Part shown: piece after piece, positions 1-64,000 of the stretch
Position numbering within the stretch: position 1 is the first letter of the stretch
Layout of the letters: each line of letters begins with the position of its first letter
Origin: Zootoca vivipara
Lineage: Eukaryota
Assembly (NCBI RefSeq): GCF_963506605.1
Contig: NC_083276.1
Location: 82,460,001 to 82,524,000, forward strand
Direction of reading: 5' to 3'
Length of the DNA: 64,000 bases
The notes under the pieces: generated by a model
The model's input: the letters and a program-made list of their open reading frames with translations, nothing else
The model's database searches: none
Told to the model about the DNA's origin: nothing
Translations under genes and position numbers: made by a program

Positions 1-459
1 AAAGCCACAAATATATGCACCTATTACTAAGACCAGACAGAGCTTTTTAGACATGGCAGCAAAATAGAGTAATGGGTTGCAAATGGCAGTGAAACGATCA
101 TAAGCCATAATAGCTAGAAGACAAGTTTCAACTGTGATAAATAAACACAAAAAGAAAAATTGCATGGTACACTCTGTGAATGCAATAGCATTGCTGTTCG
201 CTACAAAGGTCATCAGCAACCTGGGAGCGATAGTAGTGGAATAGCAAACATCAACCAAGGACAGGTTGCTGAGAAAAAAGTACATGGGAGTGTGCAGGTT
301 TGCATCAAGGGTAGCTAGTATGATGATGCCAATATTTCCTGACACTGTGACAATGTAGATCAAGAGGAACAGCAGGAAGAGAAGGGCCCACAGCTCTGGA
401 TATTCCATAAAGCCCAGAAGGATGAATTCAGTCACCATGGTTTGATTTGTGTACTCCAT
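1..459 (-). CDS. Olfactory receptor, class II family 5-like (MEY subfamily); 5' half only, runs off the window edge
   Basis: Manual translation from ATG at 459: [17 protein letters not shown]...[13 protein letters not shown]...[15 protein letters not shown]. Open for 153 codons to the edge. A polypyrimidine-TAG acceptor lies about 20 nt upstream. Not in the ORF track because no stop falls inside the window. Confidence 0.93.
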   Translation of the reverse strand, partial: MEYTNQTMVTEFILLGFMEYPELWALLFLLFLLIYIVTVSGNIGIIILATLDANLHTPMYFFLSNLSLVDVCYSTTIAPRLLMTFVANSNAIAFTECTMQFFFLCLFITVETCLLAIMAYDRFTAICNPLLYFAAMSKKLCLVLVIGAYICGF

Positions 460-817
460 TATTTATCCCATAGTTTCCCTAGGAGGAAAAGCAAAAAGCA
501 AATAAAAAACAAGTAATTTTATTTATTTATTCTTAAAAATTATCATGAAAACATGCCAGCATTTTAGTGTGAAATTCTTTCAATAAACACATTTTTGCAT
601 GCAGTTTCAATTAATATATACCGTACATATTAGAGTGATTTCACCTAATTCAGTTCTCTGTGTTATTTCCAGTAATGTATTCATTTTTGTGCACCCTTCC
701 CCCAATATATGCATTTTTGTACATTTTATTAGGTGGAAGAACTGCATCACAAAATTCAGAGAAGTGTAGATTTGGTCAAAGATTTGGGTTATCATATTGG
801 TTTGAAAAGTGCAAACT

Positions 818-1052
818 GAGTTTGGATTTGATATCCCACTTTATCACTACCATAAGGAGTCTCAAAGCGGCTAACATTCTCCTTTCCCTTCCTCCCCCAC
901 AACAAACACTCTGTGAGGTGAGTGGGGCTGAGAGACTTCAAAGAAGTGCGACTAGTCCAAGGTCACCCAGCAGCTGCATGTGGAGAATCAGAGACATGAA
1001 CTCGGTTCACCAGGTTACGAGAATACCGTTCTTAACCACTACACCACACTGG
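818..1052 (-). mobile_element. tRNA/MIR-derived SINE (Squam3-like)
   Basis: Reverse complement starts CCAGTGTGGTGTAGTGGTTAAG (A box), has a GGTGACCTTGG core and ends GATATCAAATCCAAACTC. Paralog at 28272-28540. Confidence 0.8.
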
Positions 1053-2109
1053 TGTACACCAGACAAGACAGTACAGGACAGACTTAGGACCTAAGAATGC
1101 AGGTTGTGCCAAAAACAGCAGGGTAAGGAGTAATTTCAAATGAAAGGCAGGAGGGGGTGCTGAACCCTATCTCTGCTCTCCACTTTCCCACTGCAAACTG
1201 CTCACACACCTGCTTTTCTCCGAGATGCAATTTGAGATTAGCAATTAATGACAGGATTCACCTAACCAGCCTTGTCAGAGGAAGACACAGACTTATACTT
1301 TTACACTTTCTACCCTCTTCTTCCTCAACACCCCAGAAATTGGCTCAAGGGGGTTGGGTAATCAGTACACTTACGAAAGAGACGGGGATCATTTCATCTG
1401 ACAAACTGCAATACTTGCACAGACAGAATATTTAGAAAAGTGTGGCATTAGCCTAATTCATTTTGCCCATTCACAACTAGGATTTTTTTTAAGTGGCTAT
1501 ACGTTTTGACAGGAGTGGATGATATCTGCAAACATAGTAGCCTCTTTCCCCAAGCAGCTTGGAATGATAAATGTAATTTTTTCTTGATTAGGCAAAATAC
1601 CAACAAAAATTGATATGTATTTCCCTAAAGTTTTTTAAAAAAAAATAAATAAATAACTTTGCAAATGTTGTGGAAACGGGGAAAACAGAATTAGTGACTG
1701 GAAAAAATAAGGCAGTAAGAAAAACTGAAATTGACATATTCACCAATGTCTAATTCTGACAAGTGTCACAAGTTTTCCCACATCATCCATATGTTTTGTT
1801 CACAAAACGTTGGTCTTTTAGAATATCCTTAATGAGCCCTATTACAGCAAAGGGGGAGCTCCATGTAGTCTTTCTAAATCCATCAAATTTGAGACTTCCA
1901 TATAATTTCATGTTTCTTTTCCCACATTCTTTTTACTTTTAATGTCATCATCTCTGCCACTTGAGTAAACAGAACTTTAAAGCTGGGGGAAATTGTGCTC
2001 TTCTTCCTACTGAAAGTGTGTGTTCGCATACATTTGTTAGCCTGCTGTGGCAAAAGAAAAAAGAAAAAGAACATTCCTGCAATGTTTAAGCTGCAAATAG
2101 ATGGAACCA

Positions 2110-2224
2110 GAGAATTTTGAAGTTGGAAGGGACCACAATGATCATCTAGTCCAATCCCCTGCAATATGGCTTGAATCCACAACCCTCAGATTAAGAATCT
2201 CCTGTTCTACTGACCGAGCTATCC
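2110..2224 (-). mobile_element. Short tRNA(Lys)-derived SINE with CR1-type tail
   Basis: Reverse complement GATAGCTCGGTCAGTAGAACAGGAGATTCTTAATCTGAGGGTTGTGGATTCAAG followed by GGTCCCTTCCAAC. Paralog at 27201-27307. Confidence 0.65.
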
Positions 2225-2568
2225 TTTCCCTTTCACAGAAAGAAAGCAGAGATATTGCATTAACCCACTTCCCTCAATGCCCAACTAATATGACGAGTCC
2301 CTTAAATCTGAAAGTTAAATGTTTTATCTGAGCTGAGGTTTAAAATTTGGCTGCAAAGCCTCATGAAAACACTGCTTGGCTAATTAGTTTCAGTCCACAT
2401 TTCTGGAGATCTGATTTATCTTTTGATCTCTTAACAGTCACAGGCAACATGCAGGAGACAACATGTAGCAAAGTGTGCCAGCCATACGACTTATGTGAAC
2501 AGAAAATGAAAATAAATTCTGTATAACTGAGATTTTATCAGATTAGTCAACATAGCCCAAGTAACGTT

Positions 2569-2792
2569 ACCTTTGAAGGTGATAGATGTCATTTCTAAAG
2601 CCTTCCAAAATGAGATGCGTAGATAGAACTGCTCATTTTATACTTGGTTTGGTATTGCCTAGAAACCAAATCCCTGAAAGATATGAATGAGAGCTGTATC
2701 ATTAAAATGTTGTGTACGACCTCTTAGCATAATCACCTGAGGACATGCTGTGTGGGAATTTGTTCTTGTTCCCACTGTTCATCCTTAATTAG
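2569..2792 (-). promoter_or_regulatory. Putative OR promoter/exon 1 cassette A, for the OR at 1-459
   Basis: On the - strand: CTAATTAA (2785-2792), GTCCTCAGGTGA (2733-2744), TATAAAA (2636-2642), donor AAG|GTAAC at 2570. Confidence 0.6.
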
Positions 2793-3139
2793 TTTGAAAC
2801 AGGACTACTGGCTGTCCAATTTGGTAACAACCCTCATTCGTTATTTTTTTCTACCTTGTTTTAAAATAAGCTCATTGATAAAGAGTATGGTAGAATCAGA
2901 AGATTCTTTATTTGCATCAGCCGCTAGCCATAGCAATGAAATAAAATGGAATATACTGAAGACAGGGGTAAAGACTTGACTATACAAAATACGTTCTGGA
3001 GGTATACATCAAAAATCAAATAAAAGATCTTATTCTAATTGCCCCTACTAAAATATTGCAGTTTTTGCTGTCATCTGATTACCTTGATCTGCTAGAAGAA
3101 AGGACACAGTAGCAATGGTTGAGCGACCTGGTATGGATA

Positions 3140-4334
3140 GTTGTTGCTTAGTCGTTTAGTCGTGTCTGACTCTTTGTGACCCCATGGACCAGTGCATGCC
3201 AGGCACTCCTGTCTTCCACTTCCTCCCGCAGCTTGGTGAAACTCATGTTTGTAGCTTCAAGAACACTGTCCAGCCATCTCGTCCTCTCTCATCCCCTTCT
3301 CCTTGTGCCCTCCATCTTTCCCAACATCAGGGTCTTTTCCAGGGAGTCTTCTCTTCTCATGAGGTGGCCAAAGTATTGGAGCCTCAGCTTCACGATCTGT
3401 CCTTCCAGTGAGCACTCAGGGCTGATTTATTTCAGAATGGATAGGTTTGATCTTCTTGCTGTCCATGGGACTCTCAAGAGTCTCCTCCAGCACCAAAATT
3501 CAAAAGCATCAATTCTTCGGTGATCAGCCTTCTTTATGGTCCAGCTCTCACTTCCATACATCACTACTAGGGAAACCATAGCTTTAACTATACGGACCTT
3601 TGTCGGCAAAGTGATGTCTCTGCTTTTTAAGATGTTGTGTGGGTTTGTCATTGCTTTTCTCCCAAGAAGCAGGCGTCTTTTAATTTCGTGACTGCTGTCA
3701 CCATCTGCAGTGATCAAGGAGCCCAGGAAAGTAAAATCTCTCACTTCCTCCGTTTCTTCCCCTTCTATTTGCCATGATCTTAGTTTTTTTGATGTTGAGC
3801 TTCAGACAATATTTTGCGCTCTCCTCTTTCATCCTCATTAAAAGGTTCTTTAATTCCTCCTCACTTTCTGCCATCAAGGTTGTGTCATCTGCATATCTGA
3901 GGTTGTTGATATTTCTTCCAGCAATCTTAATTCCGGTTTGGGATTCATCTAGTCCAGCCTTTTGCATGATGAATTCTTCATATAAGTTAAATAAGCATGG
4001 AGACAATATACAACCTTGTTGTACTCCTTTCCCAATTTTGAACCAGTCAGTTGTTCCATATCCAGTTCTAACTGTAGCTTTTTCCATAATCCAGCTATTT
4101 GGTCTCTGGTTCCTCTGCCCCTTTGAAATCCAGCTTGTACTTCTGGGAGATCTCGGTCCACATACTGCTGAAGCCTGCCTTGTAGAATTTTGAGCATAAC
4201 CTTGCTAGCGTGTGAAATGAGTGCAATTGTGCGGTACTTGGAGCATTCTTTGGGATTGGGATGTAGACTGATCTTCTCCAATCCTCTGGCCATTGCTGAG
4301 TTTTCCAAACTTGCTGGCATATTGAGTGTAGCAC
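3140..4334 (-). mobile_element. RTE-BovB LINE, 3' half (RT domain and CAA tail), degenerate
   Basis: Fragments VLHSICQQVWKTQQWPEDW, QGCILSPCLFNLY, LRYADDTTL and MYGSESWTIKK; 3' end GACACGACTAAACGACTAAGCAACAAC. Confidence 0.93.
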
Positions 4335-6066
4335 CCCTTCATGGATCACTGCCTTGTCGTGGCAATAACTTAGAGAAGTTATGTTTTGACCAAATGTGAT
4401 CCACCTGGAGAAGGAACCAACAAGCCACTCCAGTATCCCTGCCAAGAAAACTCCATGGACAAAGACAACAGGCATATAAAAATTATGACGCTGGAAGATG
4501 AGCCCCTCAGGTCGGAAGGCGTCCAACATGCTACTGAGGAAGAGCAGAGGACAAGTACAAGTAGATTCAGAGCTGATGAAGCAGCTTGGCCAAAGCCGAA
4601 AGAACACTCAGTTGCGGATATGCCTGGAAGCGAAAGGAAAGTCCGATGTTGTAAAGAAAAATATTGCATAGGAACCTGGAATGTAAGAACTATGAAGGAA
4701 GGTAAGCTGGATGTGGTCAAAAATGAGATGGCAAGAATAAATATTGACATCCTGGGCATCAGTGAACTAAAATGGAAGGGAATGGGTGAATTCAGTTCGG
4801 GTGACTATCATATCTACTACTGTGGGCAAGAATCCCGTGGAAGAAACGGAGTGGCCCTCATAGTCAACAAAAGAGTGGCAAAAGCTGTAATGGGATGCAA
4901 TCTTAAAAATGATAGAATGATCTCGATACGAATCCAAGGCAGACCTTTTAACATCACAGTAATCCAAGTTTATGCACCAACTACCGGTGCTGAAGAAACT
5001 GAAATTGATCAATTCTATGAAGACTTACAACACCTTCTAGAAATGACACCAAAGAAGGATGTTCTTCTCATTATAGGGGATTGGAATGCTAAAAGTAGGG
5101 AATCAAGAGATAAAAGGAACAACTGACAAGTTTGGCATTGGAGTTCAAAATGAAGCAGGGCAAAGGCTAATAGAGTTCTGTCAAGAGAACAAGCTGGTCA
5201 TCACAAACACTCTTTTCCAACAACACAAGAGACGACTCTACACATGGATATCACCAGATGGGCAGCATAGAAATCAGATTGATTATATTCTCCGCAGCCA
5301 AAGATGGAGAAGCTCTATACAGTCAGCAAAAACAAGACCTGGAGCTGACTTTGGCTCAGATCATCAGCTTCTTATAACAAAATTCAAGCTTAAACTGAAG
5401 AAAGTAGGAAAAACCACTGGGCCAGTAAGATACAATCTAAATCAAATCCCTTATGAATACACAGTGGAAGTGAGGAACAGGTTTAAGGATTTAGATTTGG
5501 TGGACAGAGTGCCTGAAGAACTATGGACGGAGGCTCATAACATTATACAGGAGGCAGCAACGAAAACCATCCCAAGGAAAAGGAAATGCAAGAAAGCAAA
5601 ATGGCTGTCCAACGAGGCCTTACAAATAGCGGGGGAGAGGAGGCAAGCAAAATGCGAGGGAGATAGTGAAAGATACAGGAAACTAAATGCAGATTTTCAA
5701 AAAAAATAGCAAGGAGAAACAAGAGGGCCTTCTTAAACGAGCAATGCAAAGAAATAGAGGAAAACAATAGAATGGGGAAAACCAGAGATCTGTTCAAGAA
5801 AATTGGAGATATGAAAGGAACATTTTGTACAAAGATTACCATAATAAAGGACAAAAGTGGTAAGGACCTAAAAGAAGCAGAAGACATCAAGAAGAGGTGG
5901 CAAGAATACATAGAGGAATTATACCAGAAAGATATGGAGGTCTCGTACACCCCAGGTAGTGTGGTTGCTCACCTTGAGCGAGACATCTTGGAGAGTGAAG
6001 TCAAATGGGCCTTAGAAAGCACTGCTAATAACAAGGCCAGTGGAAGTGATGATATTCCAGCTGAAC

Positions 6067-6071
<5 letters not shown>
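4335..6071 (+). mobile_element. RTE-BovB LINE, 5' half (5' UTR, APE endonuclease, linker), inverted relative to its 3' half
   Basis: APE motifs GTWNVRT, LGISE, QVYAPT, IGDWNAK, IDYIL and SDH; ends at GSDDIPAELF. Frameshifts near 5091 and 5700. Confidence 0.93.

Positions 6072-6116
<45 letters not shown>
6072..6116. repeat. (ATT)n microsatellite
   Basis: Direct reading. Confidence 0.97.
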
Positions 6117-6258
6117 TAAAAAGAGAGAGATGTTTTGTTGCATCTGGGGTGGATGAAGGCTCCAGATGCACCATGACATTTCTTCTCTCTGTGGTCCTCC
6201 CAGTGGTCTTTCCTCCTTTGGTCACTGCTGTAGATACATGATATGACTGTCTCTAGGC

Positions 6259-6578
6259 AAGGGGTCAGCAAACTTTTTCAGCAGGGGGCCGGTCCACTGT
6301 CCCTCAGACCTTGTGCCGGGCCAGACTATATTTTTTAAAAAACTTTGAATGAATTCCTATGCCCCACAAATAACCCAGAGATGCATTTTAAATGAAAGGA
6401 CACATTCTACTCATGTAAAAACACCAGGCAGGCCCCACAAATAACCCAGAGATGCATTTTAAATGAAAGGACACATTCTACTCATGTAAAAACATGCTGA
6501 TTCCCGGACCATCCGCGGGCCGGATTTAGAAGGCGATTGGGCCGCATCCGGCCCCCGGGCCTTAGTTTGGGGACCCTG
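6259..6578. mobile_element. Non-autonomous hAT (Charlie-type) MITE
   Basis: Imperfect TIRs (A)AGGGGTCAGCAAAC / GTTTGGGGACCCTG; 8-bp TSD CTCTAGGC at 6251-6258 and 6579-6586; internal duplication of about 63 bp (6361-6423 and 6432-6494). Confidence 0.88.
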
Positions 6579-7079
6579 CTCTAGGCACTGTGGTTGTCTG
6601 CCAGGAATTCCCACATGGTGGGGTTAATGTTGCCAGCCTTCATGTATCGTTTGCAGAAATCTTTTTAATACAGAGCTGGTCATCCAATTGGCCTGCTTTA
6701 CTTCCTGCTCAATGTTAATTTTTTTAATTTTTTTTTAAAAAAATATACTTCACATTTTAAATATAAATCAAAGACATCATGGTTTGCAAAGAATTATAAA
6801 ATTGTTAAGACAATGAAAAGTAGTTTACACTACTAAAATCATGGTTAGCACTCAATTGTAGTAATCTGGGTGCCACATTAGAAAAGGCCCTGTCTTGCAT
6901 CCCAACCAATCATTCTTCTGGATATGAGACACATGTTGAAAGCCTCTGAAGTAGAGCACAGTCAATGCACAGGATTGTGTTTCTTTGCCACGGACCAGCA
7001 TAGAGCAATATTACAATCTCATCTTGTTACCATCCTGCTCAGAGATTACAAAGAAAGTTGAGGAGGGAGCTTGCAAGGT

Positions 7080-7950
7080 TCATCCCAGCTGGAGTCAGCT
7101 CCAAAGTTGCATAGACTCTCTGATGAGTCTGCTTTGATCTCCTCTCCTCTCCTCTCCTCTCCTCTCCCAATTAACTCCCATTTGTGCACAATATGGCATA
7201 GACTCTCCAGGGGGAGTTGCATCTTTCCCTCCCAGTTGTCCTCAGTCTCCAGGGTTAGAGCAGATGAAGGGGAAAAAACTGGGCTGGTCTTGAGGAAGAG
7301 GATTTTTGGAGTGTTCATGCACACCTGGCATGAGATGCAGGGCTGTAAATCAAGCAGAGCGCATTGAAGAACTGGGGTGGTAGGAGCCTAGGACTGCTGC
7401 CTTTGCCACCTACAGCATCTCCGGGATGCCCTGTGGAGCCTGGAGTGCTGAGAGACAGGACTGGAGGCTGGAGAGTCTGCAATGGAGGAGGTGTTTATTA
7501 TTTATTTTTATTTCAAGTGGATACCAAAGGGGTCATTTCAAGAAGAAGTGCATGGGGTAGAGAGGGACGGGGGGGGGGGGGCTACACCAGACACTGAATA
7601 AAAAAATGCTGGAGTGAAAGAAAGGAGGGGTGGAAGGGGGCAGTATGCTTAAGAAAAATGGATGAGTTTTTAAAACTAAAATCAGGATTGGAGATAGAGC
7701 TATATTGATTCACAAAAGCCCAGTTGTATTTTTTTTTGCTCCCAACACCTGTGTTTTTAAACTACTGCAAGTGCTTGGGTAATAAATTGTGGCGTTGTGT
7801 GTAATGTAGAAATTTAGAAATGTCTGCTTTTGGTGTGAAAAGAGGTCCTTGCCATTGTTATTTTGGTGGACTACAATTCCCATCTTAAACACAGACTTTG
7901 TGGAATAAATGTTGTGTGTGTTTCAGTTTAAAATAGAGGCTGTGTAGGAG
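7080..7950 (+). promoter_or_regulatory. Duplicated non-coding block upstream of MEY-type ORs (paralog at about 11250-12560); candidate regulatory region
   Basis: CCAATTAACTCCCAT is shared (7167 and 11321). O/E-like TCTCCAGGGGA at 7204-7214. The duplication is seen directly; the function is inferred. Confidence 0.4.
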
Positions 7951-8814
7951 TGCTTCAGTTGAAGTGCAGTGCTTGGGAAATCCTGTTTTGATATCCAGTG
8001 CAGTCTTCCAATTGTTAAAAACACTGACAGAGAAAGATCCATTATTTTCTCTTTCAATATATTTAACAAAAATATATGTCACAGGAGACAGACTATTCCA
8101 ATCAGGAGTATTCATTGTTCCAATTACGATTAAACATTTCATTCATGGTTTCAGCCAAGAGGAGACTGAATCAACTGAATCACTGGGACATACTAACATG
8201 CAGACACCCTTTGTGTATACAGGGCATAAAGAATGTCAGGACTGCGACATTCAGGACTGTGACAGATGTGGTCCTCATGTGACTCTAAGTCCATAGGACA
8301 TTCCCAAGGTAACCCTTATTCATTAGACAATGTCTTCCATGAGCCTCCTCAAGTACTTTTGCCTGCCTGGAAGGTGATATTGAATTATCCCACTGAGCTT
8401 CAGGTTATGGGAGGTGATAGGAAGAATTGGTCCCTGATTTTTGAGTGAATTTCTGAGGTGCACTAGCGGTGGAGGTTAAATTGAATTTTGTTTACATTAA
8501 ATGACTTAATTTGTACTTCTTGAACCAACATGCAAACCAAGATTCAGCTATCCTTAGAAAAGGGGGACTTCCCTGATTTTTATGATGCCACGTTCTAAAA
8601 AGAACATTAGGTACAAATATGCATATATTCGTGAAAACAACATTCAAAACTAGATTATATAAGGAAAAAATCACTTCAAAAATTGTCATATTAGTCAAAA
8701 CTGCATAGAAAAATGTGCTTATTACAATATATTTGCACTAAACTGCTAGGAAACTGCTGGGATTAAAAATATATACTTTTATTTTCTTCCTACAGGGAAA
8801 CTTTGGAGTAAATA

Positions 8815-9747
8815 ATGGAATACACAAATCACAGCATTGTGACTGAATTCATCCTTCTGGGCTTCATGGATCATCCCGAGTTGTTGACCATTCTCTTCCT
8901 GGCATTTCTCTTGATCTACATTGTCACAGTCTCAGGAAATCTTGGCATCATCATCCTAGCCGCTCTTGATGCAAACCTTCATACCCCAATGTACTTTTTC
9001 CTCAGCAACCTGTCCTTGGTTGACGTTGGCTATTCCACCACGATTGCTCCTAGGTTGCTGATGACCTTTCTACAAAAGAATAGCACTATTACATTCACAG
9101 AGTGTACTATGCAGTTCTTCTTTTTCTGTCTGTTTGTCACAGTTGAAACTTGCCTTCTTGCTGTTATGGCTTATGATCGCTTTACTGCCATTTGCAACCC
9201 ATTACTCTATTTTGTTGCCATGTCTAAAAAGCTCTGTCTGGTGTTAGTAATAGGTGCATATATTTGTGGCTTTGTAAATTCTGCTGCTCAGACTTCGGTG
9301 ATATTTAGCCTGTCTTTCTGCAGCTCAAATGTTATCAATCATTTCTTTTGTGACGTTCCTCCCATCCTGAAACTTTCCTGTTCAAGCACAGAACTGGCTA
9401 ACACTGTGCATTTCATCTTTGCTACTTCAATAATCATGACCACTTTGTTGATTATCGTCATCTCCTATACCTACATCATTGTTGCCATCCTGCGGATTCG
9501 CTCTGCCCAGGGCAGACACAAAGCCTTTTCCACTTGTGCCTCTCACTTCATGGCAGTTACAATCTTTTATGGGACCATCATCTTTATGTATCTGAGGCCC
9601 AATTCTGGGGTCTCAGATGAAGATAAAATTGTTTCAGTGTTCTATACTCTTGTGATCCCGATGCTAAATCCATTGATTTACAGTTTGAGAAATAAAGATG
9701 TGAAGGATGCTTTCATAAAAATGAGAGGGAAAATTTCATTAAAATAA
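8815..9747 (+). CDS. Olfactory receptor, class II family 5-like (MEY subfamily), 310 aa
   Basis: [45 protein letters not shown]; N-glycosylation sequon at N5; acceptor TTTTCTTCCTACAG ends at 8795. Confidence 0.97.
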
Positions 9748-11684
9748 TACATTGTCTTTTCAAAATGAGTTTGAGTTTTGAATAGATAAAGATGTGGATT
9801 TGTTTTTTTGCGAGTTGCCTGGTAAATTGCCTTTTTGTCTACACCTGCTGAGTGGCAGTTGTAGTCCATTGTGTGTAAATGGGTTGATTCAATCACTTTT
9901 GGTGGTTAGGTGCAGGAAGCAGGTTTAGCCTAAGTGATCTTCTTAGGAGTTGGCCCCAAGGCTGGCTTTTGGGACTCTTTCGCCCAGGGGCTCTCCACAG
10001 AGTTTACAATTGTTTTCTGCACTTACCGAAGTTTCTTTCTACAGGTTTTGATTGGTTTGGTTTCAGAATCAATAAAGTGGCTTGAAAGCCAACCTAATAT
10101 ATCTGACTTTTTATTCAGCCATCAGGTCACAAGAGCAGTATTCAATGATCTAAATAGTGGAACAACTAGACTGTGAGTCTAGTTGTTCTATTTGTCCTGC
10201 TCTATGTTACTCTCTTTTATTTATATGGAAAATCATAACTCACCTTTATTTATCAGATTACTTCACAGTGGCTCCCATCTTCAAAAGCCAATATAAGTAG
10301 CCCAAACTTCTAAAATCAATTTTTGTACTCATTTTTAATAAACAGTTTACACCAACAGAAGGATAAAATAAAGCCACACTAAAACTCAGCCGAGTAAAAT
10401 GGTTCTAGCTGCTAATCTGAAGTGTAAAGTGGGGAGATCAGATGAATGTTTCTCAGGTGGGTATTCTACAACCTCGGTGTTTTGAAAGAAAAGGCCCTGC
10501 CTTGCATCCCAATCAGTGATGCTTCTCAACATGGTGAGACACAGAAAAGACCCTCTGAAGTTGATCACAATTGATGCACAGGATTGTGTGAATTGCAATG
10601 GGATTTATTTTTGGCCGAAGTAGGTTGGGCCCCTCTTGCCTGGTGGGGTAAGGACTAGCGGAGCTTCAACTGAGGGGCAGAGTTCTGCCCGTATCATGCT
10701 CCTGTGGGGTTTCACAGGAAGAAGCTCTACCTCTGAATTTTGGGAAAGAAGGTTGCTGGTACAGATGCAGAAATTGCATTGGGCGGGATCAACATAGTAA
10801 AGGGGGCTCCTCATAAGGGGTTTGAGGAGGGGGATTGGGCATGGCACCCCAAGCTCAGGAGTTGAATTCCTGGTTGGAATCCTCACCCCGGTCAGCCAGC
10901 AAAATCCTGCAAACTTTGCAAGTGCAGAAATAGCCTTCTTGACCCTTGGACCCACTATTGGTCTTGTCCAGGGCTAGCTGAACCTGAGTCCCTTCCAACT
11001 TGACAATTCCATGATTCTATAATATGGGGGAATGGTAAAATGCTTTACTCATTGTATTGTTATATAAGTTGAAAATATAGAGGGCCGGAGATATGGGGCT
11101 GTATGATCCCCAAGGGCTGACCTGGAGTCTCCAGTTTTGCCTTGCTTTTTCCAGGTGGCAGTGGGAGAGCTTGGATCTACTGGTGGGCAAGAGTGTCTTT
11201 AAAAAAACAAACATGTTTTTTAAAGAAGACTGCAGGTGGAGCTAGTAAGCTTCAGCCCAGCTGGAACCAACTGCAAATTATTGCATACATTTTCTGAGGA
11301 GTCTGCCTTCCTTCCCTCTCCCAATTAACTCCCATCTCTGCAAATTATTGCACAGGATCTCCACGGGGCTACATCCTCCCCTCCCAATTAAACTCAGTCT
11401 CCTGGGCTTAGTGGTGGGAGGGAGAGCAGCAGAAGAAAAGGAACTGAACTGGCCTCAAGAGGAAGATGGGGCTTTGAGTGAACTTCCACACCCAACATGA
11501 GATGCAGGGCTGGAAACCAAGAACAGTAAACTAAAGAATTGGAGTGGCAGGAGATTAGCACAGATGCCTCCGCCACTGCAGCATTTCTTTGATGGCCTAT
11601 GGAGCCTGGAGTGCTGAGAGACAGGACTGGAAACTGGAGAGTGTGGACAAGAGGAGGTGTTTATTATTTATTTTCATTTGTAGA

Positions 11685-11773
11685 CATAGCTGCCAAGTTC
11701 TCCCTTTTCTCATGAGGAAGCCTATTCAGCATAAGGGAATTTCCCTTTAAAAAGGGAGAACTTGGCAGCTATG
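11685..11773. mobile_element. 89-bp hAT micro-MITE
   Basis: 24-bp TIR CATAGCTGCCAAGTTCTCCCTTTT; 8-bp TSD TTTGTAGA; absent from the paralogous site near 7510. Confidence 0.9.
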
Positions 11774-11977
11774 TTTGTAGAGGAGTGGAGATGAAAGGGA
11801 TCATTTCCAGAAGTTGATGGGTTGGGAGGCTGCATCAGAGGCTGAATAAAAGAAAATGCTGGATTGAGAAATTCCCAATCCCACTACAGGACTTTTTCCT
11901 TTCCAACTCCAAGGAAGTCCCCACATTTGCTCACCCCTGAAATAATCCAGTTGGCAACCCTGGGAATGGGTATAATA

Positions 11978-12208
11978 CAGTGGTACCTCTGGTTAAGAAC
12001 TTAATTTGTTCCTGAGGTCTGTTCTTAACCTGAAACCATTCTTAACCTGAGCTACCACTTTAGCTAATGGGGCCTCCTGCTGCTGCCACACGATTTCTGT
12101 TCTCATCCTGAGGTAAAGTTCTTAACCTGAGGTACTACTTCCAGGTTGGCGGAGTCTGTAACCTGAAGCATCTGTAACTCGAAGCGTTTGTTTCCCGAGA
12201 TACCACTG
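11978..12208. mobile_element. Tc1/mariner (Tigger-like) MITE
   Basis: TA followed by CAGTGGTACCTC ... GAGATACCACTG; same family as 63028-63263. Confidence 0.82.
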
Positions 12209-12934
12209 AAAATTAATTTGGATATGGGAAAGAGTAGAAGGGGAGAAGTGTATTTAAGAAAAACAGAGGATTTTTCTAAACTAAAATCTGGATTGAAGAT
12301 AGAGCTTGATTCACAAAGGGGATTTCAGCTAGCGCAGTGGTATTTTTGTCTCCCACCCCCTTTGTTTCTTAAATTCAGTGCTTGGGGAATAAATTAAGTT
12401 GGTGTGTAATGTAGAAGTTTAGAAGTGTCTGTTTGGGGTGTGAAATAAGGTCCCTGCAATTTTTACTTTCATGGACTACAATTCCCATCACATTCCGTGT
12501 CTTAGACACAGAGTTTGAGGAATTTCTTTTTTTATGTGTTTCAGTTTAAAGGAGAGGCTGGGAAAGTTCATCTGCTTTGTGCTACTGTCCCCACTTCTGC
12601 CACATAGCTTCCTGTGCCAGACAGGTAGACCTGCACAGTTGATCTTGTATGTTGATGTTAATGTTATGTGTTCTAATGAACTCAAACAGGAATCCCTTTT
12701 GGTACCTTAAACACTACCAAATTCTGTAATGGCATACCGTAAGTGTTGCTGGGGAGGGGGGGTGTCAATCATGTGGTCAGAAGGAAAGGAAATGCATACA
12801 GTACTGACTGGCAATTGCATCCTTATCACTGGCTGCTTGCAAGAGCTGTTCACGACAAGTAAAAGTTGCAAGGGCCTCTGTTCTTCCTTTGGCATGTGCT
12901 ATATTTGCATGTGCTGTATCCTTTGCATGTGCTG

Positions 12935-13260
12935 ACCTGTAGGAGTATCTCAACCCCCATTGTCCCGCCCAGACACTGAGGTCCAGCGCCGAGGGCCTTC
13001 GGGCAGTTCCCTTGCTGTGAGCCAAGTTACAGGGAACCAGGCAGAGGGCCTTCTCGGTAGTGGCGCCTGCCCTGTGGCACGCCCTCCCACCAGATGTCAA
13101 AGAGAACAACAACTATCTGACTTTTGAAGACATCTGAAGGCAGCCCTGTTTAGGGAAGCTTTTAATGTTTGATGCACTATTGTATTTTAATATTTTGTTG
13201 GATGCCGCTCAGAGAGGCTGGGGAAGCCCAGCCAGATGGGTGGGGTATAAATAATAAGTT
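12935..13260 (+). mobile_element. L2-clade LINE 3' fragment
   Basis: AGGGCCTTCTCGGTAGTGGCGCC (RAFSVVAP-type C-terminus) and terminus GGGGTATAAATAATAA. Confidence 0.75.
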
Positions 13261-13634
13261 GTTGTTGTTGTTTGTTTGTTTTGGTGAGTGCTGAAGGTGT
13301 GTTCTGCTTAATGCCATTGCTGCCCAATGTGATTAATGGGACCTACCCCTATGTTTCAAGTTTGGAACCTATAATCTCAGCAACTCCTGACCTGGAATGC
13401 TCCTGACCTGGAAACCCAAAAAGGATATCTTTTTCAGAGTTTTTCTTCTCCTAGATGGGCTATCTTCCCACCTTGACTAGCCCCATCTGCCTCTCCCTTT
13501 CCTCTACAGCAAGTGCGGAAGTGGCCTTCTTGAACATTGAACCCACTATTGGTCTTGTCCGCTCAATTTGACGGAGCCTGTCTTCACATGAAGGGGAAGT
13601 CCCTATCACACCAAGGCTTTGAGACCATGGCTAC

Positions 13635-14061
13635 TGTCACAGTGGCCGGAGCGGGCTACTTCAGAGTAACGACTCTACACAGCTCTGCATTTTATCTTTT
13701 ATTGGTGCTGCGTATTTACAGTGCTGAAGGCAATGCTATTTACAAGGACACATCTTCTCAGCTTGAATCAGAACCTCCGAATGGCGTTTGGCGCGTTTTT
13801 CTCCAACAAAACAACTTTGGTAGACCCATCCTCTTCCCTCTCCGCTTTCTGCGCAATTCCGGAGTTGGGGGGATGGGTCTGCCCCCCTTGCTTGCCCCTT
13901 CCTGTCCCACCTGGGACCCTGGCTCCGCTACCTTGTCTGAGCCTCGGACACGACTTCCTGCTTCCCTACTGGAATCGGAACTCTCCCTGCTTTCCCCTGC
14001 GCTCGGGGATGGGCTTGAACTCAGGAGGGGAGGGACTTCGCGATATCCCCTGTCCCTCACA
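13635..14061 (-). repeat. 3' LTR
   Basis: Differs from 19004-19430 at 2 positions by eye. Confidence 0.95.
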
Positions 14062-17000
14062 TCCATCCCCCTCCCAAGCTCCCCTTCTCCCCTCCCAGGG
14101 GGCTCCCCGGGTGTCGGTGACGACTGAAAGCCTAAAAACTCTGTACTTTCCAAGCCCGTAGGTGTGAACACCTCCCCCCAGTCCTGCGAGCTCCCTCCTT
14201 CCGCCTGGGAGGACTGAAATCCCAAAAAGTCTGTGGTGTCAGAGCTGGTGGGGGTAAAAATACGCTGCCAGTCTGCCTCTTCCTCTGACAGGGTGGACCT
14301 CGGAGACACCCATACCTCTTCCTCCGGGTCCTCAAACTCCGCTTCCCATCCCCATGGTGAACTGCTCTCCACTACTTCCTCCCCCTCCCCCTCCCCCTCC
14401 CTTTCCATGTGCCAGGGCTTGGGTCTGTGTGGGAAGAGGGCGTGAAATTCTTCCACCAAGAATTCCTCCTGTATCTGAGTGGCCGGGACCCATTCATTCT
14501 GGGACGGCGGGGCATCCTCCCATGCCATGAGGTACTCCAGCCCCCCCACCCCTCTCCTTGAATCAAGGATGGCCGTGGCCTCATTGAGTTGCTCCCTGCC
14601 TCCCCTCTCCCCCCCTCCCTCGGGGGTCTGTTCGCTGTCTCGGAGCCTGCTGCTTTCCCTGTACGGCGACAGCAGTGATCTATGAAATACTGGATGCACC
14701 CTCATGTCCTCTGGCAGTGCCAGCCTGAAGGCAACCAGGTTGACCTGTTGCATGACCGTGAAGGGGCCCAGCCGTCTGGGTGCCAGCTTTTTGCACCTCC
14801 CTCTGGTGGGAAGGCCCTCCGAGGACAACCAAACCTTGTCCCCCACCCTGATGACCTCCCCTTGTCGCCTGTGGCGATCTGCCCCCTTCTTGTACGCTTC
14901 CTTGGCTCTCTCCAAGTGTTCTCTGAGCTGCTGGTGCACCGTCTCCAGTTCCTCTGCCCAATCCTCTGCCTGTGGGCCCTCCTCCTCCTCCTCCCCCTCC
15001 CTCTCCGGGAAAGATCTGAGGTCGCGCCCGTAGTTGGCCTTAAAGGGCGACACCCCTGTGGAGATGTGCACTGCATTGTTGTAGGCAAATTCTGCCAGTG
15101 GCAGGCGATCCACCCAGTCCGTTTGCCTCTGGCTGACGTAGCATCTCAGGTACTGCTGCAGAATGGCGTTGACCCTCTCCGCCTGTCCATTGGTCTGCGG
15201 GTGCCGAGCCGTCGACAAGCTGACCTCCACCTGCAGGAGGTTCATGAGCCGCCTCCAGAACCTGGAAACAAATTGGCGGCCTCGATCCAAAATAACTCTT
15301 AAAGGTAATCCATGCAGTCTGAATACGTGGTCAACAAACAGTTTGGCTGTCTCTTCTGCAGAGACCGCCCTGGCACACGGTATAAAATGGCACATTTTGG
15401 ACATGAGGTCCACCACCACCAACACTGCGGTCTTGCCCCTGGACGACGGCAGGTCTGTGATGAAGTCCATGGACACTACTTCCCACGGCCTGTGCGGTGT
15501 GGCTAATGGCTCCAGCAACCCTGCTGGTGGTGCTCTGACCACCTTTGCTCGCTGGCAGGTGTCACAGCCCCTTACATAGTCCCGAACATCTTCCCGCACC
15601 CCTGGCCACCAGAAGTGTCTCATGACTAGGTGAGTGGTTTTGTCCCTTCCAAAATGACCCGCCGTTGGGTTGTCGTGCATCTGCTTGAGGACCTTACCTC
15701 TGAGCTGGTTGGTGGGCAGGTACAGGGCTCCCCTGTAAAAAAGGAGCCCCCCGCGTTCTGCAAAGTCCTTTGCCTGCTCCCTCCCCCCTCGCAGCTCTCT
15801 GAAGATGCGGGTGGCAAACTCATCTGCTGCCGTCAGTGCTGTGAGTTCTGCCTCGCTCACCACTGCTGCTCCGCAGGACCATGCTGATGGGGGGGGGGAA
15901 ATGTGCCGGGGTGCTGGTGGCAACTCCTCCTCCATGTACTCTGGCTTGCGGGAGAGGGCATCCGCCCTGACGTTCTGCTCCCCCGGTATGTAGTGGATGG
16001 AGAAGTTGAAGTGCGAGAAGAACTCTGCCCACCGTATCTGCCGCTGGTTGAGCACCCTGGCTGTTCTCCAGAACTCCAGGTTTTTGTGGTCTGTGCATAC
16101 CTGAATGGGGTGCTTGGCGCCCACCAGGAAATGTCTCCAGTGTTTAAACGCAGAATGGATCGCGAGAAGTTCCTTATCAAACACCGTGTAGTTGCGCTCT
16201 GGCTGGGTCAGCTTTCTGGAGAAAAAGGCACAGGGTCTCCACTCTCTGTCGGCATCCAGTTGCAGCAGGATCGCTCCCAAAACTCTGTCTGAAGCGTTGG
16301 TTTCCACGCGTAGGGGCGCATCCTGCACCACGTGGAACAGGTTCTGGTCTGAAGCGAACACCCTCTTGAGGCTTTCGAACGCTGCTTGCGCCTCCGGCGT
16401 CCACCTGAACTTCTGCTTGCCTCTCAGGCAGTCCGTGATGGGAGCCGTAACACGAGAGAAGTTCTTGATGAACTTCCTGTAGAAGTTGGCGAAGCCTAAT
16501 AGGCGTTGGGCATCTTTGCGCGTCCTGGGGCTGTGCCAGTCCAGGATGGCCTGCACCTTGTCCTTGTCCATCGCTAGCCCCTTGTCTGACAGCTTGTAGC
16601 CCAGGAAGTCCACCTCTTTGGTGTGAAACTTGCACTTCTCCAGCTTCACATACAGGTGGTGCTCCTTCAGGCGCTGCAACACCTCCCTGACATCCTTCAC
16701 ATGCTGCACTGGGTCATTGGAGTAAATAAGGATGTCATCTAGGAAGACCAAGCAGTTCTTGAAGAGGAGGGACCCCAGGACGTGGTGCATGAAGGCCTGG
16801 AAGCATGCTGAGCCCCGTTGCAAACCGAAGGGCATCACCAGATATTCAAAAGAGCCCAGCGGCGTGAACATCGTGGTCTTCCACTCATCGCCTTCCCGGA
16901 TCCTGATCAAGTTGTACGCCCCCCTCAGGTCGAGCGTGCCGCTGTCAGCAGATCGTCCACTCTGGGCATTGGGAAAGCCACCGGTTCTGTCATGTTGTTC

Positions 17001-17870
17001 AGCCGTCTAAAATCCACCACCAGGCGGCACTGTTGCGTGTCTTTCTTGTCCACCCAGAAGACCGGGCTGCCCCCTGCTGCCTTGCTTTCTCTGATGAACC
17101 CCCTCTTGAGGTTCTTGTCTATAAACGCACGCAGATCCTCCAGTTCCTGATCTGACATGGAGTACAGCTTGGCTGGGGGTAGCGTGGCCCCTGGCACCAG
17201 GTTGATCTGGCAGTCAAACGACCTGTGCGGGGGTAGGTGGTCGGATTCCGCTTCACTGAAGACCTCCTGCAGGTCCCAGTACGGCTTGGGTATCGCCTCA
17301 CCCCCCTTGACGTGCATGGTGGCCACCGTGGCTATTGGAGGCCCCTCCCCTGGTTGGTGCTGCATGCAATGTTCCAGACAAAAGTCTGATCCAAACGTGA
17401 TGCATCTCTGGTGCCAACTGATGGAGGGGTCATTGCGCGCCAGCCAGCTCATGCCCAAGACGATGGGGGGGTCTGAGATGGTGGTGACGTTGAATGCCAG
17501 TGTCTCAGAGTGCCGTCCCACCGTCATTCTCATGGGGGGGGGTCTGGTGGGTGATGGCCCCTCCCAGCAACTCCCTGCCGTCAATGGTGGAGACGTGCAG
17601 GGGAAAATCCAGCTGCAGAAGTTGGATCTGGTGCGCTTCTGCAAAGTTTCTCGAAAAGAAGTTGGCAGAGGCACCTGAGTCGATTAACGCGAGGACCGTC
17701 AGGGGATACCCATTAGGGAGCGTTAACGTCACTTCTAGAACCACCCCTGCTCTGGGGTGGGTGGGCTGGCGCTGCTCCTCGCTGTGCGGGTGGGTGGGCT
17801 GGGGCTGTTGTTTGCCGATTGCGCCTGGCTGCTGCCCCTTGTCTCCTGCAGCCAGGCTGTCTCGTTTCCC
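13758..17870 (-). pseudogene. pol: pol (protease, RT, RNase H, integrase, chromodomain, acidic tail) with two frameshifts
   Basis: LIDSGAS; VDFRRLN; LDLRGAY; MPFGL; FLDDILIY; TNASD (canonical TDASD); HHCC zinc finger; DDE core; GPF; chromodomain EYLMAWED...NEWVP. Frameshifts at the G9 run (17534-17542) and at a small deletion near 16936. Confidence 0.92.
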
Positions 17871-18961
17871 TGCTGTGGTGCTGCGTCAGTGGGGGAGGGC
17901 ACAACCGTTCCCGCCTTTCCTTGCCATTCCCTGCGATGTGGGCAGTCTCTGACGAGATGCTGAGGGGAGTTGCAGAGAAAGCAATTCCCGCCTCTTCCCT
18001 CCTTGCGTCTTGGCGCCGCTGGGGTTTGAAAAGCCCCCGCGCGCGCGCTATCAATTTGCATGGGTTCCTGGTCTTGGCTGGCCCCTGGCATGGCCTGAGA
18101 TGGCTGTTGGGGGAGTGGCTTCTCCTGCGACCGTGGGAACCAAGCTCGCTTTGCGCGCATTGGCTGCTTGTCGTTCCATCGGGATTCCTGTCTCACCCCC
18201 ACCGCCAGAGCCGCTTTGCTCAGCTGATCCATATTACTGGGCTTTGGACCTCTCGAGAGCTCATCTTTCACATCCTCATTCAACCCCAGGTAGAACGCCG
18301 CTTCCATCGGAGGCGAGTGCAGTTCCCACCCCAGTCTGTGCACCAGCTTGGTGAATCTTGACCAATATTCGCGAACTGTCATTTTTCCTTGTCGTAAATT
18401 ATGCAGTTCCTCTTTGGTCTGGTCCATATGGCTATCAGACGCATACATTGTTTTTAAAGCCCCTAAAAATAGTTTGACATCCTTCATGCAAGGATTTTTT
18501 GTCGCGATTAACGGTCTAAGCCACTCCCTGGCTGCCCCGGTAAGGTGTTCCACTATAAACGCTACTCTGTGCGCATCATCAGGGAACTCATCATGGTGCA
18601 GCTCAAGAGCATACACGATCTCAGTCTCAAAGCCATGATATCCCCTCGGATCTCCATTGAACTTGCTTACTAGGGTCCCTGCTCTCCTTCCTGGCAGCAC
18701 TTGGAGTTGGGGTCCCCTTCCTCCCTTGTTTTTCTCTGCATCCAGCTTGTTCTGGAGGTCCACCGCCACCGCCCTTAACTGCTGCTCTTTCTCCTGTAGC
18801 GCTCTCACCTGTTCCGCAAGGTGTTGCCTGTCCTCCTGGACCTTCTTCGTCTCTTCTTTAGCTGCCTTCAATTCTCCCTGTGCCTGTAACGCCAGTTGCT
18901 GCAGGTCCTGCTGGGCTTTCTCTGCGATCTGCCGCCATTTCTCCGCTTCTGGCGCGCTCAT
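17735..18961 (-). CDS. gag: gag, 408 aa (coiled coil, PEG10/RTL-like capsid, CCHC knuckle)
   Basis: First ATG at 18961 (MSAPEAEKW); KFNGDP; LRQGKMTVREY; CFLCNSPQHLVRDC. Confidence 0.92.
   Translation of the reverse strand: MSAPEAEKWRQIAEKAQQDLQQLALQAQGELKAAKEETKKVQEDRQHLAEQVRALQEKEQQLRAVAVDLQNKLDAEKNKGGRGPQLQVLPGRRAGTLVSKFNGDPRGYHGFETEIVYALELHHDEFPDDAHRVAFIVEHLTGAAREWLRPLIATKNPCMKDVKLFLGALKTMYASDSHMDQTKEELHNLRQGKMTVREYWSRFTKLVHRLGWELHSPPMEAAFYLGLNEDVKDELSRGPKPSNMDQLSKAALAVGVRQESRWNDKQPMRAKRAWFPRSQEKPLPQQPSQAMPGASQDQEPMQIDSARAGAFQTPAAPRRKEGRGGNCFLCNSPQHLVRDCPHRREWQGKAGTVVPSPTDAAPQQGNETAWLQETRGSSQAQSANNSPSPPTRTARSSASPPTPEQGWF
17823..17870 (-). promoter_or_regulatory. -1 ribosomal frameshift signal (gag-pol)
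   Basis: Slippery G GGA AAC (17864-17870), 6-nt spacer, perfect 10-bp stem GCCTGGCTGC/GCAGCCAGGC; the -1 frame is open into the protease. Confidence 0.85.
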
Positions 18962-19003
18962 CCCGGCAACTCCAAAGTAGCCCAAAAAAGATTCGGAGGT
19001 TGC

Positions 19004-19430
19004 TGTCACAGTGGCCGGAGCGGGCTACTTCAGAGTAACGACTCTACACAGCTCTGCATTTTATCTTTTATTGGTGCTGCGTATTTACAGTGCTGAAGGC
19101 AATGCTATTTACAAGGACACATCTTCTCAGCTTGAATCAGAACCTCCGAATGGCGTTTGGCGCGTTTTTCTCCAACATAACAACTTTGGTAGACCCATCC
19201 CCTTCCCTCTCCGCTTTCTGCGCAATTCCGGAGTTGGGGGGATGGGTCTGCCCCCCTTGCTTGCCCCTTCCTGTCCCACCTGGGACCCTGGCTCCGCTAC
19301 CTTGTCTGAGCCTCGGACACGACTTCCTGCTTCCCTACTGGAATCGGAACTCTCCCTGCTTTCCCCTGCGCTCGGGGATGGGCTTGAACTCAGGAGGGGA
19401 GGGACTTCGCGATATCCCCTGTCCCTCACA
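19004..19430 (-). repeat. 5' LTR
   Basis: TG...CA ends; AATAAA on the - strand at 19067-19072. Confidence 0.95.
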
Positions 19431-19922
19431 TCCACGATCATGTGGCCTAGCCAACCAGTCAAAGTCATTTCCCATGGTGTGGACACTGTCACATGTTGAT
19501 AGCTTCTAGGAGCCACAGGTGAGTACGGGCTGGGACAAAAGGTGGACAAAATACCCCTGAAGGAGCATGCCGTGTCTCCCACAAGAAGCACTAACCCTTC
19601 CCTAACTATGTAACTCAAACCTCTCAAACTAATATGCAAATCCAAATTCTGTTATCCTTAAGTGGGCATTCCGCTGAATTTTGTGGTGTAGTTCGCCAAA
19701 AAAGAGTTCAAAAATGCATATATTGGGGAAGCTGTTCATAAAATGCACATATTAGTGCAAATAAACTTTATCACCTTGGAGTAAATCCATTGCAAAAATG
19801 TGCATGTTACTCAAAACTGCATATAGAAAGGTGTTTATTAGGAGAAATTTGCACTAAAATGCTGATAAATTTTCATGAGGATTTTAAAAAGTACTTGTTT
19901 CAAATGTATTTTGCCATAAATC

Positions 19923-20858
19923 ATGGAATATATGAATCACAGTATTGTGACTGAATTCATCCTTCTGGGCTTTATGGAACATCCAGAGCTGTGGACCATT
20001 CTCTTCCTGGCATTTCTCTTGATCTACATTGTCACAGTCTCAGGAAATCTTGGCATCATCATCCTAGCCGCTCTTGATGCAAACCTTCATACCCCAATGT
20101 ACTTTTTCCTCAGCAACCTGTCCTTGGTTGACGTTGGCTATTCCACCACTATCGCTCCTAGGTTGCTGATGACCTTTCTACAAGAGAATAGCATTATTCC
20201 ATTCACAGAGTGTGCTATGCAGTTCTTCTTTTTCTGTATGTTTGGCACAGTTGAAACTTGCCTTCTAGCTGTCATGGCTTACGATCGTTTCACTGCCATT
20301 TGCAACCCATTACTCTATTATGTTGCCATGTCTACAAAGTTCTGTCTGTTGTTAGTAAAAGGTGCATATATTTGTGGATTTGTGAATTCAGCTGTTCAGA
20401 CTTCATTGATATTTAGCCTGTCTTTCTGCAGCTCAAATGTTATCGGTCATTACTTTTGTGACATTCCTCCCATCCTGAAACTTTCCTGTTCAAGCACAGA
20501 AGTGGCTAACACTGTACACTTTATCTTATGTACTGTGTTAGGTATGATCACTTTGTTGATTATCCTCATCTCTTATATCTACATCATATTTGCCATCCTA
20601 CGGATTCGCTCTGCCCAGGGCAGACACAAAGCCTTTTCCACCTGTGCCTCCCATCTCACGTCTGTCACAATCTTCTATGGGACCATCATCTTTATGTATC
20701 TGAGGCCCAATTCCAGTGTCTCAAAGGATGAAGATAAAATTGTTTCCGTGTTCTATACTCTTGTGATCCCGATGCTAAATCCATTCATCTACACTCTGAG
20801 AAATAAAGACATGAAGAATGCTTTCCTAAGGATGACAGGAAATATTTCATTAAATTAA
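19923..20858 (+). CDS. Olfactory receptor (MEY subfamily), 311 aa; intact ORF, possibly non-functional
   Basis: All OR motifs present; the upstream acceptor is missing and TM4 carries Lys146 (see findings). Confidence 0.9.
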
Positions 20859-21071
20859 GTCAGTTATTGTTCAAGATGAGTTTGAGTTTCCAATAGAGAA
20901 TAACCAAGAAGGCGTGTGTGTGTGTGTGTGTGTGTGTTTGCCCTGATGGGTTGCTTTTTTTGCCCATTCTACACTTAATAGTCAGTAGGTGCCATTAACA
21001 GTACATAGCATGGTTGGCTGGCATCTGTGTGTCTTGGGAGACAATGGATGAGTTTGTCCTCAGGGATGAAG

Positions 21072-21155
21072 CTAAATCCACTGATCTACAATCTGAGAAA
21101 TTAAGATGTGAAAGATGCTTTCATAAGGATGACAGTAAAGATTTTATTAGATTAA
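21072..21155 (+). pseudogene. OR C-terminal remnant
   Basis: LNPLIYNLRN*DVKDAFIRMTVKILLD*, followed by a copy (21155-21900) of the 3' flank of the OR at 8815. Confidence 0.85.
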
Positions 21156-22067
21156 TACATTTCCGCTTCAAGATGAGTTTGAGTTTCCAATAGATAAAAA
21201 TGTGGATTTGTTTTTTGTGAGCAGCCTGGTGAGTTGCCTGTTTCCCTACACCTGCTGAGTGTGTAAATAGGTTGATTCAATCATTTTGGTGGTTAGGTGC
21301 AGAAAGCAGGTTTAGCCTAAGTGACCTTCTTAGGAGTTGGCCCCAAGGCTGGCTTTTTGGACTCTTTGGCCCAGGGGCTGTCCTCAGAGTTTACAGTTGT
21401 CTTCTGCACTTACAGAAGTTTCCTTCTATATGATGGAACAAGTAGACTGTGAGTGAATTGTCTTTGTCCTGCACTATGTTACTCTGTTTTATTTATTTTT
21501 AAAATTATACCTCACCTTTATTTATCAGATTAATTCACAGTTGCTCCCATCTTAAAAAGCCAAAATAAGTAGTCTGAACTGCTAAAATCAATTTTTGTAC
21601 TCATTGTTAATAAACAGTTTACACCAACAGAAGGATGAAATAAAGCCACACTAAAACTTAGCAGAGTAAAATGGTTTTATCTGCTAATCTGAAGTGTAAA
21701 GTGGGGGAGATCAGATGAATGTCTCTCAGTAGGATCAGCCCGGGTGCTATGAAAGAAAAGGCTTCTCAACATGGTGGGACACATCAAAGAACCTCTGAGC
21801 CTGGTGCACAGGATTGTGTGAATTGCCACTAATAGCAGTGGGATTTATTTTAGGCCGAAATAGGCTGTGACTCCTTTTGCCTGGTGGGGTAAGGACTAGA
21901 GGATCCCCTTGTTTGAAATTATCAATTTGTCCCTTGGCACGGGGACAATCCCAGGGGAGCTGAAGGAAGCAGTGGTGTGTCCGCTCTTAATGAAAACTTC
22001 ATTAGACCCTTTAGATCTATCCAATTACCACCCAGTTTCGAATCTTCCGTATCTGGGTAAGGTAATT

Positions 22068-22420
22068 GTGTGGCGATGACCCTCCTTCCCATGAAATAAG
22101 ACACAAGACACACTGTATAGATTTTAATTGGGCGAAAAGGCCACAACTTTATTGGTTACGGATGTTGAGCAGTATTGGCTTAGGCATTGGAACCTAACCA
22201 CTAAATCTGACTGCAACCCGTGTGTTGCACTCTGTGAGAAGTTAACCACCAGCAAGGTGCCCAGTGATGTACATCTACCGGAACCGCCTTCTGTGGCTGC
22301 CGTTGGGGCATGCATTACGACCCTGACCTCCGCAGGCTCAGGACAAGCTCCGCCCCCAACACCTTTATCAGAATATTTCACTACTCTCTGGGCAGATGAT
22401 GACGTAATTCATGCTAATTT
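22068..22420 (-). mobile_element. Possible LTR fragment
   Basis: Begins TGTGGCG; has an AGACAC motif and a - strand AATAAA near 22150. No partner LTR or TSD found. Confidence 0.3.
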
Positions 22421-22429
22421 CCAATGCCT

Positions 22430-36376: not shown

Positions 36377-36468
36377 CAGTGATGGCCAAAGATCACTGGT
36401 CCTGTTAGCTAGGGATGGTGGGAGTTGTAGTCCCAAAACAGCTGGAGGGCCAAGTTTGGCCATCACTG
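36377..36468. mobile_element. Internally deleted hAT MITE
   Basis: TIR CAGTGATGGCCAAA; 8-bp TSD GCTTAGTT. Confidence 0.85.
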
Positions 36469-37348
36469 GCTTAGTTCCATTAATTATTTTGTTTTTGTGG
36501 GAGTGTGGAGTCAAAAGTCAAAGTTCATTTTCAGACTTTTGTGACATAATCTAGTTCCATAAAATGAAAGGAATGTCGCCAATAATATCAACAGAAGGTG
36601 GAAAAATCTATGCTTGTAGTTTGTGAGGCTTATTCATTCCTACAGTGTTCCCCTATGAGAAATTGTTGGCATAATTGTGGTGATTCGTTTTAAGGTAGTG
36701 TGGTAGTCATCCAGCTGCAGGCATTCTTTTGGGTTGCATCCCATCACTGTATCACCACCCCTTGCATGTTGGAGGGAAATGTCTGCAGTGAGACGTCTTC
36801 TGTATGCATGTAGTCCCCATACATGATTAGAACTTTGCACAGAGTTCTAAATGATGCAAGCAAGCCACACACATGGAGCAGATTCCTCCCTGGAAATCTT
36901 TCTCCTCCAATGTGTGGAAGACAGTAAGACAAGGCAACACAACACAGAATTATTTCATAGGTTCATGGTCAAACTTTTTAAAAGCACATGATCAGGGAGG
37001 GGGCCTCTGGTATGTTCATATTAGCAGCTCTCCACAGGGTAATTTCTCATGACATATTTGCATAGTGTTGCTCACATCAGAGAGAGTGCAGGGATTTCTT
37101 CAACCAACACGCATGACTTTTTTTGTTTCCCTGACCCTCACACACTATTTCATGAAGCTGTCATTTGTCTGTACTAGACAGTTGCAGTGGAATGGTTCCA
37201 CTCCTCTTTCAAGACTTAAAAATGTGACTTCCTGAGGCTTTTTGGTGGTGATGGACATAGCACTCACTGTAATATCTAGTTTGGATCTAATACTATTTTA
37301 TCACTGTTCTCCTATTTTTATTTGCAGAAGATAGCACACCTTACATAA

Positions 37349-38293
37349 ATGGGAGAGGGAAACATTACCACAATGACTGAATTTGTTTTGCTGGGATTCA
37401 CGGATAACCAGAATCTGCAGGTCCTTCTCTTTGCTGTGTTCTTCCTGATTTACATGGTGATCTTGGTGGGCAACCTTGGCATGATAACATTAATCACAAT
37501 TGACTCCAGGCTCCACACTCCCATGTATTTTTTCCTGAGCAACCTGTCCATCTTAGATATTGGTTACTCCACTGTCATCGCTCCCAGGACACTGATGACC
37601 TTCATAGCAGAAAGCAAAACAATTTCCTTCACTGGCTGTGCCCTGCAGTTTTTCTTCTTCTGCATTGCTGTATCCTGTGAGTGCTGCCTGCTGGGTGCAA
37701 TGGCATATGACCGCTTCATTGCAATCTGCAACCCACTGTTGTATACTGCTCTCATGTCCAGGAAGCTCTGTAATTTACTTGTGACTGGTTCATATTTAAT
37801 GGGTTGTGTGAATGCAGCAGTTCAGACTTCCTTTATATTTAATTTATCGTTTTGTAGATCCAACATCATCAACCATTTCTTCTGTGATGTGGTCCCTATT
37901 CTAAGGCTCTCCTGTTCAGATACAAGAGCCATTGATATAATTCACTTTACCTTCTCAACAGCAATCGTATCCATAACTATCCTGGCCATTCTTGTCTCTT
38001 ACACATACATACTAGTTGCCATCCTTCGGATCAACTCAGCCGAGGGCAGACGTAAAGCCTTCTCCACCTGTGCCTCCCACCTTACAGCCGTCACCATTTT
38101 CTATGGCACAGTTGCTTTCATGTACCTACGGCCCAGTTCAAAATATTCAATGGAACAGGACAAGATCATCTCCGTGTTTTACACCCTTGCAATACCTATG
38201 CTGAATCCACTCATCTACAGCCTGAGAAACAAGGAGGTAAAGGAGGCTTTCAAAAGAATGGTTCGGGGAAAGATTATCTCTCAGAGACATTAA
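37349..38293 (+). CDS. Olfactory receptor (MxEGN subfamily), 314 aa
   Basis: All OR motifs present; acceptor TTTTTATTTGCAG ends at 37327. Confidence 0.97.
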
Positions 38294-38371
38294 CGTTCAA
38301 AACAATAAATCCAATCCTACAGTTTACTTCATCCTTTATTGCAAAGTCTGTATTTCTATTATTTCCCTTCC

Positions 38372-38428
38372 AATGAGTCAGATCCAGGCTAAATGAGTCA
38401 GATCCAGGCCAATGAGTCAGATCCAGGC
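38372..38428. repeat. Three tandem copies of AATGAGTCAGATCCAGGC
   Basis: Copies at 38372, 38392 and 38411. Confidence 0.95.
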
Positions 38429-40217
38429 TACACCACTACACTTCTATTCTTAATTTGAGTAGTTCACATGAAACTCCACAGGGTTTATTTCTCAGCAGGC
38501 ACCTATAAATTAATGTACAGAACAATGCAATTGAAATGTGTGTGAGTTCTAAGAGATAGGTATGGATCAGTAACATTTTTGTTTGAGTGCATAAACTATG
38601 GTGGTCATGCCCAGTAAGGAGACTGAAGAGAGTATTCCCATCTCTCTCCCCAAAATAGGCTGCCCTCGCACCTCTTATCACAATGTTTAGACGTTATTAT
38701 TCATTGGCTTTCCCCCCACTACTGTCTCATGTCATAATGCCTGGGGGTGGTGGAATGGTATGTGCACTTATACAGGGATAAATGAATGAAAAAGGTTTGC
38801 CTGGAACTGCCTGTCATTTACTCATAATGTGGTATTAGAGTGGCCTGGCTTGGCCTTTAATGGTGGCCTTTAATGATGTTCATCTCTTTATTAGCGTTGC
38901 TGCACAAACATTTTTACTATTATGTTTTATTCTGTGTTATGAATTTTAAATGTTTAATGAGCTGTTTGTCTTCTAGTATGTTGTAAGTCACTTTTCCAGA
39001 AGTTTTGTAAAAGGCAATGAACATATATTAATAATAAATAAATAAATAAATAAATAAATAAATTTTAGCAACCGAAAAAATTGAATCCTTTGTTCCCATG
39101 TCTATTTAGGTACACACATAGCCTCTTTACTTTAGTTTTTCACCTCATTTAACTAAGCCATTTCCATTTGGCTTGGCGGTGGATTAGTGAACATTCAGTG
39201 AACACTCACTCGAAACATTTTAGAGGTTCAGTCATTCTGATGTTACCTCATCTGTCACAGGAGGGGTTGAAAAGCATGACCATTATCTATTTGCATGTAT
39301 TAATAAGAGGACTTTTTTCACATGGAATTTACTGGAACTCAGTTCTGGCACCTCTCAGGTGGACGCCATTGCCATTATAAAAGAAGAAGGGGGTGTTAAT
39401 TTTTAGTTCCAAAAGAGTTCCTATTTTTCTGGGAAAATAGCACTGATTAATAATGTAATTTTTTAAAAAGCAATTCACCATATACAATGGGCTCATTCCT
39501 CAGCAAGACATTTTTCAGCGGCGAAGCCTATGCCCGCACTAACCAGGGCAGGCGCGCTCCCAGGGGGGCGGGGATGGAGGGTGCCCCCCCCAGGCACGGG
39601 ATAGCTGCTCAGGTGCATGGAGCTGTGGGCCACCCACGGGGGTGGAGCGAGCCACCAATGGCGGACATTTGGCGTGCTGCATGCCCGTGACTCCCAAATG
39701 TCACCCCCCTCAGCGAAGACATCCAGGGTGGTCCACCCCCACTGCACCCCCCTTCCTCCACCCCTGGCATTATTGCCATATATTTGGCATGTGTCCATTT
39801 CCAGCTTCACATGGTGCCACTAAGAAATAACGTATCTCCAACAATCTCTGCCTGGTAGTGCGTCATTGATTCTGAATAGCTGGATATAGAAAAAAAACTC
39901 AGAATGAGCTTGATGAAATAAAAAGCTATTCACTGCTTACCCAAATCTTGCAAGAGAGCTAGTCAGCTCTATGGAATGGTGATCTACAACCTGTGTGCCA
40001 CAGTAGAAAAGGCCCTGTTTTGTGTCCCAACTAATCAGGTTTATGAACATGTTGAGGCAGATTAGTAGAGCCTAAGAATTTGATCACAATGTCAGAAAGA
40101 AGTTTTGAAAAGAGGCTACCAAGCAGATTTCCTTCCATCGCCCATTGAACAACACTCTTGCTGTGAAAGCTATGCACTTTAGTTCTCTGCAAGGAATGTT
40201 GTTATTTCCTAACATGT

Positions 40218-40305
40218 TGTTGTTTAGTCATTTAGTCATTTAGTCATTTAGTCATTTCCGACTCTTCGTGACCCCATGGACCATAGCACGCCAGGCACTC
40301 CTGTC
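40218..40305 (-). mobile_element. RTE-BovB extreme 3' fragment
   Basis: Matches the tail end at 3140-3217; flanked by the direct repeat TTCCTAACATGT. Confidence 0.85.
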
Positions 40306-40976
40306 TTCCTAACATGTACTCAATGCAAACAGTAACATAAATTGCTTTGCAATATTTCATTCATGGCAAAGGCAGGTGTACACTAAGACACTGCAAACCT
40401 AATTGTGTAAGGCCCATTGAATGGGCCAGAAGTAAGGCCCATTGAATTCAGTTGGATTTATTTCCAGGTAAATAGATTTAAGATTGTTCATTTGGATTTT
40501 ATTACTGCTCCTCGGTTCAAGTCCTGGTCTCTTTATCAAAGTGGATATAACCATCTGCCCATTTTTGACCACCATAGATATTCACTTTTAAATTTAAATT
40601 GATTTCCCTGCCCCCTGACATTTTCTTGACATAGATAGTACCTACTCGATGCCTGAGTGAGGGCAATTCAACAGCATAACAACTTTATACTGAACTGTGA
40701 GATTCTAATCCCACGTACCCAGGAGTGACCTGCACTCTTAATGTAGCAGCTCAGCCCCACCAAGTGAGCTGTTCTGGATGGCTCTGTCTAACAGCCAGCA
40801 TGTTGCAAACATCTTTTGATCCTGCTGGTCCAATGACTTTGTTCGTATCGTAAACTGGTGTTAATAGCTTTGGGAATGTGCAACAAACTTACTCTAAAAC
40901 AAGATAAAGGAAAGTAACTAGTGAAGATTCCTACTGAATTGTGGGCTGAATGGAGAGGGGAAACTTTTGTTAGAAA

Positions 40977-41539
40977 CTAATTAAAGATGAATAGTAGAAA
41001 GTACTATAAAAGGAAATTCCCAGGCTGTATGTCCTCAGGTGAGTATGCAGAGATGTCATGCAGAGTGTTTTAATTCAAGTGTTTCAGGAATTTGGTTTCT
41101 AGGTGACAGCAAAACAACCATAAAATGAACATTTCTCTCTACATCCCTTATTCTAGGGCTCTAGGATCGAGATTGATCATCTTCACAAGTAAGGTTCCTT
41201 ACAATACATTTCCTAGCCAGATATATAGTAATCCAAAATTCCTGTTAATCTGCCCACTAGCAGTTAATATTTATCAACAGTGCATTTCTCTGGAAGCAAA
41301 TTTATAATCTAAGCATTGAGGGGAGGGTGTTCTTGCTTGGTTACAGTAGCCCTGCATTCTATCGCTTTTGCACTGATCCAGCAAACAGGTTTATGTGCAA
41401 ATGAAGGACATCAACATACTGCAGAGGAATTAATTCTTTATCTACTGCAGCAACCTCACAACTATAAAATTAGCCTTTCTATCAATATGCCTAACTTTGG
41501 GGCTTTAGGAATGACATCTGTCCTCTTTCACAGGTAAGA
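40977..41539 (+). promoter_or_regulatory. Tandem cassettes D and D2 upstream of the OR at 45531
   Basis: D: CTAATTAA 40977, GTCCTCAGGTGA 41031, CATAAAA 41119, donor 41189. D2: TATAAAA 41463, donor CAG|GTAAG 41534. Confidence 0.58.
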
Positions 41540-42467
41540 CTCCTAAGTTGATTTATTCTCAGAGTGCTTGGGATATTTTATTTTTGGCAGCCAGATGATA
41601 TCTATGAACAGTTCCATTCTCTGAAAGCAAGGAAATTATTTGGAATTTAGCTTGGTTTATTTTCACAGAAGTTGGGGAGGTTGACTTCTTATGACACTGC
41701 ACAAGATCTTTCCTGCAAGTTGTGTGTGATTGTAATAAGAAATCCAGAAATGGAAATTTAAAATCATCAGATAAGCTGCTTATTTGCATAATGTTTTTGG
41801 TCTGGCACTGCAGCTGAATTCAGATTGAATTTAAGAAACACATTACCATATCTGGACATCGAAGGGAGCAAGTTAACACTCAGTTGCAAAATTTTTGCAT
41901 CTTTCAATCCAACAAACATGTTTATGAGTAAATGGAAGATAGCTTGCCTGCTGCAGGGCAATTTACATTGTACCTTGGTTTTCAAAAAGAATCCATTTGA
42001 CTCCCGGAACCATTTAAAAAGCAAAGTGTAGCTTCTGATTGGCTGCAGGACACTTCCTGCAGCCAATTGGAAGCCATGAAAGCTGTGCCAGATGTTTGGC
42101 TTCCAGAAATTGTTCGAAAACCGGAACACTCACTTCTGGGTTTTGATCATTTGGAAGCCAATTTGTTTGGGAGCCGTTTGAGATCCAAGGTAGGATGGTA
42201 CTTCATTATTTGCCACACCAGCCTCACAAATGAATATGAGGAACACCGGGGGAACAGCATACTACAGAACATAGACCCAATTCTGCCTTGTTTTTAGATT
42301 CTGTTGACCCAAGTTGCAGCAAGATTTGAATAGTGCATTCTTGTTTTAAAAGGGAAAAGATGGGGGAAAGATGCAGTAACCTTATGGGGGAGTGAGGAGG
42401 TTTGCTGCAGTGGCATAGCAAGAAGTTGTCAGCACTTGAAGGATGTTTTAAAAATAAAATAATAGGT

Positions 42468-43294
42468 GGCACTTGACTCCAGTCAAGCTGGCCAAAATTT
42501 ATAAGAAAAAAGACAAAAGATGCTGGGAATGCATGGTGGAGGAAGGGGATACTTACCATATGTGGTGGCAGTGTAAAATAGTAAAACCATTCTGGGAACA
42601 AATATATAACAATTTAAAAAGGCTGTTAAAATACACATTCCCAAAAAACCAGAGTTATTTCTATTGGGTTTGATGGGGAAGGAAATTAAAAAGGAGGACC
42701 TTAGAATATTTATGTACGCAACCACAGCGGCCAGAATACTGCTGGCACAGAAATGGAAAACGCCAGACATTCCAACTGTGAACGAATGGAGGGTGAAAAT
42801 GGTAGAATACATAGAATTGGCCATGATGACTGGAAGAGTGAGAGAACGAAAAGACCAGAAATCTCAAAAAAGAATGGAATAAATTTAGAGAATATCTGAA
42901 AACATATTGTAAACCAACAATAACACTAATTGGCCTGACATAATACCTACAATTGGTTAAATTAAAGGGATATAACAGAGATAAAGGCAAAAGAGAAAAC
43001 GTACAGAAATAATGAAATGAGCAGGAAAGTGAGGAGGTGAAAATTAAAAAAAAACCAGACGTGAAGGGAGGAGGAAGCTAAGTTCGGCAGAACTGATAAA
43101 ATAAGACGTGGAAAAAGAAGTTGATATCGAAGGATGTGGGGTAGGGGAAGTTGTAGTATCCGTTGTATTTTTACTATGTTTTTGATGTATTGTATATAAT
43201 GATTAATTGTACTTAACTGTATATAAAAATGTTTAATTGTTTATGTTTGGAAACTTAATAAAAATTATATGTAAAAAAATATAATAATAATAAT
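42468..43294 (+). mobile_element. 5'-truncated L1
   Basis: CWEC...HMWWQC knuckle, AT-rich 3' UTR, AATAAA and A tail; TSD AATAATAGGT; empty site in the paralog near 49690. Confidence 0.88.
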
Positions 43295-43444
43295 AATAAT
43301 AGGTATTAGGTGCAGCAAATGGTGCTGGTTTTGGCAAGTAAGTGGTGGCAGTGGTCACTAGTGATGTAACAGTAGCCAGTGGGAGCCAATGGCCAGCACA
43401 AGAGCTTTCTACAAAACCTGAATGAAGGCTGAAAGAGGCTAGGT

Positions 43445-43580
43445 CAGGCATCCAGAAACTTCGGCCCTCCAGATGTTTTGGACTACAATTCCCATCTTCC
43501 CTGACCACTGGTCCTGTTAGCTAGGAATCATGGGAGTTGTAGGCCAAAACATCTGGAGGGCCGCAGTTTGGGGATGCCTG
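43445..43580. mobile_element. hAT MITE
   Basis: TIR CAGGCATCC(A/C)..AAACT; 8-bp TSD GGCTAGGT; palindromic body. Confidence 0.88.
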
Positions 43581-44074
43581 GGCTAGGTGTTTGATAACCA
43601 AACCTCTCCTGGCAACTTGACACAAGCAGACTGCAGTGATGGGGAAGAATCCCAATTTACATACAGGGCCCTTGGGGCAAGAGCCAGAGAAGAATTTAGG
43701 AGTGCTCATATCTTCTTTTCCACCAACATTAGGAGTTTCTGAAGTGTTTAGATTGGAGGAGGAAGCGGTAAGCATCTCATTGACATTCTTCTCTAGCGGC
43801 AAAGTGTGTGGAGGGCCCTCAGGGGTGGCTGCCGTGGGTGCAAAATTGTTAGAGGTGCAAAATTTCAACACCCTGTGTTACCTCAGTACTGCTGTGCGCT
43901 TCCGTCGGTGGGCTCCCTTGAAAATGGCCTCCCCATGTCAAAAAGGAAGTGATCTCTCCAGACAATGGAACGACTCTTCTTTTCTTTTCTAATCTATGTG
44001 GCTGTGTGAGGTTTGAAGAAAATCTAAGGAAGTGTAAGGTTGGTCTATTACAAAAATGATACCCTGTGTGAATT

Positions 44075-44260
44075 ATTATTTTTTTATTAAGGATTTTCTT
44101 GGTTTACAGAAATATGTGCAATGTCTCTCGTAACATTTTTACAGATCGGTTTTATTTATTGAGACATTGGGAGGGAAAGGGGGGAAAGAGATAGATGGGG
44201 GAAAGGTGGATAGGGGTGGGTTTGGGTGATTATGCTTCTATTTTACTTAATATATGTAAT
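44075..44260 (-). mobile_element. Short LINE 3' end (L1-type)
   Basis: T-rich left end; 16-bp TSD ATACCCTGTGTGAATT (44059-44074 and 44261-44276). Confidence 0.78.
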
Positions 44261-44289
44261 ATACCCTGTGTGAATTGATCTGGGATGCT

Positions 44290-44900
44290 ATGATGGTGAT
44301 GGAGATGAAGCAGGAAGGGCGGGTAAAGGGTATGAAAGCCTACCATATGTGGTGGCAATGTAAAATTATTAAGAAAGCCTGGGAAGTGATATATAAAGAT
44401 TTGAAGAAAATGTTGAAAATGACTTTGGAAGGTACAGGACTTAATGGATATACCATGCAAAAGACTTTGTTCCTGCATCTGAGAATGGATGCCAGGGCAA
44501 GACCAGCCCATCCTATAAGGAAGAAGCCACCGCCAAAGAAGACGAAGGAGATTGGCAAAACAAACTAATAAACTATAACTGGACACACCAGACAATTTCT
44601 TTTCTCTCTCCTTTTCTTCAAAAAAGGGAGAAATGTTCAGGAATAATCATCAAGCTTTGTGTATTGGTTTCTACACTAGTTGAACTTTAAAAAGGTCACT
44701 TGTAATAATATGTATAAGGTTTTAAAATTGGATAGTTAAGAGTATAAGATTCTGTAGACGTGTATAAATAAGTATAGAAAATGGAACCAGGAAGGGGAGT
44801 TGGAGGGAAGTCAATTAAGAAGTATGATTTTGATTGTGGTGTTTATTATTATTATTATTATTATTATGATATTATAAAATTAATAAATTGTATCAAAAAA
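44290..44900 (+). mobile_element. L1 3' fragment
   Basis: YHMWWQCKIIKKAW followed by an AT-rich UTR, AATAAA and an A run. Confidence 0.75.
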
Positions 44901-45530
44901 GAAAATGGCTTCCGCATGTGAAAAAGGAATAAGTTGGTAGGATTGCAAGAAGCTTTGTAAGTTATAAAAAAGGAAAGTCATTGTAATTTGGATTTTAGTG
45001 TAAAAATCATTTTAAATCAATGATTGATAAGTGAAGTATAGATATTGGAGATAAATGTTAGAAAATCATAAGAAGGGTTTAATGGAAGTCAAGGCTTGAG
45101 AAAGCCAAAGGGATAAAATATGGAAAAGAAGGAGATGAATATGATTACTGTATCTGTATTGTTAAAAATTTATAAAATATTATATGGCAAAAAAGGAAGT
45201 GACCTCTCCAGACAATGGAATGACTTTGCTTATCTCTGTGGCTGTGATCTCCTGGGTGACGCAGATGCTGTTAGGCAGTTGAATGTGCATGCATACTCCG
45301 TCCATTTCCCTTTCTCCCCACCTCCCTTCCCCATGTGGCCACGGGTACTGGCAACCCATGCTACACCACTGCTCCTTGCCACATAAATGTAGGGCCTCTT
45401 GAAACTACTTTTGGTTGTTGTTTTCACCAAGTCAGTGGATGTGTTGCAATGTGTAACATCTAGTGTAGAGCTAATACTATTTCAACCCCCCCCCATATTT
45501 CTATTTAACAGGAGAACACAACTTGTGACA

Positions 45531-46475
45531 ATGTCAGAAGGAAATCTCACCACAATTACTGAATTTGTTTTGCTTGGATTCACAGATAACCAGAGTCTGC
45601 AGCTTACTCTCTTCATGTTGTTCTTACTGATTTACTTGTTGATCCTGGTGGGGAATATTGGCATGGTAACATTAATCAGGATTGACTCCCGCCTCCATAC
45701 TCCCATGTATTTTTTCCTCAGCAACCTGTCACTCTTGGATATTGGTTACTCCACTGTCATTGCTCCCAGGACACTGATGACCTTCGTAGCAGAAAGCAAA
45801 ACCATTTCCTTCACTGGCTGTGCCCTGCAGTTTTTCTTCTTCTGCATTGCTGTATCCTGTGAGTGCTGCCTGCTGGGTGTGATGGCATACGACCGCTTCA
45901 TTGCAATCTGCAACCCACTGCTGTATACTGCTATTATGTCCAGAAAGCTCTGTAAACTGCTTGTGGCTGGTTCCTATCTGACAGGTTGTGTGAATGCAGT
46001 GGTCCAGACTTCCATTATATTTAATTTGTCCTTCTGTAGATCCAACATCATCAACCACTTCTTCTGTGATGTGCCCCCTATCCTAAAGCTGTCCTGCTCA
46101 GACACAGCAGTCATTGATATTATTCATTTCATCTTCTCAACAGCAATTGTATTGCTAACTATATTGGCCATTTCTGTCTCTTACGCATACGTACTTATTG
46201 CCATCCTTCGGATCAACTCAGCTGAGGGCAGACAGAAAGCCTTCTCCACCTGTGCCTCCCACCTTACGGCTGTCACCATATTCTATGCAACAGGAGCTTT
46301 CATGTATGTCCGGCCCAATTCAAAATATTCCGTAGAGCAGGACAAAATCATCTCTGTCTTTTACACTCTTGCAATACCTATGCTGAATCCACTCATCTAT
46401 AGTCTGAGAAACAAGGAGGTAAAAGAGGCTTTCAAAAGGCTGGTTGGAGGAAAGGTGGACTCTCAGAGATATTAA
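45531..46475 (+). CDS. Olfactory receptor (MxEGN subfamily), 314 aa
   Basis: True start is MSEGNLTT at 45531; acceptor ATTTCTATTTAACAG ends at 45511; all OR motifs present. Confidence 0.96.
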
Positions 46476-47019
46476 TCGTCATAATAATAAATACAATCCT
46501 ATATCTTACTTCATTCCTTATTGCAGAGTTGTTGTTGTTGTCGTTGTTGTCGTTGTTGTCGTTGTTGTCGTTGTTGTCGTTGTCATCGTCGTCATCATCA
46601 TTATGGGCAACAAATGGTGACCAACGTACATTAGAGGATTCTATTCCTATGACACTGCTCTGGCAACAATCATTATAGCTATGACTTTTGGGGGGGGGAT
46701 GCTTGACCAGAGTCTGGGCTCCACCTTCAGTGGGTAAGTAATATGCTGAGGCAACACTAACACAACAATCAATGGTCTACTACATGGTGCAGTGCCTGGA
46801 CTTGAATAAATGTCACATTTCCTACATTTCCTACAACAGACAGTGCCAATGGTCCTCGTATGTTTCAGATAGGGGTCAACACATGTTGACCACTCAAACT
46901 CCATTGAACAGGGAGCCGCAACCAATCCTCACTTTCATGTTAGTGTGTGATGAGCATGTTTTCAAAAGCATGTTGTTTCCCACTTTCCATTTTGAGTATT
47001 GCTCAGCAAACTGTGCACA

Positions 47020-47336
47020 TCTCAACTAGGGCCAGGGCCTTTTCAGTATTGGCCCCGACTTGGTGGAACGCTCTCTCACAGGAGACCAGGGCCCTGCGGG
47101 ATTTGACATCTTTCTTCAGGGCCTGCAAGATGGAGCTGTTCCACCTGGCCTTTGGGTTTTGATGTGGGCCATTTTAAAATGAGGCTGCATTTTAAAACAA
47201 TTTTTAAATCTAAATTGTATTTTAATCTGCATTTTAATCAATTATTTTCCTTTCTTTTACATTTTATTGTAACTTTATTGATATCAGCTGCCCTAAGCCT
47301 GGCTCTCACTGGGGAGGGCGGGGTATAAATAAAAAT

Positions 47337-47388
<52 letters not shown>
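47020..47388 (+). mobile_element. L2-clade 3' fragment with (TAT)n tail
   Basis: STRARAFSVLAPTWWNALSQE; similar to 23560-23950. Confidence 0.82.
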
Positions 47389-47390
<2 letters not shown>

Positions 47391-48015
47391 CTAAGAGCCT
47401 ACCCTTTTAAAAACCATACTACTACAGTGGAGTGCACTTTTTGTTCCATGTCTGCAGGATCAGTTTCCTTTATTTCCTTTATTTGCTGCTGAATAAGCGT
47501 GGCCAACCAATTCCCCTCTTGAACTTTTCCCATCTTGGCTTCTTCAATTTAGCTGTTGGGGATTGACTGGGTAGGCCCAGTGATGCTTCACTGAGAGAGG
47601 GGAGAGTGCTACCCTCCTTGAAACTGGGTGCATCCCTTCCTTAAGAAGACCTCCCTGGACCTGGAATTGCTGGGTAACTTTCGACTGGTATGCAATATCC
47701 CCTTTGGGGTCAATGCGCTCAAAAGGGTGCTGCGGAAAAGTGGACACTCTGAGATAAAATCAGAAAGTGGGGTGGTTAAATTTGGGGCTGTCCCTGGAGA
47801 ACAGGGACACTTGGGGGGGGGTCTGGGGAAGTTCTGCCTTGCTCACTCTTCAGCTTTTGATACCATTGATGCATCTGTCTTCATCACTCACAGCTTTCAT
47901 TGAAAACTGAAGAAGCACATCTTAACATGTGCTTTCAGGGCCAACCCTCTTCTGGTTACTGTAATCTGTTTGAACTCTTTCAAATTCTGGTTTTTAGATT
48001 GTAAGCCGCTCTCAG

Positions 48016-49821
48016 TCCTGCTGGTCCCAATGACTTTGTTGGTATTGGTAACTGCTATTATTATTAATAGCTTTGGGAATATGCAGCAAACTTACAGTAC
48101 TCTAAAACAAGATAGAGGAAAGTAACTAGTGAAGATTCCTACTGAATTGTGGGCTGAATGGAGAGGGGAAACTTCTGTTAGAAACTAATTAAAGATGAAA
48201 AGTAGAAAGTAAAAGAAATTCCCAGGCTGTATGTCCTCGGGTGATTATGGAGAGTATTTGAATTCATGCCTTTCAATAATTTGGTTTCTAGGTGATACCA
48301 AAACAACTATAAAAAGAGCACTTCTCTCCACATGACTTATTCTGGGGCTCTAAGATCGACATTGATGAGCTTCACAAGTAAGGTTCCGTATGATACATTT
48401 CCTAGCCAGATATACTCACATTTCTTTTGTTAATTATTCCCCCACCAGCAGCAGCAGCAGTCAACTCCATCAACAGTGCATTTCCCTGGAAGCAAATTTA
48501 TTAACTGGGTTTCCTGTTCATTTATTTGGGTTTGTGGGTTGGAACACTTTATGATGCTGCATGAGATCTCTCCTGCATGTTGCCGGTGATCGTAAACACA
48601 TCTCTAGAAATGCAGATTCAAATTGATTCGCTAATAAATTTATTTCTCTGGTGCTTTCATCTGGCATCACGGTCAGCTTCGACCCATAAGAGCTAAAAAC
48701 AGATTAAATTTAATAGCCACAGCATATTGCAAGTGCATTGAGAAAGGTAAGGTTATCTCTTGCTTATAATATCTCTGTTTTCTACAAGTGCATACACATT
48801 TTCTGGAGATCTGTTTACCATCTCAGATAATTCATTCTTTATCTACTGCAGCAACCTCACAACTTTAAAATTAGCCTTTCTATCAATATGCCTAACTTTG
48901 GGGCTTTGGGAATGACATCTGTCCTCTTCACAGGTAAGGCTCCTAGCTTAATATATTCTCAGTGTGCTTGGGATATTTTATTCTTGGAAGCCAGATGATA
49001 TCTATCAACAGCTCAATTCTCTGGAAGCAAAAAAAAAAGAGGAATTTATTTTGGTTTATTTTCACAGAAGTTGGGGAGGTTGACTTCTTATGACACTGTA
49101 CGAGATCTTTCTTGCAAGTTGTGTGTGAATGTAATAAGAAATCCAGAAATGGAGATTTAAAAAATCATCACATAAGCAGTTTATTTGCTTAATGTTTTTT
49201 ATCTGGTGCTGCAGCTGGATTCAACTCCAAAGGGGGGAAATCATATTGAATTTAAGAGACACAGTTCTGTATCTTGGCACTGAAGGGAGCAAGTTAACAC
49301 TCAGTTACAATATTTTTGCATCCTCTCTTTATGGCCTCAATCCAACAAACATGTTTATGAGCAAATGGAAGATAGCTTGCCTGCTGCAGGGCAATTCACT
49401 TCTTTATTTGCCTCAGCAGCCTCACAAATGAATATGGGGGACACCAGGGGGAATAGCATACTGCAGAACATAGACCCAATTCGGCCTTGCTTTTAGATTC
49501 TGTTGACCCAAGTTGCAGACAGAGCAAGATTTGAATAGTGTGTTCTTGTTTTAAAGGGCAAACAATGGGAAAGGATGGGGTAATCTTAACTTAAGGGGGA
49601 TGGAGGAGGCTAGATGGGGGTCTCCCTTGTTGCAGTGGCATGGCAAGAAGTTTTCAGCATTTGAAGTATGTTTTAAAAATTTAAAAAAACAGCTATTAGA
49701 TGCACAAAATGGTGCCTCTTTTTGGCGAGAACCGTAAGTGGTCACACTGGTCACTAGTGATATAACAGTAGCCAGTGGGAGCCAATAGCCAACACAAGAG
49801 CTTTCTACAAAACCTGAATGA
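48016..49821. repeat. Direct duplicate of 40820-43425 (without the L1), carrying tandem cassettes E and E2 upstream of the OR at 52225
   Basis: E: CTAATTAA 48185, GTCCTCGGGTGA 48233, TATAAAA 48308, donor 48378. E2: TTTAAAA 48864, donor 48934. Confidence 0.88.
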
Positions 49822-50014
49822 TGTTCCAGAAATAAAGTATTTCTCTCCACCCGACCCCCTTTTAAAAATGTAATTTTGGTACACACCATTTAGTTAGGAG
49901 TAAGATTACCTAACTTAGTTATGGGTTTTCTTGCACCCTACTCACTTATGCATTTTGGCCTGTGGAATGAATGGGAGCTCTTCCACATAGTGGGCAAACA
50001 GAAAAGCCGCTTCT

Positions 50015-51060
50015 AAGTTGGCCACAAAAGCCATCTCTATATTACTATATGCAGATGACGTGGTACTCCTGTCGCAAACAAAAGTGGGCCTAAAAAGATT
50101 GATGGGGGCCTTCTCAGGACGTTGCCCAAAAGAACAGCTGGCTATGCATTACAATAAAACCAAACCCATGGTGTTCCCAAGAAACTATCATGCGCACAGA
50201 TGCTATATGGATAATCAGCTGATCAAACAAGTTAAAGGCTGGATCTAGACACGGGGGGCGGTATAAATAAGTCACAAATTAGATCAATATAACAGAAGAA
50301 AAACCTGTCTATGGAAAATCAGGTTGTAAAATTTCCTGCTCTCTGGCGCTGTCTGGTGTAGCATGTTTAGAGCACATTCAAATTGTTGTTTCTTTACTAA
50401 TGTACTGTGTTCAAAGTCTTTAAATATCTTGGTCTTGTCTTTCAGTCAAGGGTCATGTGCAGCACATCAGAAATGCGCAAAGAAAAAGGCTCTTCAACAT
50501 GCTTTTTCCATACAAAAGGTGGCAATCAAATACCTTCAGCACTTGAAGAGTTTAAAGGTAAACCCCTAGCACAGTTATTATACGGGGCTCAGATTTAGAC
50601 AGGTACTCACCTTGGATCTACAGAAACTGTTCAGTCCAAGTTCCTAAGTCATTTTTTCCCTGTTCCATCCTGTGTTCCAAATGCTTCATTGTGCTTAGAG
50701 GACAGTCTTCCCTCTGTTGAATTACAGATTTGGCATAGAACACTTAATTATTGGCTTTGCCTGAATTTAACCCCCATCAGTCTACTTTCCCTAGTATTGC
50801 AAGACCGTCATGAGAGCACCTGGACTAAAATAGTCATCCAAAAGCTTTATTCCTCTGGTTTATCGCTACAACAGTTATTAACATTGGGCTTCATCAAAGC
50901 AAATAATTTAATTAGACAGTGCCTATATGACATTGAACGACAGAATAATTTGGCCACCATAAGGGAAAATTGCCCATGGTATGATTATTTTCAACCTACA
51001 GTAGTTTTCTTGATATATTGGCAACCTACTTGCAAAATTTAACAGTTCCAAAATACAGGT
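50015..51060 (+). mobile_element. Old non-LTR retrotransposon RT fragment (clade uncertain)
   Basis: ILLYADDVVLLS, FKYLG and LLYGAQI occur in broken frames. Confidence 0.72.
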
Positions 51061-51160
51061 GTAGAATCCCATAAACCTGCTGTAGATTAACCCACATAAC
51101 CTAAGTATAGATAAATATGCTTCCTGAAGACCAGATAGTATTCAGTGATACAAACAAGTG

Positions 51161-51702
51161 TATACCACTGTATTCTGCTCTGGTCAGACCTCACCTGGAG
51201 TACTGTGTCCAGTTCTGGGCACCACAGTTCAAGAAGGATACTGACAAGCTGGAACGTGTCCAGAAGAGGGTAACTAAAATGGTCAAAGGCCTGGAAACGA
51301 TGCCTTATGAGGAACGGCTTAAGGAGCTGGGTATGTTTAGCCTGGAGACGAGAAGGTTAAGGGGTGATATGATAGCCATGTTCAAATATATAAAAGGATG
51401 TCATATAGAGGAGGGATAAAGGTTGTTTTCTGCTGCTGCAGAGAAGCGGACACGGAGCAATGGATTCAAACTACAAGAAAGAAGATTCCACCTAAACATT
51501 AGGAAGAACTTCCTGACAGTAAGAGCTGTTTGGCAGTTGAATTTGCTACCAAGGAGTGTGGCGGAGTCTCCTTCTTTGGAGGTCTTTAAGCAGAGGCTTG
51601 ACAGGCATATGTCAAGAATGCTTTGATGGTGTTTCCTGCTTGGCAGGGGGTTGGACTGGATGGCCCTTGTGGTCTCTTCCAACTCTATGATTCTATGATT
51701 CT
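51161..51702 (+). mobile_element. CR1 LINE 3' fragment
   Basis: [19 protein letters not shown]; (ATTCTATG)n tail; flanking AAGTG repeat. Confidence 0.93.
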
Positions 51703-52224
51703 AAGTGCAGCAAGTCACCTCAGTTGTTGGAACTCAATATGGAATAGAGGGTTGTTGTTTTTTATTTCCTTTTTTTATTTCTTTTTTGGTATGGGGTGCT
51801 TCAGCTGAGAGCCCAAGTTCATATGCACATAAAGGTGGTCTATCAAAATCAAAAGAGGTATTGTTAGTTTTGGTATAAACTTGTATTGATGGTGATTAAT
51901 AAAAGATAAACTGTGGATAAAAGTTAATTTATTGCACAGTGAAATATTTTAAAATGTTGTTGTCGGTAAAATCCAGTTTTATAACATGAAAGGGAATCTG
52001 CCAATAATTCCAATTGAGTGTGGAAATAGCAGTTTCTGTAATTCAAGAATGGGGGTAAGTGGACTCCAACTCCCATTATCTCTGACTATTGGCTTTGTTG
52101 GCAAGGACTCAAGGAAGGCCACATGGAGCTTATGGTGCTGGTTCGTTTTGTTTTTAAGGAAGCCTGCTAGCCATCCAGGTTCAACTACCATGTTATTTTT
52201 AATTCTCTTACAGAGCAATATAGA

Positions 52225-53160
52225 ATGAAGCAAAATGAAAGCACTGTAACAGAATTCATCCTTGCAGGATTCATGGTCCACCCTGACCTCCAAGTCCCAC
52301 TCTTCTTGTTGTTCCTGATCATCTATGTAGCCACAATAATAGGCAACCTTGGGATAATCATAGTAACCAGTGTGGATGCTCAGCTTCAAACACCAATGTA
52401 CTTTTTCCTGAGAAACCTCTCCATTATCGATATTGGTTACTCAACTGCTATTGCTCCCAAGCTGCTGACAACATTTTTGGCAGAGAAGACAACCATTTCC
52501 TTCAAGGGATGCGCAGTGCAATTTTTCTTCTTTGCTGTCTTCATAACCACAGAAGGATGTCTTCTTGCTGTGATGGCATACGATCGCTTCACAGCCATCT
52601 GCAACCCACTGCTCTATTTTGCTATAATGTCAAGGAAGCATTGCACCATATTGGTGGTGGTTGCATATGCTTGTGGACTTACAAGTTCAATTCTCCAGAC
52701 TTCTTTTATTTTTACCTTGTCCTTCTGCAGTTCAAATATCATTAATCATTTTTTCTGTGATGTTCCCCCAATACTCAAGTTGTCCTGTTCAGACACCCAT
52801 GTCACCCACACTGTGCATTTCATTTTATCCACTATAATTGGGCTGACAACTTTTCTCATTGTCTTGGTCTCTTACATCGCTATTCTTTTTGCCATCCTGA
52901 GGATCAGCTCTGCTCAGGGCAGATACAAAGCATTCTCCACTTGTGCTTCCCACTTGACCACTGTCACTATCTTCTTTGGAACCATCATCTTCATGTATAT
53001 ACGTCCTGGTTCTACTTTCTCAATAGATCAGGATAAAATAGTTTCTGTGTTCTATAGTCTTATGATCTCCTTCCTTAACCCACTTATCTATAGCCTGAGG
53101 AACAAAGATGTGAAAGATGCTTTTGGTAGGACAATAGAGAAGGCAACTTTCTTCAAGTAA
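52225..53160 (+). CDS. Olfactory receptor (MKQN subfamily), 311 aa
   Basis: OR motifs present (variants LQTPMY and SFLNPLIY); acceptor TTCTCTTACAG ends at 52213. Confidence 0.96.
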   Translation: MKQNESTVTEFILAGFMVHPDLQVPLFLLFLIIYVATIIGNLGIIIVTSVDAQLQTPMYFFLRNLSIIDIGYSTAIAPKLLTTFLAEKTTISFKGCAVQFFFFAVFITTEGCLLAVMAYDRFTAICNPLLYFAIMSRKHCTILVVVAYACGLTSSILQTSFIFTLSFCSSNIINHFFCDVPPILKLSCSDTHVTHTVHFILSTIIGLTTFLIVLVSYIAILFAILRISSAQGRYKAFSTCASHLTTVTIFFGTIIFMYIRPGSTFSIDQDKIVSVFYSLMISFLNPLIYSLRNKDVKDAFGRTIEKATFFK

Positions 53161-54101
53161 AAATGACATTTTCTTTACACTAAAGAAAGATATAACAAGG
53201 GTTAGTATGTACATAAGCTACCTTAATGCTTTCTAACATGATCGCCGGGTTATCAAGCTACTTTGTAGACGTAAGGTATAGTGCCTTTTGCAATTGGTAT
53301 ATTTCATTTTAAGGGTATATTTCAGGATATGCCTTACCAATGAATCCAATAATAGGGCTTTCAGGCTACATAAGGTCCATGTTCTGTCAGATGATAGAGA
53401 AATTATTACACACCAACTATTGCTTGATTGACAATTTGTTAGCATTAGAGTAAACAAATCACAAACATTTGAGAGAATGTTCAGGTGGTTGACCTGATGA
53501 ACATTATAAGAGTAAGAGAAGATAGACAGGCAGAATCCTCTTATTATTCACTGGTGTAACAAAAGTTAGGAGAATGTTGAACCACAAATTGTATTGTGAG
53601 CTTTATAAAAATGTTATGTTTTCTTATCTTCATGCTGTTTTTGATTGTCTTGTTTCTTTGTAAAATAAGCTGAATATTTTGTAATTACTTATTTCTGCTT
53701 TGTATCTATCAAAGGATGCATAATGTACTGGGCACAGATGTTCTGGGTCATTGATCAACTTCTTTTTGGGAAACATCAGGTGATGCATTGCCTCGATTCC
53801 TTACTTTAGTATCACAAAACAGTGGGGATATGCAAGGCTGTCGTGGGAGGAGTGAGAAACGGACCCTGTGTTATGAACCTCTGATACTTCAATAAGGTTC
53901 CTCCTGGATTCTTACTGGGCCATGGTCCAAATTGTTGAGGGTTGAGACCATTGCTCCCTCTGTCCTGAGAGTCTTAACTGCACTGCCATCTCCAACCCAT
54001 TCAAGCTCTGCTGAGCCCACTTCTCTGCCACAACCTCGACATGTCCCTCCATACGTCTCATAAACTACTCTGAACCACCTCAGGTCACTGCTGCTGCCAC
54101 C

Positions 54102-54742
54102 TGTCATGGACTGGCTGGATGCAAAAGTGTGGTGAGAGGCATCAGCTGGGGGACCTCAAGGGAACTCACAAGGGAACTCACTCAGAGCCAGGGGGTTGGT
54201 GGTGGGAGGACGATCAGTATTTGGAAGAAGAAGAAGAAGGAACAAACTGGAAGGAGGTGGTGTCAGAAACTGAAGCGGTAACAGAGTTTCGTGAGCAAGA
54301 AGAGACTAAGGCAGAGAGCGGTCCAGAATCAGAGGTAGAAGTGGAGGCTGGAGACGAGGGGGGCCAAAATTCAGAGGTGAGGCAGGCTGCTGAAGAAGCC
54401 AGGGGGTCTCCTCCTTGTACTGTGACCAGCTCCCCTTGTACTGTGGCCACCCCCTTCCCGGTCTCCTAGACCCTGCAGAGGTTTGTAGAGGACAGAGCAC
54501 AGACAGATAAGTCAAAGAAGTCTCGGGTTGCTTGGAAAGCACCTAGAGGAGGAGGAGACATAGAGAGCTGTAGGGAGGTGGGGACCGTCAGTCCTCACAA
54601 CTGCCTCATTGGAGTAGGACCATCTGGGAAGAATTGCTCTGCTCACTCTGCTCTGCTGAGCTGTTTTTGTCTCATTGAATAAAGAGTTTTCACTGACCCC
54701 TTGTGAGTTATTGCTGACCTGCTCCTGACTCCCGCCTTGACA
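54102..54742 (+). mobile_element. Probable solo LTR (gypsy-type)
   Basis: TGTCA...TGACA termini, AATAAA near 54678, purine-rich body. No clean TSD. Confidence 0.55.
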
Positions 54743-55122
54743 GCAGCACTGCCAACAGCCTCCTCTTCAAGGCTTTCCAGTGCTGGTTCCTCACTGCACA
54801 CCTCCTTGCCACATCAGCATCTCAAGGAGGAGGAGGAGAGGGTTGGGAAGCCCTTTGTAGCCTCCGCCTGCTACTCCTCATTCCTCCTCTCTGCTGGAAA
54901 TGCCAGTGATATCAGTAGGAAGGGGTGTCTCACCCTACTTCCTCTCCTCCCCCCTGCAAAGGTGCACCTGCCAGGACTCCTTTTGGAGCCGTGTAGTGGG
55001 TTATCTATCCCAAATCTTTCACCATTAAGCTTCATTGGATGTTCACAAGTTCTAGTGTAAGGAGAAGGGCGGGGAGTTTCATCTATTCACTTTCTCTATG
55101 CCATGCATACTTTTCTAAACTT

Positions 55123-55153
<31 letters not shown>

Positions 55154-55998
55154 TTATTATTTATTTGTTTGTTTGTTTGTTCGTTCATTCATTTTCTATA
55201 CCACCGTACATCTGAGGATCACAAGGAGGTTCACATTATAAAAACACAGAAATACACAACAGGTAACAAACCATCAATCATATCCCCTCTTATTCACCTT
55301 TCCTCTAAACTACAATGCCTCCCCTAATTTAAAATGGGTGTGCCTTTGCCACATCCCTGCTCCCCTGGAAAGAAGATTACACTTGGTTTTGCCTGTGGGA
55401 GAAGTAAAGGGGTTGACCATGGGGCTATTTGGCCAATGCAGAAGACCAGTCACCCAGGCCAGTAATTTGCCTCCTTCTCACCAAACTTACCTGTATACTT
55501 TTGCTGCACCCTCCCTCCCTATTCAGTACAAGCCGTTTTGATTAGCTGCCCTTTGAAGGGGCTTTGTCAGATTTTTTTGGGGGGGGGGGCAATGTCACAT
55601 AGGCAAGAGTGCAAACTGACCATAAAACTGGTAAGAAATAGTTAAGGGGGAACCTAATGGCTGGATATTAAAGTGAAAAACAACCCCATATGAGGAACAA
55701 TGAGGATTCTGATTCCTACAGGGAACAATATATTAAGTTGCATTTCAAGGTCTGTAGTTAGAGGAGAGGTTGTGAGGTGGTGGGATGGCAGAAGGTGATT
55801 GGTTAAAGAACGAACAGCTAAGATGCCGTATATTTCCTGCATAGCATGTGTCATAATTGAAATGCTGTTGTAAGCTCTTTGAACTGTCCAGTAATGCAGT
55901 ACTGAGAAAAGTTTGATGATTTGGAATTTGGTGTGAGCCTCTGTACCTGAACTCCCAATAGTAATTTCACCCCAATACATTATATAATATATACCATA

Positions 55999-56233
55999 CC
56001 CTGTTTCTCATATTTTAAGGCATCCCCATAAAATAAGCCATAGCAGGATTTTTAAGCATTCAAGGAATATAAGCCATACCCCGAAAATAAGACATAGTGA
56101 TAGGAGCAGCAGCAATGCCGGCCGCGGCAGGAGGAGGAGGAAAAAAATAAGACATCCCTTGAAAATAAGCCATAGTGTGTTTTTTTGAGGAAAAAATAAA
56201 TATAAGACGTGTCTTATAATATGAGAAACACGG
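55999..56233. mobile_element. Tc1/mariner (pogo/Tigger-like) MITE
   Basis: TIR CC(C/G)TGTTTCTCATATT(T/A)TAAG; TA on both sides; internal AAAATAAG repeats. Confidence 0.85.
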
Positions 56234-56400
56234 TATTATACCTAGGAACTGAAAACAAAATAACAGGCTCAGACATTAGCACACATTAAGCACTTGATAT
56301 GTAGATTTGTCAAAGCAGATTAAAATTCATTCAGCCATACTTCAGAGGGGAGGGAATTCCACAATTGGAAAATTTACTGTTAAAAAAAGAGGAGAATAAC

Positions 56401-56658
56401 TAATGAGAATTATTACTTAATTCTGGTATGTGAATGGGGAGGCAATAATTCTGTTTGAAACATTATAATGACTAGCAGAAACTTGAATGAGTTTGAACAC
56501 TGCATGTCCTCAGGTGACATACACACTCATGGAACTTACTCATGAGTTTCAAGCATTTGACTTCTAGCCAATATCAAACAACTATAAAATTAGCCTTTCT
56601 ATCATTATGCCTTACTTTGGGGCTTTAGGAATGGCATCGTTCCTCTTCACAGGTAAGG
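56401..56658 (+). promoter_or_regulatory. Putative OR promoter/exon 1 cassette F, for the OR at 58921
   Basis: TAATGA at 56401 and 56466, GTCCTCAGGTGA 56506, TATAAAA 56583, donor CAG|GTAAGG 56653. Confidence 0.6.
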
Positions 56659-57257
56659 TTCCTAGATTGATATATTCTCAGAGTGCTTGGGATATTTTAT
56701 TTTTCATCAGCCAGATGATATCTATGAACACTTCGTATTTCTGGAAGCCAATAAAACTATTTGGAAGTTAATTTTGCTTTCTTTTCACAGAAGCTGGGGA
56801 GGTTGGCTTCTTATGACACTGCGTGAGGTCTCTCTTGCAGATTGCCTTGTGATTGTAATCCAGAAATGCAGATATTTTAATTCATTGGATAAGCAGTTTA
56901 TTTGCTTGATGTGTTCATATCTGATATTGCAGCTGGATTCAAACCACAAGGAAAAAATCAGATTGAAATTAAGAGACACATTACCATTGAAGGGAGTGGG
57001 TTCACTCAGTTACAATATTTTGGCATTCCGTCTATATATAGCCTCAATCCAAGAAACATGTTTATGAGAAAATGGAGGGCAGTTTACCTGCTGCAGAGCA
57101 ATTTGCTTCTTTGTTTCTCGCAGCAGTGTCGAAGATAACCTTCCTACAGGGAGTACAGTACATTACAAGCATACTTACAATCTTGCTTTGCTTTAAAATT
57201 CTGCTAGCCCAAGTTTCTGAGAGAGCAAGACTTGAATAGTGCAGTATTGCATTAGAA

Positions 57258-57350
57258 CATAGCTGCCAAGTTTTCCCTTTTCTCGCGAGTAAGCCTATTC
57301 AGCATAAGGGAATTTCCCTTTAAAAAAAAAGGGAGAACTTGGCAGCTATG
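57258..57350. mobile_element. 93-bp hAT micro-MITE
   Basis: Same family as 11685-11773; 8-bp TSD CATTAGAA. Confidence 0.9.
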
Positions 57351-57484
57351 CATTAGAATAATAATATTTAAAAATGAGGGAAAGAAATCCTGACATGATG
57401 GAGTGGCCTTAACTTTGGGAGGACTAAAAAAGCTAAATGGAGCTGTCCCTTGCTGAACTAATCAGAGCTTTAAGGATGATCTGA

Positions 57485-57536
<52 letters not shown>

Positions 57537-58920
57537 TATACACTTCTAGGTGCAAAAAATGGTGCTGCTTTAGGTGGAAAAAGTGTTACAGTGCTTGCTA
57601 GGGATGTGGCACATTACCAGTAAGAGTCCCTGTCTCTTGCAGAAGAGAACCTGTGGAGACAAGGTGGATTTCACTTGACAGAGGCTGAGAGATGTATTAG
57701 AGAATTACACAATCCTGACAATTTTATTTATTACTCCGAACTTGCTTGAGGAAAAATGGCAGGATATGTGTGAGAGGGAGGGAGGGAAGGAGAGTGAAGT
57801 GGTCCTGTGCTACAGTTGTCCCACAAGGAAAGGGTTTTCTGCAGAAATCAAACATGGAACACGTGCAATGAGATGGAGACACTTAAGCAGCCTTCCTCTG
57901 TCCACAGGTAGCATTTTGTCAGAAAATGCCCATAACTGACAATGGCCACACTTTCCAACAGAGAACTAAGTCACAAAGAAAGTTTTTGATAAAAGGGCTT
58001 AAATTATATTTTGAAAAATTAAGAAATGCACCTGTTAGTGCACCCTATTCAGAGATAAGTAGGAATGTCTTTCACGTGTTGGTTTTTCTTCCACTCAACT
58101 CACTTTGGTGGTCAGCCCTGGGGAATGAATATGAGCTCTTCCACATAGGTTTTGCTGCAGGTTCCCCTAACAGAGTAGCAATCAGTGAGCAGACATGAAA
58201 GCCTTGGTTTCATAGAATCCCGGCTGTCACACATCAACCTGCTATAGATTAACCCACACAATCCCAGTGTAGATAGGTTCACTTCCTGCAGACCAGAAAG
58301 GATCAGGTGACTCAAGCCAACACTCCAAAACACCTAAATTGTTGGATGTGAATATAAAAGGTTTTCCCATACAGTAATTTAAATTCTAAAACTTTATTTA
58401 GTTTGTATTAATTCTTTCCTTGTGGATGGGAGTGCTTCAGCTTAGAGCTTAAGTTCATATGCACAGTTCAGTGGCCTAACATTCCTTCATGGTGTTTAAG
58501 TGAAGGTGGAGTGTGAATTGATGTACCTTTAAACTATGTTAATTGATCACAGGGTGCAATATTTTTAAGCGTTATGGGTAAAATGTTATGGGTAAAATCC
58601 AGTTTTATAAAGTGAAGGGAATTTTGCCACTAATTTCCACTCAATGTGGAAATAACAGCACCTGTATCTCAATAATGGAGGCAATTGAATTCCAACTCCC
58701 ATTAGCCCTGACCATGGGATTTGCTGGCTAGGGGTGATGGGAATGGAGACCAACAACACCTGGAGGGCCAAAGGTTCTACAACCAATGCTGTAGTCTGAG
58801 GTGTTTGTTCGTTCTCCTCAAACATATAGTTGACTGGAATGAACGGATTTTAATGCAGTCTGGTAGCCATCCAGCTTCCAAAACAACATTGTTTTTAATT
58901 CTCTTACAGAGGAATATAGA

Positions 58921-59856
58921 ATGAAGCAAAATCACACTTCTGTAACAGAGTTCATCCTTGTAGGATTCATGGACCACCCTGACCTCCGAGTCCCGCTCTT
59001 CTTCTTGTTCCTGATCATCTATGTAGCCACGCTGGTAGGCAACCTTGGGATAATCATAGTAACCAGTGTGGATGCTCAGCTCCACACCCCAATGTACTTT
59101 TTCCTGAGAAACCTCTCCATTATCGATATTGGTTACTCAACTGCCATTGCCCCCAAGTTGCTGAAAACCTTTGTGGCAGAGAAGACAACCATTTCCTTCA
59201 AGGGATGCACAGTGCAGTTTTTCTTCCTTGCTGTCTTCATAACCACAGAAGTTTGCCTTCTTGCTGTGATGGCGTACGATCGCTTCACAGCCATCTGCAA
59301 CCCACTGCTCTATTTTGCTATTATGTCAAGGAAGCATTGCACCATATTGGTGGTGGTTGCATATGTTTGTGGAATTACAAGTTCAATTCTCCAGACTTCT
59401 TTTATTTTCACTTTGTCCTTCTGCAGTTCAAATATCATTAATCATTTTTTCTGTGATGTTCCCCCAATGCTCAAGTTGTCCTGTTCAGACACCCATGTCA
59501 CTCACACCGTGCATTTCATTTTATCCACTATAATTGGGCTGACAACTTTTCTCATTGTCTTAGTCTCTTACATCGCTATTCTTTTCGCCATCCTGAGGAT
59601 CAGCTCTGCTCAGGGCAGATACAAAGCCTTCTCCACTTGTAGTTCCCACTTGATCACAGTCATTATCTTCTATGGAACCATCTTCTTCATGTATATACGG
59701 CCTGGCTCCAGTTTCCCAAAGGATCAGGACAAAATAGTTTCTGTGTTCTATACTCTTGTGATCTCCTTGCTCAACCCTCTCATCTACAGCCTAAGGAACA
59801 AAGATGTGAAAGATGCTTTTGCTAGGACAGCAGAGAAGGTGATATTTTTCAAGTAA
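58921..59856 (+). CDS. Olfactory receptor (MKQN subfamily), 311 aa
   Basis: All OR motifs present; acceptor ends at 58909. Confidence 0.97.
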   Translation: MKQNHTSVTEFILVGFMDHPDLRVPLFFLFLIIYVATLVGNLGIIIVTSVDAQLHTPMYFFLRNLSIIDIGYSTAIAPKLLKTFVAEKTTISFKGCTVQFFFLAVFITTEVCLLAVMAYDRFTAICNPLLYFAIMSRKHCTILVVVAYVCGITSSILQTSFIFTLSFCSSNIINHFFCDVPPMLKLSCSDTHVTHTVHFILSTIIGLTTFLIVLVSYIAILFAILRISSAQGRYKAFSTCSSHLITVIIFYGTIFFMYIRPGSSFPKDQDKIVSVFYTLVISLLNPLIYSLRNKDVKDAFARTAEKVIFFK

Positions 59857-60769
59857 AAATAGTAAAAGTATGACCTTTTCTTAAGACTAAAGAAAGATAT
59901 TAAAAGGCTTTGTTTTTCTACTCCCAGACCCCATCATATGTTAGAGGGCAAATGATGCTATCTAACATGATGACCACCTCATCATGCTACTGTGTAGAAG
60001 GAAGGTTTAGTGCCTTCTGCAATGATAAACAGGAAAGAGGATTCTCTTACTTAAGCCACTGAAATAAATAAATCGTATCTGAATATCTTTCCTGAATAAA
60101 TAGGTGGAATCACTATGGAAGTGTAAGACAATTTGGCAAACGCCCTGTTTAAACAGATGGGAGGTGAAAAAGGAGATTCACTCTCCAGTTCTGCCCCATC
60201 TAATATTTTTCCACTCCCAGTCCCCATCATATGTTAGAGGGCAAATTTGTGCAAAGATGAATGTGCTCCATGTGTGTTTAGGCTCCTCGCATAATTTAGA
60301 AACCTTCATGGTCATGGTTCCAAATAACTAAGGAAATCTATATGCATAGGGCACTTTCCTCTCTGCAGACCTTCATATCCAAAATTTAAGGGCAGCAGGG
60401 TCAAGTAATAGGAATGCATTGGTTCACATGAAGCCAGGAATGCCAGGACATGTCTGTAGCGTATAGGGATGTTAAATAATCTCTGGAATTTCCAGCCTGT
60501 TGCTGGTTTACAGCTCCCATTGTCCCAGGAAACAGACCATTGGCCCTTCTGGAGTCCAGCAACATCTGAAGAGCCACAAGTTCTCATGGAATGGTCCTGG
60601 CACAGGTATGATTGAGATGCACACATAAGAAAATGTATTATATGGTAACAATGTAGGTGTCAAAACCAGTTGTATTCCAATTAAAGTTCCAACATAGATC
60701 TATAAGAAATATTATGACTTTGTGGGTTTGAATTGTCCATCTCAAACGGCCCAGTTCAGCTGCTGATCT

Positions 60770-61078
60770 CAGGCCCGGCTCTATGTAGACCCCTGGTGGC
60801 GCAGGGCACCATGGCGCCGGCCCGCCAGGAGGGCGCCGCGAGCTGCGCCCGCCCGCTGGCCGGCCGGTCCGCCGGTCTGCTGCGCAGCTACGCCCACCTC
60901 CTGCCCACCGCGCTGGGGAACGGGGCGGGAGGGCGCTGGAGAGATCGCGCTGTGCCTGCCCTCCCGCCCGCCGCGCAGCAGGGCCGCGCCCACCCGCCCA
61001 CCGCGCTGGGAAACGGGATGGAATGGCGCCGGAGAGATCCGGCGCACCATGGCGACAGGGGCGCTTAAGACGGCGCTG
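60770..61078. mobile_element. CpG-rich hAT MITE
   Basis: 8-bp TSD GCTGATCT (60762-60769 and 61079-61086); imperfect TIRs CAGGCCCGGCTCTA / CAGCGCCGTCTTAA. Confidence 0.8.
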
Positions 61079-61815
61079 GCTGATCTTGTACATGCGGAGT
61101 TACAGGGTTTTGCCCAAATGTACATCTTGTTAACTTGCCTTCATTGAACTGCATTTTCCATTTTTATGTCCAGTTTTGAAGAAGTCATTTTAGAACAGAA
61201 CACTGCACAATCCCTTCTTGGAATACTAGTAGAACACTTGGCTACCCGGGTGAGAACCCTAAGGTACCTCTCATTTCTAGCTTGCTCGAGAGGCTATATA
61301 AAATGAACTGTCCTTGAAGCCCTTCATCCACTAAATACTGACCCATCAGAAAGGGGAAGGTAGAGTAGCCATGTGGTTTCCTTGGCATGCTGATACCCGA
61401 GTAATCAGTGATAGGCACAGATAAGCAAAATCATGGCTTCAGTGTTTCAAAAATGAGGATGGTATTGCCCAACAAGGAGAGAGAAGGATGTATTTTGGTC
61501 ATGCCCGAGGAAAAAATGTTTTTGAGACATCTGTGCTAAAAGAAATATATGAGATGAGATGATGAGATGAGATGATATCCAGTAGTGGTGCTTTATGGCT
61601 ATATAAGATGGTATGTCCTCTCAGATGATAGAAAAAAATGTAACATACCTCTTAACTATGCTTGAATGACAATTAGTTACCAAGAGAGAAAAATAAACAC
61701 TTCATAATGGATAATTGGATTGCGAATACTTGGGAAAATGTTCACATAATAAAATTGGTGAACATTATAAGAGTAAAGGGAGGTGTACACAGGTAAATAA
61801 TCATTTTGTTGAGAC

Positions 61816-62254
61816 TGTCAGAATGTTCTACACACGAGTAGAACCTTGGCAGAGACACATGCCTGACTGGCATGTTCCCTCCCTCCTGGGCAATCGTTCG
61901 GGAGCTTCAAAAGCATTTCTTAGCCCAACCATCACAGCAACTGATGCCAGAAGACATCAGCACACTTCACAGATCTGCAGAGCTTTGCGCAATTGCGTAA
62001 CAGAACTCAGTAGCACAGCATTTTGCTAATCTACTTTATTTACATATAAACACACACGGAGCACTGCAACATGGCTCCCTCTCTCTCTAGCATCAGACAG
62101 CAAAGAGAAGGAACAAAGGACAATAGTCCCAGTTCACGAACACAGTAAGACAAACATCCTGTCTATGTCACTTCCCATTCCTGTGGAATGTAAACACATA
62201 TACATGTGATAGACAACGAACCCATGACTGGACACGGGGAATGAATCTCCAACA
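61816..62254 (-). mobile_element. Solo LTR, 439 bp
   Basis: TG...CA ends; 5-bp TSD GAGAC; - strand AATAAA at 62035-62040; absent from the paralogous flank near 53530. Confidence 0.85.
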
Positions 62255-63027
62255 GAGACATGGTGCTCCTTTCACTGTGTGTTTGTGGAAAATTATACAG
62301 ATAAATGTTGAAACACAAATATTGTTGGGTATTTTATAAAAATGTTATGTTTTCTTATCTACACGCTATTTTTATTGTATTTTTAAACTATTTTTAAAAA
62401 TAAGTTGAATCTGTTGTAATTACTTTTATATGTAATCATTTTTGAAAATAAAAAGCTGAAAACAAGAGAAGGATAAAATAACACTTTATTAAGAATTGTC
62501 TTCAGTCAAGCCCATTAAAACTAATGAACATGGCAAACTTAGATCCTTTCAGTTCAATAGGACTACGTGGAATAAAACTAAGTTTGATACAACCAAAACC
62601 AGGAAGTTTTACCCGCACTAAAACCTTGGTGAAATAAAAGGGCATTAGCTCTTTACCTGAAGTTAAAAGAAATGGGGCCAAATGAAACAACTAGAGAGAG
62701 GGTATTCTACAAATTGGGTGCCACAGTAGAAAAATGGCCAGTCTTGCATCTGAATCAATCATATTTTTGAACATAGTGGAACACATAGTAAAGCCTCTTG
62801 AAAATGGGCACAATCAGGGAACAGGATTGTAAGGAAGAAGGCCGCCCTTCAAATATGCTTCTTTGAAACCCTTTAGCACTTCACAGTTAGGAAAGGACAA
62901 AGTAAGCAACATCTATTCTGCCATCTTGTTTGGAATTATCTTTTCAAAGTAAACAAAGTAGCTAATGGCCCATGAATATGTCACACTTGGGGAGGGAGGA
63001 AATTTGATGCCACCTTTGTACCATATA

Positions 63028-63263
63028 CAGTGGTACCTTGGGTTACAGACGCTTCCGGTTACAGACACTTCAGGTTACAGACTCCACTAACCCAGAAATA
63101 GTACCTTGGGTTAAGAAGTTTACTTCAAGGTGAGAAATATTGTGGTGGCAGCACGGTGGCAGGGGGAGGCCCATTAGCTAAAGTGCTACCTCAGGTTAAG
63201 AACAGTTTCAGGTTAAGAACGGACCTCCAGAACGAATGAAGTTCTTAACCCAAGGTACCACTG
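63028..63263. mobile_element. Tc1/mariner (Tigger-like) MITE
   Basis: TIR CAGTGGTACCTTGGGTTA; TA TSD. Confidence 0.9.
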
Positions 63264-64000
63264 TATTTTAAACACTATGATACTACTTTAAACAGTCATG
63301 GCTTCTTCCAAAGAATGTGGGGAACTATAATTTATTAAGGGTGCTGAGAGTTCTTAGGAGACCCACATTCCTTTCCCAGACCTACATTTCCCAGAGTAGT
63401 TTAACAACCAATCCTTTTTCATGGGGAACTCTGGGAATTGTAACTATGGTAGTGAATATGGGTCTCCTAAAAGTTCTTAGCACGCTTAATATATTATAGC
63501 TCCCAGATTAATTTGGAAAAAGCATCCTGCTTTTGCACTATACAGCTTTCGGTGAATGCTGAAGATACACCTTTTTGCCCTCGTCTTTGAGAGCTGAAAT
63601 ATCCATTTTCAGAACCCACCACATTCCTGTGATTCTACCTTTGTTTTAAATAGTGTTTGATACTAAGTGTCAAAGGATTGCCAGCAGTAAATCACACTGT
63701 GCATGCTGGAGTTCACTCTTTATTAGCAAAAACACATTCCACACAGGAGTGTCAGGCCTACTGGGCACAGCAACTCATCTCTGGTAGGACTTGCCGCCAT
63801 GAAGCAGTTGCAGAGACTGAAGTTCCTTGCCTCCTGACAGGTGCCTAAGTCCCCTCCACTCCAGGGTTTTTCCCAAGCAATAAGAGACAATGTGCATCAC
63901 CAATCTCCCCTCTGCCCTTCTCATGCTTCTCCTCGATCTGGCAAATCTCAGCTGGGCCAGCCAGAATAAAAAGCTGGGGAGGAGACCTGAGAGAAGACTG

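Follow-up and report, generated by a model that had tools for sequence, protein, structure and literature searches.

Candidate LEDGF/HRP2-binding motifs in the integrase tail of a lizard chromovirus clade with a damaged chromodomain

Introduction

What does a retrotransposon integrase do with a long C-terminal tail that carries two copies of an acidic FLGF peptide, a motif otherwise known from host proteins that bind LEDGF? The question is raised by an element in a stretch of 64,000 nucleotides from Zootoca vivipara, which was analysed at its full length and is here called the window. A preliminary description had suggested that the two peptides possibly mimic ligands of LEDGF and, more generally, of TFIIS N-terminal domains, and that they may tether the integration complex to host elongation or chromatin readers in addition to the chromodomain of the element.

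Results

Structure and surroundings of the window element

The element covers positions 13635-19430 on the minus strand, to which all of its features below refer. It was identified as a young chromovirus of the sushi/Tf1 type (Ty3/gypsy), with long terminal repeats (LTRs), gag, the domain order PR-RT-RH-IN and a C-terminal chromodomain. The 5' LTR (19004..19430) and the 3' LTR (13635..14061) are both 427 nt long with TG...CA ends. No tRNA-type primer-binding site was found in the element; the site of 11 nt (18991..19001) is instead complementary to positions 19141-19151 of the LTR. Self-priming through such an LTR-complementary site is the arrangement of Tf1/sushi elements. The gag gene (17735..18961, with an ATG at 18961) encodes Retrotrans_gag, Ty3_capsid and a zinc knuckle, and its overlap with pol contains a G GGA AAC heptamer (17864..17870), of the type present in PEG10/sushi, which is likely to function as a -1 frameshift site.

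The protease and the start of the reverse transcriptase (16925..17885) are spread across 2 frames, and the window copy is interrupted by breaks close to 17,535 and 16,935. The remainder of pol is an open frame (13758..17006) with the Pfam order RT, RNase H, integrase, SH3 and Chromo (residues 810-855), in which the integrase shows H2C2, rve with D-35-E, and SH3 segments. The chromodomain is followed by a tail of 220 residues that traverses the polypurine tract (14062..14075, within the pol frame) and U3, and stops in R. The U3-encoded end of pol (13797..13853) holds a basic patch, likely a nuclear localization signal, and an LFCWR motif. The patch and the motif were kept across the lineages described below despite their diverged tails, the motif as L[LF]CW[KR] in 3 of the 4 lineages and in a related W-C form in the fourth.

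It was also noted that the LTRs differ at just 2 of 427 positions, and yet the flanks of the element at 13634 and 19431 (GTGGA and GTAGC) do not form a matching target-site duplication. This lowers the confidence in a clean original insertion site, not in the assignment to the family, and may be due to recombination between 2 copies or to a rearranged flank. Eight olfactory-receptor signatures were identified in the window, including those at 8812-9747 and 19920-20858, and the element is located among them and not within an evident transcribed gene body. Olfactory-receptor clusters are mostly silent chromatin. One intact olfactory-receptor frame begins about 490 nt from the end of the element, which is located upstream of it. 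A further frame at 23003-23449 on the minus strand, recognised by eye, resembles a fragment of a LINE reverse transcriptase.

In the portion examined of 2 RNA runs, about 6% of each, 783 and 1,039 reads mapped to the element, and since these reads were mostly under 95% alike they were assigned to other copies of the family. The tail was covered by RNA reads, of mixed strand in one run, and none of the runs listed as containing the stretch was recorded as RNA. Among the 40 read differences listed out of 805, a small and selected sample, 7 were located in the tail, 5 of which were replacement and 2 synonymous differences, none in a codon for the W, the F or the FxGF core. In run X1, the summed depth of the contigs, which is not a copy number, exceeded the depth of single junction contigs by a factor of thousands, and the element was also present under another organism label (X14); the 2 observations together suggest a large young family.

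Two motif copies under purifying selection

Both peptides were confirmed in the pol tail, DFLGF at 14217-14231 and EFLGF at 14127-14141, as were the codon differences between them (TTG/TTA and GGA/GGC). The motif was found to be larger than FxGF alone, and consists of W-x3-F, an acidic or S/T-rich linker of 8-9 residues, and FxGF. In the first copy (14208..14273), W913-x3-F917 is separated by a 9-residue S/T/D linker from F927-L-G-F930, and in the second (14118..14183), W943-x3-F947 is separated by 9 residues from F957-L-G-F960; both are predicted LEDGF/HRP2 IBD-binding motifs. The repeat of 30 residues in the preliminary description was retained as the distance from W913 to W943, while the repeated unit itself was shortened to about 22 residues.

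The comparison of the 2 units (22 codons) revealed differences at 10.5 of 14.3 synonymous sites and at 11.5 of 51.7 replacement sites (pS = 0.73, pN = 0.22, Fisher p about 0.001), in agreement with the selection on the peptide that had been proposed from the codon differences. The much larger divergence at synonymous than at replacement sites shows that the duplication is an old one and that the peptide rather than the DNA has been kept, by purifying selection between the 2 window copies. A constraint at the DNA or RNA level near the polypurine tract was considered and ruled out, as the synonymous sites are near saturation.

We also considered that the tail might be neutral low-complexity read-through and its repeat a recent duplication that arose by chance. 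Such a tail could well be acidic, rich in G and unalignable between lineages, as this one is, but the near saturation of synonymous sites between copies in which W, F and FLGF are fixed, and the persistence of the motif in 4 lineages, have already largely refuted this explanation. Furthermore, when the 117-residue part of the tail that precedes the LTR was shuffled 20,000 times, 4.2% of the shuffles contained one FxGF and only 0.17% contained one complete motif, as compared to the 2 observed. We therefore regard neutrality as very improbable.

The linkers of the window copies are rich in S and T and contain 2 D/E in 9 residues. The strict form D/ExExFxGF is absent from both copies, with T at the position of the second E, 2 places before FxGF. 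Since the linkers contain so few acidic residues and the strict form is absent, the window motifs would depend on phosphorylation. A predicted structure, weak in that it was modelled from an alignment of 9 rows, left the tail disordered and undocked (pLDDT about 50), and the helix ahead of W913 was barely predicted and appeared faint in the model. The chromodomain was predicted to fold (pLDDT about 94).

Conservation of the motif in a single clade

To place the motif among relatives, we used a set of proteins that had been enlarged by cluster members and 2 profile searches. By means of a chromodomain signature, 47 rows of the clade were selected, of which 3 with tails under 25 residues were dropped. 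The pattern F-x8/9-FxGF was present in 43 of the remaining 44 rows, the sole exception being P0202, which reads like a frame change. With the addition of P0001, which carries the motif and was missed by the signature, the count becomes 44 of the 45 clade proteins whose tail could be read, which bears out the expected conservation in related elements. The remaining 304 proteins (231,857 amino acids) gave 3 matches to the pattern, one of which was P0001. Most clade rows are near-copies, and the independent units are the 4 lineages.

Among the best 120 integrase matches, 11 ran into an acidic tail with FxGF at most 70 residues past the chromodomain, and a twelfth FxGF, in P0081, was located within an unrelated fused region. 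In a tree of 50 integrase cores, all 12 motif-bearing rows formed one branch (100/99) that comprised the 4 lineages. Their integrase cores were 60-70% identical to that of the window element, and the Anolis P0017 and Podarcis P0015 families, placed outside of the branch, were about 57% identical to it. The named members of the motif clade were from Podarcis muralis and P. lilfordi only. Identities between the tails of lineage representatives were 0.23-0.37, as compared to 0.23-0.30 for shuffles. The homolog search with residues 800-975 alone gave no matches, no relatives were confirmed in the viral contigs searched, the JGI metagenomes contained one distant locus (L001), and the atlas searches gave no usable match.

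When linkers of 5-12 residues were allowed in the pattern, 14 instances were found in 10 of 13 representatives, and all had linkers of 8 or 9 residues. Position i-4 of the invariant F was occupied by W in 12, F in 1 and L in 1 of 18 instances, and the lineage of P0004 has W at i-2 rather than i-4. The strict D/ExExFxGF form was found in 8 of 14 instances, and S, T, E or D was present 2 places before FxGF in 17 of 18, against a background of 39% in the tails. Two complete copies, as in the window element, were found in P0198, P0346 and P0347.

These patterns bear on a role within the element itself, whereby the motif would fold onto its own chromodomain or integrase, bind Gag, or mark the site at which a protease trims the tail. 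The motif arose together with an altered chromodomain in one clade, and F-L and F-P bonds suit proteases of the retroviral type, both of which would fit such a role. However, the residue after the first F of FxGF varies (L, R, Q, H, E, K, V, W), as do the copy number (one to 2) and the position of the motif per tail, and the tail was undocked in the weak structural model. An internal function is thereby considered rather improbable.

Likeness to host ligands of LEDGF and HRP2

The TND-interacting motif (TIM) is defined in a section of a review by a short helix, after which comes a linker of 8-16 residues that is acidic and contains S/T/G; an FxGF may follow, and is of special importance for LEDGF and HRP2 (PMC9987994). 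According to parts of 2 other papers, MLL1 has F129/F133 in the helix, followed by F148-L149-x-F151 (PMC8022399), and DPF3a has S instead of E 2 places before FxGF, with improved HRP2 binding upon phosphorylation of S323, S/E-x-F-x-G-F being the wider known consensus (PMC7337902). In sequence, the element motifs share this layout. An acidic, S/T-rich linker of 8 or 9 residues was present in 14 of 14 instances, with only 2 D/E in the window copies, the FxGF is located in a region predicted to be disordered, and a hydrophobic anchor (W, F or L) occurs at i-4 in 14 of 18 instances, the helix itself being faint in the model. P0005 and P0214 have the sequence STFHGF in common with the DPF3a IBM.

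More broadly, the motifs of JPO2 (CDCA7L), MLL1, IWS1, POGZ, ASK, DPF3a and fly JIL-1 resemble those of the element in the aromatic pair at the position of the helix, the acidic S/T linker, FxGF, the disordered region, and S, T or E 2 places before FxGF. The window motif differs from the host TIMs in that it is located on the integrase of a mobile element, occurs in tandem and has W as the first anchor, and in that its ligand is predicted. POGZ is derived from a transposase but, unlike the window element, it is domesticated.

We constructed a profile (A4) of 26 positions from 9 element motifs only, cut around FxGF, and compared it with 177,635 PDB sequences. At E<=10 there was a single match, to the CDCA7L motif in 5YI9, a LEDGF-CDCA7L/JPO2 fusion (E 0.26). 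This match is weak alone, but it counts despite the non-significant E value since it belongs to a class that had been named in advance. No other LEDGF-motif fusion was among the profile matches in the PDB. A phmmer search of the PDB with the window tail alone gave chance matches or none, with no LEDGF-motif chain, and a profile of the chromodomain plus tail retrieved only chromodomains.

The proposed likeness to LEDGF ligands is thus upheld by the TIM layout (PMC9987994 and PMC7337902, in part) and the 5YI9 match, and judging from their sequences the tail motifs probably bind LEDGF/HRP2. Of the partners proposed initially, LEDGF/HRP2 is likely, and TFIIS N-terminal domains in general are probably too broad, given the special role of FxGF for LEDGF and HRP2.

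We also considered another acidic-aromatic linear motif for the trafficking or turnover of particles, such as an LC3-interacting W-x-x-I/V (LIR) or a ligand of coat adaptors or import factors. Both window copies, and 8 of 18 instances, agree with the usual form of a LIR in having W-x-x-[ILV] preceded by acidic residues. However, the other 10 instances break that form while F, the spacing of 8-9 residues and FxGF hold, and the fixed spacing to FxGF would be left unexplained. The motifs of adaptors and nucleoporins are FGxF or FxFG rather than FxGF, and the sole PDB match of the profile is an IBD ligand. We consider a different linear motif to be of low probability, and LEDGF/HRP2 binding remains the preferred reading.

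Damage to the chromodomain cage

The chromodomain of the window element (14442..14585) has a damaged aromatic cage with N808, W829 and A832. For comparison, the cage was scored in the window element and in 153 of 196 proteins that aligned through the chromodomain, after the exclusion of 43 proteins without it. In each of the 37 rows that carry FxGF within the first 200 residues of the tail, at most 2 of the 3 cage aromatics were present: 15 rows had none, 12 had one and 10 had 2, such that 27 of 37 had at most one. FxGF was found in 0 of 107 rows with an intact cage, most of which have tails too short to hold the motif. Ten rows combined a damaged cage with the absence of FxGF, 2 of which are truncated clade members. 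Since the motif and the cage damage mark the same clade, they count as one event.

Group I chromodomains have 3 cage aromatics, and group II chromodomains retain only the second and do not bind H3K9me, as described in part of PMC2832683. The window cage (N, W, A) lacks the complete group I set and matches the group II pattern, and its sequence makes the loss of H3K9me reading likely. With the cage of the window element in this state and damage throughout the clade, the proposal that the motifs act in addition to the chromodomain does not stand.

Discussion

Our leading explanation, which we favour by a modest degree, is that the reading of H3K9me has been replaced by tethering, in which the disordered integrase tail links the element via LEDGF/HRP2 to transcribed chromatin with H3K36 methylation. 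The tail would remain on the mature integrase, the W/F pair, like F129/F133 of MLL1, would adopt a short helical form that fits the first IBD pocket, and FxGF would occupy the second. Phosphorylation of the S/T linker and of the T 2 places before FxGF may supply the missing charge, in the manner of S323 in DPF3a, and 2 motif copies per subunit could increase avidity. Through its PWWP domain, the host protein would then carry the integration complex to H3K36-methylated chromatin. More tentatively, and with slightly less than an even chance in our estimation, this lizard clade may have swapped targeting modules: as the H3K9me cage decayed and one to 2 IBD-binding motifs were gained, a heterochromatin-seeking element would have turned into a gene-body-seeking one under the control of phosphorylation.

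Among the points against tethering, the window copy resides in an olfactory-receptor cluster, and plant group II chromodomains without cage residues still reach heterochromatin, as reported in part of PMC2832683. Both would agree with an alternative in which the motifs bind LEDGF/HRP2 or another TND (IWS1, TFIIS, MED26) and the gain lies in retention within the nucleus, a more stable integrase or more efficient integration, with no bias for gene bodies, the site being chosen by a group II-like chromodomain or by other factors. The sequence evidence is the same for this alternative as for tethering, and fly JIL-1 provides a precedent, being stabilised through FxGF-mediated binding of JASPer (bioRxiv 624023). 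On the other hand, LEDGF and HRP2 tethers bias lentiviral integration to active genes, according to a section of PMC9987994, and the cage decays further within the clade, down to none of 3 aromatics in 15 motif rows. Binding without targeting is therefore judged unlikely, although less so than the other alternatives, and tethering is retained as the preferred explanation.

Tethering by a motif in the integrase tail is already known. In Ty5, the targeting domain in the integrase tail binds Sir4. A short C-terminal tail motif similarly tethers gammaretroviral integrase to a host chromatin factor through the ET domain of BET proteins, as described in part of PMC8149907. The window element differs from both cases in the motif, the host factor and the type of chromatin. 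It resembles the chromoviruses of group I (MAGGY) and group II, and the CRM elements with a CR motif, in the order RT-RH-IN-SH3-chromodomain. With the lentiviruses it would share the host domain and the outcome, both of which are predicted, and as the lineages are unrelated this would represent convergence. HIV integrase binds LEDGF through its folded core and not through an FxGF motif. Its site on LEDGF overlaps the FxGF groove, according to part of PMC8022399.

No motif of this kind on a retrotransposon was found in the literature searched (titles and the starts of abstracts, outside of subscription papers and supplements), and the review section on viral mimicry in PMC9987994 names lentiviral integrases only, with no mention of transposons in that section. 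An IBD-binding motif had been expected in the Passer/pogo papers, but neither IBD nor LEDGF is mentioned in the main texts of PMC7386202 and PMC9976928.

The vertebrate sister elements, from Anolis (P0017) and Podarcis (P0015), lack FxGF and possess a full cage, in contrast to the damaged cage and extra motif of the window clade. We also observed that their integrases end with RRSARI or RRSARL (17 rows; residues 1200-1205 in P0017 and 1219-1224 in P0015), and the nucleosome-binding motif of HMGN is RRSARLSA, as given in part of PMC12487698. The ends of these intact-cage families may represent mimicry of another host motif, with the acidic patch as the target.

Motif-bearing and intact-cage families are both present in the Podarcis muralis proteome set, and targeting by the chromodomain versus the tail motif can thus be tested from existing insertions in one genome. 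If the proposed mechanism is true, imitation of the host FxGF motif for LEDGF/HRP2 would be described here in a retroelement for the first time, and the clade would have reached the lentiviral tether by a second, independent route and would exemplify the natural replacement of one targeting module by another.
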